DNA from: a virus
Lineage: Duplodnaviria; Caudoviricetes
DNA length: 64,000 nucleotides
Direction: 5' to 3' (one strand)
IMG/VR virus record: IMGVR_UViG_3300010163_000012
Coordinates: 37,804 to 101,803 of that record
Shown here: positions 1 through 64,000 of the stretch, in pieces
Position numbering within the stretch: the stretch's first letter is position 1
Layout: every line of letters begins with the position of its first letter
Position numbers and translations under genes: made by a program
Notes under the pieces: generated by a model
Told to the model about the DNA's origin: nothing
The model's database searches: none
What the model saw: the letters and a program-made list of their open reading frames with translations, nothing else

Positions 1-580
1 GTTCATCACGATTAATGAGGCCAGCTACTGTATTACGCGGAGATTTAAGTCTTTCTCCTGTTGCATCTGAGACTCTTCCTGCCAATTCTTGTTCCCATGT
101 TCTACAGTCGAACACTAATTCCCCAAAAGTGTAATGAAGGCTGCTGGAACCATCTTGCTTATAAGAAGTCAGCAAGTCGTAGTGTGGAGAACAGTCTTGA
201 CCTTCATTGTCGGCTCCACCTCTTGAATATGTTTTTTTAGCTAACTCATCCCTTAGCCAAGACACTCCGTCGAATTTTGGAGTGATTACTAATTTTGCTA
301 TCTCTGGTATAGCCATTGAAGTCAGCCATTGCTTAATTTCAGCAACAGATTTTACCTTATTCAATGACTTCATTGGTATAGGGAGTTTCATTTTACGACC
401 TTTGCTTACAATAGATGGTTCCACACGCTGAAGCCATGCGTTGTTCGGGTCAATACGCCTTAGCTCATTAATCAGTTCGTCATACTGTGTGTCTGAGATT
501 TGTGGTTCTCCTTTACGATACGCTTCGTTGTGTTTGGCTATTTGCGCAACAAGGTCTTCGATATATTTTTGAGTATTCAT
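1..580 (-). CDS. ligA: NAD-dependent DNA ligase (N-terminal part, runs off the left edge; not in the ORF track)
   Basis: Manual translation from ATG at 580: MNTQKYIEDLVAQIAKHNEAYRKGEPQISDTQYDEL (domain Ia Y..G.P.ISD..YD), PMKSLNK, adenylation motif PKFDG (266-280), SRGG, GELV, SPRNTVAG. No stop before the window edge. Confidence 0.92.
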   Translation of the reverse strand, partial: MNTQKYIEDLVAQIAKHNEAYRKGEPQISDTQYDELINELRRIDPNNAWLQRVEPSIVSKGRKMKLPIPMKSLNKVKSVAEIKQWLTSMAIPEIAKLVITPKFDGVSWLRDELAKKTYSRGGADNEGQDCSPHYDLLTSYKQDGSSSLHYTFGELVFDCRTWEQELAGRVSDATGERLKSPRNTVAGLINRDE

Positions 581-634
581 ATTAGATATAGTTAAGGGAG
601 AGCCGATTGGCCCTCCCTAAGTTGTTGTTAATGA

Positions 635-1078
635 TTATTTAATACCGGTGGAATTAAAACCGCCTTCGCCACGCTCGGTTGAATCAAGGGAATCTGCCTC
701 CTCCCATTCAATCTTTACGTATTCTTTGGCGACAATCTGACAGATACGGTCGCCATTGTTGATGATGAAAGGTTCTGTGCCGAGGTTGTGAACTATGGCG
801 CCTACATCACCACGGTAATCTGCATCCACTGTGCCGGGAGCGTTAGTTAGAGTGATGCCATGTTTGAGCGCAAGACCAGATCGAGGTCGGACTTGGAGTT
901 CGTAACCTTCAGGAAGCTGGATGTTGATTCCAGAATGAACAAGCTTGTGTTCACCAGGCATAATGGTAATCGGTTCGTTGGTAAATGCACGTAGATCTAA
1001 ACCGGCAGACATAGGAGTTGCATACTGAGGTAGCTCGTTGTTCGAGTGATTGATGACTTTTACTTTGATGGTTTTCAT
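635..1078 (-). CDS. dut: dUTPase (trimeric)
   Basis: All five motifs present: SAGLDL, RPRSGLA, GTVDADYRG, GDRICQ, RGEGGFNSTG. Confidence 0.97.
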   Translation of the reverse strand: MKTIKVKVINHSNNELPQYATPMSAGLDLRAFTNEPITIMPGEHKLVHSGINIQLPEGYELQVRPRSGLALKHGITLTNAPGTVDADYRGDVGAIVHNLGTEPFIINNGDRICQIVAKEYVKIEWEEADSLDSTERGEGGFNSTGIK

Positions 1079-1422
1079 TTTTTATTACTTTTAGAATATT
1101 GTTTATATTTCATTCCTTTACGAGACATACTGGCCGTTGGATAGTATGTTCGTGTGACTCCGCACATTTCGTCATACTCTTCCAGTTTCAAAGTACCGTA
1201 ATCGCTTTCTTCTATTTCGATGTCTTTGGCAAGAAACCGAAAATAAAGTCCGCAACTGGATATACTGTTGCCAACACATGCCTGATAAATTGTCGAGTTG
1301 GACGTCTTAAAGGCTGTACCAGCAGCAGTTAATGAATGAAAGTAGCCAATAAATCTTTTAAGGGGACTAAAGACCAAAACCGGATTACTGGTCTTATTAT
1401 TGAGATTTTTCTTCACAGCCAC
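1075..1422 (-). CDS. NUMOD1/IENR1-like small DNA-binding protein
   Basis: FHSLTAAGTAFKTSNSTIYQAC...GLYFRF matches the F.S...A.......I...C....G.Y NUMOD1 pattern. Overlaps both neighbouring genes. Confidence 0.5.
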   Translation of the reverse strand: MAVKKNLNNKTSNPVLVFSPLKRFIGYFHSLTAAGTAFKTSNSTIYQACVGNSISSCGLYFRFLAKDIEIEESDYGTLKLEEYDEMCGVTRTYYPTASMSRKGMKYKQYSKSNKK

Positions 1423-1852
1423 TCATCGCTAAAAGGACTTTGTTGGATAGCCGAGTTTGCGCAGCTGATACGAGATATGTATCAGACACTGCAACCCCAT
1501 GCGCAAATAGCTCAAAAATCCTATCGCACATATAAGCCAAAAAGTCAGGTTCGACAAATGCTATGAACAAGAACAGAAATGTTCCATCAATTAGATAATG
1601 CCCTTCTCCGTTTATAAGACATACTTGGTCGTCTTTGAGCTCGTATGTATCACAAAGTGATTTGATTTGATAGCGATACTGGCTGAAGAATGGCTGTATG
1701 GGCATAGGTTCTGTCATTTTTGACAGATAGTGTGTTGCATCAAAGTATGACCGCCCAGATTCACTTTGACCAAAGAGCAAGTTGGGAAATTCAGGAAAGG
1801 ATTGCTCTTTACACTGGAGTTTGATTTCGCCTTTCCCTGTCTGGCCCAACAT
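1397..1852 (-). CDS. KilA-N/APSES-like DNA-binding protein
   Basis: YFDAT near the N-terminus and G.HYLID..FLFLFIAFVEPDFLAYMCDRIFELFAHG resemble the KilA-N consensus. Confidence 0.6.
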   Translation of the reverse strand: MLGQTGKGEIKLQCKEQSFPEFPNLLFGQSESGRSYFDATHYLSKMTEPMPIQPFFSQYRYQIKSLCDTYELKDDQVCLINGEGHYLIDGTFLFLFIAFVEPDFLAYMCDRIFELFAHGVAVSDTYLVSAAQTRLSNKVLLAMSGCEEKSQ

Positions 1853-2397
1853 CAGCTAAGGGTGAAATTCTCAACCTTATTCTTATGTACGTCAAGTGGC
1901 CAGTAAATAGCTTCTGTCTTGTCAAATTTAATGTCTCGGATTACAAAATCCGACATGGTTTCACCCAAGTATCTGTTGATCTTCTCATGCGCATCAGCAT
2001 TGGAGAGTGCCGGCACGTAAAAATCTTCGATTGTTTTCTTTTCTTTGCCAGTTTTTTCATCGAGGGATAAGAACATAACTTTGACCATGTAAAGGCCAAC
2101 GCCAGAGGTTTCATCCTCTTCAAAAAAGTTGCAACAAAAGTCTTTTACAGTTTGCTCTTGAGCAAAGGTGTCGTTAAATAATACATCAGAAATCTTGGTT
2201 TTGATGATTTCGTAGTGAACGCTTCCGAATTGAGTGCGATTCAAAGAAGAAATAATTTCATTAACCAGCATTTCGGCTTCAGTGTAGCTCGTTGCCAGTA
2301 TCAGTTCTTCAATCTTCTTTTTCGCTAAAGCACCGTTAGGAAGCTCTACTGTACATTCCGTTTTTACTCGGAAATAGCTGCGTTCTTTTTCTTCCAT
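1852..2397 (-). CDS. DUF4494-like protein (Bacteroidota family)
   Basis: NG...K..E.IL.ATSYTEAE and KVMFLSLDEKTGKEKKT...TMSDF match the DUF4494 pattern as I recall it. Confidence 0.75.
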   Translation of the reverse strand: MEEKERSYFRVKTECTVELPNGALAKKKIEELILATSYTEAEMLVNEIISSLNRTQFGSVHYEIIKTKISDVLFNDTFAQEQTVKDFCCNFFEEDETSGVGLYMVKVMFLSLDEKTGKEKKTIEDFYVPALSNADAHEKINRYLGETMSDFVIRDIKFDKTEAIYWPLDVHKNKVENFTLS

Positions 2398-2434
2398 AAT
2401 GATTTGAATTGAAGTGAAACTTAATTTGTCGGTG

Positions 2435-2442
2435 CAAAGGTA
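2435..2442 (-). promoter_or_regulatory. Bacteroidota housekeeping promoter -7 box (TACCTTTG) for the leftward operon
   Basis: The reverse complement of CAAAGGTA fits TAnnTTTG and lies about 40 nt upstream of the 2397 start. Confidence 0.65.
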
Positions 2443-2614
2443 TATAAAAAATCAATATAACAATAATGAAAATAATCTTTTTAGCATAATTTGTTTTTGT
2501 ATTATCTGATTTACAGCATTTTATATATTATGTGATAGAAGATGAATTGCATATTTGACTAATTGTATAAGATAATTGTTAGTTTAGTCTTAAAACAAAA
2601 TAGCCAGGAAATTT

Positions 2615-2629
2615 CTATTCTTCAGAAAG
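2615..2629 (+). promoter_or_regulatory. Putative phage late-promoter motif CTATTCTT-N3-AAAG upstream of portal
   Basis: The same motif recurs 27-39 nt upstream of five structural-gene starts. Confidence 0.55.
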
Positions 2630-2644
2630 TAAACATAGTTACAA

Positions 2645-3976
2645 ATGGCTAACGCAGAATTATCAGATAAAGAACACATCACACAAAAGCTGGAAAGCAT
2701 ATTTATGACCAGCAAGAAAAGTGTCCATGAATATGTTAGGGAAATCGAGCGCAGATGTCGATTTCAGTCTTCATATCGCCACCTACAGAACGGTACGGTA
2801 TTAGATGATCGTAGCCGTTTGATTGACATATATGATGCCTGCGTACAACAAGACGCTCATCTGCGTGGTGTCATGGAAACACTGTTTTCTCAGATTGTTG
2901 GAGAACGGTTTATGATGGCTAAGCAAAATGAGAAAGGGAAATATACAAAAGACATAGCTGCCACTCGAAAAATCCAAAACACGGAATTTTTGAAAGTGAT
3001 ACATGGTATCGCAGAATCTAAATTGTATGGTTATACTGGGCTGGAATTTTTGGTTGATCCAGAAGTAGAACGTGGTGGGCTTAAAGTCAATTTTGTGGAG
3101 CGTCGTAACATTTTGGCAGACCAACGGAAAATTGTGCAACGTCAAGGTATATGGATGCCACAGTGGAGTTTTGATGACCCTAAATATGCTGATAACTATG
3201 TGCTCATCAACAGTGGGGAGTTGGGGCTATTCTCAGCTGTTGCCCCTTTAATTCTTGCAAAGAAATTCACCTTTGCTAATTATGTCAATTTCTCTCACAC
3301 ATACGGACAGCCTATTATTCATGGCAAAACTGAATCTGAGAATACCGTTGACCGTAAGCGAATGGCAAATGATATAGCGAGTGCTGCTCAAAACAAGGTG
3401 ATTGTTACCGGCCTTAATGATGAGGTTGATATAAAGACATTCACCATGTCGAACTCTGAGCATGTGTTTACCGGGCTTATTGCTATTGTGGATAAAGATG
3501 TCTCCAATCTTATTTTGGGCTCAGAATCAATGGCTGGAGCGACACAATCGTATGTTGGCGCAACGAGAGCACATGAGAATATATTTCGTGACCGTATAGA
3601 GGTCTATCGTGATTACATAGAGCTTGTAATGAACGAGACCGTAATACCTCGCTTAGTTCGGCTTGGCTATCTCCCGGATGGGTTAGAGTTCAAATATGCT
3701 AAACGTATTGAAATGTCTGATGAAGATCGCATACGCCTTTTCCAAAATTTAACGACATCTTGGGAGATGGATCCTGAAACTATTGAACAGGAATTTGGTG
3801 TTAAGGTAAAACGGCAATTAAATGTAGTGCAAGAAGGCGCAGGGGGCATTGGTCCCACAGGTGGCGGAGGTGGCTATAGCCATACTGCAACCCGGCATTT
3901 AACCGATGAAGAGTATTTCCGGAGATACGGCCATGCCCGTGAAACGCAAAATTTTCTTCGGGAGAGAGGGGAGTAG
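2645..3976 (+). CDS. Portal protein (Mu gp29/DUF935-like)
   Basis: 443 aa. LIDIYD....DAHL, SKLYGY..LE, F...YGQP..HGK and ISNLILG-like segments. First gene of the head module, followed by gpF- and gpG-like genes. Confidence 0.85.
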   Translation: MANAELSDKEHITQKLESIFMTSKKSVHEYVREIERRCRFQSSYRHLQNGTVLDDRSRLIDIYDACVQQDAHLRGVMETLFSQIVGERFMMAKQNEKGKYTKDIAATRKIQNTEFLKVIHGIAESKLYGYTGLEFLVDPEVERGGLKVNFVERRNILADQRKIVQRQGIWMPQWSFDDPKYADNYVLINSGELGLFSAVAPLILAKKFTFANYVNFSHTYGQPIIHGKTESENTVDRKRMANDIASAAQNKVIVTGLNDEVDIKTFTMSNSEHVFTGLIAIVDKDVSNLILGSESMAGATQSYVGATRAHENIFRDRIEVYRDYIELVMNETVIPRLVRLGYLPDGLEFKYAKRIEMSDEDRIRLFQNLTTSWEMDPETIEQEFGVKVKRQLNVVQEGAGGIGPTGGGGGYSHTATRHLTDEEYFRRYGHARETQNFLRERGE

Positions 3977-3993
3977 GTCCATCCCCTCTCTCC
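3949..3993 (+). other. Putative -1 programmed ribosomal frameshift signal (portal to gpF-like)
   Basis: A AAT TTT heptamer (3949-3955) in the portal frame, 5-nt spacer, then a perfect 12-bp stem GGAGAGAGGGGA (3961-3972) / TCCCCTCTCTCC (3982-3993). The -1 frame is open 3943-4866. Confidence 0.75.
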
Positions 3994-4866
3994 AATGTAG
4001 TAGCCTTACGGCAACCCGATGATAATAAGGACCAGCACGAAGAGGAAGTAGCAATACTTCTTCCTCTATTCCATGATTTCGTTATTAGCGTTGCCCACCA
4101 TGAAAACGAATGGAATTTATTAGAAGCGTTAATGGAGGCTCGTGCTGATATTGCCATTAGAAGAGCGTGTGCCGGTTTTGGTGTTGATTTCGAGGAAGCA
4201 TTACGTCTCATACGAAACGCCGAAGGTCTTGATAATGAACAGATAGTTCAGCGCAACATCGTTTTATCCGCAGTTGACAATCTTGTTGACTTTGCTGTAG
4301 CAGAAGAATACCAGATGGCTGATGATATGGCAGAGTTAGAAGATTCGCTTACAGAAGAGGAAGCAGAAGAAATGGCAGATGAAGACTGGTCCAATTTTTA
4401 TCTGCCGGTCTTTTCTAAATTCCATGACCTGTATATGCGTACTGAGAACATGGATATAGAATATTCCATGATTATCGCAGCTTATTTGTCAACGATTAAA
4501 GACGACACGACTTTGATGTATATGACGCAAGGTGATGAAAGAGTGCGTCCGTGGCATCTTCAGTATGAAGGGTTCACAGCTCCCAAATCAAGGTTCCCTG
4601 CGTGGCTTATCCCACCAATTGAGCATAATTGTCGTTGCTATTTGGTAGAAGACACTGCAACAGTTATAGCTTCTATGCAAGCGTCCGCAATTCCAGAAAT
4701 GCCAGATTGGTTTAACCGTACATTCAAAGAAAGTGTAGCACTTGGAGGGCGCATTTTCTCTGACGAACACCCATATTTTCAAGTTGATGAGCGGCATGTG
4801 GGCCGTCTCAATGTCATAGCAAAGCGTATCAAAGAAAAATATCTGGAAGACGATGAGGACGAATAG
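3955..4866 (+). CDS. Mu gpF/SPP1 gp7-like minor head protein; first ATG at 4132, but the frame is open from 3943 (probably the frameshift extension of the portal)
   Basis: Y.TQGDERVRPWH and PPIEHNCRC motifs, C-terminal GRIFSDEHPYF. Confidence 0.85.
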   Translation, partial: SSGERGVGPSPLSNVVALRQPDDNKDQHEEEVAILLPLFHDFVISVAHHENEWNLLEALMEARADIAIRRACAGFGVDFEEALRLIRNAEGLDNEQIVQRNIVLSAVDNLVDFAVAEEYQMADDMAELEDSLTEEEAEEMADEDWSNFYLPVFSKFHDLYMRTENMDIEYSMIIAAYLSTIKDDTTLMYMTQGDERVRPWHLQYEGFTAPKSRFPAWLIPPIEHNCRCYLVEDTATVIASMQASAIPEMPDWFNRTFKESVALGGRIFSDEHPYFQVDERHVGRLNVIAKRIKEKYLEDDEDE

Positions 4867-5383
4867 GGGTATCCCTTTAACACCACAGCAATTCCGAAGT
4901 CAATGGGAACCGTTACCGCACCTGTTTGATTTGAATCTTTGGGATTTTCAAGTATCGGTGGGGAAATCCGCTGTCGATATTTTCCAAAAGTCCTTTGATA
5001 TGAAACGCTTCAACTCACGAGGTAGTATGGTTTGGAGACACAGACCTAAGCGCAATAAAGGTGGCTTCACTGTCGGTGGATTGGTGGAATCTCGGTCATT
5101 GAGAAATTCTATCACCTATGAAACAGAATCTTATAATCGCTCCAAAGGAAAGGTCAAAGTGTTTACTGATCCTAAAGCATTTAGTGGTACCTATAGTCAC
5201 AAAGGATTTTGTTTTGCCGCAGTGCATAATTCTGATGACCCATCTATACGAACTGGACGAGTCTCCAATATGCCTCAACGCCAATTCATGCCGACGGAGA
5301 AGCGAGATTCATCTGTTATGAACGACAAATTGAGAGAATTGGAAAGAATCATTTTTAGAACATTCCCAGGTGTAAGACGATGA
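4853..5383 (+). CDS. Virion morphogenesis protein (Mu gpG-like)
   Basis: L..SR.LRNSI, FAAVHN and MPQRQFM motifs. Confidence 0.75.
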   Translation: MRTNRGIPLTPQQFRSQWEPLPHLFDLNLWDFQVSVGKSAVDIFQKSFDMKRFNSRGSMVWRHRPKRNKGGFTVGGLVESRSLRNSITYETESYNRSKGKVKVFTDPKAFSGTYSHKGFCFAAVHNSDDPSIRTGRVSNMPQRQFMPTEKRDSSVMNDKLRELERIIFRTFPGVRR

Positions 5384-6108
5384 TAATTGACAAGCATAAA
5401 CCAGTACGCCCGACAGAACCGGAAGAGATTCCTGTTGTATCTGATCCTGTCATTGATGAAATACAGGAAGTAGTGGAAACCAATCCAATGATTGAAGCCT
5501 ATAAGGCTGTAAGAAAGATTTTAGAGTCTATTCCCAAAGACCCCAAAGATCCAGATAGTCCTCCTTTGTTTAAAACTATTAAGCTGGACAATGGGCAATT
5601 GAACCGCATTAAATATAATGAACACAACAAGGAGTATGGGGTTGTGTTCCCAGCGGTGTTTATTCACTTTATCAACATTTATTACAATGTTGGAACTGCT
5701 AATATTGCTGAGGGGAAAGGCACTATGCGCATCCACTATGTGCTTAATCGGCTAAATAATAGTGATGATGAAGTCGAGTGTGAGGGCATGGAGGTTTATC
5801 AGCGCATTGTGTCTGCTATAGAAGCACGTAAGGGGGATTTTCCCGCACTTGTTTCCAGGTTCCAGTTAGAGTATTGGGACCAACCATTGACTTTTGACGA
5901 CGCATTACAACCTTATTGGATTGATTATCAAATTTGGTTTCAAGATTTCACGGCATACGCCTATAAGAATTATCAGGATGTGTACGTTACTGTGCCTCCG
6001 TTTACTCAGCCGAGCGATCAGAATGAAATTGCTAACCCTGATCATCTTCCAAATCACGAATATCCGAAGTTTGAGGACATTGCTGGATTTAGAGATAAAA
6101 TAGAGTGA
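5380..6108 (+). CDS. Putative neck/tail-terminator-type structural protein
   Basis: Position in the head-neck module and a FPAVFIHF strand. Function inferred from synteny only. Confidence 0.45.
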   Translation: MIIDKHKPVRPTEPEEIPVVSDPVIDEIQEVVETNPMIEAYKAVRKILESIPKDPKDPDSPPLFKTIKLDNGQLNRIKYNEHNKEYGVVFPAVFIHFINIYYNVGTANIAEGKGTMRIHYVLNRLNNSDDEVECEGMEVYQRIVSAIEARKGDFPALVSRFQLEYWDQPLTFDDALQPYWIDYQIWFQDFTAYAYKNYQDVYVTVPPFTQPSDQNEIANPDHLPNHEYPKFEDIAGFRDKIE

Positions 6109-6134
6109 TTTCACCCAACTCAATTTGCAATCTT

Positions 6135-6150
6135 CTATTCTTGGGAAAAG
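6135..6150 (+). promoter_or_regulatory. Putative late-promoter motif upstream of protease
   Basis: CTATTCTTGGGAAAAG, with TTTCACCC at 6109-6116. Confidence 0.55.
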
Positions 6151-6161
6151 AGTAATCAATT

Positions 6162-7427
6162 ATGGATGCAGAAAATTTGAAATATGTAGTTGGTAAGGCT
6201 GAAGAGGGTCAACCGGCTATCATTCGCTTTTTTTCAGCCGTAGATGAGTATAGTGTTCGTTGCTTCAATGATGAGTTTTTGTGGTTGCAAGACTACGTGA
6301 AGCCTTCAAAGATTATCGTAATGATCAATTCTGAAGGTGGCTCTGTATTGTATGGAATGAGCACATTCTCAGTTATTCGCTCTTGTCCGATTGAAGTTGA
6401 TTGTGTGATAGAGGGAATTGCTGCTTCAATGGCCAGTGTTATTTGGGCCGCTGGCGACAATCTTTACATGCACGATTATTCATTACTGATGATTCACAAT
6501 CCTTTCAACTCGAACGTTGATGATGCCGATCCATCAGTAAAGCAAACCGTTGAAGCGTTCCGTTCACAACTGGAAACCATTTATACTAAACGGTTTGGTC
6601 TTTCCAAAGACAAGGTTGCAGAAATTATGAACGGTGAAGGTGACGCAGATGGCACTTTCTTTAGCGCAAAAGATGCCGTGAAGGCTGGATTTCTCCCGTC
6701 TGAGAATGTCATAAAGACCTCTAAGAAGGTGCGTGACAAAGTAAAAAACGAGATGATAGGTATTGATAACGCTGCCGAAATGCGCAATATCATGTCTGCC
6801 GTGTCTGCTGAAGTGGACGAAAATAAACTTATCGAGGCTATTACTGCTATTCGTAATCAGAAAGATAATTATTCACTAATCCAAGAAAACAAAATGGACA
6901 ACAACGAAAAAAACATTTTCGACGCCATTTCAGCACAACTTGGGCTCGCGAAGGACACTCAGGCCGCAGCGATTGAAGCTCGTATTGCTGAGTTGATCAA
7001 TGCAGAAGCAGCACTCAAGGAAACTAAGAGTGAGCTTACTTCAACGAAGATCAAACTCGAAGGCAAAGAAGCCGCACTCGCTAACATCAACAGCGAACTG
7101 ACCGAGACTAAGGCAAAGCTTCAGGCGTACAAGGATGCAGAGCAAGCTGCTCGCACAGCTGAGATTGAATCCGTTATTGATGACGCAATCAAAGCAGGTA
7201 AAATTGAGGCTTCTGCAAAAGATGCTTGGACGAAGATGGCGGAGTCTGACTTTGCCACTGTCAAGAGCACTCTTGCATCAATCCAGGCTCGTGAAGTAAT
7301 CACAGAGGTAATCGCCGGCGACCCAGCGAATGTTGGCAAAATCGAGGAAACATTGAAAGATGTTGATGCTCAGATGCAAGCCAAAATCAAGGAAAAGCTT
7401 GGTGATGTAGAATTTGAAAAATTTTAA
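6162..7427 (+). CDS. ClpP-type prohead protease fused to a coiled-coil scaffold
   Basis: INSEGGSV, IEGIAASMASVI (catalytic Ser), MIHNP (His), F.A..A...GF. The C-terminal half is an Ala/Glu/Lys coiled coil. Confidence 0.88.
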   Translation: MDAENLKYVVGKAEEGQPAIIRFFSAVDEYSVRCFNDEFLWLQDYVKPSKIIVMINSEGGSVLYGMSTFSVIRSCPIEVDCVIEGIAASMASVIWAAGDNLYMHDYSLLMIHNPFNSNVDDADPSVKQTVEAFRSQLETIYTKRFGLSKDKVAEIMNGEGDADGTFFSAKDAVKAGFLPSENVIKTSKKVRDKVKNEMIGIDNAAEMRNIMSAVSAEVDENKLIEAITAIRNQKDNYSLIQENKMDNNEKNIFDAISAQLGLAKDTQAAAIEARIAELINAEAALKETKSELTSTKIKLEGKEAALANINSELTETKAKLQAYKDAEQAARTAEIESVIDDAIKAGKIEASAKDAWTKMAESDFATVKSTLASIQAREVITEVIAGDPANVGKIEETLKDVDAQMQAKIKEKLGDVEFEKF

Positions 7428-7445
7428 TCTCCCTACTTTATAAAA

Positions 7446-8540
7446 ATGGCTACAATCAATTTTGCCGGTAACACTTATGCGGGTGAGGTACTTGAAGACC
7501 TCCTTGTTTACACCGCGAAGGGGAATGAGACCTATGAGGCCGGTCTTGTTCATGTGAAGCCCGGTATTCAGAAACGTTACGTTTTGCCTCACATTCAGTT
7601 GGGCTCAATCATTCAGGATAACAAACCTACGCCGACCTCTTCCGAAGGCGCTGCTGATGATGCAACCGGCTTCAACCAGTATAAACTGTCAGAGCGTTAC
7701 CTCGACCCGCAGGATTTCATGGTTTACTTGGAATTTAACCCGCGTGATTTCGAGGAGTATTGGCGCTTTGCTCAGCCTGAAGGTCCGCTTGTCTTCCGTG
7801 AGCTTGACCCCGCTGTTCAAAAGACGATGCTGCGTCTGCTTCTCGACAAGAAAGACCAGTACATCAACGACTGTATCTGGTGTGGCAAGAAGGGTGGCGT
7901 AGATGCTAAAATCACAACTCCTTCTGGCGGTACTGACCTTGGTGGTGCTTCTGCTGCTGGACCGATGAAGTATTTTGACGGCGCACTTGCCCGTATTCTT
8001 GCTAACCTCAAGGCTCAGGCCGTTGTTGCTGCTGGCACTGGTGTTACTGATGCTGACAAAAATGAGGTTGCTTCTGGTAAGGTCGTATTGGCCGGTTCTA
8101 CCGTTTTCACAACTGGTAAGGATGTTGAGGACGCCCTTTACGCGATTTGGAAGAAGACCCCTGCAAATATCCGTAAGTCCAAAAAGCTCAAGTTCGTCAT
8201 GGGCTGGGACACATGGGATCTGTACGACCAGTATCTGACCACTCAGAAGGACTACAAGTATGTTGAGAACCCCGATGTCAACAAGAGAACTTTCAAAGGC
8301 AAGACGATTGTTGTCATTGATGGTATTCCTGAATCGACGATCTTCTTCGGTAAGTTCTCCACTGACCAGGATTCTTGCCTCTGGATGGCCATCGACTACA
8401 GTACCGATGAAGAGTCTGTAAAGGTTGAGCGCCTTCAGGCCAATTCTGAGATGTACTTCTTCCAGATGAGGATCAAGATGGACATCAACCTTGTACTTCC
8501 GGGCGAAATCGTTGTGTGGACTCCATACCAAAACGCCTAA
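7446..8540 (+). CDS. Major capsid protein
   Basis: 364 aa directly after the protease/scaffold, strong codon bias, followed by a strong terminator. Confidence 0.75.
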   Translation: MATINFAGNTYAGEVLEDLLVYTAKGNETYEAGLVHVKPGIQKRYVLPHIQLGSIIQDNKPTPTSSEGAADDATGFNQYKLSERYLDPQDFMVYLEFNPRDFEEYWRFAQPEGPLVFRELDPAVQKTMLRLLLDKKDQYINDCIWCGKKGGVDAKITTPSGGTDLGGASAAGPMKYFDGALARILANLKAQAVVAAGTGVTDADKNEVASGKVVLAGSTVFTTGKDVEDALYAIWKKTPANIRKSKKLKFVMGWDTWDLYDQYLTTQKDYKYVENPDVNKRTFKGKTIVVIDGIPESTIFFGKFSTDQDSCLWMAIDYSTDEESVKVERLQANSEMYFFQMRIKMDINLVLPGEIVVWTPYQNA

Positions 8541-8563
8541 TTGAGTATTCATAAGTTTCAACT

Positions 8564-8603
8564 AAAAGAGGAGTGGAGACACCGAAACTCCACTCCTCTT
8601 TTT
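8564..8603 (+). terminator. Rho-independent terminator after capsid gene
   Basis: AAAAGAGGAGTGGAG (8564-8578) / CTCCACTCCTCTTTT (8588-8602), perfect inverted repeat with T-tract. Confidence 0.85.
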
Positions 8604-8626
8604 AATAATCAATAAATAATAATCTT

Positions 8627-8995
8627 ATGGCTAAGAAGAAACAGACCGAAGAAGTTGCACCTGTAGCTGAACAGACAGATGCACAAGAGGTTAAGGCGCA
8701 AACAGAAAATATAGGTGGCGCTGATGCTGAAAAGCATCAATCTGAAGAGGTCACGCAAGTTGAGGAACCCACTAATGAGGAGCAGCCTAAAGAGGGCTGC
8801 GATAGAGCTCAACCCAAGACAGATGTGCAGGCGCCTGTACAAGCTCCAGTTCCGGATGAGATACTTGCTTATCTGAAGCGGCATCCAGAGGAAGAGGCTG
8901 TGTACATTGACAAGTTGGGAGGTGTTTTCTCCGCAAAAACTCCGCAGGCATTTTTGAAGGATGCAGTCCTTTATCAAAATCCGTTTTTCAAATAA
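8627..8995 (+). CDS. Hypothetical protein (acidic low-complexity N-terminus)
   Basis: ORF between capsid and sheath genes with an AT-rich leader. Confidence 0.7.
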   Translation: MAKKKQTEEVAPVAEQTDAQEVKAQTENIGGADAEKHQSEEVTQVEEPTNEEQPKEGCDRAQPKTDVQAPVQAPVPDEILAYLKRHPEEEAVYIDKLGGVFSAKTPQAFLKDAVLYQNPFFK

Positions 8996-9010
8996 TAAAA
9001 CTATCATACA

Positions 9011-10345
9011 ATGGCATTAGGAAATGTTTTTATGAGAGACACGGACGGCAATATCCCTGTATTGCGCTCCAACACCATTGAAAATGTGTGTGGTCTCATT
9101 TTCGACATCTCTGGTCAGACTAACTTCTGGACTACCGGCGGTGGTGCAAATATCGCAGATACATGGAAGGACAAGGTGATAGAGTTGAATAGCCTCAATG
9201 ATGCAATTGAAGCTGGAATTACCGCTTATACTGGAGAAGTTGACAGCGAAACCGGTGCCAGCACCGATGTATTGGCAGGTATTCCTTACTATCACATTCG
9301 TCAGTTCTTTAATATGGCTGGTGGAAGTGGTCGTCTGTTCGTGATGTTTGCAGATTGTTCTAATGACTGGAACGCTATCATTGAGATGCAGCGTGCAGCC
9401 AGCGGTTCAATCTTCCAGATTGGCGTATGGACAGAGCAGCAACTTTGGACTAAGCCCGATGAAAGTGCTAACGCTTACTCTATCGGTCTTGTCGCCGATA
9501 TTAACCGTGCAGCAGTGGAATTGGCTGATGAGTATTTTGCTCCGGCTTCAATTCTGCTTTGTGCAAACACTTCAAAGGTTAAGGTCGGTACCACAACCAC
9601 CAATCAGGTTGCGATCAGTCAGATTCCTTCTTGTGTTGTGGACGCTCGCTATGTAACTGTGCTTTTGTCTCAGTCTATGGAAGAGGATGTCCGCCGTATG
9701 CAGGCATCGCTTAAATCTACAACTCCTGTCGGCGTTGTGGGACTTGCTCTTGGAACTCTTACACAGGCTGGTGTTGGTGAGTCTATCGGGTGGGTTCGCC
9801 AGTTTGATCTTGTGAACTATGTTCCGGCAATCGAAATGGGATTCGGTGATTCTACTGTTACCGATGGTCTTATCGCCAATGGTTTGAGCTATTCTGCATT
9901 GAGCAAGTCTCAGCTCAACGCACTGGAAGAAGCTGGATATGTGTTTGTTCGCTCTTTCGAGGGCCTGGAGGGGCACACTTACTTTGCTAACGACCATACT
10001 TGTTCTGCCGGTGATTTCTGCACCATTTCACGCAACAGAACAATTAACAAGTCTCGCCGACTCATTCGTATCGCATTGCTTCCTTACGTGAACTCACCTA
10101 TCAAAGTTGACCCCTCTAACGGAAACCTGTCTTCTTCTCAGGTCACTGTTTTTGAGAATCTCCTCAAAGACATCCTGAACGAGATGGAAAGCGCAGAGGA
10201 AATTAGTGGAACTGCTTTCGTAACAGTGCCCGCTGAACAGAATATTCTTGTCACCAAAAAGCTGACCCTCTCGTATGGTATTGTTCCGATGGGCTGTGCA
10301 GAGTCTATTGAGGTTACAGAAGGTCTTTACGTTAGTCAGCAGTAA
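9011..10345 (+). CDS. Contractile tail sheath protein
   Basis: 444 aa. L..LEEAGYVF.R.F.GLEG.TYF.ND.T and I.RNRTINK..R..R..LLP are typical of Bacteroidota phage sheaths. Precedes the tube gene. Confidence 0.8.
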   Translation: MALGNVFMRDTDGNIPVLRSNTIENVCGLIFDISGQTNFWTTGGGANIADTWKDKVIELNSLNDAIEAGITAYTGEVDSETGASTDVLAGIPYYHIRQFFNMAGGSGRLFVMFADCSNDWNAIIEMQRAASGSIFQIGVWTEQQLWTKPDESANAYSIGLVADINRAAVELADEYFAPASILLCANTSKVKVGTTTTNQVAISQIPSCVVDARYVTVLLSQSMEEDVRRMQASLKSTTPVGVVGLALGTLTQAGVGESIGWVRQFDLVNYVPAIEMGFGDSTVTDGLIANGLSYSALSKSQLNALEEAGYVFVRSFEGLEGHTYFANDHTCSAGDFCTISRNRTINKSRRLIRIALLPYVNSPIKVDPSNGNLSSSQVTVFENLLKDILNEMESAEEISGTAFVTVPAEQNILVTKKLTLSYGIVPMGCAESIEVTEGLYVSQQ

Positions 10346-10362
10346 TAAAATTACATACGACA

Positions 10363-10812
10363 ATGATTATAAACAACGTAGCCTATTCGTGGGCAATGGT
10401 TCAGCTGACCTCTTTGGCTCTTACTGGGTCAGCAAATCCCAACCCCATTATTCTTCAGGGCGTGACCGCTATTAAGTGGAACAAGAAGAAGAAGGTTGAG
10501 ACCAACTATGGTCTTGGAGGAGAGCCGGTCAACCGTGGTTTTGGTAACACTGAGTACACCGCTCAGATTACGATGGACTATAATACCCAGGTTCAGTTGC
10601 GAGCACTCAAAGGTTCTTTGATGGCTCTTGGTGAATTTGATCTTGTATTGTCCTTCGCAAACGAGTACAACACTCAGGACTTCTCTACGGAAACCGTTAC
10701 TCTGAAGGGTTGTCTTTTTAATGAGGACGGCATGGAGGTGTCTCAGGATGATACCAACATCACGAAAGAGTTCGAGCTTAACCCCTTCAAGATTGAACTG
10801 AGCACTAAATAA
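10363..10812 (+). CDS. Tail tube protein
   Basis: 149 aa. IN..AYSW, YG.G.EP..RG.GN and TLKGC.F.ED patterns. Lies between sheath and chaperone. Confidence 0.8.
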   Translation: MIINNVAYSWAMVQLTSLALTGSANPNPIILQGVTAIKWNKKKKVETNYGLGGEPVNRGFGNTEYTAQITMDYNTQVQLRALKGSLMALGEFDLVLSFANEYNTQDFSTETVTLKGCLFNEDGMEVSQDDTNITKEFELNPFKIELSTK

Positions 10813-10844
10813 TTTTCTTCCATAGGATTTATTAGAGTGAATGG

Positions 10845-10880
10845 ATGCGGCATCAGTAATAATTCTGGTGTCGCATTTTT
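10845..10880 (+). terminator. Rho-independent terminator after tube gene
   Basis: ATGCGGCATCAG / CTGGTGTCGCAT stem (with G-U pairs) followed by TTTT. Confidence 0.7.
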
Positions 10881-10915
10881 CTTAAAGATTTTCACTCCTT
10901 TGAATAAGTGATGCC

Positions 10916-10931
10916 CTATTCTTTACTGAAG
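10916..10931 (+). promoter_or_regulatory. Putative late-promoter motif upstream of tail chaperone
   Basis: CTATTCTTTACTGAAG, with TTTCACTC at 10890-10897, just after a terminator. Confidence 0.5.
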
Positions 10932-10954
10932 ATAACTTTAATTACAAATAAATT

Positions 10955-11350
10955 ATGGAAGAGAAAGAAACTTTTGAGCTTCAGACAATCGAAGAAATCG
11001 ATCCTAAGCTCCGTGCTGCTGTCGAGAAGAAGGTTGCAGAATTGAAAGCAAACAACCCCAAGGCAAAGATTTTCCCGCTCATGGTGGACGGTGATCAGGA
11101 TGATGAGAAGGAAGTATATGTTGGCTATTTTTGTCAGCCTTCGTTCATTACGTTCTCCAAGTACATGACTTTCGCACAGAAAGACCAGGCATCTGCAATG
11201 CGTCAGCTTGCACGCGACTGTTTCTTGGATGGCGACAAGGAACTTATTGATGACGACTCTCTGTTCCTTTTCGGTCTTATGGGCCAGTTGAACAACATCA
11301 TCCAGATGCGTGGTGGTCGTGTCATAAATTTATCGAAACCTGGGAAGTAA
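10955..11350 (+). CDS. Tail assembly chaperone (lambda gpG analogue)
   Basis: Between tube and tape-measure genes, with slippery site A AAT TTA near the 3' end. Confidence 0.8.
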   Translation: MEEKETFELQTIEEIDPKLRAAVEKKVAELKANNPKAKIFPLMVDGDQDDEKEVYVGYFCQPSFITFSKYMTFAQKDQASAMRQLARDCFLDGDKELIDDDSLFLFGLMGQLNNIIQMRGGRVINLSKPGK

Positions 11351-11517
11351 GAGAGGACGATTATTTTCGTCAAAAGATAATCCTCTTGCGACATTACTTT
11401 CCAGGCGTTAATATCGACGATCTTGACGAAGAAGAATTTGCCAGACTTGTCTGTGATGCAGAATGGATGCACAGCCAAATGGTCATAACAAGACATGCAA
11501 ATGCTTTAGGATTGTAA
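11326..11517 (+). CDS. -1 frameshift extension of the tail chaperone (gpGT analogue; not in the ORF track)
   Basis: A AAT TTA at 11326-11332. The -1 frame reads IETWEVREDDYFRQKIILLRHYFPGVNIDDLDEEEFARLVCDAEWMHSQMVITRHANALGL* with no start of its own. Downstream stem 11339-11350 / 11394-11405. Confidence 0.8.
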   Translation, partial: KFIETWEVREDDYFRQKIILLRHYFPGVNIDDLDEEEFARLVCDAEWMHSQMVITRHANALGL

Positions 11518-11534
11518 TTAGATAACTCGTTAAA

Positions 11535-11574
11535 AACCCCGTTACAAATATCGCGTAACGGGGTTCATCTTTTC
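11535..11574 (+). terminator. Hairpin/terminator after chaperone genes
   Basis: AACCCCGTTAC (11535-11545) / GTAACGGGGTT (11555-11565), perfect inverted repeat, then CATCTTTT. Confidence 0.6.
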
Positions 11575-11595
11575 CCCATGTTCCACCTCCTATCT

Positions 11596-11611
11596 CTATT
11601 CTTTGTAAAAG
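11596..11611 (+). promoter_or_regulatory. Putative late-promoter motif upstream of tape measure gene
   Basis: CTATTCTTTGTAAAAG, 28 nt before the ATG. Confidence 0.55.
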
Positions 11612-11623
11612 ACTGATTCGATT

Positions 11624-14600
11624 ATGACCGGACAAACATATCAAGTCAATTACATAGTTAACGTTGACGCAGCCAACGCTCAATCCGCGATAAATTCATT
11701 TAAGCGTGCTGTTTCGTCAATGGATAAGGCTACGAAACCCATTACTGACTTACAGCGTAAAGTTCGTGGCCTCGTAGATACTATGAGTGCGCTTAATCGG
11801 GGAAAATACTCGGTAAAGTTAGACACTCGTCCAGCAACTCAAAAGATTGGTAAGCTGATTCGGGCTTTGCAAATGGCCAGAGCCGAAGTACAGCAATTAA
11901 ATGCAATGGGAGTAACTTTAGGCAGCACTGGTAGCAAGAAGAAAACAGCGTCTCATACTGCTACTTCCGCCGCCCCTGTTGGTGGCTCACGTACAAGAAC
12001 AACGTCATCACGTTCATCTGGCACGACCACGGCGGCTTCCAGACGTTATGCTACTTCTGTGATGCGACATCCAACCAATCTTGGGTATAAGCTTTGGGGA
12101 CCAACGCCGCTTCCTAACAATGGAGGTATGGCCATTGATATGCTCAAAGGTATGGGCATCGCTTATGGTATTTCTGGAGCCGGTATGCTCATTTCTGATG
12201 TTGTCAACCAAGCTTCGGAGTACGATAATGCGATGAAGACTGTTGAAAATATCTTAAAGTCACACGATAATGCTGAAAATTTTGCTGGCAGATTTGCACA
12301 AATGACTCAGGTTGTCCGCAATGTTGGTATGAAGACTAAGTTCAAGGTAACGGAAGTTGCTGATGCAGCTAAGTTCCTTGCTATGGCCGGTTTCAATGTA
12401 GATGCCATCCAGCAAGCCATTAGTCCTATTGCTGATATTGCATTGGTTGGTGATACAGAACTTGGTAAAACCGCTGATTTGGTCACAAATATTATGACTG
12501 CTTATAATATCGCGCCCAGTAAAATGCGTAATGCAGCAGATATTATGACCAATACATTTACGATGTCCAATACGACTTTGACAGAAATTGCCGAAGCTTA
12601 TAAATATGCGGCTTCACTTCTATCTGCTGGTAATGTATCTTTTGAAGAAGCTACGGCTGCTATTGGTGTACTGGGAGATGCTGGTATTAAAGGTTCCCAA
12701 GCTGGTACCACCATGCGTACCATTATGGCAAACATAGCGAATCCAACAAAAAAGCAACGGGCTGGGTGGGAAGATATAGGAATTAGTCTTACAGATAAAA
12801 ATGGGCAAAGAAAAGATATACTTCAGATATTTCAGGAACTTCACGATAAGAATCTGGATGTCGATGCTTATTATCGTATTTTCCATAAAACAGCTGCTTC
12901 TGGAGCAGTAGCTCTCGCGGCTCATGCAGATAAATGGGAAGAAGTTTATTTAGAGAACTTCTTGGCTGGAGGTATGACTCGTCGATTAGCCGAAGAAAAG
13001 CAAAATACATTCCAGGGTTTGTTGGCACAGTTGGAGTCTGTATTTATAGACCAAGGAGTGACTGCATTTAATGGTGTACAAGGTGCTTTACGTGGATGGA
13101 TAAAGTCAGCAATCAATTGGATGGATCCAAACAAAAGCCCCGATGCGCAGAAGGTATTCAAAGAAATAGCCAATAGCTTGATGGAGTTCATCCAAATTTT
13201 AATTGATGCTTCCAAATGGTTCGTTTGGTTTTTTGATAAATTTGGTGGAATCGTTAAAATATGGGCTAAGTTTCAGTTGATGATTTGGCCAGTAGTCAAG
13301 GCTGTAACTGCTTTTAGAAGTGTATTTCTTGGACTTTTAGGGTTAAGAAAGGTTGGCAGCGTACTTATAGGTTTTTCCAGCATTTTGGGCAATCTCAACA
13401 AAAAATTTCTCGTTTTGGGCGCCACGTTAAGACAAGGAGGATGGTTTAAGCAAGGGATAGGTCGCATAGTAACTTTTCTTGGTAACACGACTCCTGTAGC
13501 AGCACCAGGAAGTGCGTCAAGTGTTATCCAAGCATCTCCATTTGGTTTTTCGGCAGGTATGGCCGGATTCGCTCCGTTGTCATATAAACAATATATCAAA
13601 GCAGCTAAAGGGTTGGATTTGTCCAGACCTCATGCTTCGACCAGTGGCTATTACCTTAATAGAATAGACAATCTTGGAAGAGAGGCTGAAGTAGCTGCTT
13701 GGAACTCCGGTGTATATGCCAATCGACAGGCTGAAGACAAAGCCGCACTTGACCGATATAAGCAGAATCAGAGGACGTTCAATAAGCGTGTTCGTAACAT
13801 GCAAATAAAAAATGGTCTTATCGGTTTTGGTAAAATGGGTATTGGTGCTGCCAGTATGATGCTTGGTATGCACCAGATGACTAAAGAAAATGCAAATAGC
13901 TTGGATGTCGCCTCAGGTGGGCTTTTCGGTGCAGCTGGAATGGCTGCAATGGTCGGAGGCCCAGTTGGATGGATAGCTGCTGCTGGTTTAGCCTTGGGTG
14001 GATTGGGAACTGCTTTAGGTAGCTTTATACAAAATCTCAATGCACTTTCAGGATTTGTTGATAAATTCTCAAGTAGTCATCAGCTCCTTGATGGCGTTCT
14101 TTTGAATGGGAATACTCGTACAGAGCGTTACCTTGAGTTTGTATGGCGTAAGAACTACGATATAAATGGCCTCATTCACCGTCGTATCGAGCTGATGAAG
14201 GAGCTTCTTGGTATTGAGACGCCAAATGCTACTACTACAAAAGATGTAGGTAATGAAGTGTATAAAACTATGTATGAAAAGTTTTATGCAGCTGATTCCA
14301 TCTGGGGTAGTAGTGGTGCTGCATCTCGTGCCGCAGAACTCTTTAATAAATATGGGAAAGAATTTGGTTTGTCTATTGACAATCATCAAGAAATATATAG
14401 CTATGATTCGCATGGCAACCCAATCACTCGTAGTTATTGGGCATATAAAGACGCTGATGGGAATATAATTAAGTTCAATAATCCTGATGGTACATCAGAT
14501 ACCAATGATGCTGTAATGTATGACGTTGCCGCTGCAATGGAGATGTTGCATGGCCAATATCGTTCTAAGATTATTGATGAAAATCAGCATCGTTTAGCTC

Positions 14601-15931
14601 AAATTCTTTACGGCAAAGCAACTGCCGAAGACGCTAAGAATTGGCGCGACACATTTGCTGCCACATACGGCCCCTCTTCATGGGCGGCTTTAATTCGTCC
14701 AGACCAATGGAATGAAGATACAGATGTCGCTAAATACTGGTCAGGAGAAGATATAGCCAAATCATACATGGGTGCTCAACTTCTTTGGAAGTCTATGTAC
14801 CAAATGGTTGAAGCTCAAAATGCTATAGCAGATTTCAAGGCGAAGATGGAATCTGGAAATCTCACTGAGAACGATATTGTAAGAGCCCTTAGATGGGGCG
14901 ACTATGATATTCTCGGACAGACACTTGCCGATTATAATCCGAATGACATTTACGGGTGGTATCGTAATCTTGGATATTATGGAAATGGTGTTTGGAGAGA
15001 TCCATCAGGCCGTGAGACCCCGGAAGTTATGGCTCAGACCGCAGCCGGACAAATGCAGCGTTTGTTGGAATCCATACAAAAGTTAGGATTAGAGTCTGAT
15101 CCTTCCGCCGAAGCACTTCAGACATACGCAAACACTCTTTTGACCCTCGCCCAGTCATTTATCGGTCAGAATGAGGCAATATCCGGTGCGTATGAAGGTG
15201 AAATAAAAGAACTTAATGGTCAGAAATGGCGTTGGAACGCAAAAACAAAATCATGGGAGTTGATAGACGACAATAATCAGCCTGCCCAGATTTCGCAAGG
15301 TTTGGTCGATATGTCAAACAATATGAATACATTGTTGACCACTCTCCAAAACGCCAATGAGCAGTGGCCTACTTTATGGCCGGTAGTATCTCAGGACAGC
15401 AATGGGTCTGGATATATATATAATTCGAGTAGCCCGTTTGATTGGGGTGCTTCTACTGGAAGTGGACCGGTTACAACAAATGCAATGTTATGGAATCCAT
15501 TATCAGTGTCTTCTACCGGAAATAATTCTCCTTGGATGTTTCCGTGGGCAACCGGGAAGAATTTATTAACTCCAACCATGAATTACACTACTACTGGTGT
15601 AACAATGACGCCTCAGCAGATGGGCAATGCCGTTGTAAAACCTAATACGACAGGCGTGCATGCTCCGACCAAAAACAATCATAACAGATACACGGGTAAT
15701 AATAGGCATAATGGTACAAGAACATCTGATTACAAGTCTCATCAAAGGGAACGTGCAATTCCTAAACAGATCAACATCAATATTCAAAATTTGATGAAGG
15801 TAGATTCAATTGATTTGACCAACGCCGATAACGTTGCCATAATTGATAGAATGAAACGTGAAGTTGCCTATGCACTCTATGAAGCCGCTGCTGACGGCAC
15901 CATGATGCTGAATGGCCTTTCAAATACATAA
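11624..15931 (+). CDS. Tail tape measure protein (TP901-type core)
   Basis: 1435 aa. T.F...EVADAAKFLAMAGF and A.IGVLGDAGIKGSQAGT.MR core motifs, plus Gly/Ala-rich hydrophobic segments. Confidence 0.92.
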   Translation: MTGQTYQVNYIVNVDAANAQSAINSFKRAVSSMDKATKPITDLQRKVRGLVDTMSALNRGKYSVKLDTRPATQKIGKLIRALQMARAEVQQLNAMGVTLGSTGSKKKTASHTATSAAPVGGSRTRTTSSRSSGTTTAASRRYATSVMRHPTNLGYKLWGPTPLPNNGGMAIDMLKGMGIAYGISGAGMLISDVVNQASEYDNAMKTVENILKSHDNAENFAGRFAQMTQVVRNVGMKTKFKVTEVADAAKFLAMAGFNVDAIQQAISPIADIALVGDTELGKTADLVTNIMTAYNIAPSKMRNAADIMTNTFTMSNTTLTEIAEAYKYAASLLSAGNVSFEEATAAIGVLGDAGIKGSQAGTTMRTIMANIANPTKKQRAGWEDIGISLTDKNGQRKDILQIFQELHDKNLDVDAYYRIFHKTAASGAVALAAHADKWEEVYLENFLAGGMTRRLAEEKQNTFQGLLAQLESVFIDQGVTAFNGVQGALRGWIKSAINWMDPNKSPDAQKVFKEIANSLMEFIQILIDASKWFVWFFDKFGGIVKIWAKFQLMIWPVVKAVTAFRSVFLGLLGLRKVGSVLIGFSSILGNLNKKFLVLGATLRQGGWFKQGIGRIVTFLGNTTPVAAPGSASSVIQASPFGFSAGMAGFAPLSYKQYIKAAKGLDLSRPHASTSGYYLNRIDNLGREAEVAAWNSGVYANRQAEDKAALDRYKQNQRTFNKRVRNMQIKNGLIGFGKMGIGAASMMLGMHQMTKENANSLDVASGGLFGAAGMAAMVGGPVGWIAAAGLALGGLGTALGSFIQNLNALSGFVDKFSSSHQLLDGVLLNGNTRTERYLEFVWRKNYDINGLIHRRIELMKELLGIETPNATTTKDVGNEVYKTMYEKFYAADSIWGSSGAASRAAELFNKYGKEFGLSIDNHQEIYSYDSHGNPITRSYWAYKDADGNIIKFNNPDGTSDTNDAVMYDVAAAMEMLHGQYRSKIIDENQHRLAQILYGKATAEDAKNWRDTFAATYGPSSWAALIRPDQWNEDTDVAKYWSGEDIAKSYMGAQLLWKSMYQMVEAQNAIADFKAKMESGNLTENDIVRALRWGDYDILGQTLADYNPNDIYGWYRNLGYYGNGVWRDPSGRETPEVMAQTAAGQMQRLLESIQKLGLESDPSAEALQTYANTLLTLAQSFIGQNEAISGAYEGEIKELNGQKWRWNAKTKSWELIDDNNQPAQISQGLVDMSNNMNTLLTTLQNANEQWPTLWPVVSQDSNGSGYIYNSSSPFDWGASTGSGPVTTNAMLWNPLSVSSTGNNSPWMFPWATGKNLLTPTMNYTTTGVTMTPQQMGNAVVKPNTTGVHAPTKNNHNRYTGNNRHNGTRTSDYKSHQRERAIPKQININIQNLMKVDSIDLTNADNVAIIDRMKREVAYALYEAAADGTMMLNGLSNT

Positions 15932-15934
15932 TAT

Positions 15935-17050
15935 ATGGGGTACTTTGATAGTGTATGGTCTAATCTTGCTTTTAATGCAGGAAATGCGACCTCTGAATTG
16001 GTAAGCAGCCTTAATTGGCGTTATCAGAAAACACAAGGCGGCATTAAATATGTTTCCAGATCCGCGTATAAAAGTGCTTTGGTTCATGTAGCCAAACAGC
16101 TTGCCATGTCAACCTTAGAGGGGGAATTGAATAGTCTTCTTCCAAGATATGAAAAGTATGCACGAGATAAGATGAGAGATACGGTGCGTGTTCAGCAAGA
16201 CGCCAATCGTAAAGTGCTTATCAATAATGGCAAAAAGTCCACAGAGGGTTTCGGGTTTATTATATGCGAAGGTGGTCATAAACTTATCGCTAAAACCAAA
16301 TATGGGACTCCAGTTCCTGAAGCTCTCATATTGTCTTTCGATGACCAAGAAAAAGTACATTATGATGATGTGCTTTGGGATGAAAACTCGGTAGAATCTT
16401 ATACCATTAAGAAGAAAAGTACACTTGAAAAACTGTGGAATCCTGGTAACGAAATTGAGCACAATCTTCAGTCTCATAAAGCAGACCCTTTTGATACAAA
16501 GACAGTATTCCATATTGACCTTGCGCCAAAGGTGTCAATGAGCAGTGGTAAAAATATCATTTTGACTCAAGTACAAGGCAGAGATTTTACCAGAAAAGAG
16601 CTTGTTTCTGGCGGCGATATGACATATAACATAAGTGGTTCTATTGTATCAGACGATGAAGGCGTGTACCCCACTGAAGCGGTTAAACGCTTTGTAAAAA
16701 TCATGCAATACAATGGGATTGTGAATGTGAATTTTATCACATTCGGATTGCTTGGTGTAACTCGTGTGATTATTAAAGATTTCTCGTTGGATGCTATAGA
16801 ATACAAAAACATTCAACCTTATAGCTTTACGTGCGTTGCAGTTGAACCTGATGACGCTATCACTATCAAGGCTGATACAATTGCTGCAATCAATAGAGAC
16901 CTTGCTGAATCCCAATGGGACACTTGGTATAAGGCCATTCTTGACAATAAATTGGCCCAAATGGCAGCTAAGACTGTTTTGAATGTCGCTACCAGTACAA
17001 CATCCTCATTAACCGGTGCCGGTCTCGACGCATTACTTCCTAATATCTAA
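15935..17050 (+). CDS. Baseplate/tail-tube initiator protein (DUF6046-like)
   Basis: Follows the tape measure gene. KNII.TQVQGRD.T.KEL.S.GD....I.G and Q.YSF.C motifs. Confidence 0.6.
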   Translation: MGYFDSVWSNLAFNAGNATSELVSSLNWRYQKTQGGIKYVSRSAYKSALVHVAKQLAMSTLEGELNSLLPRYEKYARDKMRDTVRVQQDANRKVLINNGKKSTEGFGFIICEGGHKLIAKTKYGTPVPEALILSFDDQEKVHYDDVLWDENSVESYTIKKKSTLEKLWNPGNEIEHNLQSHKADPFDTKTVFHIDLAPKVSMSSGKNIILTQVQGRDFTRKELVSGGDMTYNISGSIVSDDEGVYPTEAVKRFVKIMQYNGIVNVNFITFGLLGVTRVIIKDFSLDAIEYKNIQPYSFTCVAVEPDDAITIKADTIAAINRDLAESQWDTWYKAILDNKLAQMAAKTVLNVATSTTSSLTGAGLDALLPNI

Positions 17051-17054
17051 AATT

Positions 17055-18548
17055 ATGGCGGATTTCGATACAAATAAACAACCTGGCTATCACATCCTAA
17101 TTTCTTTAATTGAGGTATGGACACCGAAAGATAAGAAAAAGCCCAATGGTGAGGCTAACGGAGATATTATGCGTATTTGTGAAGTTGAGGAGGTGCAAAT
17201 TGAGGAATCATTCAAGAAACTGATCGGCACTGCTTCGGTGCGATTTCCGCGAGGTACCATTATTCGCAAGACCGTCACTGCCAGAACAGCGGAGAAGGAG
17301 AAAGACTTTCAGAAAATTAGCGTTAGCCTTTCAAATAGTGGTGTGGTTGAAGAAACTCGCACGGAAACTTCAGTAGCATCTGTTGATACTTTCAAAGTGG
17401 GACAGCGTATCAAGATTTATCTTGGATACACTACGGACCCGCTTGTAGCAGAAATGGCTAAAACTGGGAACACCGGTAAAACCATTTATAATGATAACGA
17501 CACCTACAAAGAGTATTTATCTAACTTCAAGAACACTGGTCCGGACTCAAAGAAGTATATGAGCCTCATGTTTGATGGGTATATTACAAAAGTTAGTTTG
17601 GACACCCCTATTGAACTGGATTGTGAAAACCTTGCCAGTTATCTGAAGACAATCACTTGTCCGAAAGTCAAGTTAAAAAAATGTGAAGTTAAAGATTTTC
17701 TGGGCGACAAGGGACGATACAAGATGCTTCAGAATACCGGATTGATTTTACATCCAGATACAGCTGGTATGGACTTTGATCTTGGAGCTGTAGAGTTAAG
17801 CACAGAGCTGACTGTTGCTGATGTTTTAACAGAATGGGCAAAATATGGCTTATTTTGTTATGTCAGCGATTACAATGGTCAACCAGCAATTCAGATTGGA
17901 AGGGCTTACTTTTCTAATCCAGGGAAAGACTCGTTGCTGAACGCTACCACAACCCCAGGTGTGGTGCCTATTCATTTTGATTATCATGTAGCGGACAATG
18001 GACTCACATTAACATCCTCCGATAAAGATTTTTTGGCTGTTCAGGCAAAGGGTATATCATCAGATGATAAGTTTATCAACATTACCATATTGAGAAATAC
18101 CAAATATGACCCGGCAAAGCCTGAGTCTAAGAGCAATTCGCGTTATCGATATGTCAATGAAACTAAGCTGAGCAAGAAAGCTTTGAAAGCCGGTAAGCGA
18201 TATTTAACAGACGCCCCTAATGATAAAGTTGACATGAAACTTTACACTCAAATTGCTTTTGTATCTAAAACTATTCCAACCACTATTGAGAAGTTGGCAA
18301 AAGAAGCGATTAAGTATTTTGAAGGTTACAATATGACTGGTATAGAGGGTACATTAACATTGTTTGGCGATTTATGTATTCGTACCGCCCAACAAGTTAA
18401 GTTGATTGACAATAGATACCCTGGAAAGAATGGCACTTACTTAGTTGAAGAAGTCACCACGACTTTTGGCACAAAGGATGGGTTCCGTCAAAAAATCACA
18501 TTGCCGTATTGTATTAAGCGAGAAGGCAATAATAATCAGAAGCAATAA
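17055..18548 (+). CDS. Baseplate hub protein (gpD/Mu P-like)
   Basis: FKVGQRIKIYLGY, FDGYITKV, LDCEN and C-terminal G.LTLFG...D.RYP..NG.Y.VEEV.TTFG..GFRQ.I.L. Start placed at ATG 17055. Confidence 0.7.
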   Translation: MADFDTNKQPGYHILISLIEVWTPKDKKKPNGEANGDIMRICEVEEVQIEESFKKLIGTASVRFPRGTIIRKTVTARTAEKEKDFQKISVSLSNSGVVEETRTETSVASVDTFKVGQRIKIYLGYTTDPLVAEMAKTGNTGKTIYNDNDTYKEYLSNFKNTGPDSKKYMSLMFDGYITKVSLDTPIELDCENLASYLKTITCPKVKLKKCEVKDFLGDKGRYKMLQNTGLILHPDTAGMDFDLGAVELSTELTVADVLTEWAKYGLFCYVSDYNGQPAIQIGRAYFSNPGKDSLLNATTTPGVVPIHFDYHVADNGLTLTSSDKDFLAVQAKGISSDDKFINITILRNTKYDPAKPESKSNSRYRYVNETKLSKKALKAGKRYLTDAPNDKVDMKLYTQIAFVSKTIPTTIEKLAKEAIKYFEGYNMTGIEGTLTLFGDLCIRTAQQVKLIDNRYPGKNGTYLVEEVTTTFGTKDGFRQKITLPYCIKREGNNNQKQ

Positions 18549-18550
18549 CT

Positions 18551-19528
18551 ATGAGCAACAATAATAAAAAGCATTTGACAGACCATTCATCAAATGAGAT
18601 GATACGCGAAGCTATACGTTCTATAGCCTTGAAGGGTATTGTCAATCGTCAAACTGGTGCTGTTAGAGGTACTTCTAAAGTAACAGGGTTCGTTGCTAAA
18701 ATACACACCGATGAAAGCGATGAACTATTTGGAACGATAGATGTACAAGAATATGCAGATTGGTCTATTGCAGAGTCCGAGGATGCAAAAATAGGTTATC
18801 ACGAGGGAGTGCTATTGACAGCCATTCAGAAAGACAATCAAGGATATATTATTATTCCCAAACTGTACTCTGATGTACTTGTTAGTAAAGACTCTGAGAC
18901 CAACAATGAATATGTTACCATGTTCTCTCATGTTGACCTTATTCAGCTTGATTCGCATGAAAAGATTTCGATTGGCGTTAGAGAACGCGAGGAATACAAG
19001 CCTGATGATGAAGACGCTCCTGATATTCATGAATTGGAATTGACCGGCATCCAGACAAATACTACATACGAAAAAGACAAAATTCAAACCACTGTACAAG
19101 GTGAAGAAGACAAGAATAAGGTTTCCCAGACAATTGATAGCACTCAGATAGCTCAGGTTGTAGGAGATGATAAAACATCTTCAACTATGACTCAGGATGG
19201 ATTGAATATCACACACGATAAAACGAAGCTTGACTTAAATGACGATGAAGCTACTTTGACTATGGGTAAATCGAAAGTCAAGGTAGAAGACGGCACTGTT
19301 TACGTGGGCAGTGATAGTGAAACGGATGATGCGGTGCTTGGTCAGCAGTTAGCAACTATTTTATCAGACCTTGTGGGCTATCTTGGACAAATGATGACTC
19401 CGACAATGATGGGGCCGCAACCTCCGGCAAACGTTCTTGGGAGTTTTATTGCACTGAAGGCTAAGATCCAATCGTTTGCTTCCAGTCATAGTGGGTTCTT
19501 AACAAAGAAAGTTCAAATTCAGAAATAG
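18551..19528 (+). CDS. Baseplate spike (gpV/gp5-like)
   Basis: N-terminal OB-like region (IIPKLYSDVLV), beta-repeat middle region, C-terminal AVLG..L...L..L...TMMGP..P tail. Follows the hub. Confidence 0.6.
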   Translation: MSNNNKKHLTDHSSNEMIREAIRSIALKGIVNRQTGAVRGTSKVTGFVAKIHTDESDELFGTIDVQEYADWSIAESEDAKIGYHEGVLLTAIQKDNQGYIIIPKLYSDVLVSKDSETNNEYVTMFSHVDLIQLDSHEKISIGVREREEYKPDDEDAPDIHELELTGIQTNTTYEKDKIQTTVQGEEDKNKVSQTIDSTQIAQVVGDDKTSSTMTQDGLNITHDKTKLDLNDDEATLTMGKSKVKVEDGTVYVGSDSETDDAVLGQQLATILSDLVGYLGQMMTPTMMGPQPPANVLGSFIALKAKIQSFASSHSGFLTKKVQIQK

Positions 19529-19530
19529 TT

Positions 19531-21363
19531 ATGGCAGACGCACAGCTCAATTTTAATGAGGAAGAACTTGATAAAGCAAGTGATTTGTATCATTTGTATG
19601 ACAGGCTTTATCAAGGGATGGTAAAGGCAAATGAGATTGCTCCTCCATCTTTTCCGTCTTCAGAAGATTTATTGGTTTTAGATGGCGATGGTAATCCAGT
19701 GTTTGATGCGAATGGAGAGCCTGTGCTTGACCAAAATAAAAAGGCAGAAGTAGATAAGGTAGCATCAAGTTATTCTACAATTCTGATGAAGAACTCGGCA
19801 TACCTTTTTGCTAACTCTATTTTATCCGTTATTAGCGGCGATGGTGATGGTGGTGATGGCTCTGGTACCACAGGTTTTGTATCTCGTGCTGGCGATTCAA
19901 TGAAGGGCGCACTATCCGCATGGTATGGGTTTGATGCTGGAGTAAACGGGCAAAAAATCTTTGAGGTATCAATTGATGCGGATGAGAAGAAATGGGCTAT
20001 TGTTCATGGAGGCTTGCAAGTCGAAGGCGATGCTTATGTTGCCGGTGTGCTGAATTTTGGAAACGGTATTGCGTTTGACGGAAATAAAACAATTTATTTG
20101 GATAATGGATCGCTTGTTATAGAACATCAAAGCATATCTATGAAAGGTGATGTTGTAATTGACGGCACTTTCAAATTGGGAGACATTATCATCAATAAAG
20201 CTGGCATTTTCTGGGACAAATACGAGTTCTATCATTCCGGTAACTCTAATAAATCTGATGTGGACTGGACTATGAAAGATGCTAATGTGCATGGTAGTCT
20301 TTCAGTCAAGCAAAATGCGTCAATAGATGGTACACTTGCTGTTGATGGCGGTTTCTCTTTGGGAGCTATACAGAAGAAATTGCTTTACTCCGAAACAATA
20401 GATCAAATCGAAGAAAATGGTAGTGTGACTTCAATAGCCCGTACTGTTCTTGATTCTGATTTGCGTATCATTAATGGTCATGGTATTAAATTCGATGAGG
20501 ACTATATCATTAATGTGCGTAATAGCCAAGTAGTGTCGTTTTCTGCTCCTGGAATGATAATGAACCTTGGGGACAGTGATAACGGCAAACAGACCAGTAA
20601 AATATCGTTGCAGTCTGATATTTGGGATTATTCCAACAACTTCAAGCTCGTTTCTAAAGAAGGCGCTGGAAACTTTATAAATGGATTGAGAGCACAGTGC
20701 GCAGTGAATGGTTCTTCGGTATTGGAAACATTCCGCACTGATGCTGATAATTTGGGCGTTTTATTCCCTAAGCAGATTCGTTTCGGTACCATCGAGGGAC
20801 CGGCAATTTATCAAGATGCTACTACTGGTAAATTAAACATCCAGATGCCTTATGTTAATGGTGAGGTAGAAGGACATCCGACAGAGCAATTAAAGTTTAA
20901 TACGTTCTTCGCTCAGACAACTTCTCCGTTTAGAAACAAGGCGTTAGACTGGTCAGCGACACTTCATTTTGATACTGATGGAGAGTTTTTCTCTTTTGAC
21001 AAGCCGATAGAGGCAGATTATTTTGCAATAAAAAGCGATCAATATCACACCCGACTAATTGAAGACGCTCTATTCTTTGATGACGGAAAGTTCATTGAAG
21101 GCATAACCGATGGCTTGCGATACGCGGGCAATGGGTACTTTGATGGTAACATTTCATCGCCAAGCTTTGCCAGTGGCTTTGCCGGGTATGGTTGGGCTGT
21201 GAAAGATGAAATGACCAACGGAGGCTTCCACGCTACTTTCGACTCACTCACAGTCCGTAAAAAGATGAGAGTGTATGAGCTTGAAGTTCAGAAAATATCA
21301 GTAACTAACGGATCTCTATGGGTAAGTGATTATTGCTCAGGAGACGAAGCGATAAAATTATAG
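19531..21363 (+). CDS. Tail/baseplate-associated structural protein
   Basis: Gly-rich beta repeats. C-terminal SPSFASGFAGYGW...FDSLTVRKKMRVYELEVQKI is typical of Bacteroidota phage tail proteins. Confidence 0.6.
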   Translation: MADAQLNFNEEELDKASDLYHLYDRLYQGMVKANEIAPPSFPSSEDLLVLDGDGNPVFDANGEPVLDQNKKAEVDKVASSYSTILMKNSAYLFANSILSVISGDGDGGDGSGTTGFVSRAGDSMKGALSAWYGFDAGVNGQKIFEVSIDADEKKWAIVHGGLQVEGDAYVAGVLNFGNGIAFDGNKTIYLDNGSLVIEHQSISMKGDVVIDGTFKLGDIIINKAGIFWDKYEFYHSGNSNKSDVDWTMKDANVHGSLSVKQNASIDGTLAVDGGFSLGAIQKKLLYSETIDQIEENGSVTSIARTVLDSDLRIINGHGIKFDEDYIINVRNSQVVSFSAPGMIMNLGDSDNGKQTSKISLQSDIWDYSNNFKLVSKEGAGNFINGLRAQCAVNGSSVLETFRTDADNLGVLFPKQIRFGTIEGPAIYQDATTGKLNIQMPYVNGEVEGHPTEQLKFNTFFAQTTSPFRNKALDWSATLHFDTDGEFFSFDKPIEADYFAIKSDQYHTRLIEDALFFDDGKFIEGITDGLRYAGNGYFDGNISSPSFASGFAGYGWAVKDEMTNGGFHATFDSLTVRKKMRVYELEVQKISVTNGSLWVSDYCSGDEAIKL

Positions 21364-21364
21364 T

Positions 21365-23896
21365 ATGGCAACGCCGGTTAAACTGGAGAAATACCAAATA
21401 CTCATAGCTCCTGATTCCAAGAAAATTCAGGGACTTAGAACAGGTGACATAGTACGTCGCCAATATTTTGACGGCATTAATGTCATCTATTCGCTTATGT
21501 GCGTACTTGCTTACGGCACAACTAAGCGGTTTTCTACTGAAGCGCAATATGATTCAAACGATCAGCCTATATTGGATGCCAACGGTAAGATAGTCACTCA
21601 GGATATAGAGCGTGATGTGCCGTATTTTATAGGTGCGTTACTGGAAGGCAATGCACCGCAGACTAAGGAGTTGCTTGATTTTGCACGTATTACTAACCTC
21701 TTTGACGCTGACCGTTCAGGCGCACTTTATCTAACCGCTTCCGATTCCAATGCGCCGTTTATGGACGTGATAGACGGTGTAGGCCGCAATAAGAGTTTAT
21801 GTTGGCCTGAGAATATCGCGAGTGAGGCATTTGAAGATTCGCACTCTCAATATATAGTTAGAGGTATTGGACTCTCCCAGCTATATAAAGGTAGTGTAGA
21901 TGATAATAACCGTGTCATTCGCCTTACCCGAAATGTGGCAACAAATGATTTCAGTGGTCTCTGTCAAGATTTTTACGAATTGGTAGCGGCACAAAAGCGC
22001 GTGCTTATTTCTTATAAGGCTCGTGCAAACAAGAATGTGTCGGTAAATGCTGAGGTTGCTTACACCAATGGCGGTAATATAAAGGATGCAGAGTGGACGG
22101 AGGATTTTACGGAAGATTGGCAATACATCTTCCAGTCTGTTACGGTAATCAATTCAGGTAGGCACCTTCGTACATTCAAGCTTGACCTCAAAAGTCTTGG
22201 GGTAAATGATTGGGTGGAGATTGCAGACTTTAATATTATATTGCTTGATAGCATTTCCAACTTCGGAGATGCTACATCAATGCGTATAGGCAAACTGGAT
22301 GGGGTGGCTGACCCGGTATTTGGTAATTTGTCGGGCTATGGCGCATATATCCAAAAGCTATACGCCTCTCAGACCGCTCATATATCAGGAACGTTGACTG
22401 CCGGTGATGAAAATGGGTTTGCTTCCACGTTCTATGCAGGTAAGATTCATCGGAACTGCTTCAAAAACTCTTGCGATGTCCGCTTTTTGACATCGATACA
22501 GATAGACAACACATCGCTCATTAATCCGACCGGAATGGGCAATGTGTACAAGACAATCACTTCCAGTGAGCTGATAATGTCGGTACAAGAGCGGGGTTGG
22601 CTCAACGCTCACATCGACAAGCGATACTGTTTTTCATTCTGGGCGTATGCTAAGAAGCCTTGCCAAATTGGCATTAAGCAGAATGGCAAGGTCATAGGTA
22701 CGATTCAGATTGCTTCAGACCAGACACATGAATGGCGACGTTTACATCTTTTCTTTGATTTGTTGAAGCCTGATGCGGATAACGAAGAAATGCGAATGAG
22801 CATTGTTCCAACGTTCTCCAATTCTCTCTATCAATCTGTTGCTGGTAGTGTTGATCCTGATGAGCAAGAATTATATATTACAGCTCCACAATTGGAATCT
22901 GGCGAATATTGTACTCAGTATCAGCCAACTGATGACATACTGGATGAGACTGATGATTATGGTGCTTGGTTCGCTCGTGGTGGTATCGGTGGCACTATTC
23001 AAAACCCTTTGCTTCGATTGAATTATGATGGTACCGGTGCGATAGACACGCGCACAAACTCTTTTAGGCTTAACCAGGATGGGTCTGGATATTTAGCCAA
23101 TGAAAATATCAAATGGAATCAGGATGGCAAAGTGACATTTGGTAAAGATGTTACTCTCAACTGGGACAACCTCGGAAAGGACGCTCAGGATGAGATGGCG
23201 AACCGATATATGAGAATTGTTGGCGAGGATATGTTTACAATCATTGGTCAGGAAGATTCTGTTAACGGTAAGACGTGCAGTCCATCTTCAATAAAACTTG
23301 AACTTGAAGAAGTTGGTTTCCAGTCCACATCAAGCCAACGTAAATGGTATTTGCTTATAGGCGATAACTGGGTTGAGATACCCGGAGCAAACGGAGCTTC
23401 GTTAGAGGTGTTCCCGGATTCATGTTATTGGTTAGGTTATGTTACAGACCCACCTAAGCAAGATGCGGACGGCAATACTATTACACATCACGGAGAAAGT
23501 CGCGTGACGTTCCGCTGTGTCATCAAACTCAACGATGCTCGAACTTATGCTGACACTTTTAATATCAGCAAGCAATACGTTCAGGGTTATACAGTGCAAG
23601 TAACATCCTCACAAGGTAATGCGTTCCAGAACGGAATATGCTCTACTATATTGACAGCCACGGTGTATTATCAAGGTCAGCCTGTCAATATAGAGTATGC
23701 GTTGGAGCATTTCACATTTACTTGGCATCGGTATAAGAAAGATAACCTTACAACGGACCTTGGTTTTGAAGACCTTGATGTAACCGACGGGGATAATGTG
23801 TTGACTTTGAATTATGATATGGATGGAACCGATGTCTTTGTCTGCGAGCTGGGTCTGGCTGACCATTTTGATTACTCATTTCCTATAATATTCTGA
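21365..23896 (+). CDS. Tail protein with carbohydrate-binding-like modules
   Basis: RIGKLDG..DP.FG.L.GYG.Y, two CBM-like segments (ISYKARA..., FSFWAYA...EWRR...APQLE.G), and a DGSGYLAN..I.W repeat. Confidence 0.6.
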   Translation: MATPVKLEKYQILIAPDSKKIQGLRTGDIVRRQYFDGINVIYSLMCVLAYGTTKRFSTEAQYDSNDQPILDANGKIVTQDIERDVPYFIGALLEGNAPQTKELLDFARITNLFDADRSGALYLTASDSNAPFMDVIDGVGRNKSLCWPENIASEAFEDSHSQYIVRGIGLSQLYKGSVDDNNRVIRLTRNVATNDFSGLCQDFYELVAAQKRVLISYKARANKNVSVNAEVAYTNGGNIKDAEWTEDFTEDWQYIFQSVTVINSGRHLRTFKLDLKSLGVNDWVEIADFNIILLDSISNFGDATSMRIGKLDGVADPVFGNLSGYGAYIQKLYASQTAHISGTLTAGDENGFASTFYAGKIHRNCFKNSCDVRFLTSIQIDNTSLINPTGMGNVYKTITSSELIMSVQERGWLNAHIDKRYCFSFWAYAKKPCQIGIKQNGKVIGTIQIASDQTHEWRRLHLFFDLLKPDADNEEMRMSIVPTFSNSLYQSVAGSVDPDEQELYITAPQLESGEYCTQYQPTDDILDETDDYGAWFARGGIGGTIQNPLLRLNYDGTGAIDTRTNSFRLNQDGSGYLANENIKWNQDGKVTFGKDVTLNWDNLGKDAQDEMANRYMRIVGEDMFTIIGQEDSVNGKTCSPSSIKLELEEVGFQSTSSQRKWYLLIGDNWVEIPGANGASLEVFPDSCYWLGYVTDPPKQDADGNTITHHGESRVTFRCVIKLNDARTYADTFNISKQYVQGYTVQVTSSQGNAFQNGICSTILTATVYYQGQPVNIEYALEHFTFTWHRYKKDNLTTDLGFEDLDVTDGDNVLTLNYDMDGTDVFVCELGLADHFDYSFPIIF

Positions 23897-23897
23897 T

Positions 23898-24119
23898 ATG
23901 GCTATTTCAAATCTTCAAATAGGCGCAAAGACATCAAATCAAGGTGTCAACGCTTCAGGCAAATTGACCGCTGCGGAGTTTAATCAATTAATCATAAAGG
24001 TGAACGAAATGATTGATACTCTTAATAATACGGTTTATATCACTCAGGATGAATATGATGCACTGGTAACAGCCGATACTATAAATCCTGATGTGGAATA
24101 CAATATTTACGAAGAATGA
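23898..24119 (+). CDS. Small tail-fibre-associated protein
   Basis: LTAAEFNQLI.KVNE and ITQDEYDAL....I.PD..Y.IYEE motifs. Coupled to both neighbours. Confidence 0.6.
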   Translation: MAISNLQIGAKTSNQGVNASGKLTAAEFNQLIIKVNEMIDTLNNTVYITQDEYDALVTADTINPDVEYNIYEE

Positions 24120-24295
24120 TTACACGCAACGGCATTGATTTAACTGCCAGATATTATGGTAAGAAAGCTATTACAGCGGTTTATCGCGGTACTCGGTTGA
24201 TATGGGAGGCTGTGAATAGCTGCTTTGGTAGCGGATATTGGGTGCGCGAGAAAGCGTGGAGTCAGACAGACGCATGGAGACATTTTAATAATTAA
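24116..24295 (+). CDS. Small Trp-rich protein (59 aa; not in the ORF track)
   Basis: ATGA overlap with the previous stop. MITRNGIDLTARYYGKKAITAVYRGTRLIWEAVNSCFGSGYWVREKAWSQTDAWRHFNN* ends 5 nt before the adhesin ATG. Confidence 0.75.
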   Translation: MITRNGIDLTARYYGKKAITAVYRGTRLIWEAVNSCFGSGYWVREKAWSQTDAWRHFNN

Positions 24296-24300
24296 CTAAT

Positions 24301-27300
24301 ATGGCAAAAAGAATCATTATCAAAAGTGACATCCCGTCGATAGAAGTACCGTGGGATGACGGCACCAAAGCCTATGATGGTGCCGCAGTGGAGCGATTCA
24401 TCAAGAGCCAGCTGTCCTCGAAAATCGGGTATATCATTATTCCACAGGACAAAGACACCGATGGCTATTATCACATTTGGGGCTTTACAGACCAAGCGGC
24501 ATATAACGATTATATGACCGATCCAGATGCGGAGGCTGCAAAACGACTGCTCAATGTCGCTATCCCTCTTCTTGAAGAGCAGGGCGGTGTCAGCAATATC
24601 GTAACGCTCACTCGTAATTCTGCGGCAACGCTTGTGACCAGTAAACCGATTGCAAGCGTGAATGTGTCGTATCTATGGCAACAGTACAACCCTATTACGA
24701 AGGAAACGACTGATCAGGATGAAGATGCGACTATCGTTGTTTCGTGCCGGACACAAAACGCAAGTGGCGTTTGGGGGTCATGGGATTCCAGCAAGGAGTT
24801 CACGGTAAATATCCAGTCTGGTCAGACCAAGATTATTGACCTGAGTTCAATCCTTACATCTGATGCTACATACCAGGTTCGATTAGTGGCAACCGGTGAA
24901 ACGAGCGGTATATCTGCCAGCCCAGTAACAATGTCAATCGTATATTCAAATGTGGAAGCCAATTACGAAGGTTCGATTGCAACCGCCTACAAGGGGAATA
25001 CCATCCAGCTCCCATTTCGTATCTCCGGCAGTGTGCAAAAACAGCTTCGTATAAAAATCAATGGTTACACGAAGAATTTTACGCTCGGCACTACTACTTA
25101 CACCGACAACACCTATGGAGCATCACTTACTCAGGCTGAGTTTGACCTGCTTCGTGGTGCGGTAAAAGCAGAGGCATGGGTTGCTTTTGGTGAAGGATAT
25201 TCCGCAGAAACAGAACGTCAGGAGTTCCAGTTCATCTATATCCCTGAAGGCGATACTAATATGTCGCCTATCCTCGCTGTTACGGATATTATGGATGAGT
25301 TTCAAAACTGGACTCGCGCAACTATCTTCCGTTATGCGATATTTAATCCGGCTGGGAATACCACTCCATTGCGTTTAACCCTTCAGGATCGTGATACGGG
25401 TCAAGTTTATATTCAAAAGGAACAAGAGTGCATCAACGGAGAAAGTTATGCGTTTGACGAGAACTTCTCAATGGAATACGATGGTGATGAGCAGCCTAAT
25501 ATCATCAACGCTCAGGCTATATTTACCAATTTATCCGGTGTGCCCTATGGTAACAACATCAACTTTATAGTTGACAATTCAGAGAACTTTGCTCCGACAC
25601 GTGGGGCAAACGTCGTGCTGTCGGCTGAGACACGAAAAATCAATGTTAATGGCACAAGTTATCAGCTCAACGACTTGTTGACAAACCCTGATGATACTAA
25701 CACCGGCTGGAAGTATAATCAAGAAACCGATGCAACCGGGCGCGAAGTCAGTGTTCCGGTTCTCAGTATCGGAGCCGGAAATCGCTTGAAACTCCCTGAA
25801 GAACTATTCGATGACAATACCGGTCACAATATTGGAGGGCTGGAGGGGTCTATTACTATTGAGTTTGACCTCAAAGTGAAGAATATTGTAGGAGAATCCG
25901 CTGTCATCGATGCTTCGGCACCGTTCAATGGCGTTTATACCGGTCTGAAGTTCTATCCTACTCGTGCCGTATGCCTTAGCCGTAACAACTTTACGGAGGA
26001 TATTTGTGATGCGCACTTCCAGGAGGAGGTACGTGAACATATCGCAATCAACATCATCCGTAATCTCCGTGGCGAAGGGCTGAATCTTGTTCGTATCTAC
26101 GTTAACGGTAAGGCTAACCGTGAGTTCATCTATACCGATGACGATTACTTTACTCCTATCGGCGCAAAGGGCGCACAAGAAATTATAATCGGTTCAGATG
26201 AGGCAGACATTGACATATATGGTGTACGAATATACAAAAACCAGCAGTTAGGCTCTACCCAGATTCAGAATGACTATATGGCTGGGATGCCGACCATTGA
26301 GGATAAGAAGTTGTTCAAACATTTCAATTCTATCTTCAATGGTACGGAAATCGGTTATGACCTTTGTAACGCAATGGGATTAAATACCCTTTGCTACAGA
26401 ATACCTAAAGACGGGCATTTCCCTTCACGAGAAAATCAGAGTAAGCAGAAAGAAGTAGCCCTGGATGTTCGTATCTATACGGAACGAGGCAATGCTGAAT
26501 CACTTGACACAAAACATTCGGGTACATTTATCGGAATGACAATCAAGGGTCAAGGAACTTCCGCCAAAGGCTATTACTGGTGGAATCAAACTTCCGGGTT
26601 TGAAGATGATGAGGAAATCTCAGCAGAAGAGTATAATCCGAATGCTCCCACTCATTATACTGAAAATGGCAAATATTTCCGTAAAATTTCATACTTCAAT
26701 TCGCTTGATGGCGTAAGTCAAGTATATGCCAGCAAGTATGAGCTTGAAGATGGGCGTGGAGGGATTACGAAACTTGTAGGTAAATGCAATTACGCATCTC
26801 CCATGCAAAGCCATAAGTTAGGCGCTATTTGGGCCTATGATGAACTTTGGCAGGCTTTGGTAAACGATGGGCTCAATGGTCGTCCTAAACTGACTGGCCA
26901 TGCGTGTTGCTATGAAAAGCCGTTCCTCTGCTTCTACCAAATTGGTACTGGTAATCCGGTATTTTGTGGCTTCCAGACCTGGGGCAGCGGTAAGGGCGAC
27001 AAGAAAACATTCGGTTACGATAAAAAGAAGTCGCCCGATTATATGTGCATATCCGGTGCAGATAATGGTTCTATCGCTGCGTTATTCCAGATGCCCTGGG
27101 TGGTTAACAAAAATCCGCAAGGTGCATGGGAGGGCAATATCTATCCTAAAAGCGTGACCATCAACACTGGTGACATCAAAAATGGTTATTGCTACAAGGC
27201 AGGCTCCAGCGACACTTTGTCTTTTGAAGTTGAGATTGGTAGCAAATATGATGGAGGTGAAACCACTAATGGCGTACAACGCATTGAAGATGAGGCAAAA

Positions 27301-30300
27301 GAAGGTACAGAGACTACATTGTTCACTCATTTTGCAGACTTCGCAAACTTTATATTTGCTTGTTCGCCCTTGCTCAAACCTTATGCCGGTACTGAAGCTC
27401 AACTCATAGCAGACAGTGCCAATCTTGTGCGTGACCATCAGTATTGGCTTTTCAACTCAGGTGCAGACAGATACAGTATTTACTACTACAATCCGGCTAC
27501 AGCCAAGTTCGAGAAAATCATCAAAGTTCCTACTGCGTGGGGTGCAGATGGTCGCGCTTATTCTTATGGAAGTCTGAAGTTGACTGAGCAACTTGCCGGA
27601 GTGATCATATCCATCGATACGGTGAACGGTAAGAAGAATGTCACGCTGGAAGAGGCAATGGACACACTCGGAACGTCGGATATGAATGTGTTGAATGAGT
27701 GCTTTTCAAAGGCTCGCGTGGCTTATTTCAAAGCTCATGCAGATGCTTATATCGATAAGCCGGATATTATCTTTCATCAGGCTTTTTGTAAACTGGAAGC
27801 GGCTACCGATAATCGTACTAAGAATACTTATTATTGGATTGACCCAGCAGTGGATAAATTGGTACGTCTGAAGCAAGATGACCTTGATACTATCAAGGCG
27901 ACCGACAATCAGGGTCGTCAGACCAAGCCTTACTACGCTTTGGAACACACCAAGGATGAAAGCGGAAGTAACTATTGGAACGGTGAGAACAATATCTTTT
28001 ATACGCTGATTGAACGAGCTTATCCAGACTTGCTCCGCAATATGATGCGAGACATATTCGCCCGTATGGCTCTTATCTGTGGCAGCGTGGAGGAATATTA
28101 CCAGCAACGTTTCTACTGGGTTCAGGAATATTTCCCTGCTGTAGCATACAATGAGACAAGCCGTGTGTTGTATGAAGTTGCTCAGGTAAAATTGATCAAT
28201 GGATTGATTGATGTCAGCCAAGACCCCATCACACAGGCTATTGGAGACCAGCTCGAATGTGAGAAACAGTTTATGAACCGGCGTTTGCCTATGCTGATGT
28301 CATGGTGCGAATACGAGACTGGTGGCGATGGTACTCTCACTTTCCGTTCTGTTAACAATAATGCTGGTCTTTCTCCTGTTTACGACATCGAATACACTGC
28401 TTATCAGTACATTTATCCCAAGATGGCGATTGGTGGAAAAATGGCTACCATATACGCTAAGAAAGATAATGAATGGGTGGCGCAAGACGGTAGCGAACCT
28501 TACCTCTGCGCACCGGGTGAGACAGTCCGTATGGTTTGCGATACCGACTCAAACACCCAGTTCACAATGCGCTGGATGCACTATGCCAAAAGTATCGGCA
28601 ATATCGGAACCCTTCCTTGCGGTGATGACGGTAGTGTTAACATTACAGGCCGACGCTTGCGCAAATTGGAATGTTGGTCTCCAGACGGAACTCCCATCGA
28701 ATTTCACCCAAGAGGTTTGGCAATTTCCAATTGCCGGAATTTGGAAGAAATAAACTTGGCCAATGCCTCAGTTTTTGCAGGCACTTTTGCCGGGGATTTT
28801 CCGCGTCTTAAAGTCTTGTCTTTGCGAGGCTCAGGCTATACAAGTGTTACACTTCCCAAGACTTCAACGTTAATCAGCGTCGAATTACCGGCTTCTGTGA
28901 ATGAAATCAAAGTTGACGGTCAGCCAAATCTCTCTTCACTTCTCGTTGAGGGGTTGGAGAATTTGCGGACTCTCAGTATTATCGGTAAGCATAAGGTTGG
29001 CTCACATACCCAATCGCTTGTTCAGTTGGCTTATACCCAATCGAAGAATATCAATAGTATCGAAATCGAAAACGTGTCGTGGACCGGTTTTGCAGTTGAT
29101 GTAATGATGTGGCTTCAAGGTATGGCAGCATCTGTTACTGGAGTTATTTCGTTGACCGGCAATCTAACCTTCGATAACAAACTCGCGTTGGCAGGCACTT
29201 ATGGCGATATTGATAACACAGGTAATCCTCTCTACATATCATACTCGCGTAGGGCTATAAATAGCATCTCCATTCAGGGACTATCTTACATTACTAAGAC
29301 AGGAACATTCCAGTATAAATTGGTATGCTCACCTTCAACCGGAAACGATATTGCCCTTAAAAACGGTAAGCTGGATATTGAGTGGTCTATTGACGATAGC
29401 GCAAAAACTTACGGCTCTTTCACAGATTCCTTGAACGGTCTCTTGAAAGTTACCAAGTTGGATGAAAGCGGTACCGATATGCGATATATCATTCAGTGTA
29501 CTATTGCCAAAACTTCTGGTGCAACTTTGACAGCCGATTATCAAGTTGGTTTTTATCGTCGAATACCAAAGATAGGCGATTTTGCTTATGCTGATGGTAC
29601 TTTTGATGATCAATACATGAAAGACAAAACGGTTGTTGGTATCGTTTATAAGCTCAACGAAATGTGGCAGGGGGCAGATGAGGCTGAGCCTACAATCTTC
29701 ACAGGCTATAACAAACCGACTGAAGTATTCAAGTCCACTCGCAAACTGGTAGGCTATCAGATTCTTGTTGACTGCAAAGAGAATGTGCCATACAAGAGTT
29801 CTGACGGGTTTATCAATTCGGGTAGCGCGGTGTTCGGTCTTTACCCTTCCAGCGATACTAATGGACATGGCGCAATTCAGAATGAGATTATGGCCGCTAC
29901 CGGAATTTCCAGTATCTTTGATATTCCAGGTATAAGCAATATTACTGGTCGAGGCTGGGATGGCGGTGTCAATAATGACTATCTGACTACCGGCAACTAT
30001 CTTGACGAAAACGCTGATGATGGGTTTAAGGATTGGAGCACTTCTACAGGAACAGTTGCAGACTGGCAAGGTAAGCAAAAGACTCAGGCGATTGTTCGTC
30101 ACACCAATCAAATTATCAATGCGTATCTGCTTTCCGATGCAAACGAATCGGTAGGTACATATTACACCGATGATGACGGTGTTGAACATCAATTCGCAGA
30201 GATTCCTACTACGGTAGAGGAACTGGCAAATGCTATGGAGGTGCTGCATAAAGCCAACAATAATCTGACCAAATATCAGCAGTTCCTGTACCCGGCAGCT

Positions 30301-30855
30301 TATGGGTGCTATCTATATGAGCCGAAGGTAAATGAGGGAGAATATCTTGACCCTCAGTATGCTAAAAACAATTGGTATCTCCCCGCTTGCGGCGATGAAT
30401 ATCGTCAATACAGCTTCTTCGCCAAATCGAGAACCGGAGGTATTGGTGAGACTTATCAGGTGGGGCAAGGTACTACTCCGGCTCGAAGCGTCATCGATAA
30501 TATGATTACGGCAGCTCTGAACTCACCTGAACCGAATGAGATAAAGACGCACGTGTCCCCGTCTCACGTTGAATATAGCAATTATACAGGCGTAGAACTG
30601 GCTGCTATCAACCGCTACTTCCATTCTTTAGTGGAAGCTGAGAAGCCCATCTATTCGATGATTCTGTGGCGTGCTCAGGTAGCAAATGGCTCTGCACCCT
30701 TCACCCAGCACAGCGCAGGCTACCACTGGGTATCCACTGAGCACTCGGCCAGCGGCTCGTGGAACGTGTATTTCTACAGTGGTTACAGCGGCACCGGCGG
30801 CAAGTACTTCACTATCGTTGTTCGCCCTGCTGTAGCCTATCAGTTTTTTCTTTAA
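24301..30855 (+). CDS. Large tail fibre/adhesin, DGR target (LamG-like, CotH-like, LRR-like and C-terminal C-type-lectin-fold VR domain)
   Basis: 2184 aa. The C-terminus WYLPA.G...HWVSTE...SWNVYF.SG....KY....VRPA contains the VR. Confidence 0.9.
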   Translation: MAKRIIIKSDIPSIEVPWDDGTKAYDGAAVERFIKSQLSSKIGYIIIPQDKDTDGYYHIWGFTDQAAYNDYMTDPDAEAAKRLLNVAIPLLEEQGGVSNIVTLTRNSAATLVTSKPIASVNVSYLWQQYNPITKETTDQDEDATIVVSCRTQNASGVWGSWDSSKEFTVNIQSGQTKIIDLSSILTSDATYQVRLVATGETSGISASPVTMSIVYSNVEANYEGSIATAYKGNTIQLPFRISGSVQKQLRIKINGYTKNFTLGTTTYTDNTYGASLTQAEFDLLRGAVKAEAWVAFGEGYSAETERQEFQFIYIPEGDTNMSPILAVTDIMDEFQNWTRATIFRYAIFNPAGNTTPLRLTLQDRDTGQVYIQKEQECINGESYAFDENFSMEYDGDEQPNIINAQAIFTNLSGVPYGNNINFIVDNSENFAPTRGANVVLSAETRKINVNGTSYQLNDLLTNPDDTNTGWKYNQETDATGREVSVPVLSIGAGNRLKLPEELFDDNTGHNIGGLEGSITIEFDLKVKNIVGESAVIDASAPFNGVYTGLKFYPTRAVCLSRNNFTEDICDAHFQEEVREHIAINIIRNLRGEGLNLVRIYVNGKANREFIYTDDDYFTPIGAKGAQEIIIGSDEADIDIYGVRIYKNQQLGSTQIQNDYMAGMPTIEDKKLFKHFNSIFNGTEIGYDLCNAMGLNTLCYRIPKDGHFPSRENQSKQKEVALDVRIYTERGNAESLDTKHSGTFIGMTIKGQGTSAKGYYWWNQTSGFEDDEEISAEEYNPNAPTHYTENGKYFRKISYFNSLDGVSQVYASKYELEDGRGGITKLVGKCNYASPMQSHKLGAIWAYDELWQALVNDGLNGRPKLTGHACCYEKPFLCFYQIGTGNPVFCGFQTWGSGKGDKKTFGYDKKKSPDYMCISGADNGSIAALFQMPWVVNKNPQGAWEGNIYPKSVTINTGDIKNGYCYKAGSSDTLSFEVEIGSKYDGGETTNGVQRIEDEAKEGTETTLFTHFADFANFIFACSPLLKPYAGTEAQLIADSANLVRDHQYWLFNSGADRYSIYYYNPATAKFEKIIKVPTAWGADGRAYSYGSLKLTEQLAGVIISIDTVNGKKNVTLEEAMDTLGTSDMNVLNECFSKARVAYFKAHADAYIDKPDIIFHQAFCKLEAATDNRTKNTYYWIDPAVDKLVRLKQDDLDTIKATDNQGRQTKPYYALEHTKDESGSNYWNGENNIFYTLIERAYPDLLRNMMRDIFARMALICGSVEEYYQQRFYWVQEYFPAVAYNETSRVLYEVAQVKLINGLIDVSQDPITQAIGDQLECEKQFMNRRLPMLMSWCEYETGGDGTLTFRSVNNNAGLSPVYDIEYTAYQYIYPKMAIGGKMATIYAKKDNEWVAQDGSEPYLCAPGETVRMVCDTDSNTQFTMRWMHYAKSIGNIGTLPCGDDGSVNITGRRLRKLECWSPDGTPIEFHPRGLAISNCRNLEEINLANASVFAGTFAGDFPRLKVLSLRGSGYTSVTLPKTSTLISVELPASVNEIKVDGQPNLSSLLVEGLENLRTLSIIGKHKVGSHTQSLVQLAYTQSKNINSIEIENVSWTGFAVDVMMWLQGMAASVTGVISLTGNLTFDNKLALAGTYGDIDNTGNPLYISYSRRAINSISIQGLSYITKTGTFQYKLVCSPSTGNDIALKNGKLDIEWSIDDSAKTYGSFTDSLNGLLKVTKLDESGTDMRYIIQCTIAKTSGATLTADYQVGFYRRIPKIGDFAYADGTFDDQYMKDKTVVGIVYKLNEMWQGADEAEPTIFTGYNKPTEVFKSTRKLVGYQILVDCKENVPYKSSDGFINSGSAVFGLYPSSDTNGHGAIQNEIMAATGISSIFDIPGISNITGRGWDGGVNNDYLTTGNYLDENADDGFKDWSTSTGTVADWQGKQKTQAIVRHTNQIINAYLLSDANESVGTYYTDDDGVEHQFAEIPTTVEELANAMEVLHKANNNLTKYQQFLYPAAYGCYLYEPKVNEGEYLDPQYAKNNWYLPACGDEYRQYSFFAKSRTGGIGETYQVGQGTTPARSVIDNMITAALNSPEPNEIKTHVSPSHVEYSNYTGVELAAINRYFHSLVEAEKPIYSMILWRAQVANGSAPFTQHSAGYHWVSTEHSASGSWNVYFYSGYSGTGGKYFTIVVRPAVAYQFFL
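30709..30836 (+). repeat. DGR variable repeat (VR)
   Basis: 128-nt ungapped match to 31541-31668. 22 mismatches, 20 of them opposite TR adenines. Confidence 0.97.
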
Positions 30856-30862
30856 TCTTTCT

Positions 30863-30887
30863 GGCGAGCTGCTTTAAGCAGCTCGCC
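30863..30887. other. DGR target-recognition hairpin/cruciform downstream of VR/IMH
   Basis: Perfect inverted repeat GGCGAGCTGCTT-T-AAGCAGCTCGCC starting 27 nt after the VR end. Confidence 0.8.
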
Positions 30888-30915
30888 TATAACTGTTAAA
30901 TAAAATAAATAACGT

Positions 30916-31431
30916 ATGGATATAGGCGGAAAATCAATGACTTATGAGGAAGTATGCAACTTGTTTGACAGTGAGCATTTTGCTGAACCGGAAGATTCTG
31001 TCATACTTTCTAATGATGAGATAAACCGCGCTCGACGCAATAAAAGAGAAGTCCGTAAGAAGTCTGCTGGATTTCAGAACACGCCGATTTATAGGTCGTT
31101 ACACGCTTCTATGAGGCTTATCATAGAAATTGTACAACTGATGCCGAAGAAGACGGTCAAGGTTTCTGATATTTTGCTTCAAAATTTTACTGACTTAATT
31201 CGCTGGACGGCAGCGGCATATAATCATCAAGACGATTTTCTTAAACAAAATGCGCTCGAAGAAGCTATTTCTTTAATGAGCGTAGTTAAAATTACACTCA
31301 ACTGTATGTCCGGCCTCGTTAGCGCGACGAAGCACAAGCAGCTAATTGCGTCCTTCGACGCGGTGATACGTCAACTTGTAGCATGGCGTGGCTCACTTAT
31401 ACAAAGCCAGGGTTCCGATGACGAAGCCTAA
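30916..31431 (+). CDS. avd: DGR accessory variability determinant (Avd-like four-helix bundle)
   Basis: Lies between VR and TR. Helical protein with PIYR...MPK...RQLVAWR pattern. Confidence 0.8.
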   Translation: MDIGGKSMTYEEVCNLFDSEHFAEPEDSVILSNDEINRARRNKREVRKKSAGFQNTPIYRSLHASMRLIIEIVQLMPKKTVKVSDILLQNFTDLIRWTAAAYNHQDDFLKQNALEEAISLMSVVKITLNCMSGLVSATKHKQLIASFDAVIRQLVAWRGSLIQSQGSDDEA

Positions 31432-32899
31432 TAACTGTAACATCGGAAGAGAGCTTAGAGCTTTGCTCGGATATGGGCGGCTGACTCCGTTTCATGGTTT
31501 GAACTATGTTCGGAGTTACGAAGCTGCACAGCCGCATATAAACAGCACAGGCAACCACTGGTCATCCACTGAGAACTCGGCCAACAACTCGTGGAACGTG
31601 AATTTCAACAGTGGTAACAGCAACAACAACAACAAGTACAACACTAACGTTGTTCGCCCTGCTGTAGCTCATCCGACAAAGGCTTGGCTTCGATTAAGGA
31701 AATCTCTACAGGAAGCGTTTGAAGACTGTCGCCGAGGTAAGGCTTCCAGTCAACAATTCCAAGATTACATTCCTATCGCTAACGAGGATTTGGACTTACT
31801 TACAACGGAACTGATGGAGGAAACCTATAAACCGGGAACCTCTACCTGTTTCCTTGTAAGATTTCCCAAGCTCCGAGAAGTATTTGCAGCAGCCTTCAGA
31901 GACCGTATTATTCATCATTGGATATGTATGCGGTTAGTGCCCCATTTTGAAGAACTCAACGAACATATCGGTAACGTAACCCATAATTGCCGGGTAGGGT
32001 TCGGAACCAAGTCAGCGGTTGATGCAGTTTTTCAATCAATCAAAGAAGTTACTTACGATTATGGCACCGAAGCGCACTTATTTCGTGGAGATTTAGTAGG
32101 CTTCTTTATGTCATTGCCTCAGCGTCGTATGTGCGATAATTTGATAGATTTTGCGCAAACGGAATATCATGGCGATTTCAAGAATTTGTTGATATGGCTA
32201 TTGGATGTAGTTGTCATGCACCGCCCAGAACTAAATTGTATGTTCAATTCAGACCCTAAAGATTGGGCAGGCTTGGCACACAATAAGTCATTATTCAGAA
32301 CTGGAGAGGGCCGTGGCGCACCGATTGGCAACTTAACAACCCAGTTATTTGCTAATTTTTATATGGCAGACTTTGATGCGTTTATGGTTGATTGCATCAA
32401 GAAGCTGAAAGCAAGAGGGATCAGGGCTGCTTATCAACGCTTTGTGGATGACTTTATACTGGTTTGTAATGATAAGGAGGCGTTGAAGTGGTTAATACAC
32501 GCAGCGGAGATTAAAATAAAGTCTATGGATTTAACTATACATAAGGATAAACGATATTTCCAGCCGGCCAGTCATGGGGCGCTATTTGTCGGTACATATA
32601 TCAAGAATGGCAGATTGTATTTGAGCAACAGAACCATTGGTCGTTTTATGGATAAAGCCAATGAAATTGCAGAATTTATGCAACAGCCAGCAAAAGAAAT
32701 CACTTCGGCAGACCTCGATCACATCCTTGCAACCCTCAACTCATATTTAGGCTTTTGTAAATACAGACAGACTTACCGAATCCGGCGCCGGGCTATGAGA
32801 CCTCTTATTTATTCACATGGTTTCAAGCGGTACTTCAAAATCAACAGAAATGTCACTAAAGTTACCTTGCGGAAACAATGGAAGACTATTATTAGATAG
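31418..32899 (+). CDS. DGR reverse transcriptase (ORF includes the TR in frame; start uncertain, ATG 31418 or GTG 31388)
   Basis: L.EAF..CRRGK, PKLREVFAAAFRDRIIHH, GDLVGFFMS, GAPIGNLTTQLFANFY, RFVDDF, FVG motifs. Confidence 0.95.
   Translation: MTKPNNCNIGRELRALLGYGRLTPFHGLNYVRSYEAAQPHINSTGNHWSSTENSANNSWNVNFNSGNSNNNNKYNTNVVRPAVAHPTKAWLRLRKSLQEAFEDCRRGKASSQQFQDYIPIANEDLDLLTTELMEETYKPGTSTCFLVRFPKLREVFAAAFRDRIIHHWICMRLVPHFEELNEHIGNVTHNCRVGFGTKSAVDAVFQSIKEVTYDYGTEAHLFRGDLVGFFMSLPQRRMCDNLIDFAQTEYHGDFKNLLIWLLDVVVMHRPELNCMFNSDPKDWAGLAHNKSLFRTGEGRGAPIGNLTTQLFANFYMADFDAFMVDCIKKLKARGIRAAYQRFVDDFILVCNDKEALKWLIHAAEIKIKSMDLTIHKDKRYFQPASHGALFVGTYIKNGRLYLSNRTIGRFMDKANEIAEFMQQPAKEITSADLDHILATLNSYLGFCKYRQTYRIRRRAMRPLIYSHGFKRYFKINRNVTKVTLRKQWKTIIR
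31541..31668 (+). repeat. DGR template repeat (TR)
   Basis: AAC-rich copy of the VR: 15 AAY codons, 44 adenines in 128 nt. Confidence 0.97.
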
Positions 32900-32915
32900 A
32901 AGGACTATATTATTT

Positions 32916-33584
32916 ATGATACAGATTTGCAAATTCAATACAAAGCCCGCTACTATCAATAACGGCGGTCATAAAAAGGGACGCTGGATTGTGTGGCTCA
33001 ATCTTCAGGTGTCAGAAATTAAACAGCCGGAAGAGAATCAATATGAGCGCTTCCAGAGCATGACAGAACGGTTGATGTTAGCAGACCGCTCTTTGTCAGC
33101 GTTTCTCGATGTTGTGGAACCGGCTTATATTGCAGAGGCTACGACTGAGGAACTGGAGGCAATCTTGCATTTCTTCCAGGTTGAAAATGATATAGAGGCG
33201 TGGAAATCTATCCGCAAAGTGCAAATACAGGGCTATGATAGTAGTGGAAATGTAAACAGATTTTATCTGGATGGCCTCGCCCTTTGGCTTGACAAGGCGA
33301 CCAGAGTCGGGTTGGTAAACTCTATTTCCATTGAGAAAAAAGCCAAGCGCGGTACAACTTGTTTGTGGTTTGGTAGCCATAATGTCAATATGAATGTGGA
33401 TGCGGCCATTGAAGCCTTGTATCAACTTGAACTTTATGCGTTAAATTGCTACAACGTTACAGCACAGCATCTGGTCCAAATAGAGCAATGTGAGTCGGTA
33501 GATGAGTTGCGCTCATTTGACATCCGTGCTGACTATCCAGAAATGCTTTGCTTCAAAATTGAAAAAAATAATAGTTTGGTTTGA
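32916..33584 (+). CDS. Tail fibre assembly-like protein (DUF4376-like)
   Basis: YDSS..VN.F.L.G...WLDK.TRVGL.NS and LELYA..CYNVTA.H motifs, typical of genes following Bacteroidota fibre genes. Start placed at ATG 32916. Confidence 0.65.
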   Translation: MIQICKFNTKPATINNGGHKKGRWIVWLNLQVSEIKQPEENQYERFQSMTERLMLADRSLSAFLDVVEPAYIAEATTEELEAILHFFQVENDIEAWKSIRKVQIQGYDSSGNVNRFYLDGLALWLDKATRVGLVNSISIEKKAKRGTTCLWFGSHNVNMNVDAAIEALYQLELYALNCYNVTAQHLVQIEQCESVDELRSFDIRADYPEMLCFKIEKNNSLV

Positions 33585-33606
33585 CCCCGTCCTGATATGG
33601 TTTTGA

Positions 33607-33621
33607 CTATTCTTGATAAAG
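33607..33621 (+). promoter_or_regulatory. Putative late-promoter motif upstream of second tail block
   Basis: CTATTCTTGATAAAG, 27 nt before the ATG. TTTGACCC at 33580-33587. Confidence 0.55.
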
Positions 33622-33633
33622 ATTTAAAGTATA

Positions 33634-36246
33634 ATGGGCACAATAGCAAAAGGAGAAATAACACTTAGTCCGGTGAACGATGCTTACACAGTATTGCTCA
33701 CCCCTGCTTCGTGTACTATCCGTGCTGACTTCGATGGTTCACACCTTCAGCTTGATAACGCAAAGGGCAAAATTACAGTCAAGCGTGGTGCCAAGGACGT
33801 GCCGTTTCATGTAGTCAGGTCTAAATTATCGACATCTGGTGCTGTCCGTAAAGTCAAGGAGTCCGATACCGTGGTGTCGTTTGAGATACAATCTATTCTG
33901 TCGAATGTGCTTAACGGCACGGTCGAGTTTGCGCTTGTCACCGATGATGGATTCGGATATAAAACAACTGTAGTATTTACTTTCACCATAGTTCGGGAAT
34001 CCACAATGTTGGATTGGATTAAAGATTGGGAGGGCAGCAAGACCAAAGTAGGTGGCACCTATATAATGACTCCTAAGTTGTTTGTAGGAAAAAAAGAAGC
34101 TGTTCTCGATACATCTGGTGCCCAACCTACATGGAAAGAAGGGGCATTGACTGGCGTATATATCGGTCCAGACTTACTCGCTTCTGGTGAAAGCAGCAAT
34201 GGCATTTATGGTTATCTAAAAAATCAAGAAATCTTCCATCTAAACGGAGATGGTGGAATGATTGGAGGCTGGAACATTAATTCTTATGGCATCTACAGCA
34301 GGGAAGGAAGGCTTCAAATCCTCAGTAATGGCGTTATTCGTGCGGTAAACAACGAAGGAGACCCTATATGGAGCGTTGGTGAAAATGGCGAGGCCAGTTT
34401 TGCTATGGAAAATGTGAGATTCTACGCTAATGGTGATGCTGAGTTCAATGGTAAAATCACTTCTAAGGAAGGGGTTATAGGTGGTTGGACGATTGATGAA
34501 GGGCGTATTTATAGTGTGCCTATAGAACTATCCGCTTCCAGAAAATACATTGCTATTGCTAATGTAGGGGAATTATTAACTGATAGTAAGTGGGGTGATG
34601 ACCATTGGGGATGGATGCGTGGTTACGGTGGAGCCGCGTTATACTACTCTGCCAGCAATAACTTCGGTTTTGTGGCATACGGGGTAGGAGGAGATAATTT
34701 AGTATTTTCTGCTGGATCTACCAATCTTATTGCAGGTTGGAGCTTTGATGACGAGGCAATATGGTCTGGCACTAAAAATAATAGTGTTAGTGGTTATTCT
34801 ACCGATGGTATAACTATAGGCTCGAATGGGTTGCGAGGCATTAAATGGTATATTGATACTAATGGCGATGTATCATTTATGGGCGGAAAAGTTACATTTT
34901 CTGCATCGAAAAACGGAGGTGAAATCGTAGGCTGGAAACTGAATGAGCACCGTTTTTCTACAGATAAAGTAGCTTTTGTCTCCGATGATACAACCGCAGG
35001 GTTATATATGTCTGCTCATGTCAGCGCATTGTTCAATGCAAGATCAGCTTCTTTATTAGAGAATTTCATTGATAGCTATGGTGGCATTTATATGAAGGTC
35101 AAGGCAGATAGTGCAGACCTTGCAGCATACGATTTTAATGGCAAACGTATTTTTAAGATAAAAAGTGGTGGTACCAGCTATATTGCAGGTTGGAGCTTTG
35201 ACAACAATACACTTTATACAGGCACAGCAGCAATATCTGGATATACCAATACTGGAGATATTACGATCGGCCCTACTGGATTGCGTGGCTACAAATGGAG
35301 ATTTGAAAATGATGGCTCAGGGGCATTAGCGGGTGGTAAAATTAATTGGGATGCAGAAGGGAATATAAATGTTGACGCTAAGATTAGTGCCAATAACATC
35401 ACTGCTGGAATAATCTCTACAGCGTCTATTGTATGTGAAAACAAATGGGCTTTGATGACAGATGGATCTGGATATTTGGCATCTAATCATTTATTTTGGG
35501 ATAACAATGGTAATTTGACTGTTGAAGGGAAAATTGTAGCTACATCTGGTAGTATTGCAGGTTTCAAAATTTCAGCAGGTTGCATCGGAGTTGAAAGTTC
35601 AAGCAGTTCTGAGCCAGGATCAAATTCGCAAGCAGATTGGGCAGCTCTCACAATTTATAAAGATTTCTTCAAAGTTGGTGGGGCTAAAGGGTATGTGATG
35701 TTTGGTAATGATGTCATTCCAGGTACGGCAGGAGGGGCTTTTACGGCTGTAGGCCGTATTGTAAATAATGCACCTAATACATTTGGATATTACGGATTTG
35801 ATCAAGCTAATTATGGCCTATTAATAAATGTTACAGGCGGTACAAAAAACTATGGTATAGAATCAAATGCAGCGCTGAAAGCTCCGGCTTTTATTAACAC
35901 AAAAGCTAATTTACTAACATTTGAAAATGGAACATATAAAGTTGATTTTTCGCAACATAATATCATACTGATGTATTACAATGATCCGAATTATGGCGGT
36001 ACTGAAGTAACTCTTCCGACAGAATCTTCTGTAGCGAGACAATTTGGAATGAGCAGTCTTCCGGAGGATTTTGCTACAATAGTGACTTTTAGGGTAAGAC
36101 CTGGGTCAAAGAAGATTACACTGAAAGGCATCTATAATCATAACGAAGTACTTACGGATTATGCACTGGTTTCCGGAGATTCCGTGACAGTGCTGATTAG
36201 TAAAATTGATGGTTTTAGATACCAAATATTAAATCATTCAAGTTAA
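33634..36246 (+). CDS. Tail fibre/spike-like protein with I(G/A)GW repeats
   Basis: 870 aa. Repeated IGGWNI/IGGWTI/IAGWSF/IVGWKL and DGSG.LA...W motifs. Confidence 0.65.
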   Translation: MGTIAKGEITLSPVNDAYTVLLTPASCTIRADFDGSHLQLDNAKGKITVKRGAKDVPFHVVRSKLSTSGAVRKVKESDTVVSFEIQSILSNVLNGTVEFALVTDDGFGYKTTVVFTFTIVRESTMLDWIKDWEGSKTKVGGTYIMTPKLFVGKKEAVLDTSGAQPTWKEGALTGVYIGPDLLASGESSNGIYGYLKNQEIFHLNGDGGMIGGWNINSYGIYSREGRLQILSNGVIRAVNNEGDPIWSVGENGEASFAMENVRFYANGDAEFNGKITSKEGVIGGWTIDEGRIYSVPIELSASRKYIAIANVGELLTDSKWGDDHWGWMRGYGGAALYYSASNNFGFVAYGVGGDNLVFSAGSTNLIAGWSFDDEAIWSGTKNNSVSGYSTDGITIGSNGLRGIKWYIDTNGDVSFMGGKVTFSASKNGGEIVGWKLNEHRFSTDKVAFVSDDTTAGLYMSAHVSALFNARSASLLENFIDSYGGIYMKVKADSADLAAYDFNGKRIFKIKSGGTSYIAGWSFDNNTLYTGTAAISGYTNTGDITIGPTGLRGYKWRFENDGSGALAGGKINWDAEGNINVDAKISANNITAGIISTASIVCENKWALMTDGSGYLASNHLFWDNNGNLTVEGKIVATSGSIAGFKISAGCIGVESSSSSEPGSNSQADWAALTIYKDFFKVGGAKGYVMFGNDVIPGTAGGAFTAVGRIVNNAPNTFGYYGFDQANYGLLINVTGGTKNYGIESNAALKAPAFINTKANLLTFENGTYKVDFSQHNIILMYYNDPNYGGTEVTLPTESSVARQFGMSSLPEDFATIVTFRVRPGSKKITLKGIYNHNEVLTDYALVSGDSVTVLISKIDGFRYQILNHSS

Positions 36247-36926
36247 TGCGCAGAGATATAGAAATACATATTATAACTGGTGACGTCGCCCTCACCCCAC
36301 AGAACAAAATCAAATTGAGAGAGTTCCGGTGGGTTGACGAACCGACATTGTTATCTCGCTATATCTATGGTGAAATAGATGTACCATACACACTAAGTGA
36401 GCGCACAATTAAAAAGCAAGGAGTGTGTTTTGTTGTGCCTTACACACCGAAATATAAAGAGTTTATGCTTCGAGTGCGGCGTGTAAATGAAGATGGCTCA
36501 TTTGTTTATGTTAATAATGATGTAGATGGTTCTCAGTGGTTTCTGGTTAAGTCACAGGTTTATGGAACTGCGCTTAGAAATGTTTTTGCTTCAGAATTAC
36601 CGCTTATATCAGAGGGTAGCTTTTTCATCATGCTCAAAGACGGCATTGCACAATTATATGCAAGTAGTCAGTCTGATTTCAATATCATTAAGGCTGGACG
36701 ACAAAATGCAAACTGCCTCCTTGCATGTTTCCCCGGTGGCAATTATCGTTACCCCTTGACTGGAGTGGGTCTGGCAAGATGGATTAACTCTAACAATGTC
36801 GCATCTACCAGCCTGACCAAAGTGCTTCAGGATGAGTTTAGCGCAGACGGCGTAACCATTTGTAATGCTGCTTACAATTATGGGACAAAACAAATGGAGT
36901 TGGATGCTAAAGATTTGGAGGGTTGA
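36246..36926 (+). CDS. Putative baseplate wedge/sheath initiator (gp25-like C-terminus)
   Basis: PG.NYRYPLTGVGL..W and EF.ADG motifs. Upstream of LysM and baseplate J-like genes. Confidence 0.5.
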   Translation: MRRDIEIHIITGDVALTPQNKIKLREFRWVDEPTLLSRYIYGEIDVPYTLSERTIKKQGVCFVVPYTPKYKEFMLRVRRVNEDGSFVYVNNDVDGSQWFLVKSQVYGTALRNVFASELPLISEGSFFIMLKDGIAQLYASSQSDFNIIKAGRQNANCLLACFPGGNYRYPLTGVGLARWINSNNVASTSLTKVLQDEFSADGVTICNAAYNYGTKQMELDAKDLEG

Positions 36927-36929
36927 ACT

Positions 36930-37832
36930 ATGGCTATATATACAGTAAAACCGAATCAAAACCTATTTGATGTTGCTCTACATTTGTATGGTAGCATTGA
37001 GGGCCTATTTGATCTTCTCATTAGCAACCCAAATCTCAATATGACATCTGAACTTGTGTATGGGCAAGAACTCATATATCACGAAGATTTTGTGTTGAAC
37101 GAATCGGTTGTTAGTGAGTTAAAAAAACAAAACATTACGCCGTCATCTGGAGCGCGTAAGGTTTATTTCAAGCGCCCGAACGAAGATCTGATATTTCTTA
37201 TTGGAGTCAATGCTGATATGACTTTTACTACTTTCAAAGCAGCAGGAAAAGGCACCATGATTATTGACTGGGGAGACAACACGGAATTAGAGCGCGTGCA
37301 ATTAACCGTCGCCGTACAATCTGTAGAACATTACTTCGATAATGAGACAGAAAAGAGGCGTGTCCGTATCTATGGAGACACCAAAACGCTTAAATTCACT
37401 CAGCTTGACACAACTGGGCTTGGCGGTGCGCTGATTCTTTGCAAGCCAGTCATTGTCGATGAATATGCTTGTACCAATCGTGGATATTCGTTAGTTGGCT
37501 TGTCAATGTTTGAAGGCACGTACAAAATAGACCTTCATTCAACCACTATTGAAAGCCTGTTGCCAATAGGAGACATGAGCCTTCAAGAGCTTGATTTGAC
37601 GGGCGTTCATTTTCTGTATGATGATACAATCGATAATTATTTGGAATATATCGTAGCGAACTATGCTGATCGTCGGCCTTGTACGGTGTGGCTTACGACA
37701 GAGCCTTCAGCAAGAGGGTATGCAGCTATCAATACGATTCTCAATGAGCCTGAATGGAATATCTCCGATATATGGAAATTTTATATCGACAACAAATTAT
37801 ATCAACCTGACAATGGCACGAACATTAAGTGA
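36930..37832 (+). CDS. LysM-domain baseplate protein
   Basis: N-terminal YTVKPNQNLFDVALHLYGSIEGLFDLLISNPNL...L.YGQEL. Confidence 0.7.
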   Translation: MAIYTVKPNQNLFDVALHLYGSIEGLFDLLISNPNLNMTSELVYGQELIYHEDFVLNESVVSELKKQNITPSSGARKVYFKRPNEDLIFLIGVNADMTFTTFKAAGKGTMIIDWGDNTELERVQLTVAVQSVEHYFDNETEKRRVRIYGDTKTLKFTQLDTTGLGGALILCKPVIVDEYACTNRGYSLVGLSMFEGTYKIDLHSTTIESLLPIGDMSLQELDLTGVHFLYDDTIDNYLEYIVANYADRRPCTVWLTTEPSARGYAAINTILNEPEWNISDIWKFYIDNKLYQPDNGTNIK

Positions 37833-38721
37833 AATATATGCTGAGGCAAAAGATAGCCGTAATCAGTACCTTGAACTCACGGAGTTTGAGAATAGCTCCA
37901 AAATGTCCATACTTGACGCATTTACATGGGTTACATCGGCGTGCATCTGGACGTTTGAAAACATTTTGGATGTCTTTAAAATCGACCTTGCGAAAGACCT
38001 CCGGAACAGAATCAATGGTACTCCGGCCTATTTTGCCAATGCACTGTTGAAATACCAGTCTGGAGATGAACTGGTGATGAATGAAGATGGAACAGCCTTT
38101 TCTTATCCAAATATTGATGCGTCCAAGCGTATTATTACGAAAGTAGCGTATTTTGAAGAAGAAGAGGTTGGCTTCCATGATAAGTTGGTCCGTTTTAAAA
38201 TTGCGACGGGAAAGCCCGGTGCTTATGCTCGTATTGAAGAAGGTGAATTGATAGCGATTAGGGCATACCTCAATCAGATATTGTTTGCCGGCCAACATGC
38301 CAAAGTGGTCAGTCGTATTGGCGATGTGCTGATTCCGAGAGTGGTTGTGTACTATGATGGTGCTGTAACCGAAGATGAAATGTACCAATCAATTGAAGAT
38401 GCTCTCAATGAGTATATTGCCAATATTGAGTTTAACGGTTTGGTGTATGCTCAGAAAGTGATTGATAGTATTCAGAGCGTTGAACATGTAACCGATGTGT
38501 CGGTCTCTTCAGATGACTCCGACCATCAAGGCATATTTGTCGCTAAATACGATGATGACAATCATCTTATCAAAGATGAGAATGGCAACGTTCAGATTAA
38601 AATTGTGCGCTATTATGTACCTAACTCCGGATATATCAAGCAAAGTTCTTGTGCTGATGAGGAGGCGGACCTTCCTTTGTGGCGTGATACAATAATCCTT
38701 AAATTAGAGGATAACGTATGA
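37813..38721 (+). CDS. Baseplate J-like wedge protein
   Basis: MARTLSEIY start, GT..YF....L.YQ.G, AL.EYI.NI.FNG and DSIQ.V..V.DV. Start placed at ATG 37813. Confidence 0.65.
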   Translation: MARTLSEIYAEAKDSRNQYLELTEFENSSKMSILDAFTWVTSACIWTFENILDVFKIDLAKDLRNRINGTPAYFANALLKYQSGDELVMNEDGTAFSYPNIDASKRIITKVAYFEEEEVGFHDKLVRFKIATGKPGAYARIEEGELIAIRAYLNQILFAGQHAKVVSRIGDVLIPRVVVYYDGAVTEDEMYQSIEDALNEYIANIEFNGLVYAQKVIDSIQSVEHVTDVSVSSDDSDHQGIFVAKYDDDNHLIKDENGNVQIKIVRYYVPNSGYIKQSSCADEEADLPLWRDTIILKLEDNV

Positions 38722-39245
38722 GATACTTTATCAACTTTGACAAAACCATAAATCAGCTTGTGCCTTATTATCTTGGAGGGCGCAAACTGATTCTATATCT
38801 ACAGTCTTTAATGTCTCCACTACGGCGGGTCAATGATGGATTTGTAGAATATGCTAAAGAAACGAGAATTGAGGCTGCGATGACCTCTCAGATTTTTAAG
38901 TTTGAATGGTATCTTAATCGTAAATTCAAAAAGTATTTTGCAAATGGTGGGCGAATTGCAATTAAAAATTCTGAAGCGTTAGGCACTCCAATTTATCACG
39001 AATCGGCCAATATAGACGTTGAACAAAATATATTGATATATCGCGATAAAGAAGCCAACGTCACTCGTCAATTAATCCTATATCGTAGCGATGAGCAGAC
39101 GGAAGAAAGTTCCGTTAGTTTTATTGTTATGACTCCTCAAATTGATAAGAAGCTTATTACAGAGCAAAAATACGTCGCAATGCTGAAGTATGTCATTGAC
39201 AGGTATCGGCTTGCAAATAAAACTTATATCATCAAATACGATTGA
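38718..39245 (+). CDS. Baseplate wedge protein (gpI-like)
   Basis: Follows the J-like gene. Q....E.YLN.KF and C-terminal ID.YRLA.K.Y.I. Confidence 0.55.
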   Translation: MRYFINFDKTINQLVPYYLGGRKLILYLQSLMSPLRRVNDGFVEYAKETRIEAAMTSQIFKFEWYLNRKFKKYFANGGRIAIKNSEALGTPIYHESANIDVEQNILIYRDKEANVTRQLILYRSDEQTEESSVSFIVMTPQIDKKLITEQKYVAMLKYVIDRYRLANKTYIIKYD

Positions 39246-39246
39246 A

Positions 39247-41007
39247 ATGAAAGAATTTAGCGCACAAACCGGTGGGCGATACACTTATGCTGACGACCTG
39301 GAAAACCTTCAGGATTTGGCGTTAGCTTTTGCTCAGATTTTTGATGACTGTGACAATTTCATCGTAAGTGGCTGTGAAATTACTGGCAGTGCTATTAGTG
39401 CTGGCTATGTATTCCTGAATGGAAAGTTTCGCTATTTCTCAGGTGCCACAGGAATTACGTCATGGCCTCAGCACATCTATGAAGTCAATTCCACTGAAAA
39501 CATACCTTATGAGAGTGGCGGCTCAAAGGTTGGTCGTAATATTTATGGATGTTCTATTGCAAAAACAGTACCTGTCAAGCAGGACGAACTGACAGGAAAA
39601 GCCCTTCAGTCTATTGCAATACCTTCAACTGGAGGACTGCGTATGAAAGATGCTTTTATAGGTAAATATGCACTCTTGCTTACCCCGGTAAGTGGCTCGC
39701 AAACTGTGAATAGCGTAGTAAGTTTCATCAAAGCCCTTAATGCAAATGGTGACTTTACGGCAAATAAGAATGTCATAATCAAGTCTGGCGCGATTAAGAC
39801 TGAATTTAGCTATAGTGGTAGCACATTGAATGTCAAATATACTGGTGCCACCAATAATTATCGTTTATCTTTGATAGACGGTGTTGGCTTTCGCTTTTAT
39901 GCTAATGAGGTCTTGATTGCTACAATAGGCTCGACTTCAATTACTTTCGGTAAACCTATCGCAGCCATCAAGGGAACTTTTGGTGGTCTTATATTGACCG
40001 GCAATCAAATTTATCAAGGAACCGCAAACGCCGTTAGTGAAATAGGCATTAACGTTTACGGTTATAATGGTGCTGATACTCAATTTAGAAATACCAATAT
40101 AGGAAATGGTAAAGGTAAAATCATTCTGAATGTTACAGGAGCCGATGGTTCTGTGAATATGTTCGGAGTGACTAAAATTGAGGCCGGCACTACTGATGGC
40201 TTGATTCTTAAAGCCAACAAGCTCAAAGATAATAATAATTTAACCAATGCGATTTCTTGGCGTGACTCAGCCAATGTCGTGATGGCTCGTATTGGTTTTT
40301 TGAGCACCGTAGATCAGGTGTTTTCCATTTCAGTGCCGTCATATAATATCAGTCTCGTTGGTCATGCTACTGTCAACATTGGTCCGGCCATCATGGAAAA
40401 TGGGAAATTATTATCTGAGAAATACGTCTTGGCTACCAATTTTGCTACAGAGTTAGGCAAAAAGGCAAATGCGAAAGATGTTTATACAACTATTCAGGCA
40501 AATGATAAATTTGCAATCAAGGCGGGCGGTTTATCTCAATTTGTATCAGAAAAAGTTACTGCTGCAAATTGTAGAACTCATATTGGTGCTATTGGTTTAA
40601 ACGATTTGAAGCCGTATGCGAAACTTACGAATTGCCTTGCAGATATGGCGACAACCGATGCCATAAAGCAAAAGATACGCGACAACATTGGAGCTGCCGG
40701 CGTCGGAGATTTCCAGCCTAAATTAACTGATTCAGGCTGGAAGTGGATTAAAGATTCGCTTTATATCCGTCAAATTGGCAATCTTGTTTGCATACAAGGA
40801 TCTACAAAAACGATTCACTCAGGTACAGTGTTTACTATTCCAAACACTATATCGGCACCCAGCCATGCTGTAAAACATAGTATTGTATTCTCTAACAACA
40901 GATCATGGGTATGCAAAATTGCGGCCGGTCAAAGGGCTTGCACAGTTGTCTATTGTAGTGGCAGCTGTGGAAATTCAACAGAATTTTCAATCACTTATAT
41001 GGTATAA
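39247..41007 (+). CDS. Tail fibre protein
   Basis: N-terminal GG.....DLE.LQ...IVSGC...IS.GYVF.NG baseplate-attachment pattern. C-terminal DSGW...YIRQIGNLVCIQG. Start placed at ATG 39247. Confidence 0.7.
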   Translation: MKEFSAQTGGRYTYADDLENLQDLALAFAQIFDDCDNFIVSGCEITGSAISAGYVFLNGKFRYFSGATGITSWPQHIYEVNSTENIPYESGGSKVGRNIYGCSIAKTVPVKQDELTGKALQSIAIPSTGGLRMKDAFIGKYALLLTPVSGSQTVNSVVSFIKALNANGDFTANKNVIIKSGAIKTEFSYSGSTLNVKYTGATNNYRLSLIDGVGFRFYANEVLIATIGSTSITFGKPIAAIKGTFGGLILTGNQIYQGTANAVSEIGINVYGYNGADTQFRNTNIGNGKGKIILNVTGADGSVNMFGVTKIEAGTTDGLILKANKLKDNNNLTNAISWRDSANVVMARIGFLSTVDQVFSISVPSYNISLVGHATVNIGPAIMENGKLLSEKYVLATNFATELGKKANAKDVYTTIQANDKFAIKAGGLSQFVSEKVTAANCRTHIGAIGLNDLKPYAKLTNCLADMATTDAIKQKIRDNIGAAGVGDFQPKLTDSGWKWIKDSLYIRQIGNLVCIQGSTKTIHSGTVFTIPNTISAPSHAVKHSIVFSNNRSWVCKIAAGQRACTVVYCSGSCGNSTEFSITYMV

Positions 41008-41009
41008 CA

Positions 41010-41219
41010 ATGAAAACGTACAATTCACCTGCACAGGCTCGCAGTTTGCGAGAAATTGAAGCCACTGCTGCTTCTCCAGTAACAAACATCATTCCGAACA
41101 TTCATGGCACAGTTCAACCCGTACAAACCGTTGAGGAAGGGAAAGAAGAGAGGACGGAAACCGAAGCCGAAGTCCCGACCAAAAAAACGCGGTCGAAAAA
41201 GAATCCCAAGGAGGTTTGA
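41010..41219 (+). CDS. Hypothetical protein
   Basis: ATG 2 nt after the fibre stop. Overlaps the next ORF by 116 nt. Confidence 0.45.
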   Translation: MKTYNSPAQARSLREIEATAASPVTNIIPNIHGTVQPVQTVEEGKEERTETEAEVPTKKTRSKKNPKEV

Positions 41220-41505
41220 GGAAATCCCATTGGGCTACAGTCTGCGGCTGAATGCCCCATTAGAGTTCGACCTAATTATGCAAGTGGTTGGAACTAATGG
41301 GGTACCAGATGCGGATTTGGTAGAAGCTATCAGTTATTCATCTAAAAATCCATACTTCAGAACTGCGGATTTCAGACGAGTTTTGATTCTGTATAGAAAT
41401 GAGGGCTGTTATGCAGAACATCCAAAGAAGCCTCCAAGACCGCGAACTATTATTTCAGCTATCAATAGACGTAAAAATGTTGCAAAAGGACAATTAATAA
41501 AATAG
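41104..41505 (+). CDS. Basic protein with AT-hook-like KKRGRK repeats
   Basis: KKRGRKPKPK and KKRGRKRIP. Ends just before a terminator. Confidence 0.6.
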   Translation: MAQFNPYKPLRKGKKRGRKPKPKSRPKKRGRKRIPRRFEEIPLGYSLRLNAPLEFDLIMQVVGTNGVPDADLVEAISYSSKNPYFRTADFRRVLILYRNEGCYAEHPKKPPRPRTIISAINRRKNVAKGQLIK

Positions 41506-41517
41506 TTTTGAAATTTG

Positions 41518-41548
41518 GTGCGAATAATAAAATTGTTCGCACTTTTTT
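41518..41548 (+). terminator. Terminator closing the structural region
   Basis: GTGCGAATAAT / ATTGTTCGCAC stem followed by TTTTTT. Confidence 0.7.
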
Positions 41549-41578
41549 CACGTGCTTGAAAAATTTTGATTACCTTTG
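41544..41578 (+). promoter_or_regulatory. Palindromic operator (41544-41563) plus TACCTTTG -7 box (41571-41578)
   Basis: TTTTTCACGTGCTTGAAAAA and a TAnnTTTG consensus upstream of thyX-nrdDG. Confidence 0.65.
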
Positions 41579-41641
41579 CATTGTATTTCAAATTGATTTC
41601 GTACAGAATTTAGTTATCAAAAATCATGCAAATTCCTATAA

Positions 41642-42364
41642 ATGAAGGATTTTACTGTGTCTGTACGAAAGCTTACAGACTTAGAATTATTACAGGAGGC
41701 ATGTGCAACGACATTCTTAGGAACCAGTCATGCAACACTGATTTCTCTTTATAAGTCCGAGCATTCTCCAGTCCGAACCCAACTGTTCTGGATTAGTCTC
41801 AAAAACATTCCTCTTTACATTAGTACACATCTGATCCGCCATCATGTTGGATCTGTCCCCTTTCAATTAACTTGTAGAGACGACAAAAACGGTGGTAATC
41901 CTGGTTTGCCAGGCAAGATTGATTCAATCATTGAACGCTTGAAGAGTTTGGTTGATACTTGGCATAAGGATGTGGAATTTGTAGGTAATTATCAGCATGA
42001 AGTGGATGCCATTTATTCAGAATTGGAATGGCTCAAAAACAATGCTGATCGTGAAACGCCAGTCAATCTTAGCCTCTGCATCAACGCTCAATCATTGATT
42101 GATATGTCTAAGCTGAGATTATGTACTGGATGTGCGTCGCCCGGTACTGTAATAGTGTTTCAGGCGATAAAAGATGAAATCTCAAAAATTGACCCGGATT
42201 TGGCTTCAGTAATGGTCCGCAAGTGCGTATATCGAGGTGGCATTTGCGGAGAGCCAAGATGCTGTGGATTTAACGGAACCCAGAAATTCCGTGAAGAATT
42301 GTCTCGATATTTATCCAATTATAGTCAAAAGCAAAAAGGGTTATTCCATGAAAACTGTAATTAA
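41642..42364 (+). CDS. thyX: ThyX-like flavin-dependent thymidylate synthase (divergent)
   Basis: EHSP.R, STHLIRH, NAQSL....LRLC and C-terminal CVYRGGIC.E..CCG motifs. Confidence 0.65.
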   Translation: MKDFTVSVRKLTDLELLQEACATTFLGTSHATLISLYKSEHSPVRTQLFWISLKNIPLYISTHLIRHHVGSVPFQLTCRDDKNGGNPGLPGKIDSIIERLKSLVDTWHKDVEFVGNYQHEVDAIYSELEWLKNNADRETPVNLSLCINAQSLIDMSKLRLCTGCASPGTVIVFQAIKDEISKIDPDLASVMVRKCVYRGGICGEPRCCGFNGTQKFREELSRYLSNYSQKQKGLFHENCN

Positions 42365-44549
42365 ACGTGATGGCCGCAAAGTGTCATTTGATCAGACACT
42401 TATAACAAAGGCGGTTCTTGCTGCAATGAAAGAGGTTGGCACGATTGACGAAGATTACGCAATCAAAATAGCAAACAGGATTGCAACAAAGTGTCCCAAT
42501 GAAATTTCTGTCGAGGAGATTCAGAATTTGGTGGAAGAAAGTTTAATGGCTTCCAAATATAAAGATGTTGCTCGTGCGTACATTTGTTATCGCAATGAAC
42601 GCAGTAAGGCCCGCCATCGTGAAAGTGATCAGGCCATTCTTAGTATTATTGCCGCTGAGAAGAACGACATCACTCGTGAAAACGCCAACATGAACGCCGA
42701 TACTCCCGCTGGTATGGTGATGAAAATCGCCAGTGAGCGAAGCAAAGAATTGGTTGACGATTATCTTTTGTCGGAAGAAGCTAAAAAAGCGGTAGCTAAC
42801 AACATACTCCATATCCACGACAAGGATTATCTGCCTACAAGAAGTCTGACCTGCATTCAGCATCCAATAGACAAAATTCTTAGTGGCGGTTTCCAAGCTG
42901 GTCATGGAGAGTCGCGTCCAGCAAAGCGTATTGAGACAGCAAGCATTTTGAGTTGTATTTCAATGGAGTCTGTTCAGAATGTAATGCACGGAGGTCAGGC
43001 TATCCCTGCATTTGATTTCTATATGGCACCATACGTCCGCATAACCTTCAAAGAAGAACTCAAGAAACTGGAAGCAGTAAATGAGATTGACTTGTCTGAA
43101 GCATACGATGCCCTTTATGATGATTTTCTAATCAAGCCTTTGGATGGTTTGAAATCATTTGAGCGTATGGTACAGCACGCAATGAATGAGACCGTTCGTC
43201 GTGTTCATCAGTCTATGGAGGCTTTTGTGCATAATTTGAATACAATTCATTCTCGTGGTGGCAATCAGGTGGTCTTCAGCTCTGTCAATTATGGAACAGA
43301 CACATCAGCTGAAGGCCGTTGTGTAATCCGTGAGCTTTTGCTTACTACCGAAAAAGGAATTGGCAATGGATCTACTGCTATATTCCCGATTCAGATTTGG
43401 AAGAAAAAGCGTGGCGTTAGCTATCTGCCCGGAGATCCGAATTATGACCTCTATAAATTGGCGTGTCGAGTGACAGCCAAGCGTTTCTTTCCGAACTTTG
43501 TCAATCTTGACGCCACATTCAACCAGCATGATAAATGGCGTGCGGATGATCCGAAACGTTATATGTACGAAGTGGCTACAATGGGGTGCCGCACTCGTGT
43601 ATTTGAAGACCGTCATGGTGAAAAAACTTCGGTGGGCCGTGGCAACCTCAGCTTCTCGACAATCAATCTTCCAGGTATTGCCCTTAGTGTTCGACACATA
43701 GAAGATGAGAATGAGCGTATTATTGCCTTTTTTGACAAACTCATTTGTGCTATGAATGTAACAGCACGCCAATTGCTTGATCGGTATGAGTTTCAGTGTA
43801 CCGCTAAAGCCAAACAATTCCCATTGCTTATGCAAGGTTTATGGGTTGGTTCTGAAACTCTCGGACCAAAAGATGAAGTGAGGACAGTACTTAAACATGG
43901 CACTCTTGGGATTGGTTTTATTGGTCTTGCTGAATGTCTTGTAGCACTCATAGGCAAACATCACGGAGAAAGTGATGCAGCTCAGGAACTTGGCTTGAGG
44001 ATTATTAGCACTATGCGTAATTGTGTTCAAGAATTTTCTGAATACTATGATATGAATTTCTCTGTTCTTGCAACTCCGGCAGAAGGTCTTGCCGGAAAGT
44101 TCACGAAGAAGGATAAGCAGAAGTACGGTAATATTCCTGGTGTAACAGACAGAGAGTATTACACCAATTCAAATCATGTGCCGGTGTATTATAAATGTAG
44201 CGCTTCTCATAAAGCCCAGATAGAAGCCCCATATCACGAATTGACTCGCGGTGGACATATCTTCTATGTCGAACTGGATGGAGATGCTACGCACAACGTA
44301 GAGGCTGTGATGAATGTAGTGGATTTGATGGACAAATTCAATATCGGCTATTGTTCAATAAATCATACTCGTAACCGTTGTCTTGATTGTGGGTATGAAG
44401 ATGCTCAAAAAGAGCTTCACACATGCCCAAATTGCGGAAGTCAGAATATAGACACTCTTCAGCGTATCACCGGTTATCTTGTAGGTACCACTGACCGCTG
44501 GAACTCTGCAAAACTTGCAGAGTTAAAAGACCGGGAAACGCATGAGTAA
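42348..44549 (+). CDS. nrdD: Anaerobic (class III) ribonucleotide reductase
   Basis: ATP cone VIKRDGRKVSFD, HIHDKD, MGCRT, GRGNLSF, ATPAEG, YTNS, CxxC..CxxC, glycyl-radical RITGYL. Start placed at ATG 42348. Confidence 0.97.
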   Translation: MKTVIKRDGRKVSFDQTLITKAVLAAMKEVGTIDEDYAIKIANRIATKCPNEISVEEIQNLVEESLMASKYKDVARAYICYRNERSKARHRESDQAILSIIAAEKNDITRENANMNADTPAGMVMKIASERSKELVDDYLLSEEAKKAVANNILHIHDKDYLPTRSLTCIQHPIDKILSGGFQAGHGESRPAKRIETASILSCISMESVQNVMHGGQAIPAFDFYMAPYVRITFKEELKKLEAVNEIDLSEAYDALYDDFLIKPLDGLKSFERMVQHAMNETVRRVHQSMEAFVHNLNTIHSRGGNQVVFSSVNYGTDTSAEGRCVIRELLLTTEKGIGNGSTAIFPIQIWKKKRGVSYLPGDPNYDLYKLACRVTAKRFFPNFVNLDATFNQHDKWRADDPKRYMYEVATMGCRTRVFEDRHGEKTSVGRGNLSFSTINLPGIALSVRHIEDENERIIAFFDKLICAMNVTARQLLDRYEFQCTAKAKQFPLLMQGLWVGSETLGPKDEVRTVLKHGTLGIGFIGLAECLVALIGKHHGESDAAQELGLRIISTMRNCVQEFSEYYDMNFSVLATPAEGLAGKFTKKDKQKYGNIPGVTDREYYTNSNHVPVYYKCSASHKAQIEAPYHELTRGGHIFYVELDGDATHNVEAVMNVVDLMDKFNIGYCSINHTRNRCLDCGYEDAQKELHTCPNCGSQNIDTLQRITGYLVGTTDRWNSAKLAELKDRETHE

Positions 44550-45036
44550 CAAATTATATGTAGCGAAAATTGTCAGCTCAACCTCTGTTGATGGGGTTGG
44601 GCTGCGCAATTCCCTTTATGTGTCTGGGTGTAAATTGCATTGCCCCGGATGCCACAATAAGGAATGGTGGCCACTGGAGTCTGGTCGGGAAATGACAGTT
44701 GAGGAAGTTTATGCGGCACTAAATGTCGATAACTTTAATATTTCTATCCTTGGCGGGGAACCCCTTATGCAATATCAAGCAATTCTTAAACTTTGTCAGC
44801 TTATTAAAGAACGCACTCATAAAACCATTTGGCTATGGACCGGATATGAAATAGCGCAAGTGCAAGATTTGTTTGGAGACCTAATAAAGAGTGTGGATGT
44901 CATAGTTGATGGTGCCTTCAAAGAAGATTTACGTGACATTGCTCTGCCTTTTCGGGGATCAAAAAATCAACGGATTTATGAAATAGCACATAATCCGGAA
45001 ATTCGCATTACAGATATATCGGACATGTTTGATTAG
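44542..45036 (+). CDS. nrdG: NrdD activase (radical SAM)
   Basis: VDGVGLR, GCKLHCPGCHN, LGGEP, DVIVDG.F, RGSKNQR. Confidence 0.95.
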   Translation: MSNKLYVAKIVSSTSVDGVGLRNSLYVSGCKLHCPGCHNKEWWPLESGREMTVEEVYAALNVDNFNISILGGEPLMQYQAILKLCQLIKERTHKTIWLWTGYEIAQVQDLFGDLIKSVDVIVDGAFKEDLRDIALPFRGSKNQRIYEIAHNPEIRITDISDMFD

Positions 45037-45122
45037 TATAAAAATAAAATACTTTCAAAAATAGTCTTTTTAGTATAAAAGAAAATACTAAATAATTGAT
45101 TTACAGTAATGATACAAACTAT

Positions 45123-45188
45123 ATTTTCAAGTGCTTGAAAATTTTTCCTCGATTTTTTTGTTAAGTTGAAAATTTGTCTTAATTTTGC
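45123..45188 (+). promoter_or_regulatory. Palindromic operator (45123-45142) plus TAATTTTG -7 box (starting 45180)
   Basis: ATTTTCAAG-TG-CTTGAAAAT with perfect 9-bp arms, upstream of the replication operon. Confidence 0.65.
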
Positions 45189-45219
45189 AGCGTAATCAAT
45201 AATAACGAATGAATATGAC

Positions 45220-45693
45220 ATGATTAGAAGTAAGGGCATAGTCGAAGTCCATGAGGGCTATGCCGACACAAGCGAGCTTGAAGAGGCTGTGGACATTTTG
45301 CCAGACGGAGAATATGGTTATCTCCTGTTTGATAAAAACAAGAACCGCTCGCTACCTCAGTTGAAGTTTCTTTTTGGGTATTTGCTGAAAACTCTAAGTG
45401 AAGAGTTGGAAGGCAACCCAGACCCGGAAGCACTATACAGTTATTTTGAAGAGCTTTATGCTCCTATTCATCGCTGTAAAATCCCAGGAGAGGCAAATGT
45501 ATTTGAATACTTTGACCTTAAAAATGAACCAGCAGCTGAGATGGATTATGTTATTGAAAAGATTATCCATCATGCCAAGACAGAATGGGGCATTGACCTG
45601 CTTTCCCGTGAGGGGATTAAAGCCGCTGAAGCAGCAGAACTTTATGCAGGTGCTTACGCTGATACTTGGAAGAATTATCAAAGAAAAGTCTAA
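45220..45693 (+). CDS. Hypothetical protein, weakly NinB/Orf-like
   Basis: RSLPQLKFLFG resembles the RS..QN..(L/Y)W motif. First gene of the recombination operon. Confidence 0.4.
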   Translation: MIRSKGIVEVHEGYADTSELEEAVDILPDGEYGYLLFDKNKNRSLPQLKFLFGYLLKTLSEELEGNPDPEALYSYFEELYAPIHRCKIPGEANVFEYFDLKNEPAAEMDYVIEKIIHHAKTEWGIDLLSREGIKAAEAAELYAGAYADTWKNYQRKV

Positions 45694-45707
45694 AAGACAA
45701 TTCTCCC

Positions 45708-47108
45708 ATGATGGAACAAGAAAATGCACGTTCACTCTTTGACGTGTTTGCGGCTTCCCAAGAAACATTTGAAGACGCAAAGAAAAAGAGCAGTGAAGAG
45801 AGCAGTAAACGCGCCTCGTTTTTCCGTTTTGCCAAAGATGGCACTTATGCCATTCGTATTCTTCCTTTGGCACCAGTTCAGGACCAGGATGGTAACTTCT
45901 TGCCATTAGAGCGTAAGGGATATGAATATCCGCTTCGTTCTTTGATGCTTAAAATTGAGAACGACAAGAAGCTTGTCAAAGGCAAACCATCAATTACTTA
46001 TGTTACTGTTTGCAATGCCAAGTATGCTTTTAAGGATAGTATCAATGCAGACCTCATTGACACATACGTCACAGTCGCTTGTGAGAAGTATGCCGATGAC
46101 GAAAAGCTCTGCAAGAAGTTGCGTGAAGGTAGTTTCTCTGGCGGTTTGAAATGGGATTCGCGCCGTTGTATGTACGTGATTGACCTTGATCATCCTGAAG
46201 ATGGCATCCAGATCCTTCAGCTTTCTTATTCACAGTACAAAGATTTGGAAGAACGCAAGCTGAACTTGTGGGGCAAACTAAACAAGAATGGCGCAATGGT
46301 TCCGTGCCCAATCTCTTCTATTGATTCAGCTTATCCTGTTGAGATTATTCGTAAGTCTGAAAACAATAAGCCGACTTACAGCTTCAACATTGATACCGTA
46401 TCTGGCAAGGATGTTTTGGAAGAGGCTATTCTTCAACAGCTGATCGATATGCCTCGTCTTCCGCAGCAAATATATCGTTACACTCGCTATCATCTGGAGG
46501 CTACCGTTGCTTACCTTGAACAGCTCGACGAGAAGTTTGACATTGAGGTAATGGACGACGAGAAGATCAAAAATTGCATTGAACAGATTAAGACTCTGCT
46601 GCCGGCAGACGACCAATCTCACTTTACTCTTGGTGAGGGCAAGGAAGATGAAGCCGATGGCGGTTCAGCTAATGACATCGATTCTCTTTGGGTTCGTTAT
46701 GACGCTCTTTGCAATGACGATCTTGATGATCAGACGGCAGAAGGACAGGAACTCCGCACGGATATTATGGCTTACATCGAAGCAAACGACCTCAACGTGA
46801 AAGTAACTCGCAAGAAGACCAACGAGGATATTCTGAACGAGATTGAGGATGAGCTCGCCGAAATTTCTAACGATAGAAACGAAGAGGAAGAAGAAAAGCC
46901 TGCCCCTGCATCTAAACGCCGTTCTTCTCCTGTCGATGAAGAGGAAGAGGATGATGCAGAGCCCGCTCAGCCAATTAATGAGGACGAGACACCCGCTGCA
47001 CCGGAGACTGAACGTCCCCGCTCACGACGTGAACGCAATGACGATACAAATGAGCCAGCTGCACGAGCAAGTCGTCGTGGAGCCCGTCCACCCCGCCGCC
47101 GTGATTAA
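45708..47108 (+). CDS. Single-stranded DNA-binding protein (T4 gp32-like) with long acidic tail
   Basis: FF....G.Y.IRILP motif, very acidic C-terminus, directly upstream of Mre11/Rad50-like genes. Confidence 0.6.
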   Translation: MMEQENARSLFDVFAASQETFEDAKKKSSEESSKRASFFRFAKDGTYAIRILPLAPVQDQDGNFLPLERKGYEYPLRSLMLKIENDKKLVKGKPSITYVTVCNAKYAFKDSINADLIDTYVTVACEKYADDEKLCKKLREGSFSGGLKWDSRRCMYVIDLDHPEDGIQILQLSYSQYKDLEERKLNLWGKLNKNGAMVPCPISSIDSAYPVEIIRKSENNKPTYSFNIDTVSGKDVLEEAILQQLIDMPRLPQQIYRYTRYHLEATVAYLEQLDEKFDIEVMDDEKIKNCIEQIKTLLPADDQSHFTLGEGKEDEADGGSANDIDSLWVRYDALCNDDLDDQTAEGQELRTDIMAYIEANDLNVKVTRKKTNEDILNEIEDELAEISNDRNEEEEEKPAPASKRRSSPVDEEEEDDAEPAQPINEDETPAAPETERPRSRRERNDDTNEPAARASRRGARPPRRRD

Positions 47109-47127
47109 ATAACAACGCACTCTAACC

Positions 47128-47165
47128 GAAATGTTCACCCAGTTAAGTCTGGGTGAGCATTTCTT
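47128..47165 (+). terminator. Hairpin/terminator after SSB gene
   Basis: GAAATGTTCACCCAG / CTGGGTGAGCATTTC stem. Confidence 0.6.
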
Positions 47166-47180
47166 AAAACACAATTGATT

Positions 47181-48230
47181 ATGTCAAAGAAATCTCCCTG
47201 TGCGTTGTTGATTAACGACATTCACGCCAGTAAAGACAATATAGTTGAGTTCCGTAAGAATTGGAATGAGGCTCTACAACTTTGTAAACAAAACGAAATA
47301 CAGTATCTGATTGTAGGAGGCGATATGTGGCTTTCACGAAGCGCTCAAACTTTGGATGTCCTTATGGCAGTCCGTTGGGCAATCTTGGAAGCTACAAAAC
47401 AATATGGGCTTTACGTTATTATCGCCGAAGGCAATCATTGTAAAGTTAATCTCGAAAATGTGGAAGGTTACAGCCATGTTTTTTCAGACTATGAGAATGT
47501 AGAGGTAATTAACGACTTTACCGAAATAGATCTATCCGACGAACTTTCTCTATACGTGATGAGCTATTTCCCAGAAAACGGCTCTTTCATCAAGAAATTG
47601 GACTCCCTTCAGCAAGATTATCACATTGATAGCCTGAAAAAGAATGTGCTATACATTCACGAGGGAATCCGTGGAGGCTTGGCTACTCCAAGTGATGATG
47701 AACTTCCCGTGAACATTTTCAAAAATTTTGATTCTGTATTGGCTGGCCATTATCATAACCGGAAACAAATTCCCGGCACTCAAATTGAATATATCGGTTC
47801 TTCTCGTCAACATAACTTCGGTGAAGATGAAGAGAAGGGCTATACTATACTTTATACGGATGGCTCTACCAAGTTTATTAAAAACGAAGTGAACCAACGA
47901 TACAAGGTTATCGAAGTAGATGTGGCAGATATGGACGATGACTTTATGGAAACATTAGCTAAAATCAAAGCCGACAGTCGCTACAAAATCAAGGTTCGTG
48001 TAAAATGTAATTCTGCCCAATCATCCGGAGTCAACAAACAGCAGCTTGCTGAAGCCGGAGCCAACAAAATTGAGCTTGTCACAGAGCAAACGGAAGTGAT
48101 GCACACAGATCACCAGAGTATCACACAGAAGTTTGACAAGTCAGGCATTAAGGAAGAGTACACAAATTTTTGTGCTCAAAAATCCATCGATAATCAGCTT
48201 GGTCTCCACTATCTTGATAAATTGAAGTAA
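47181..48230 (+). CDS. SbcD/Mre11-like metallophosphoesterase nuclease (T4 gp47 analogue)
   Basis: NDIH, GGDMW, GNH, GHYH and YIGS..Q.NFGE motifs. Confidence 0.9.
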   Translation: MSKKSPCALLINDIHASKDNIVEFRKNWNEALQLCKQNEIQYLIVGGDMWLSRSAQTLDVLMAVRWAILEATKQYGLYVIIAEGNHCKVNLENVEGYSHVFSDYENVEVINDFTEIDLSDELSLYVMSYFPENGSFIKKLDSLQQDYHIDSLKKNVLYIHEGIRGGLATPSDDELPVNIFKNFDSVLAGHYHNRKQIPGTQIEYIGSSRQHNFGEDEEKGYTILYTDGSTKFIKNEVNQRYKVIEVDVADMDDDFMETLAKIKADSRYKIKVRVKCNSAQSSGVNKQQLAEAGANKIELVTEQTEVMHTDHQSITQKFDKSGIKEEYTNFCAQKSIDNQLGLHYLDKLK

Positions 48231-48232
48231 GT

Positions 48233-50575
48233 ATGTGGCATCTTAAATCCATTCACGCTAAAAACCTTTGCTCGTTCTTGGAGCTGGACTATTCTCCAAA
48301 ACAAGGTGCAGCAACACTGATATTCGGCAATAACCTTGATAGCGATTCCCAGAACTCCAATGGTTCCGGAAAATCTGCATTGATAGAAGCTATTGCAATC
48401 GGTCTTACTGGAGAACCTCTTCGCAAAGTAAATGCCGATGAAATTATAAACGACGCTAAAGACGAAGCGACTATTGGCATTGTTCTTACTAATGATACAT
48501 TGGGAGAGCAAATGACAGTGAATCGCTGTTTGTCTCGCAAGCAACCCCAGCAAATTCAAATCATTAAGCAATCTGGTCCATACGATACCGACACTGAAGA
48601 AATCAGCCAAGCTACGGTTGCGGATTACAACAAGTATATTCTTGACCAAATTGGCTTATCTAAGGATGACATTTTCGGCAATTTCATTCTCACCGCTCGT
48701 AAGTACAAATCTTTCCTTGCCAGTTCTGATAAGGAAAAAAAAGAACTCATCAATCGCTTTAGCAATGGCGTTATGGTGGACCAGTCTATCAATGAACTTC
48801 ACGTAGATATGGAACCCATTGAGATGGAGCTCAAAGAAGCAGACAAGGAAGTTGCTACTTGCACCGGTCGTGTTGAAGCATTGGGTACTGAAATCGAAAA
48901 GGCTATCAATGAGTCTGCTGAGCGCAAAGCCTCCAATGAATCCCGCATCAAAAACTGGCAAGAACTGATTGTCCAGAAACGTGCAGATATTCGTACAGCC
49001 AATGACAATATCAATAAGATTGATAAAAGTCTTGGCGATTTGGACGACCTTGATACAGAAATGCAGGAACTTGAAAAAAGCGATAAGGATGTGAAAGAAT
49101 CTCTCAATGCAATCGTTGAACGATTCAAAGCAAACGACCTCGCCTTAACTACAGATTATCTCCACGAGATGATTGTACTTGATTCTCAGTTAGAGGCCGC
49201 TTCCAAAAATGCGAAAGAATTGGCTGTTAAAGCCAAGGAACTCAGTGATGCGTTAGGAGAGCAAGAAAGTGACTACAGCGCAACTCATACAAAGCTCCAA
49301 TCTAAATTGGACAAAAACAGTACAAATCGTACAGAATGTGCTGAGCATTTAGAGAAACTTGCCAAAACTGTCAAACGACTTCAGAATAAAGCGGACTCAT
49401 TGAATAACGATGAGCGTGCCAAAAAACGTGAAGCCGCTTCTCTTGAAAATCAGCTTGCCGGTGTTATCCAGTGTCCAAAATGTAAGCATGAATTTACCCT
49501 CAACGCCCAGTTGGATATTGAAGCAGCTCGGAAAAATCTGAAATCATTGCAAGCCGCTATTGCACAAATTGGTAAAGACCTTATTGAAAATAATAAGGAA
49601 TACAATAAAACGGTGGCCAATGGAAAGAATCAACGGGATATAGAAACAGCGTTGGAAAATGAGCGTAAACAAATTATGCAGGATTCCGAAAAAGCAGAAG
49701 CAGCTATAAAGGAAGCTCGGCAAGTTTGTACGCAATGCGAAGAAAAGGTAAAGAACGCAAACTTTCAACTTTCTACTATTCAAGATAAGATTTCAAAAAT
49801 CCGCAAACGCATCTTTGATGAAGTGTTTGAGACCATTGACGGCGCCTATAAACGCCGTGAGAATCAAATCAAATCCTTAGAAGAGGATGTGAATACTATG
49901 AAAGGTTCTATTGCATCTTATGAAAAGGCAATCGAAGAAGCCCAAAACGCTTCAGAAAAGGATATGTTAGCTTCTCTGAAAAAGAGCCAAGCAGAATATC
50001 AGAAAGCCCTTCAGAAAGCGATAGAAGCAAAGAATGAAGTGGAGAGCAGGCTCAATGAACTGAAAGCTCAAGAAGCGTATTTTATTGAGTTCAAAACATA
50101 CCTCGCAAACACCAAAATCAATGCCATTTCCCAGATTACTAATAAGTTTCTGGAAACTATTGGCAGTGATATACGAGTTGCGCTTTCCGGATATACTATT
50201 TTGAAATCTGGAAAGGTACGCGACAAAATTTCAGTCTCACTTCTTAGAGATGGGGTTGATTGCGGCTCTTTCGAGAAGTTCTCTGCCGGAGAACGTGTAC
50301 GAGTGGAGCTTGCAAGCATCCTTAGTATGAATCAATTGACGAATTTGAATTGCGAAGATGGGAAAGGTCTTGACCTTCTTATCGCGGATGAAGTTCTTGA
50401 CAGCGCAGATGAGCAGGGGCTCGCCAGCGTTTTCAAGGCACTCAACCAAACGCAAATCACTTCATTAGTGGTTAGTCATGGTTTGACCAATGAAGGCTAT
50501 CCCAATAAAATTACTGTAACAAAAAGTAATGGGGTTTCTTCTATTTATGAAACGGCAAACGACAACCACAACTGA
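48233..50575 (+). CDS. SbcC/Rad50-like ATPase (T4 gp46 analogue)
   Basis: Walker A NGSGKS, coiled coils, CPKC zinc hook, FSAGE signature, LLIADE Walker B, VSH. Confidence 0.93.
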   Translation: MWHLKSIHAKNLCSFLELDYSPKQGAATLIFGNNLDSDSQNSNGSGKSALIEAIAIGLTGEPLRKVNADEIINDAKDEATIGIVLTNDTLGEQMTVNRCLSRKQPQQIQIIKQSGPYDTDTEEISQATVADYNKYILDQIGLSKDDIFGNFILTARKYKSFLASSDKEKKELINRFSNGVMVDQSINELHVDMEPIEMELKEADKEVATCTGRVEALGTEIEKAINESAERKASNESRIKNWQELIVQKRADIRTANDNINKIDKSLGDLDDLDTEMQELEKSDKDVKESLNAIVERFKANDLALTTDYLHEMIVLDSQLEAASKNAKELAVKAKELSDALGEQESDYSATHTKLQSKLDKNSTNRTECAEHLEKLAKTVKRLQNKADSLNNDERAKKREAASLENQLAGVIQCPKCKHEFTLNAQLDIEAARKNLKSLQAAIAQIGKDLIENNKEYNKTVANGKNQRDIETALENERKQIMQDSEKAEAAIKEARQVCTQCEEKVKNANFQLSTIQDKISKIRKRIFDEVFETIDGAYKRRENQIKSLEEDVNTMKGSIASYEKAIEEAQNASEKDMLASLKKSQAEYQKALQKAIEAKNEVESRLNELKAQEAYFIEFKTYLANTKINAISQITNKFLETIGSDIRVALSGYTILKSGKVRDKISVSLLRDGVDCGSFEKFSAGERVRVELASILSMNQLTNLNCEDGKGLDLLIADEVLDSADEQGLASVFKALNQTQITSLVVSHGLTNEGYPNKITVTKSNGVSSIYETANDNHN

Positions 50576-51035
50576 AAAACTTACTCGGAATGAAGTAGCT
50601 GCACTTGACATCGCAACGCATACTGGCTTCTTCTGTTTGAATGAACGTGGCACATGGGATTTTACGGAATCTATGCGCCGGAACAACAACAAACAACACA
50701 AAGCTTTCCGTGACACGTTGATTGATTTCATCCAGCGTAACGGAATTAAGCAAATAGTAGCTGAGGATGTCAGCGTAAATAATCACTTTACTGACACGCG
50801 CAAACTTTCCGAGTTTCGTGGAATTTTATTCGAGGTGTGCGACACCCTCGATCTTCCAGAGCCTCACTTCATTAATCCGGCATCCCTTAAAAAGTTTGCC
50901 ACTGGAGATGGAAAGGCTACAAAAGCAAAAATGATTGAGTTTTGTAAACTCAGATGGCAAATTGAGCCCGGCGATGATAATGAGGCCGACGCAATCCACA
51001 TATTCTTCTGTTATATCAAGCGTTTTAACCTCTAA
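50547..51035 (+). CDS. RuvC-like Holliday junction resolvase
   Basis: ALDIAT.TG, VAED, LKKFATG.GKATK..M and DNEADA motifs. Confidence 0.85.
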   Translation: MKRQTTTTTEKLTRNEVAALDIATHTGFFCLNERGTWDFTESMRRNNNKQHKAFRDTLIDFIQRNGIKQIVAEDVSVNNHFTDTRKLSEFRGILFEVCDTLDLPEPHFINPASLKKFATGDGKATKAKMIEFCKLRWQIEPGDDNEADAIHIFFCYIKRFNL

Positions 51036-51037
51036 TC

Positions 51038-51307
51038 ATGCAACAGTCAGTTAATAACAATGTCTTCTTAAAGAAAGGCAAAAAACACAAGAAGGTTCTA
51101 AACAGGCATCTTAAAGAGTTCTATCAATTACTGGACTCCAAGCCAAAACCTTCCAACGAGAAAGTTCGAGCTGAGTTCATAAGACATGAAGCTGAGTGGC
51201 GCTTACATTGTGTCACCCACCGTCTTGGGGCACGTATAGCAGATTTGTTTAATGCTAATGTGTCGCTCGCATGGGAACAAAAGTACACTCTACCGAACAA
51301 AAAGTAG
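51038..51307 (+). CDS. Hypothetical protein
   Basis: ORF coupled to both neighbours in the operon. Confidence 0.6.
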   Translation: MQQSVNNNVFLKKGKKHKKVLNRHLKEFYQLLDSKPKPSNEKVRAEFIRHEAEWRLHCVTHRLGARIADLFNANVSLAWEQKYTLPNKK

Positions 51308-51921
51308 ATGTCGATTGCCTTCCAGAAGTAATAGCCCGCAGAACAGCTCTCTTCAATCAATACGTCCTGCCTTTTGCTAATATGATATACAAATTATGTA
51401 AGGATTATAGTTGGAGCCCGCAAAATGTTGAAGAGAACTATTCTGAGGTTATGGTGAATTTCTATCGAAGAATAGAGACATACGATCCGAACCGGCCAAT
51501 AAGAACGTGGATTCACATTTGTGTAAAGCGTCAGGTCTGGGCCTGTGAACGACAGCGAAACGTCCATAACAACAAGAGCGATGACAATGACATTGATGAT
51601 TATAGAGACGACCTATTGGGTGATGATCATGTCAGTGAAAATGTATTGGGCGTGGACAACTGGCGTGAGCATTACAGCTCTGATATAGTTGAAGTAATTG
51701 ATGAGTTAAAACCACGATACCGAGATGCACTGATACTCCAAGAAGCAGGATATTCGCTAAAAGAAATTGCAGAGATAGAATATGCCAAAGGTTCATTGAA
51801 GACACTCAACATTGATACTATAAAAAGCCGACTTAGGTTGGCAAGACAATATTTAAGAAGCAACCTTACTAAAGATGGTCAACGAATACCTCATCAAGCA
51901 GACCCTGAAGATGTTCCATGA
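51271..51921 (+). CDS. Sigma-70 family (ECF-like) RNA polymerase sigma factor
   Basis: Region 2 EENYSEV...FYRRIETYDP...RTWIH and region 4 L.P.YRDALIL...GYSLKEIAE...TIKSRLRLAR. Confidence 0.85.
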   Translation: MGTKVHSTEQKVDVDCLPEVIARRTALFNQYVLPFANMIYKLCKDYSWSPQNVEENYSEVMVNFYRRIETYDPNRPIRTWIHICVKRQVWACERQRNVHNNKSDDNDIDDYRDDLLGDDHVSENVLGVDNWREHYSSDIVEVIDELKPRYRDALILQEAGYSLKEIAEIEYAKGSLKTLNIDTIKSRLRLARQYLRSNLTKDGQRIPHQADPEDVP

Positions 51922-52465
51922 GATTGTCGTTAAGCTCATACATTCAGGTTATCGGTTTCCGAAAGGCGGAGAACCGACAAGAGTTATGCGTACAGCTCTC
52001 CAACGGGTTGAAAAGAAATATGGTGCGCTTACAGCCAAAAGAATAGTTGATTATGTGGTGTGTTCATCTTATGCCTTCAAAGATAGGGGCTCTAATTGGA
52101 AATTGAATCAAATATTTGGACCAAAATCCCTTGAACGATTCAACTCTGACAAAGGTCGCATATACTTTGAAAATAAATGGCTGGAATCCAAAGACCTAAG
52201 CCGGTCGTCGTTGCTAAATATGATTGTTGACCGTAGTGAACATCCCAAGGCAAAATTCATTTTTGTACCCAGTGAAGAAGGTACGAAACAACGGCTGCTT
52301 AATAGAGAAGTCGGTTTTGTTATCTGCCAAACCTCCACATTGGGATGGTCTCCACTGTCAACAGCATGTTCAGAGTGTCATTTTGTCGCGAAATGTAAAA
52401 CAGAAACTCAAAAGAAATATCCGGAGATTTTCCGATTAAGAATAGAATATGTCAACAAACAATAA
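51875..52465 (+). CDS. Hypothetical protein with C-terminal Cys cluster
   Basis: C...C..C....C near the C-terminus. Directly upstream of the helicase. Confidence 0.6.
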   Translation: MVNEYLIKQTLKMFHEIVVKLIHSGYRFPKGGEPTRVMRTALQRVEKKYGALTAKRIVDYVVCSSYAFKDRGSNWKLNQIFGPKSLERFNSDKGRIYFENKWLESKDLSRSSLLNMIVDRSEHPKAKFIFVPSEEGTKQRLLNREVGFVICQTSTLGWSPLSTACSECHFVAKCKTETQKKYPEIFRLRIEYVNKQ

Positions 52466-53795
52466 AACAAACGTCCTTTCGGAAGCTTTCATCGAAGATT
52501 TATTCGTCACTTGTATTGAGGACAGTTATATTCTTTCGATGGTATGCGAGCACCTGGAGGAAGAACATCTTCCAGACCGCAATACGGCAGCCGTCCTCAA
52601 AGCTTTTAAGGACTATTATAGAGAATATAAGCGAGTGCCGAATTACTCCATAATTCAGCAAAAACTTGCCGGAAAAAACGGCGCACTTAGATTCTGGAAG
52701 GATGCCTATGACAATGGTGAGGCATTCGCCACTGATGAGTGCCTTGGACTGCTTGAAGAGTATCTGAAACGTGTTGAATTTCAAAAAGCGTATAAGAAAG
52801 TTGGTGAAGTTTACAATCGTGAAGGGTTGGATAGTGCCCAGCAACTACTTGCAAAGCATGTGGACTGGATGCGTACTTTTTCTTTGACAGAATCGACTTA
52901 TACAGATGTGATTGACACCTTTACTACACGCCATATTCAAAATCGTGCCAAGAACAATTCACGTGGTGCCATACGTGCTATCACGCGCTTTTATATTGAT
53001 GAGCTGGACAACCTTAACCAAGATAGGGACTTGCGTGGTCAGCTCTCTTGTATTTTGGCTCCGACAGGCATTGGTAAGAGCCACGCAGCCCGTTGGATTG
53101 GTTCTCAGGCTTGTATCGATGGCTTTAACGTACTCCATTTCCAATTAGAGGGTAGTCGGGAAGAAGTGGAAAACGCATATTCAGCAGCACTTGTCGCATG
53201 TAATGCCTATAGTTATGAAAAGGGATTTATCAAGGACAAGGATATGGATGCTTTTGCAAAAGAACTTGAAAGTATTGCCGGAAAACTTTATGTAAGAAGT
53301 TACCCTAAATTTAATCAGCACGTTTCCACCATTAACATCAAGGAAGCTATTGCTGAATTTCGCAAGAATTACGGTGTTAAGCCTGACATCATTCTCATTG
53401 ATTCTATGGATTTGCTAAATGATTCATCAGGCCGTAAATATGGTGATAGCGGTGAACGTCTGAAGCGCATTGCCGTAGCCAATGACCTAAAAGATATTGC
53501 CAGTGAGGAAGAAGTGTGGGTAGTAACCACTTACCAAGCTCGTATCGAAAATCCTGACTGGATAAATGACGAGAAGAACGTGTTAACAGAATATTCTTCT
53601 TCGGAAGCAAAGGGTATCGCCCAACCACTTACTCATTTAATTACACTAAATCAATCAGCGAACGAACGGCGTGAAAAGACAATGAGAATCCATGTTGCTA
53701 AAAGCCGTTTTTTTCCAAAAGGAGACACGTTTAAGATAGCTACAGATTACGACCATGAAAGGTTCTTTGATCGCCAGCGAACAGCAAATCTTTAA
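52449..53795 (+). CDS. Replicative DNA helicase (DnaB/T4 gp41-like)
   Basis: Walker A APTGIGKS, VLHFQLEG, PDIILIDSMDLL, TTYQ, KSR. Confidence 0.9.
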   Translation: MSTNNKTNVLSEAFIEDLFVTCIEDSYILSMVCEHLEEEHLPDRNTAAVLKAFKDYYREYKRVPNYSIIQQKLAGKNGALRFWKDAYDNGEAFATDECLGLLEEYLKRVEFQKAYKKVGEVYNREGLDSAQQLLAKHVDWMRTFSLTESTYTDVIDTFTTRHIQNRAKNNSRGAIRAITRFYIDELDNLNQDRDLRGQLSCILAPTGIGKSHAARWIGSQACIDGFNVLHFQLEGSREEVENAYSAALVACNAYSYEKGFIKDKDMDAFAKELESIAGKLYVRSYPKFNQHVSTINIKEAIAEFRKNYGVKPDIILIDSMDLLNDSSGRKYGDSGERLKRIAVANDLKDIASEEEVWVVTTYQARIENPDWINDEKNVLTEYSSSEAKGIAQPLTHLITLNQSANERREKTMRIHVAKSRFFPKGDTFKIATDYDHERFFDRQRTANL

Positions 53796-53809
53796 TATAT
53801 GGATGTGTT

Positions 53810-54856
53810 ATGTATATAAGTAAGGAAGATAAGGAATATTTGATGCGTGAGCTTCAGACTGAACTTCACGCAAGACTTGACGGAGGTCGCAAGAATTTAA
53901 TTGTGCCAGAATGTGTATGGTGTGGTAAAACAGGGGGAAAGTTGGGTATTTATGTCGGCTCGGAAAAGAATGGAAAAACATTCGGTATGGCCCATTGCTT
54001 TTCTTGTGGCAAGACTTGTAAGGATATTAACCGATTTGTTGAAGAAATTGGCCGACTGGATTTGCAAATCAAAGACACCGCTAAATTTACTCCTATAGAA
54101 ATGCCTGAGTTCTTCAATTTGGAAGAAGATGAGATTGACGACGAACTTGTGGTTGTAGAAATGCCTGAAGCTTGGAAACGTTGTTTTAAAAATCCATATC
54201 TGAAATCTCGTGGATTTACTGTTGATGACTACGCCTATTTTCCAGTTGGAACAACTCGTGGGTTGAACTTTAAGTTTGACGACTATGTGATATTTCCAAT
54301 ATATGATGAAGGTGATATTGTCGGGTATGTGTCCAGACACGTGTGGAAAAAAAGTGATATTGACGAGTATAATGATAAGGCAAAACGTAACAATAAGTAT
54401 CAAATTCGTCGATATAACAACAGTATTGAAAATGATTTTGTCAAGCTCTTATACAACTACGACTCTGTAATTGAGGATGAAACTGACACTGTAATATTGG
54501 TGGAGGGCATATTTGATGTCATTGCTCTTACACGCAAACTTGACTTGTATGACAACCATCGTATTGTGGCGGTTTGCACATTTGGAAAGAAAATCAGCGA
54601 TACCCAAATCTATAAACTTCAGAGTAAGGGGGTTCGTGACATCATTATAGGCTATGATACTGATGCGTCTGACGCCATCAATGTAGCCGCCGATAAATTG
54701 AATGAGTATTTCGACAATGTAATAATTGCAAAACTTGTGGGTGAAGGAAAAGATTGGGATGAAGCCAATTTTTGGGACATCTATGACACCTTCTCAGAAT
54801 CTCTTTTTACTCCAATCGAATATAAATTAAGTAACGTAGATGGCAAAATCAGATAG
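53810..54856 (+). CDS. DNA primase (DnaG-like)
   Basis: Zinc finger CVWC...HCFSC, YLKSRG, TOPRIM LVEGIFD and GYDTD, KDW. Confidence 0.9.
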   Translation: MYISKEDKEYLMRELQTELHARLDGGRKNLIVPECVWCGKTGGKLGIYVGSEKNGKTFGMAHCFSCGKTCKDINRFVEEIGRLDLQIKDTAKFTPIEMPEFFNLEEDEIDDELVVVEMPEAWKRCFKNPYLKSRGFTVDDYAYFPVGTTRGLNFKFDDYVIFPIYDEGDIVGYVSRHVWKKSDIDEYNDKAKRNNKYQIRRYNNSIENDFVKLLYNYDSVIEDETDTVILVEGIFDVIALTRKLDLYDNHRIVAVCTFGKKISDTQIYKLQSKGVRDIIIGYDTDASDAINVAADKLNEYFDNVIIAKLVGEGKDWDEANFWDIYDTFSESLFTPIEYKLSNVDGKIR

Positions 54857-56573
54857 AATAACAGAACTATACGAGTGGCTTGAGAACAATAAAATTAAGT
54901 ACACCCTTGTGGATTCGGATGTGGTTGATATTCCTGGATTCGGAAAGGCTTACTTCCAAGATACTCAGCGTTCAACCTATAATTCCATTTTTCGCAAAGA
55001 CGTGGATGGTAATTTTATCTTTAATAGTATGGTACGTCCGGAAGAATTGCTGAATGATGGCATTGAAAATATCGTATTCAAATTTGGTGATAATTTTTAT
55101 TACCATAACCTCAATCAAGATTTCAAACTGAATATCTTGAAATACGTTGGTGAGCGCACCCCACTTCAACATAACATTCCATTTGTCAATCTTGGGGTGC
55201 ATACTCCTTTTGAACTTTTAAATGGGAGTTTTATGCCGGAAGAATGGATTCGCAAAGCAAAATACCTTGGGCATACGGCACTTGGAATTTGCGATTACAA
55301 TACAATGGCCGCTTGTTTTATCTTTCAGAAAGAATGTGATATAGCCGGAATTAAACCGGTGTTTGGCTATTCTCTTACAGTGACGGCTGAAGGGTTTAAT
55401 TTCGATGCGAAGGTATATGTTCAGACACAGCGTGGTTTCCGTAATCTGCTCCGGATTCAAAAAGCTATTATGGTTGACAATGTAAAAGACAAGACCATTG
55501 ACATCTCAGAGCTCTTGAATCGAGCAGAAGGAAATGTTCTTGTTCTTGACAAATATGCGCCTACTTTCTTTGCAGGTAACGAAAACATTATTGGCGCTTT
55601 GACAAAGGCTTTTGACGGTATTTACTATCAGGTCGATTTGTCTGAATACAAAGCTGAACGCATCGATATTAAAGTACTGGAAGCCACTAAAAAATACTTC
55701 CATGAGTGGTATGATAACTTGAATATGCCTCGCCCTATTCTGTTAAGTGACGCATATTACCTCGACACCGATGACGCGAAAAATAAAATCATTCTCAACA
55801 AAGTGGCAGAGGGCGCCGCGCATGAGCAAAGTAACGACCAGTATTTTAAGGATGCAGATGAGCACTATGCTTTGTTTGAAGCCCTGTTTGGAGATGATTG
55901 GGATATAGAAGAGCTGTTCCGTGAATGTGCGGAGAACACGTTTGCCATCGCAGATCATGCCGAGGGTCGAATGGACACCACCAGAAACTATATGCCGAAA
56001 TATGACATGACTCAGCAAGAGCAAGCAAAGTATGGTACAACGCACAATATGTTCAATCAACTCTTGGAGGAAGGGCTTCAGCGTCTTGCCCCTAAAGATA
56101 AAATAGAGCAATATCGGAAGCAGATGGAATATGAAAAGTACATCATTGAATCTACTGACAACGTGGATTATCTGCTTGTACAATATGACACCTGTAATTG
56201 GGCTCGTAAGAATAACATTTTTGTAGGTTGTGGCCGTGGTTCTGCCGCCGGTTCGCTACTTCTTTATTTGCTTGGTATTACTCTTATAGATCCCATTAAA
56301 TACAATCTCATCTTCGAGCGTTTCTTGCTTCCAGAACGTGCCGGGCTATTGCCAGCAGATACTACAATTATTGGCAACGACATTGATTCCAATCGCTATT
56401 TTGAACTGACTTTGGACAATGGAAAGACTATTAAGGTCGATTGTGATGCAGAGTTTATGGTTCTGCGTGCTGGTGAAGATGAACCAATTAGAATCTATGC
56501 CGACGAGCTTCAAAAGGGTGATGAAATTATCTTTGATAATAAGGATATTCTTTTTACAATCAACGAGTTATAA
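54840..56573 (+). CDS. dnaE: DNA polymerase III alpha, N-terminal half (PHP and palm part) ending in a degenerate Hint-N fragment
   Basis: PHP domain, EQYFK-like DQYFK, YLL.QYD...WA, GCGRGSAAGSLLLYLLGIT.IDPIKY.L.FERFL.PER. Confidence 0.92.
   Translation: MAKSDRITELYEWLENNKIKYTLVDSDVVDIPGFGKAYFQDTQRSTYNSIFRKDVDGNFIFNSMVRPEELLNDGIENIVFKFGDNFYYHNLNQDFKLNILKYVGERTPLQHNIPFVNLGVHTPFELLNGSFMPEEWIRKAKYLGHTALGICDYNTMAACFIFQKECDIAGIKPVFGYSLTVTAEGFNFDAKVYVQTQRGFRNLLRIQKAIMVDNVKDKTIDISELLNRAEGNVLVLDKYAPTFFAGNENIIGALTKAFDGIYYQVDLSEYKAERIDIKVLEATKKYFHEWYDNLNMPRPILLSDAYYLDTDDAKNKIILNKVAEGAAHEQSNDQYFKDADEHYALFEALFGDDWDIEELFRECAENTFAIADHAEGRMDTTRNYMPKYDMTQQEQAKYGTTHNMFNQLLEEGLQRLAPKDKIEQYRKQMEYEKYIIESTDNVDYLLVQYDTCNWARKNNIFVGCGRGSAAGSLLLYLLGITLIDPIKYNLIFERFLLPERAGLLPADTTIIGNDIDSNRYFELTLDNGKTIKVDCDAEFMVLRAGEDEPIRIYADELQKGDEIIFDNKDILFTINEL
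56346..56570 (+). other. Degenerate split-intein N-fragment (Hint-N-like)
   Basis: LLPADTTI (block A-like, no Cys1), FELTLDNGKTIKVDCDAEFMV (block B-like, no TxxH), YADELQKGDEI. Confidence 0.65.
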
Positions 56574-56575
56574 TT

Positions 56576-57901
56576 ATGGAACTGACAGACGAAATGAGCC
56601 GTGCGTTTCAAATCATAGAAGAAACGACAGACAGCCTCTTCATTACAGGTAAGGCTGGAACCGGGAAGACTACATTCCTGAAGTACATAGTTGAACACAC
56701 ACATAAAAATATCATTGTGGCTGCATCGACAGGGATTGCAGCTGTCAATGCCGGAGGCGTGACGTTACATAGTTTGTTCGGAATCCCGTTTGACTTGCAG
56801 GGGCCTAATTCTCCCATTAAAGGGAAATTATACCTAAACAAATTTGACTTGTTTGGGAAACTTGATACACTGATCATTGATGAAGCCAGCATGGTTCGTC
56901 CTGATGTATTAGACTATGTGGACCGGAAGTTGAGACTCTATCGCATGAGCGAATTACCTTTTGGAAGTATTCAAATTGTATTGTTCGGAGACTTATTTCA
57001 GTTGCCACCGGTCATTAAGAAAAATGAAGAAATCATTCTTCACCAGTGGTATCGTGGAAAGTACTTTTTCCATTCTCATGCGCTTAGAGAAACTGGATTC
57101 CAGATTGTCGAGCTTACCAAAGTGTTCCGTCAGAAAGATGAGCGATTTGTGAATATGCTGAATCGCATACGAGAATATCGGCTTCTTCCAATGGATATTG
57201 ATGACCTGAGTGAATTGCGGGATAATCGTGAAAGCAAGGACTTCAATACGCAAGCTATTCATATCTGTTCTTTGCGCCGTGATGCCGACAAAATCAATAA
57301 TCAAATGATAGGGGAGGCATCACACTCGTTTGCTGCTGAGTTCAAAGACTCCTTCAACCCTCAAAATGCGCCCTGCGATTTGAATTTGAAGCTACGTGTC
57401 GGTGCTCGTGTAATGACACTGGTGAACGATAATCAACAGGGATTTTACAACGGCTCTATGGGAACTGTCAGTTGGATTAGTGCCACTCAAATTGGAGTAC
57501 TGTTAGATACCAGCCAGGAAATAATCGTTGAGCCATACATTTGGGTTGACCGTGAATATAAGGTCAATGGGAATAAAATAGAGACAATAGAAAAAGGAAG
57601 CTGTAGGCAATTCCCGCTTGCTCTTGGATGGGCTATTACAATCCATAAAAGTCAAGGCTTGACATTCGATAACATTGTGGTTCATTGTCCTTATACGTTT
57701 GCTCCAGGAATGTTATATGTAGCGTTAAGCAGATGCACTTCTATGAAAGGAATTGTCACAGATTTCTTTATCAATAAAAGATCCATCATCAAAGACAAGG
57801 AACTCATCGCTTTCACCAAAATTTGCCAGAATAACGGAAATAAGTTTAATCTGGATGTATATCGTGCCATTTGTAGAAGTTTGTGCTATGAAGATAATTA
57901 A
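56576..57901 (+). CDS. Pif1/RecD-like SF1B helicase
   Basis: FITGKAGTGKT, ASTGIAA, TLHSLF, IIDEASMV, GDLFQLPPV, LTKVFRQ, QFPL.LGWAITIHKSQG, YVALSR. Confidence 0.93.
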   Translation: MELTDEMSRAFQIIEETTDSLFITGKAGTGKTTFLKYIVEHTHKNIIVAASTGIAAVNAGGVTLHSLFGIPFDLQGPNSPIKGKLYLNKFDLFGKLDTLIIDEASMVRPDVLDYVDRKLRLYRMSELPFGSIQIVLFGDLFQLPPVIKKNEEIILHQWYRGKYFFHSHALRETGFQIVELTKVFRQKDERFVNMLNRIREYRLLPMDIDDLSELRDNRESKDFNTQAIHICSLRRDADKINNQMIGEASHSFAAEFKDSFNPQNAPCDLNLKLRVGARVMTLVNDNQQGFYNGSMGTVSWISATQIGVLLDTSQEIIVEPYIWVDREYKVNGNKIETIEKGSCRQFPLALGWAITIHKSQGLTFDNIVVHCPYTFAPGMLYVALSRCTSMKGIVTDFFINKRSIIKDKELIAFTKICQNNGNKFNLDVYRAICRSLCYEDN

Positions 57902-57983
57902 GATACAAGAATACAATACGAAGCGTCCAGTGAAAGTACTGGATTGTTTCGTTGACTCCGGCTATATCAAGAAAGAGCATGGG
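57888..57983 (+). other. Degenerate split-intein C-fragment (Hint-C-like)
   Basis: MKIIKIQEY......VLDCFV (block F-like) ... EHG followed by Ser+1. The canonical junction is HN/S. Confidence 0.65.
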
Positions 57984-60065
57984 TCACTTCCTGACGTGGA
58001 CAATGACTTCCAGTCAGATAAACGTCAAGAGGTTAAGGAGTATATAGAACGTCGTTATAACCACGATGGTAAACAGCGTGTGTTTTCTGCCGGTACATTC
58101 ACAACTCTAAAAGCCAAGGCTGTTATCAAAGACGTGGCCCGCACAATGCGTATTAGCCCATCATTGGTAAATTACTTGACTGCTATTATAGAGGATGATG
58201 GTGCCGATTACACAGAGATTTTCAAGCTGGCCGCTACCAATAAAAAGATTGCAAAATTTATCCATGACTACCCGCAGTTGTTCGAGGATATTCGGACACT
58301 GATGTTCCAGCCTCGCTCCAGTTCCGTTCATGCGTCGGCACTTCTCGTTACTCCGGACGATATGGATGGCGAAGATGTAGAATGCTTTGATTTTGTACCT
58401 ATCAAAAAGGTTGATGACATCCTTGTAAGCGAGAATAGTGGTTACGATCTCGATGAACTGGGTTTGCTTAAAAACGACTGCTTAGCAACGAAAGAACTTT
58501 CTAAACTTCACCAGACTTTTGATTTGGTCAATGAGCATTATAATGCCTGCATTACAATGGAAAGTGTTGTGGAAAGCGATTTGGCAGATGAACGTGCATA
58601 CGAATTATTGCGTCAAGGGTTCACACAGAATGTCTTCCAACTTTCATCACGTGGCATGACAAAGTTCTTGGTCGAAATGCAGCCAACCTGTATTCACGAT
58701 CTTATTGCAGCCAACGCCCTGTTCCGTCCTGCAACATTGGAAAATGGCTCAACAGAGGCTTACGTTGACCGTAAAAAGGGTTTAGTTGCGCCAACATATC
58801 TTTGGGGTACATACAACGCTTTGAACGATACTTTCGGATTGATTACCTACCAAGAGCAGGTGGCCCAGATTGCCCGTGAGGTTGGAGGCTTCTCACTGGG
58901 TGAAGGTGTGAAACTCGTGAAATTCATTTCCAAGAAAAAGACAGAAAAGATTCAGACAATGCGTGAAAAATTCTTGAAAGGATCCAAAAAGAACGGGTGC
59001 CCTATTGAGGATGCAATTGCAATTTGGCAGCAAATCGAAGCGTGTGGCTCTTATCTCTTCAACAAATCACACGCTACTGCCTATGCTGTCACCTCGTATA
59101 TCGGTGCCCACTTGAAAGCGCAATATCCTACAGCGTTCTATACAGTGGCATTAGAATGGGCAGATGATAAGGAACTTGTTCCTATCATGTCTGAAATGGA
59201 GGCTTGTAGTAATGCCAAAGTAGTGTCTCCGGACATTAACAAGAGCGCTATGAACTTTTATACTGATTATGAAACCAATCAAATATTCTGGTCACTTTCT
59301 CGCATTAAGATGGTTGGTACGAAAGCTGTTGATTGGATTATCAACGAACGGAATAAAAATGGTGAATTTACCAGTGTGATAAACTTCATTGAACGTATAT
59401 TCAAATACAAACTCAAAAAGTATCAATACTGGGATGACCCGGATAATGAAGATGAAATACAACGCTGCCCGGTTAATGCCCGCCACGTTCTAAACCTTAT
59501 CTTCGCCGGTTGCTTTGACAAAATAGAAAATGCGCTGTCAGTAGTTGAACGATATGCGATAGTAGAAAAGGCAGCGGAAACTCTTGGGTTTGAAATCAAG
59601 CAAAAAGACTTCCCTGACGATTTGAGAAACAAACATTATTTCTGGTCTCAACAGCAAATCAAAGTGTCTGGTCTTGGAGCTATCGACTACAAACGAATAT
59701 ATGACAACAGCGAAATAAAAGAGCAGATTCGTGGCCGAGCAGCATACACGACGTTGAAAGACTCTTTAAGTGAAGATAAAGATGGAAGAAAAGCCGCAAT
59801 CGCAGCAACCATCGTTGAAATGGAAGAAAAGAAATTCACCAGTAAGAAAACCGGCGAGCAAGAAGTATTCTGTAAAGTTACCCTTCAGCAGAACAACGAT
59901 ATGGCAGAGCTGATAATATGGCCGGAAGAGTATCGTAATGCTCGTGCTTTACTGGTAGGGGCTAAGAATAAATTGATAGTCTGCATGGCTACCGTAAAAT
60001 ACAGCGATTATGTAGGTCATAATAATCTCCAACTAACACGTAATAATTTTATTGAAATAATATGA
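57888..60065 (+). CDS. dnaE: DNA polymerase III alpha, C-terminal half starting with a degenerate Hint-C fragment
   Basis: SLPDVDNDF (two catalytic Asp), HASA, LLKNDCL (third Asp), VFQL, LFRP, YQEQ, YLFNKSHATAY, PDINKS, C-terminal OB fold. Start placed at ATG 57888. Confidence 0.92.
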   Translation: MKIIKIQEYNTKRPVKVLDCFVDSGYIKKEHGSLPDVDNDFQSDKRQEVKEYIERRYNHDGKQRVFSAGTFTTLKAKAVIKDVARTMRISPSLVNYLTAIIEDDGADYTEIFKLAATNKKIAKFIHDYPQLFEDIRTLMFQPRSSSVHASALLVTPDDMDGEDVECFDFVPIKKVDDILVSENSGYDLDELGLLKNDCLATKELSKLHQTFDLVNEHYNACITMESVVESDLADERAYELLRQGFTQNVFQLSSRGMTKFLVEMQPTCIHDLIAANALFRPATLENGSTEAYVDRKKGLVAPTYLWGTYNALNDTFGLITYQEQVAQIAREVGGFSLGEGVKLVKFISKKKTEKIQTMREKFLKGSKKNGCPIEDAIAIWQQIEACGSYLFNKSHATAYAVTSYIGAHLKAQYPTAFYTVALEWADDKELVPIMSEMEACSNAKVVSPDINKSAMNFYTDYETNQIFWSLSRIKMVGTKAVDWIINERNKNGEFTSVINFIERIFKYKLKKYQYWDDPDNEDEIQRCPVNARHVLNLIFAGCFDKIENALSVVERYAIVEKAAETLGFEIKQKDFPDDLRNKHYFWSQQQIKVSGLGAIDYKRIYDNSEIKEQIRGRAAYTTLKDSLSEDKDGRKAAIAATIVEMEEKKFTSKKTGEQEVFCKVTLQQNNDMAELIIWPEEYRNARALLVGAKNKLIVCMATVKYSDYVGHNNLQLTRNNFIEII

Positions 60066-60577
60066 AACCCTTAATTATTTGCATCGTGGGTGCATCTGGA
60101 AGCGGCAAGACGACTGCTTCCATGATTCTCCAGCAACAATTTGGCTGGAACGCCATCGTATCGTACACCACACGCCCTATGCGCGAGGGAGAAATCAATG
60201 GTAAAGATCATTGGTTTGTCGGTAAAGACAAAGTGCCGCCGCAAAACAAGATGTGTGCCTATACTAAATTTGGCGGTTATGAGTATTGGACGGAATGGAA
60301 CCAGTTCTTGACACTCTTCCCCAATGTGTACGTGATTGATGAAAAAGGTCTTGTAAATCTGCAAAGCAAAGAATCAACCCCTTTCCCAATTACCTTGGTA
60401 ACAATCAAAATCAAACGTGATAATCTGGAAGAAATTGATGAGAAGCGAAGAGAACGAGACAATGAGCGCATCCACATCCCAGACGAACTGTACGATTATG
60501 TCATTGACAACAATGGTACAATAGAGAGATTTCGTACTCTCCTTTATTTAACAGCACAATGTATAATTCAAAAATAA
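60062..60577 (+). CDS. gmk: Guanylate kinase-like protein
   Basis: GASGSGKT and SYTTRPMREGEINGKDHWFV. Confidence 0.85.
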   Translation: MKPLIICIVGASGSGKTTASMILQQQFGWNAIVSYTTRPMREGEINGKDHWFVGKDKVPPQNKMCAYTKFGGYEYWTEWNQFLTLFPNVYVIDEKGLVNLQSKESTPFPITLVTIKIKRDNLEEIDEKRRERDNERIHIPDELYDYVIDNNGTIERFRTLLYLTAQCIIQK

Positions 60578-60584
60578 TAAGAAT

Positions 60585-61364
60585 ATGGCAGCACCTAAAG
60601 AAGAATCTCCGATATTGGTAGCATTTACAATTGACTTTGAGACTGGCGGTCTGAAATGTCAAACATCGGCCTGTACTCAGATAGCAGTACATGCCACTCG
60701 ACTCGATACATTTGAAAAAATTGGCACATACCAAAGTTATATTGCTCCCTATAATCGCAAAGAGATAGCCGGTACCACAAAAAAACGAAAGACACTGAAG
60801 TCCAAATATGACAATGACGATGCAGTGTCAATGGATTATGAGACCAGAGCATTGGAGTATTCGGCTATTACTATGGATATGCTGGAATCCTATGGCAAGC
60901 CGATTGAAATTGTTGCACAAGAAGTTCTTCAGTTTATGATAGATAACACGCCAAAATGCCCTAAAAACATGAAGCCATTCCTGATCGGACAGCATATCGC
61001 ATTTGACGAGGGCTTCCTTTGCCAGATGTTTGAGTACGCCGGTTTGATGAATGAACTGAAAAAAGTTCTTAGAGGGGATGAGGATTTCTATGGCAACTGG
61101 CATCCACTTTATGTAGATACAATTGTTTTGGGACAGCTTGCCTTGTGTCATTTGCCTAATGTCAATTCATATAAACTGGAAATTATGTGCGAGAATCTGG
61201 GGATTGAGCTGGACGATGCCCATGATGCGGATGCAGACGTATCAGCTACCACAAATGTCGCCGCTGTCCTCACCCAGCGTATGAGAAGCATTGGCGGAGA
61301 ATATGAAGGTGAAGATCTTGCAATTTCCAAAGCTGAAAAATCCCGTAAACATTTCAAAATTTGA
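60585..61364 (+). CDS. DEDDh 3'-5' exonuclease (DnaQ/epsilon-like)
   Basis: IDFETGG, GQHIAFD and AHDADADV motifs. Confidence 0.88.
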   Translation: MAAPKEESPILVAFTIDFETGGLKCQTSACTQIAVHATRLDTFEKIGTYQSYIAPYNRKEIAGTTKKRKTLKSKYDNDDAVSMDYETRALEYSAITMDMLESYGKPIEIVAQEVLQFMIDNTPKCPKNMKPFLIGQHIAFDEGFLCQMFEYAGLMNELKKVLRGDEDFYGNWHPLYVDTIVLGQLALCHLPNVNSYKLEIMCENLGIELDDAHDADADVSATTNVAAVLTQRMRSIGGEYEGEDLAISKAEKSRKHFKI

Positions 61365-61642
61365 TAGCCATGTCAGAACAAAAACAAGAAGGAGCATATT
61401 CCCATGTTGATGAACCGGTAGTACAATTCAAGGTAAATTCCGACCGAATCATTCGTGAAGTGATCAATGCTGATACCAAACAAGTGCTTGTCCACATATC
61501 CGGTTACGACCTCCAAATCAATTTCAATATGCAATATTTGAAATCTATAGAAGATGTAGAAGCGGCTTGTGGCGGTATTGCACAGCTGTTCCGTGACACC
61601 ATCATGGAAAAATTGCTGGAAGGGAATAAACCAGCAGAGTAA
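61361..61642 (+). CDS. Hypothetical protein
   Basis: ORF coupled to the exonuclease gene. May start at ATG 61370. Confidence 0.6.
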   Translation: MIAMSEQKQEGAYSHVDEPVVQFKVNSDRIIREVINADTKQVLVHISGYDLQINFNMQYLKSIEDVEAACGGIAQLFRDTIMEKLLEGNKPAE

Positions 61643-61705
61643 AAAACGACTATTCGTTAATGAGCGCGGGTTATCATAAAGAAAGCCCGGCATTAACGAA
61701 TTAGC

Positions 61706-62182
61706 GTGCAAATGGAAAATAAGAATATTCTTACAGACCAAGAAATACTTTTTTGTGACCTCTATGCAAACGGAGAAGCGCCTTATGGCGGTAATGCTGC
61801 AAGGTGCTATAAGGAAGTGTTTGGCGATAGAACACATCGCACAAAAAGTCTCGCTACTCGTATGTTAGCTCGTCCTGAGATTCAAGAATATCTGAAGTCT
61901 CTCGACGAACTTCCGTATGAGGAGGCTAAATACATGAAAACCTTCTTACGTGAAAATCTTGTAAGCATTATAAAAGAATGTTCAAGTGCAGAATACAGAG
62001 ACCGGAGAGGAACGCTGCAATCTCCAGCAGCACTCCGTAGTGTAGCGGTAAACGCTTCTAAAGCCTTGATGGATTTATACCCTGTCAAAGAAGCGAATGT
62101 GAGCAAAATCAATATCGATGGTGCTGGAGAGGGCGGCATCACTTTTAACGTAATTATGCCTGACCAATCTGATATAAAATGA
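61706..62182 (+). CDS. Terminase small subunit
   Basis: LTDQEILFCDLY...NAARCY...A.RML..PEIQEYL is the typical TerS N-terminal HTH pattern. Confidence 0.7.
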   Translation: MQMENKNILTDQEILFCDLYANGEAPYGGNAARCYKEVFGDRTHRTKSLATRMLARPEIQEYLKSLDELPYEEAKYMKTFLRENLVSIIKECSSAEYRDRRGTLQSPAALRSVAVNASKALMDLYPVKEANVSKINIDGAGEGGITFNVIMPDQSDIK

Positions 62183-62799
62183 TAAGTATCATGGAATATT
62201 TACCTACAATTCTTAGTGCGATCGGTACAATCCTTGCGGCATGGTTTTCTTATAATCAATATACGAAAAATAAGATGACCGATTTGAAAATCGAAAAGTT
62301 CAAGCGAGACGAAGAAACAAGAAGCAATAGACGTGCAGACAATTCCTCAATTGTATATGGAGAATTGTGGACTGTGCTTCACGCGCTTAATGCAGACCGG
62401 GTATATATCGTTCAGCCGCATCCTTTAGGCAATGAAAGCCTGTTGTCGATATATTATGAAGTCAAGAGGAAAGGCATTGAGCCTATGAAGCCTCACGTTC
62501 AAAATTTACACATATCTGATGTTGCAAAATTCAGTAGTGATCTCGTGAAAAACCTGTTTATGTATATAACAGATATAGACAAGGAAGTAAATGATAAATG
62601 TGCTCAATCAATTCTTTCCAGTTACGGTTGTCAAGCAGCAATGGTTAAACGCCTCAATGATAACCGATATGACTGGATCGGCAGTATCTTCTGTGAGTTC
62701 ACACATCCGATTGATGTACCAGAGGAAGAAGCACGTGAAATCATGCACGAAGCGGCAAAAAACATCCAATATCTTTTGCCCGAAATCAGACAAAATTAA
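62179..62799 (+). CDS. Putative holin: single N-terminal transmembrane helix plus GAF-like domain
   Basis: Hydrophobic LPTILSAIGTILAAWFSY, then L..LNADRVYI..H...WIG.I.CEF. Architecture resembles T4 holin T. Confidence 0.45.
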   Translation: MISIMEYLPTILSAIGTILAAWFSYNQYTKNKMTDLKIEKFKRDEETRSNRRADNSSIVYGELWTVLHALNADRVYIVQPHPLGNESLLSIYYEVKRKGIEPMKPHVQNLHISDVAKFSSDLVKNLFMYITDIDKEVNDKCAQSILSSYGCQAAMVKRLNDNRYDWIGSIFCEFTHPIDVPEEEAREIMHEAAKNIQYLLPEIRQN

Positions 62800-62811
62800 C
62801 GGCGTGTTAGA

Positions 62812-63012
62812 ATGAAACCTGGGGATAAAATCATAATTCTTCCGTCTTTTACCTTGTCAGAGATGAGACTGGATTCTCTTGTAGGATTGACTGCGACAAT
62901 CGTTGAAGTAAATGAAACTTTCGGCTACATCAAAGGCTGCTGGATAGAGCTTCCCGGCAAATATCTTGGAGAACGAGAATGGTATATTCCCTATAACTCA
63001 ATAGGTATATGA
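62812..63012 (+). CDS. Hypothetical small beta-barrel (KOW/SH3-like) protein
   Basis: MKPGDKIII...VG.TATIVEV pattern. Confidence 0.5.
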   Translation: MKPGDKIIILPSFTLSEMRLDSLVGLTATIVEVNETFGYIKGCWIELPGKYLGEREWYIPYNSIGI

Positions 63013-63530
63013 AAGCAAACACATTTTTGAGCGGTTGCCTAATCACTTTAGCTGTAGTATTGGGCACTGCTTTGCTTTATCACGGATGTCAAAGAGACCG
63101 TGTTGAATTTGATTCAAAATCAAAAACCGAAGTAAAGTATGATACAATACCGGTGTTTATTGATACGCCCGTACCAAAGGACAGCCTTGTTATTCGATAC
63201 AAAATTGTCAAGGTTCCGGTGTACGACACCATTAAAGCTTCTCTTGCTGACACGCTTTCATCTGACAGTACATTTGCTGTTCTGCCGATTACCCAGAAAC
63301 ATTACAGTGATTCTACCTATGAGGCTTGGGTAAGTGGTTATGACCCGGCTTTGGATAGCATTAGAGTATTTAAACCGGTAATGACTATTACAAATACTAT
63401 AACTAATACAGAAATTAGATATAAGCAAAAACGCTGGGGTATTGGTGTACAGGTAGGTGCCGGATTAACCCCGAACAAGATTGAACCTTATATCGGCATT
63501 GGCGTAACCTATAATATACTGTTGTGGTGA
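63009..63530 (+). CDS. Putative spanin-like/lysis accessory membrane protein (DUF6808-like)
   Basis: N-terminal hydrophobic signal, Y.AWVSGY...LDSI and KRWGIGVQ.G...PYIGIGV.YN. Confidence 0.5.
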   Translation: MKANTFLSGCLITLAVVLGTALLYHGCQRDRVEFDSKSKTEVKYDTIPVFIDTPVPKDSLVIRYKIVKVPVYDTIKASLADTLSSDSTFAVLPITQKHYSDSTYEAWVSGYDPALDSIRVFKPVMTITNTITNTEIRYKQKRWGIGVQVGAGLTPNKIEPYIGIGVTYNILLW

Positions 63531-63581
63531 TTCAACAGTGCCAGCATCTGCACAAGCAGCAGACTTGCACTATAAAAAAGA

Positions 63582-63623
63582 AGACGTGGAGGAGGTTTAG
63601 GAAGACTTCCTCCACGTCTATTT
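63582..63623 (+). terminator. Terminator after lysis genes
   Basis: AGACGTGGAGGAGGT / ACTTCCTCCACGTCT stem. Confidence 0.7.
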
Positions 63624-63667
63624 ACAACATTATCATCAAGATAAACGTTAATAAATCAAAGAACACT

Positions 63668-63718
63668 ATTTTTAAGTGCTTGAAAATTTGTGGCAGTAAA
63701 ATAATTGTCGTAACTTTG
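63668..63718 (+). promoter_or_regulatory. Palindromic operator (63668-63687) plus TAACTTTG -7 box (63711-63718)
   Basis: ATTTTTAAGTGCTTGAAAAT and a TAnnTTTG consensus. Confidence 0.65.
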
Positions 63719-63748
63719 CAGAACAATAACTAAATAAAATCAATTGAT

Positions 63749-63883
63749 ATGGAAACGACAAACACGATCAGAATCCCGAATCCTTCCAGGGAGTTAGTCG
63801 CTTTCATAGAGAAAGTGCAGCAACAAAAGAAGGAGCGTATGCAAAAAATCTGTAACAAATACCGTAAACTTACCAACGGTTAA
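63749..63883 (+). CDS. Small hypothetical protein (44 aa; not in the ORF track)
   Basis: METTNTIRIPNPSRELVAFIEKVQQQKKERMQKICNKYRKLTNG*. Follows the promoter, TAATG overlap with the next ORF. Confidence 0.6.
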   Translation: METTNTIRIPNPSRELVAFIEKVQQQKKERMQKICNKYRKLTNG

Positions 63884-64000
63884 TGGACTCTGTAGAAACT
63901 TTAATTCCCGATAATGAGGGCAATCATTTAGTGGTTGTCCTCAATTTCTATGAGGACAGCCAGAAAACCGATACATTTCAAATACCGTCTGAATTTACAG
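63883..64000 (+). CDS. Hypothetical protein (partial, runs off the right edge)
   Basis: MDSVETLIPDNEGNHLVVVLNFYEDSQ..., open to the window end. Confidence 0.5.
   Translation, partial: MDSVETLIPDNEGNHLVVVLNFYEDSQKTDTFQIPSEFT

Follow-up and report, generated by a model that had tools for sequence, protein, structure and literature searches.

A probable programmed −1 ribosomal frameshift that would join the portal and MuF-like proteins of Bacteroidales phages

Described systems and the portal-MuF junction

MuF/gp7 proteins reach the capsid interior in few copies via the portal and help to start infection, and they carry toxin cargo in many prophages (PMC6316719). In SPP1, the MuF-family protein gp7 is sent in few copies to the procapsid interior by binding to the portal protein, gp6 (PMC6316719). 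Microbacterium phages of Clusters EA3/EA5/EA8 and EB encode portal and MuF as in-frame gene fusions (PMC7302621). The lambda tail chaperones gpG and gpGT are made by a −1 frameshift that is common to most long-tailed phages (Xu, Hendrix, and Duda, 2004, as cited in PMC7302621 and PMC7911831). No published report of a portal-to-MuF frameshift was found in a literature search that reached few subscription journals and that returned in-frame fusions and tail-chaperone frameshifts; the papers on BS-TP1 and Hankyphage make no mention of one. The −1 frameshifts of E. coli dnaX (tau/gamma) and of the IS911 type use A_AAA_AAG together with an upstream Shine-Dalgarno-like element, and the best-studied efficient bacterial heptamers (e.g., A_AAA_AAG) do not include A_AAT_TTT. 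Bacteroidales largely lack Shine-Dalgarno-led initiation.

Here, the 3′ end of a portal gene was analyzed in a 64,000-nucleotide stretch of viral DNA (the window). The source of the window is a large Bacteroidales phage. As with SPP1 gp6 and gp7, a MuF-family gene lies directly 3′ of the portal gene; in SPP1, however, two separately translated proteins are linked non-covalently, whereas here translation would set the link and make it covalent. The Microbacterium fusions likewise hold portal and MuF in one polypeptide, showing that fusion is compatible with head assembly, but they place a MuF on every portal subunit; here the fusion would come only from ribosomes that had shifted, and portal subunits with and without MuF would be expected. 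Features in common with lambda G/GT would be a phage structural gene with a conserved X_XXY_YYZ slip close to its 3′ end, a fixed ratio of short to C-terminally extended product, and a start-less downstream ORF, while the present extension would differ in being a whole 300-aa virion protein and in its signal, which includes a covarying hairpin whose loop contains the 0-frame stop. The candidate site resembles dnaX and IS911 in combining a bacterial-type −1 slip on a heptamer with a downstream stem-loop, but the heptamer is A_AAT_TTT, no upstream element was noted, and the hosts are Bacteroidales. A tail assembly chaperone pair was considered and rejected, as the genes are a portal and a MuF in the head module beside a prohead protease and only the mechanism is alike.

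The slip site, the hairpin, and their conservation

The features of the region are as follows.

2645..3976 (+), portal gene, 0 frame; ORF of 443 aa, Mu-type portal
3836..3874 (+), Gly-rich linker in the portal C-terminal tail, residues 398-410, from the translation
3949..3955 (+), slippery heptamer A_AAT_TTT in portal-frame phase; codons CAA AAT TTT at 3947-3955
3956..3960 (+), spacer of 5 nt, read from the sequence; 4-7 nt in relatives
3961..3993 (+), putative stimulatory hairpin; 12-bp stem 3961-3972 / 3982-3993, loop 3973-3981
3955..4131 (+), start-less N-terminal tract of the MuF-like protein, −1 frame; no ATG, GTG, or TTG; predicted to be translated only by slipped ribosomes
4132..4866 (+), rest of the MuF/gp7-like minor head protein; first ATG to stop, 244 aa, the ORF expected from gene callers
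6162..7427 (+), ClpP-like prohead protease with a Mu gpI-like C-terminal part; PF00574 at E 5e-19, PF10123 weak

The portal ORF matched PF06074 (Portal_Mu) at E 9.6e-44 and 150.5 bits (cut-off 23.9) over profile positions 2-336 of 336, and the portal-MuF pair forms a head module that adjoins the prohead protease. C-terminal to the Gly-rich linker, which differs in length in the BS-TP1 portal, is a conserved motif, TDEEYFRRYGH-x-R. Stop-codon reassignment was rejected: the portals of relatives end in TAG (19), TAA (11), and TGA (8), and the window is without tRNA.

An earlier note on this DNA had proposed that a programmed −1 frameshift fuses the portal to the minor head protein. It described a correctly phased X_XXY_YYZ heptamer at 3949-3955 (CAA AAT TTT) after a Gly-rich stretch, a 5-nt spacer, a perfect 12-bp stem whose 9-nt loop holds the portal TAG, and a −1 frame open from 3943 with 63 codons free of ATG, GTG, and TTG before the ATG at 4132. 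Each of these elements is present as described, the Gly-rich stretch being portal residues 398-410. The layout is that of a canonical −1 frameshift signal, in which an in-phase X_XXY_YYZ heptamer precedes a stable RNA structure by about 5-9 nt.

The heptamer occurs 30 times in the window against 36 expected, and one copy alone is therefore not above chance; since it is not rare, the case rests on its phase, its context, and its conservation across relatives. The comparison drew on 138 related loci, which have 66 distinct junctions between them and whose sources are Bacteroidales phages, prophages, and gut metagenomes; L139, a metagenome contig with 1.2x coverage and an odd same-frame layout, was excluded as a probable assembly error. 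AAATTTT was in phase across the 138 related loci and at all 66 distinct start-less junctions, 15 or 18 nt upstream of the portal stop, among relatives whose MuF identity falls to 35-36%. All 38 junctions tallied read NNA AAT TTT, with AAC and TTC absent, and the codon preceding AAT TTT was one of eight different codons for eight residues, every one ending in A. Elsewhere in these portals, AAT makes up 53% of Asn codons, TTT makes up 46% of Phe codons, and A occupies 21% of third positions; from this background, the chance of the pattern is about 0.05 per lineage. Judged by codon usage, the heptamer is kept beyond what the protein sequence needs.

In the hairpin, all 12 stem pairs form, and the portal stop TAG is at 3974-3976 within the loop. 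The fold has a minimum free energy of −25.6 kcal/mol (z = −3.2), a stability equaled by 1 of 200 shuffles. A hairpin was found at the equivalent position in all heptamer-bearing relatives examined (median z, −2.8), including MT835494, where the stem is GGGAGCGGAA/TTCCGCTCCC and a TAG is again inside the loop. In an alignment fitted to the stem model, 92% of cells were paired and 55 were double-change cells, versus 16 ± 5 in shuffles; the six basal pairs are near-invariant and lie in doubly coding sequence, so that the covariation is carried by the upper pairs only. Slid-alignment controls were 45-77% paired, and RNAalifold agreed with a covarying hairpin.

Relatives with other arrangements served as natural controls. 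Loci with their own MuF ATG and no heptamer number only five, in two lineages. In L028, L029, and L031, the MuF ATG overlaps the portal TGA, the site reads GCT AAT TTC, and the stem is absent; Asn-Phe is kept in this lineage, with the slippery codons and the stem lost. L036-L040 lack the heptamer and start MuF at an ATG of its own in the other frame. In two loci (L081 and L105), the heptamer is retained even though an ATG is present at the portal stop. Three relatives (P0003, P0004, and P0005) carry portal and MuF in one ORF, within the gene neighborhood seen in the window, and retain an EY-x-(R/K)RYG motif; their linker is quite different from that of the window and is not related to it by a 1-nt indel. 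The window itself has portal and MuF in different frames and so is not an in-frame fusion gene. A quick tree with SH-aLRT support, a midpoint root, and several long branches gives a tentative view of how often, and in which direction, the arrangement changed among frameshift, fusion, and separate genes.

The start-less tract and the MuF-like protein

The −1 frame has a TGA at 3940-3942 and is then open from 3943 to 4866, with its first starts at ATG 4132, TTG 4486, and GTG 4543. Within the tract, dN/dS was 0.07-0.15 in the MuF frame versus 0.7-2.3 in the other two frames. Pooled pN/pS was 0.23-0.24 in the tract and 0.23 in downstream MuF, and this constraint begins directly after the portal stop. 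The tract also aligns with the MuF N termini of relatives in which MuF starts at an ATG of its own. In relatives, the first ATG lies 8 to 126 codons downstream and its position is not conserved; many have a GTG or TTG somewhere within the tract, and in these MuF may be initiated independently in part. In the GenBank record of BS-TP1, a cultured relative with Bacteroides salyersiae BG8 as its host, MuF is annotated from an internal ATG at which the window has GTT.

The protein read from this frame in the window matches PF04233 (E 1.8e-4, 22.7 bits) below the cut-off of 29.6. PF04233 nevertheless matched 16 of 18 relatives at E<0.01 (best, 3.7e-7) and is assigned to P0005 in a precomputed table, and a PPIE-x-x-CRC motif is invariant in the MuF-like proteins. 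An AlphaFold2 model (pLDDT, 81.7) placed helix 27-50 and part of helix 54-77 in the start-less tract, with pLDDT of 87-98, and Met62, encoded by the ATG at 4132, inside a predicted helix. Foldseek searches of viral models returned matches over 280-305 columns to predicted proteins named "phage head morphogenesis domain", at E 5e-7 to 2e-5 and TMq 0.50-0.59 (TMq 0.57 for the match at E 5e-7). The protein is identified as MuF-like by this predicted fold and by the position of its gene right after the portal. In the PDB, Foldseek with the model gave no match at E<=0.001, and sequence searches with the MuF profile and with the portal gave no match; there is therefore no solved homologue for placing the C terminus.

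Alternative readings, proposed mechanism, and meaning

These comparisons bear out the conservation on which the earlier note had expected its reading to turn: the heptamer is in phase at 66 distinct junctions against background codon usage, the stem covaries well beyond shuffled alignments with RNAalifold concordant, and the start-less −1 frame is conserved as coding by dN/dS, pN/pS, and N-terminal homology. With the signal lost where MuF has its own start, and with in-frame fusions in existence, the frameshift reading is supported. We consider it highly probable, on comparative sequence grounds, that the portal 3′ end carries a cassette for programmed −1 ribosomal frameshifting, with a portal-MuF fusion of 740 aa as its product.

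Three other readings were weighed. MuF might be made independently, from a near-cognate or other non-AUG start in the tract or by termination-reinitiation at the portal stop, with the hairpin holding the ribosome and the heptamer kept for Asn-Phe. Any delivery of ribosomes into the tract would explain its coding signature, L028-type relatives use stop/start overlap coupling, an ATG is found at the portal stop in L081 and L105, and in several relatives a GTG lies 4 nt before the portal stop codon ends. In the window, however, the 61 codons that follow the site include no ATG, GTG, or TTG, and relatives share no conserved start position. A need for Asn-Phe leaves unexplained both the absence of AAC and TTC and the A-ending preceding codon across eight residues, and the L028 lineage retains Asn-Phe without slippery codons. 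Independent initiation therefore seems unlikely. The annotation by gene callers and the internal ATG of the BS-TP1 GenBank record correspond to two ordinary genes, with MuF beginning at ATG 4132, positions 3977-4131 non-coding, and the strong hairpin acting as a terminator, attenuator, or RNA-processing site. The supposed spacer, however, has a pN/pS equal to that of MuF and is homologous to the N termini of relatives; ATG 4132 is not conserved; the annotated BS-TP1 ATG is GTT in the window; and a protein begun at Met62 would start within a predicted helix. An intrinsic terminator was rejected for the hairpin, which has no U tract 3′ of the stem and received no terminator call. A two-gene arrangement is very improbable and, at the sequence level, is already contradicted by the coding signature of the tract.

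The third reading places the change in the RNA or in the data: either RNA polymerase slips on the A/T run, or a gene that is really fused was misassembled. A4T4 does pair two short homopolymers, the run reaches T6 in some relatives, and in-frame portal-MuF fusions do exist. Transcriptional slippage is known at runs far longer than the 3-4 bases available here, though, and would need neither a phased heptamer nor a covarying hairpin. The two-frame layout recurs in 138 independent assemblies, one of them of a cultured isolate, and the in-frame fusions differ by the whole linker rather than by a 1-nt indel. We give this reading almost no credence.

Under the favored programmed −1 frameshift, most ribosomes would read CAA AAT TTT, unwind the hairpin, and terminate at the loop TAG, yielding the 443-aa portal. 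Others, delayed by the hairpin while tRNA-Asn and tRNA-Phe occupy AAT TTT, would slip one base back onto AAA TTT and translate first the start-less tract and then the MuF-like ORF in the −1 frame. The predicted product would comprise portal residues 1-437 and 303 MuF residues, 740 aa in all, in line with the roughly 740 aa of the earlier note. Its junction would be ...ETQNF/SSGER, with predicted junction peptides ETQNFSSGER in the window and NFSSGEGAVGPTPLSNIVALK in BS-TP1. Because the 61 codons after the site lack a start, frameshifting is probably the main or only route to complete MuF protein. In solved portals, the C termini form an inward-facing crown. The fusion may co-assemble into the portal dodecamer with MuF toward the capsid interior; the slip rate would then set the MuF copy number, and the ClpP-like prohead protease may later release MuF from the fusion.

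We moderately favor the broader view that this is a second widely conserved structural-gene frameshift of tailed phages, shared by phages and prophages across a broad Bacteroidales clade, in which MuF would be made only as a portal extension via A_AAT_TTT, translation rather than affinity would fix the number of copies at the vertex, and the family would have switched among frameshift, in-frame fusion, and separate genes. To our knowledge, the control of MuF number and place is known for SPP1 only, where it depends on protein-protein interaction. If the frameshift is real, some portal subunits would carry a covalently tethered MuF, a solution that differs from that of SPP1. MuF annotation would be corrected in many gut phage genomes, where genes now begin at arbitrary internal ATGs and about 60 N-terminal residues are lost. 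The translation signals of Bacteroidales are, as far as we know, poorly studied, and the junction would add one more conserved recoding site in this order, one for which the cultured relative BS-TP1 makes an experimental test feasible.

The portal-MuF junction in the window

The window comes from a virus record; among named relatives, Bacteroides phage BS-TP1 (111.7-kb genome) is the closest, with 81% identity across the region. The genes around the junction are as follows.

2645-3976, + strand: Mu-type portal gene (PF06074, 150 bits)
4132 (first ATG) to 4866, + strand: MuF/gp7-like ORF
Between the MuF-like ORF and the protease, + strand: two small ORFs
6162-7427, + strand: ClpP-like prohead protease

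The window MuF protein scored under the cut-off for Pfam PF04233, a family matched by 16 of 18 relatives. An AlphaFold model of MuF (pLDDT 81.7) matched predicted "phage head morphogenesis domain" proteins (E 5e-7, TMq 0.57), and a PPIE-x-x-CRC motif was invariant in MuF. Taken together, the PF04233 matches in relatives, the predicted fold, and the motif support the assignment of the ORF with first ATG 4132 as MuF/gp7-like.

An earlier note, made from the sequence alone, had proposed that a -1 frameshift fuses the portal to this protein, and its description of the junction was reproduced throughout. The portal codons CAA AAT TTT place the heptamer A_AAT_TTT (3949-3955) in X_XXY_YYZ phase; a 5-nt spacer is followed by perfect pairing of 3961-3972 with 3982-3993 (-25.6 kcal/mol, z -3.2), and the portal TAG (3974-3976) lies inside the 9-nt loop. 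The -1 frame, that of MuF, is open from 3943, after a TGA, and runs for 63 codons without ATG, GTG, or TTG until ATG 4132, such that a slip would yield 437 portal residues plus 303, a product of 740 aa, as had been predicted. The hairpin showed no U tract and drew no terminator call. The heptamer alone is nothing unusual (30 occurrences of A_AAT_TTT in the window versus 36 expected); since this count is not above expectation, comparison with relatives was needed to decide.

Upstream of the heptamer, the portal C-terminal tail past the Gly-rich linker (3879-3946) contains the motif TDEEYFRRYGH-x-R, which is kept alike in frameshift-type, own-ATG, and in-frame-fused relatives and may serve in docking or cleavage.

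Conservation of the heptamer, hairpin, and start-less tract

Related loci were drawn from IMG/VR (39), species-representative genomes (28), metagenomes (80), and GenBank phage records (two). The earlier note had pointed to heptamer conservation, stem covariation, and a start-less -1 frame in relatives as ways to check the proposal, and all three were found. AAATTTT was in phase with the portal at 138 loci (66 distinct junction sequences), 15 or 18 nt upstream of the portal stop and with the MuF frame at -1, at MuF identities to the window down to 35-36%. Among 38 junctions tallied, the codon preceding AAT TTT was GTA, AAA, GCA, CAA, GGA, TCA, ACA, or GAA, representing eight different residues with third base A throughout, and neither AAC nor TTC occurred at the site; in the remainder of these portal genes, AAT accounts for 53% of Asn codons and TTT for 46% of Phe codons, and only 21% of all codons have A in third position. 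The portal stop codon differs between relatives; because all three stops are in use and the window holds no tRNA gene, the standard genetic code applies.

A hairpin was present in every heptamer-bearing relative, beginning 4 to 7 nt past the heptamer, its loop containing or adjoining the portal stop; the median z-score versus shuffles was -2.8. Its six basal pairs (GGAGAG/CUCUCC) are almost invariant and are uninformative either way, because their sequence codes in two frames. The upper pairs changed in a compensatory manner, one pair occurring as GC, CG, or AU and the next as GC or AU. In a covariance-model alignment covering 42 junctions, which was fitted to the model and thus somewhat favors the structure, 92% of cells were paired, both sides had changed in 55 cells versus 16 ± 5 in shuffles, and sliding the partner by 1 to 3 columns lowered pairing to 45 to 77%. 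An independent MAFFT alignment agreed in direction.

The tract between the heptamer and ATG 4132 carries a coding signature. Between the portal stop and 4132, most substitutions relative to BS-TP1 fall at the third codon position of the MuF frame; MuF is annotated from an internal ATG in the BS-TP1 record, and that codon is GTT in the window. For pairs with closer relatives, dN/dS over the 153-nt tract was 0.07 to 0.15 in the MuF frame versus 0.7 to 2.3 in the other two. Pooled pN/pS was 0.23 in the first 75 nt past the portal stop, 0.24 in the next 78 nt, and 0.23 in the 300 nt past ATG 4132; thus, constraint starts immediately behind the portal stop. The first MuF-frame ATG lies 8 to 126 codons past the heptamer in relatives, and the start-less tract aligns to the N termini of distant relatives bearing their own ATG. 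In the AlphaFold model, disorder covers residues 1 to 19 past the slip; the tract contributes a confident helix (27 to 50) and the first part of another (54 to 77), and Met62 (ATG 4132) lies inside a helix. Every comparative test agrees that the start-less tract is translated.

Own-start and in-frame-fused relatives

At three loci (L028, L029, and L031), the MuF ATG overlaps the portal TGA, and the sequence at the site is GCT AAT TTC, which preserves Asn-Phe but lacks both slippery features; no stem forms. In L036-L040, a separate MuF ATG lies in the other frame, and the heptamer is absent. In three proteins of relatives (P0003, P0004, and P0005; 729 to 763 aa), portal and MuF occupy one ORF between the same neighbors (DUF4494 upstream, ClpP protease downstream), joined by an acidic/lysine linker and not by a 1-nt change, demonstrating that a fused portal-MuF polypeptide is viable in this phage family. 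In a tree from a quick search (midpoint root, long branches), own-start and fused forms were each tentatively placed at two or more points within the frameshift-type majority. Two metagenome contigs (L081 and L105), with an ATG overlapping the portal stop and A_AAT_TTT and the hairpin kept, could represent a transitional state between frameshifting and separate genes.

These comparisons bear on other ways of obtaining MuF. A plain two-gene layout, portal then MuF, is contradicted by the coding signature of the tract. That signature could be explained if MuF arose by non-AUG initiation or termination-reinitiation; however, synonymous conservation of the heptamer and its loss in the own-ATG lineage would then be left unexplained. 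Several points contradict transcriptional slippage or assembly error as the origin of the frame change: the A/T runs are short, the layout recurs in 138 independent assemblies, among them that of a cultured isolate, and the heptamer is in phase and followed by a stem that covaries.

Several further observations were made among the relatives. The repetitive Asp/Glu/Lys linker at the P0003 junction (L043:2780-2900) includes GAC AAA AAG, with a -1 frame stop about seven codons on; a dnaX-like slip yielding portal without MuF is conceivable there. In Winogradskyella phage Peternella_1 (MT732475; L042:2463-2610), a marine Flavobacteriia phage, two in-phase A_AAA_AAA runs (A10 and A7) close a portal-like ORF (1202-2500), the -1 frame is open from 2473, and the next gene, with GTG 2599 as its annotated start, bears the label "head morphogenesis protein /portal protein", possibly reflecting an analogous portal-to-MuF slip on a different heptamer. 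Close relatives L044, L046, and L051 lie on 116- to 144-kb contigs of isolate assemblies (Prevotella sp. MGM2, Muribaculaceae, and Palleniella muris, with about 480x coverage for P. muris). The BS-TP1 study reports that it detected no integrated homologues (PMC12694917). Such phages may be maintained outside the chromosome or as carried infections. L047 and L048, assigned to Eubacteriales and Eggerthellaceae bins, are probably mis-binned phage contigs, all other hosts being Bacteroidales. One identical junction sequence, in which the cassette is the same, the frames overlap by 193 nt, and the first ATG lies 224 nt past the portal stop, occurs in L064-L068 and L041 (MT835494) within 0.4- to 3.9-Mb contigs of Bacteroides, Phocaeicola, and Alistipes species and looks like a widely shared prophage.

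Proposed mechanism of portal-MuF synthesis

Conserved -1 frameshifts are already published for tail chaperones, as are in-frame portal-MuF fusions in Microbacterium phages (PMC7302621); no account of a portal-to-MuF frameshift turned up in a literature search that covered few subscription journals. The slip proposed here would bring a known mechanism to a new pair of genes and would have a new consequence. The hairpin would pause ribosomes with tRNA-Asn and tRNA-Phe on AAT TTT; some would re-pair on AAA TTT and go on in the MuF frame, and the remainder would terminate in the hairpin loop. The plain portal and the portal-MuF fusion would then coassemble into the dodecamer. In solved portals, the C terminus forms the crown, facing the capsid interior. 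In SPP1, it is the portal that brings a few copies of gp7 into the procapsid (PMC6316719). On both grounds, MuF carried as a C-terminal extension would be placed where it is needed. The number of MuF copies would be set by the slip rate, with the nearby protease a candidate for freeing MuF afterwards.

Follow-up and report, generated by a model that had tools for sequence, protein, structure and literature searches.

A phage DnaE split just ahead of its catalytic aspartates carries two parts of a predicted Hint-like domain that lacks the splicing residues

The DNA analysed here, a window of 64,000 nucleotides, is from a gut Bacteroides-type phage. It encodes DnaE in two pieces, as the earlier note on this sequence had claimed; open reading frames, Pfam matches and relatives all agree on a DnaE-N gene of 577 aa (54840..56573) and a DnaE-C gene of 725 aa (57888..60065). 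These genes and all other features described below are on the plus strand. DnaE-N comprises, in order, an N-terminal domain, a PHP domain, the first part of the palm as far as the motif FERFLLPERA (aa 492-501; 56313..56342), which ends the N extein, and a 76 aa tail (G502-L577; 56343..56570), here called Hint-N. DnaE-C opens with a 32 aa head, Hint-C (M1-G32; 57888..57983), and passes directly into SLPDVDNDF (57984..58010), the start of the C extein, which carries the catalytic Asp pair and matches the S[ML]PDxDxD of unsplit DnaEs. The remainder of the palm, the thumb, the fingers and the HhH region follow. Thus the PHP domain, a palm with the PDxDxD Asp pair, the fingers and HhH, as expected for a DnaE, are present in order across the two genes. 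Pfam coverage is complementary, with positions 3-99 of the DNA_pol3_alpha profile (beside PHP) matched in DnaE-N and positions 93-260 (beside the finger domain and HHH_6) in DnaE-C. In the alignment of relatives, D36, V37, D38 and D40 of the C extein are invariant. The reading frame of DnaE-C is open from 57753 and the ATG at 57888 is conserved; we take this ATG as the start because the relatives have in-frame stops upstream of it.

The gap between the two genes is filled by a gene for a Pif1/Dda-like SF1 helicase (56576..57901; a 441-aa ORF in another frame; Pfam PIF1, 8e-31), which begins 2 nt past the DnaE-N stop and whose final 14 nt overlap the start of DnaE-C. The surrounding genes include a DnaB-like helicase (52449-53795) and a primase (53810-54856, overlapping the start of DnaE-N by 17 nt), both recognised from their ORFs and from the annotation of phage BS-TP1, and, downstream, a guanylate-kinase-like gene (60062-60577) and a DnaQ/RNase_T-like exonuclease (60585-61364), both assigned by Pfam. 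When the 92%-complete genome was searched for other polymerases, neither PolA nor PolB was found, and DnaE is the only one present.

The break falls five residues ahead of the catalytic Asp pair. Read-through of the gap was considered and rejected, because 30 in-frame stops separate DnaE-N from DnaE-C and because the two genes often lie in differing frames in relatives. An Rfam search of the gap found no intron. In 115 of 122 unsplit DnaEs, PER and DxDxD are separated by exactly four residues, [VI]-S-[ML]-P, and because of this spacing we end the N extein at PERA. The 108-aa insert, made up of the N tail and the C head, therefore sits exactly between PERA and SLPD, and the insertion point directly precedes a conserved Ser, as is the case for inteins. 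Both halves are colinear with unsplit DnaE: residues 7-508 of DnaE-N align at 48.5% with the unsplit relative P0040 (48% identical), which is colinear with N and C and has no counterpart of the tail or the head. The extra sequences given in the earlier note, and its charge counts (18 D/E vs 7 K/R in the N piece, 7 K/R vs 4 D/E in the C piece), are exact, and its placement of an insert at the break holds; its boundary does not, as the insert starts with an invariant Gly rather than Leu and the tail has 76 aa, not 75.

The tail as delimited here draws on alignment, sub-threshold Pfam matches, AF2 modelling, matches to inteins and dN/dS; the head draws on alignment, AF2, contacts in a complex model and dN/dS. 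The two were modelled with AF2 as a single chain from 16 sequences only, joined by an artificial linker (the translated intervening frame, with stops read as Gly), giving pLDDT values of 73-85 for the tail and 82-88 for the head. The best match in a PDB-wide structural search with this model was PI-PfuI (Z 8.4, 79 aligned residues, rmsd 2.9), followed by the PolII mini-intein (Z 8.0), gp41-1 (Z 7.5) and some 20 other chains of intein, hedgehog or BIL type; a Z of 8 is by itself within the range for unrelated folds, and the case for the fold rests on the consistency of these matches. The non-Hint rows of the search all match the junk linker only. With Foldseek, the ~33 best rows were all inteins or Hint domains (E 0.03-1). 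The predicted model thus has the Hint fold of an intein, in line with the Hint similarity that the earlier note had read from the sequence.

Sequence searches gave hints of the same relationship, none reaching significance for inteins. Pfam Intein_splicing was the commonest match, found in 23 of 30 relatives (best 5.9e-5, below the gathering score), and ranked fifth in an ESM Atlas feature search with a score of 0.77, which we regard as a weak lead. A PDB search with the N-tail family profile returned no intein among hits with E values of up to 10, phmmer of the tail against 1.84 billion representatives recovered family members and a few repeat proteins and no canonical intein, and a Pfam search of the 41-aa head gave no relevant match. 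In a pairwise alignment with a canonical phage intein, block-B-like and block-F-like strings are colinear, with VTDNH mapping to VDCDA; the block-F-like string, LDCFV, is in the head. The tail ends in a highly conserved motif, FDNKD..FT, which is its most conserved part and lies outside the confident Hint core (pLDDT <50).

Complex prediction of the tail with the head gave an ipSAE of 0.62, vs 0.00 for the best control, passing a mark that 58 of 80 solved complexes attain, as do 2 of 110 mismatched pairs; because predictors may recall split inteins from training, the pass is read as likeness rather than binding. At least 96% of contacts are shared between runs, the partner pLDDT is 70, and tail and head make 164 contacts. 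Residues 1-29 of the head touch the N tail in the model, while residues 30-41 and the junction residues make no confident contact. Tail and head are accordingly predicted to interact, and the controls are clean; the clasp proposed in the earlier note would require such an interaction. The tail is strongly acidic; across the family the charges are only weakly complementary (mean -13 for the tail, +1 for the head), and the assembled relic would carry a net charge of about -12.

Across ~70 related phage contigs, not just in the window, the residues needed for splicing are missing or, for the penultimate His and the +1 Ser, not conserved. Position 1 of the insert is Gly, invariant even in distant lineages, in place of a Cys, Ser or Thr nucleophile; where a few distant relatives have a Cys, it occupies extein position -1. 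Block B, mapped from the canonical phage intein alignment and the Pfam match region, reads DxDA rather than Thr-x-x-His, with a nearly invariant Ala, or Ser, at the His position. At least 90% of members end the insert with Gly and distant lineages end it with Ile or Ala, in place of a terminal Asn, Gln or Asp. The earlier note's claim that TxxH and the terminal Asn are absent therefore holds family-wide. It had also stated that the penultimate His and the +1 Ser remain, which is true of the window; however, the His is not conserved, the relatives reading GG, SG or NG here, and the Ser, kept in most relatives, is Gln or Ala in some lineages. This Ser is also conserved in unsplit DnaE. The Trp(B)-Cys(F)-Thr(G) triad of class 3 inteins is likewise absent, the Cys of LDCFV being Thr or Met in several relatives, and there is no terminal Asn.

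All of these ~70 contigs keep the split DnaE with both halves intact, and phage BS-TP1, a cultured relative (80%-identical), shares the arrangement. The tail and the head are both under purifying selection, with dN/dS of 0.12 and 0.32, respectively; the flanks have 0.03 and 0.09 (dS ~1.5). The head is the less constrained of the two in sequence; its length is invariant, always 32 aa, and it is always fused straight to the catalytic motif. We saw no random decay; accumulated stops or frameshifts in homologues would, according to the earlier note, have pointed to a decaying pseudogene. Nor did a survey of homologues reveal an intact intein at this site: no fused or intact form was found among the 1.84 billion representatives, and a search for longer homologues returned only unsplit DnaEs without an intein. 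The Pif1-like gap gene is found in nearly all relatives, at 42-90% identity. Some relatives have HNH_3+NUMOD4 or GIY-YIG+NUMOD1 genes in the gap, and in some lineages the gap contains no gene. HNH-bearing relatives additionally carry, at SLP|DVD, a 7-8-nt insert that opens with a stop codon, together with a co-varying hairpin; judged from sequence, this is a candidate ribosome hop.

The insert is probably what remains of a split Hint domain that can no longer splice and has been retained to dock the two chains non-covalently. This agrees with the domesticated dead-intein clasp proposed in the earlier note; both the absence of a covalent product and the holding role of the relic are what we infer from the features above. 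In an ancestor of the phage family, an element of intein type (Hint) would have entered DnaE between PERx and S[ML]PD. The element may then have split, giving the 'fractured gene' state, of which the homing-endonuclease genes still found in the gap of some relatives would be a trace, and the Hint domain would have shrunk to 108 aa, losing every splicing residue. In the present-day protein, the acidic tail and the head are predicted to interlock as one small Hint-like beta domain. In a Hint fold the two termini are neighbours, and docking of the relic would therefore place PERA next to SLPD, so that no peptide bond would be needed for the palm to close on the active site. The polymerase would then consist of two chains and carry an extra domain permanently. 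The three genes, tightly packed and overlapping, are probably translated together. For the fuller proposal, in which the relic is an exapted, selected interface domain, the only replicative polymerase of this large gut and rumen phage family is obligately two-chain, and a hairpin-driven ribosome hop of 7-8 nt, linked to a mobile endonuclease, operates at the junction in relatives, we put the chances at about even.

The tails could instead be Hint relics that do not act as a clasp, the halves associating through the palm and the relic being retained because, for instance, it helps the nascent halves to fold, promotes higher-order assembly or binds a replisome protein such as the adjacent Pif1-like helicase. 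Assembly through the palm is conceivable, given that the halves of Aeh1 NrdA assemble without their tails, which are dispensable for heterodimer formation and needed for activity (PMC3045599), and a role other than docking would suit both the position of the most conserved motif outside the confident Hint core and the strongly acidic character of the assembled relic. Against it stand the direct contacts predicted between tail and head, the invariant length of the head and its constant fusion to the catalytic motif, and we consider this explanation rather unlikely. It is improbable that the tails owe nothing to an intein and are new docking peptides left by mobile-element splitting, as in Aeh1 NrdA, their likeness to Hint being convergent or a modelling artefact. 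Such an origin would fit the sub-threshold sequence matches, the resemblance of the tail start, GL.P.D, to the DnaE motif and the overlap of the N and C Pfam matches at profile positions 93-99; yet for the confidently modelled part both structural searches, independent of each other, yielded Hint domains almost exclusively, the block-like strings are colinear with those of a canonical phage intein, and insertion just ahead of a conserved Ser is an intein habit.

An active, non-canonical split intein that still ligates both halves is very improbable. We know of no mechanism that resolves the branched intermediate without a terminal amide residue, and no lineage has a terminal Asn, Gln or Asp, or a block B His. 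In the window, the C junction does still read His-Gly-Ser and the block-F-like string contains a Cys, and class 2 and class 3 inteins allow a non-nucleophilic position 1 (PMC2807308); however, that Cys is replaced in several relatives and the +1 Ser in some, as described above. Least credible of all is a decaying pseudogene in a phage that relies on the host polymerase. Ten relatives do have a frame break at the head/extein junction, but these breaks always fall at the same place and are accompanied by a hairpin that co-varies, the downstream frame of ~700 aa is always open, and both halves are intact in ~70 contigs with flanking dN/dS of 0.03-0.09.

Inteins are usually viewed as selfish elements that either still splice or have been lost. 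If a splicing-dead split Hint relic indeed serves as a docking module here, it would represent a third fate, in which an essential enzyme keeps the relic permanently as a docking domain, and a natural example of intein domestication to such a module. It would also mean that two chains can make up a functional palm in a C-family replicative polymerase, and protein engineers could gain small, natural, orthogonal heterodimerisation tags. With the relative BS-TP1 in culture, the clasp idea can be tested directly. In a literature search of incomplete coverage, we found no account of a natural splicing-dead split intein acting as a clasp.

The closest parallels are the 'fractured genes', natural split inteins whose halves are separated by a free-standing homing endonuclease gene; they include three DnaE loci (PMC2677866). 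As in those systems (Dassa et al. 2009), the break interrupts an essential replication gene at a conserved site and leaves a Hint half on each piece, an unrelated gene lies in the gap and the N piece is acidic; endonuclease genes of the HNH or GIY-YIG type occupy the gap only in some relatives, and the window has none. Fractured-gene inteins, however, keep all five catalytic residues and trans-splice, whereas none of the five is conserved across the window family; its Hint domain is also shorter, at 108 aa, and the gap gene of the window is a Pif1-like helicase. Aeromonas phage Aeh1 offers a parallel of another kind, in which NrdA-a and NrdA-b, split by mobE, assemble through unique tails (Crona et al. 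2010, PMC3045599). There too the break in a phage enzyme falls at the active site, caused in Aeh1 by a mobile endonuclease, and function is regained without RNA or protein splicing, C- and N-terminal tails serving as interaction domains. The Aeh1 tails, in contrast, are short, arose at insertion and contain no Hint, while those described here model as halves of one intein-type domain. The cyanobacterial Ssp and Npu DnaE likewise consist of two DnaE genes with complementary Hint halves, and differ in that the insertion is in the fingers, splicing is fast and the genes are far apart (established knowledge; PMC2677866). Lastly, the yeast HO endonuclease (PMC7282813) and the bacterial intein-like and hedgehog Hint domains are, like the relic proposed here, cases of a Hint fold that persisted although its splicing chemistry was lost or altered; those derivatives are single-chain and have other catalytic roles (cleavage, DNA targeting), and none is a split two-chain docking module.

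By Pfam, the polymerase domains are divided cleanly across two genes: DnaE-N (54840-56573, 577 aa) holds PHP and DNA_pol3_alpha positions 3-99, and DnaE-C (ATG 57888 to 60065, 725 aa) holds DNA_pol3_alpha positions 93-260, the fingers and HhH. Between them lies a PIF1-like helicase gene (56576-57901, 441 aa), within a replication module ordered DnaB-like helicase, primase, DnaE-N, PIF1-like helicase, DnaE-C, guanylate-kinase-like gene and DnaQ-like exonuclease. The primase overlaps the start of DnaE-N by 17 nt (54840-54856), the helicase ATG lies 2 nt past the DnaE-N stop (56571-56578), and DnaE-C starts inside the helicase gene, 14 nt before its stop (57888-57901). Such tight packing suggests that the three products come from one transcript with coupled translation. 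The genome, from a 101.8-kb virus record, is 92% complete; the split DnaE is its only DnaE, and no family A or B polymerase was found in it. The window shares 80% DNA identity with the cultured Bacteroides phage BS-TP1, whose GenBank record (PQ571274.1, our locus L001) begins within the DnaE-C gene (bases 1-1615, reverse strand); there DnaE-N is labelled just ‘DNA polymerase’ and the C half, which lies at the end of the record, carries no annotation.

A survey of relatives of the tail region yielded 113 IMG/VR stretches, of which 80 were kept and examined. Some 70 contigs share this split and this tail, and the head is invariant in length. In the window, 30 in-frame stops separate the DnaE halves, the N and C genes of many relatives are in different frames, and Rfam identified no intron. 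Together, these observations rule out an artefact, an intron or read-through as the origin of the split.

Among the 122 unsplit DnaEs retrieved, 115 have a four-residue spacer, [VI]-S-[ML]-P, between PER and DxDxD. In the window, the N side reads PER-A followed by a 76-aa tail (56343-56570), and the C side a 32-aa head (57888-57983) followed by S-L-P-D. From this spacing, the 108-aa insert falls directly before the conserved Ser, which by sequence is where an intein would sit. An unsplit relative, P0040 (48.5% identity over DnaE-N residues 7-508), is colinear with both halves and lacks any counterpart of the tail or head. The earlier note's extra sequences and charge counts proved exact on recheck and its 32-aa C piece stands; its 75-aa N piece becomes 76 aa after PER-A, and the first residue of the insert, given there as Leu, is Gly by the spacing of unsplit DnaEs. 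The last is also Gly.

Sequence searches were weakly consistent with a Hint origin. Pfam Intein_splicing was the commonest match, in 23 of 30 family members (best E 5.9e-5, below the gathering score); the family profile found no intein in the PDB, and phmmer against 1.84 billion representatives returned family members only. Tail and head align colinearly with a canonical intein encoded on a distantly related phage contig, placing the family DxDA under T-x-x-H and the LDCFV region of the head under block F. Structure prediction was more informative. Tail and head were modelled with AF2 as a single chain, with the intervening frame read through, stops as Gly and a paired alignment from 16 same-frame loci, giving pLDDT values of 73-85 for the tail core, 82-88 for the head and <40 for the junk linker. 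Exhaustive comparison of the model with 48,161 PDB chains placed PI-PfuI at the top (Z 8.4, 79 residues aligned, rmsd 2.9), with the PolII mini-intein (Z 8.0) and gp41-1 (Z 7.5), and below these MchDnaB-1, KlbA, Prp8, NrdJ-1, hedgehog Hint and BIL chains; non-Hint rows all aligned to the linker only. The best ~33 Foldseek rows were likewise inteins or Hint domains (E 0.03-1), so both comparisons point to the Hint fold that the earlier note had proposed. The case rests on the uniformity of the match list, a Z near 8 being indecisive alone.

The predicted complex of the separate pieces (tail 80 aa, head 41 aa, 30-row alignment each) also supports the interaction expected in the earlier note, with an ipSAE of 0.62; the highest-scoring of its three controls gave 0.00. 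Of 80 solved complexes, 58 attain this mark, as do 2 of 110 mismatched pairs. The runs share at least 96% of their contacts (partner pLDDT 70); in the prediction, residues 3-9 of the head pair antiparallel with residues 22-27 of the tail, and residues 17-18 of the head with the block-B strand. Since structures of split inteins have been solved, this result amounts to likeness to split inteins, and supports tail-head binding, short of proof.

The residues needed for splicing have eroded across the family. Every lineage, even the distant ones at 37-47% identity, has Gly at position 1, and the Cys of a few distant relatives is located at extein -1 instead. The losses of TxxH and the terminal Asn reported earlier hold family-wide: the block B motif reads DxDA, with His replaced by Ala, rarely Ser, and the terminal residue is Gly, replaced in distant lineages by Ile or Ala. 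The penultimate His and Ser+1, said to remain, do so in the window; that His is restricted to its subgroup, and the Ser is Gln or Ala in some relatives. A class 3 splicing route is ruled out by replacement of the block-F Cys with Thr or Met in several relatives.

Across the wider family the gap between the two genes varies. In most loci it holds a helicase; others carry a helicase with an HNH_3+NUMOD4 endonuclease gene or a GIY-YIG+NUMOD1 gene, a methylase with HNH, HNH alone, or small ORFs (two, one T4_Y16D-like). In some lineages it is empty, the DnaE-N stop and DnaE-C start being adjacent or overlapping. Examples of this range are L092:103-2238, L093:5001-9520, L071:6226-7122, L053:6226-9123, L002:6064-8124 and contigs carrying protein P0033. 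Since the cargo differs among lineages while the tails stay, what is conserved is the split Hint relic, and the gap is a hot spot for insertions, in line with expectation for a ‘fractured gene’ (PMC2677866). By script, six loci (L045, L047, L048, L049, L059 and L068) have no ATG-initiated helicase ORF in gaps of usual length (1,407-1,417 nt), which could reflect initiation at a different codon or an interrupted frame.

In ten relatives, and not in the window, the head ORF ends ...SLP and a stop codon, and coding for the catalytic Asp pair (DxD) picks up again in a different frame, past an insert of 7 or 8 nt (L013:8407-8460, L015:6002-6055, L022:8399-8452, L032:7957-8010, L035:8382-8435, L038:3843-3896, L039:8380-8433, L041:7868-7921, L089:290-343 and L002:8071-8124). 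In L015 and L035 (8-nt loci), reading by eye showed that, from the last stop to the Asp codons, the downstream frame contains no ATG, GTG or TTG. All ten have a 10-bp hairpin whose end falls within the Pro codon, with dG of -19 to -27 kcal/mol, where 40 uninterrupted loci average -9. Its pair cells are all paired (100/100), compensatory double changes occur in 6 of 10 pairs, and none of 500 shuffles reached the observed score. An HNH homing-endonuclease gene lies just upstream of the head in 8 of the 10 (the short L089 was unchecked); L032 and L041 keep the insert but lack any HNH ORF of at least 90 aa. We read insert and hairpin as a candidate for a short hop by the ribosome, or a frameshift, associated with a homing endonuclease; T4 gene 60 with MobA is an analogue (bioRxiv 10.1101/2022.08.31.505936, 10.1101/2024.12.09.627546).

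Tail and head evolve under constraint (dN/dS 0.12 and 0.32, against 0.03 and 0.09 in the adjoining polymerase segments; mean dS ~1.5). In the mechanism we propose, they would interlock as a single small Hint-like domain. Because a Hint fold has neighbouring termini, docking would bring PERA beside SLPD, so that the palm could close with the chains unligated. Conservation in the tail peaks over its last ~13 residues (aa 565-577; 56532-56570), the FDNKD..FT motif, in which D, N, D and F are invariant. These residues fall outside the confident Hint core (pLDDT <50), and the assembled domain would be strongly acidic, leaving room for an additional partner; the tail end may bind something else. We found no published description of a natural splicing-dead split intein acting as a docking module. 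The proposed mechanism has a parallel in the tails of Aeh1 NrdA (PMC3045599), but those of the window appear to be a folded intein relic.
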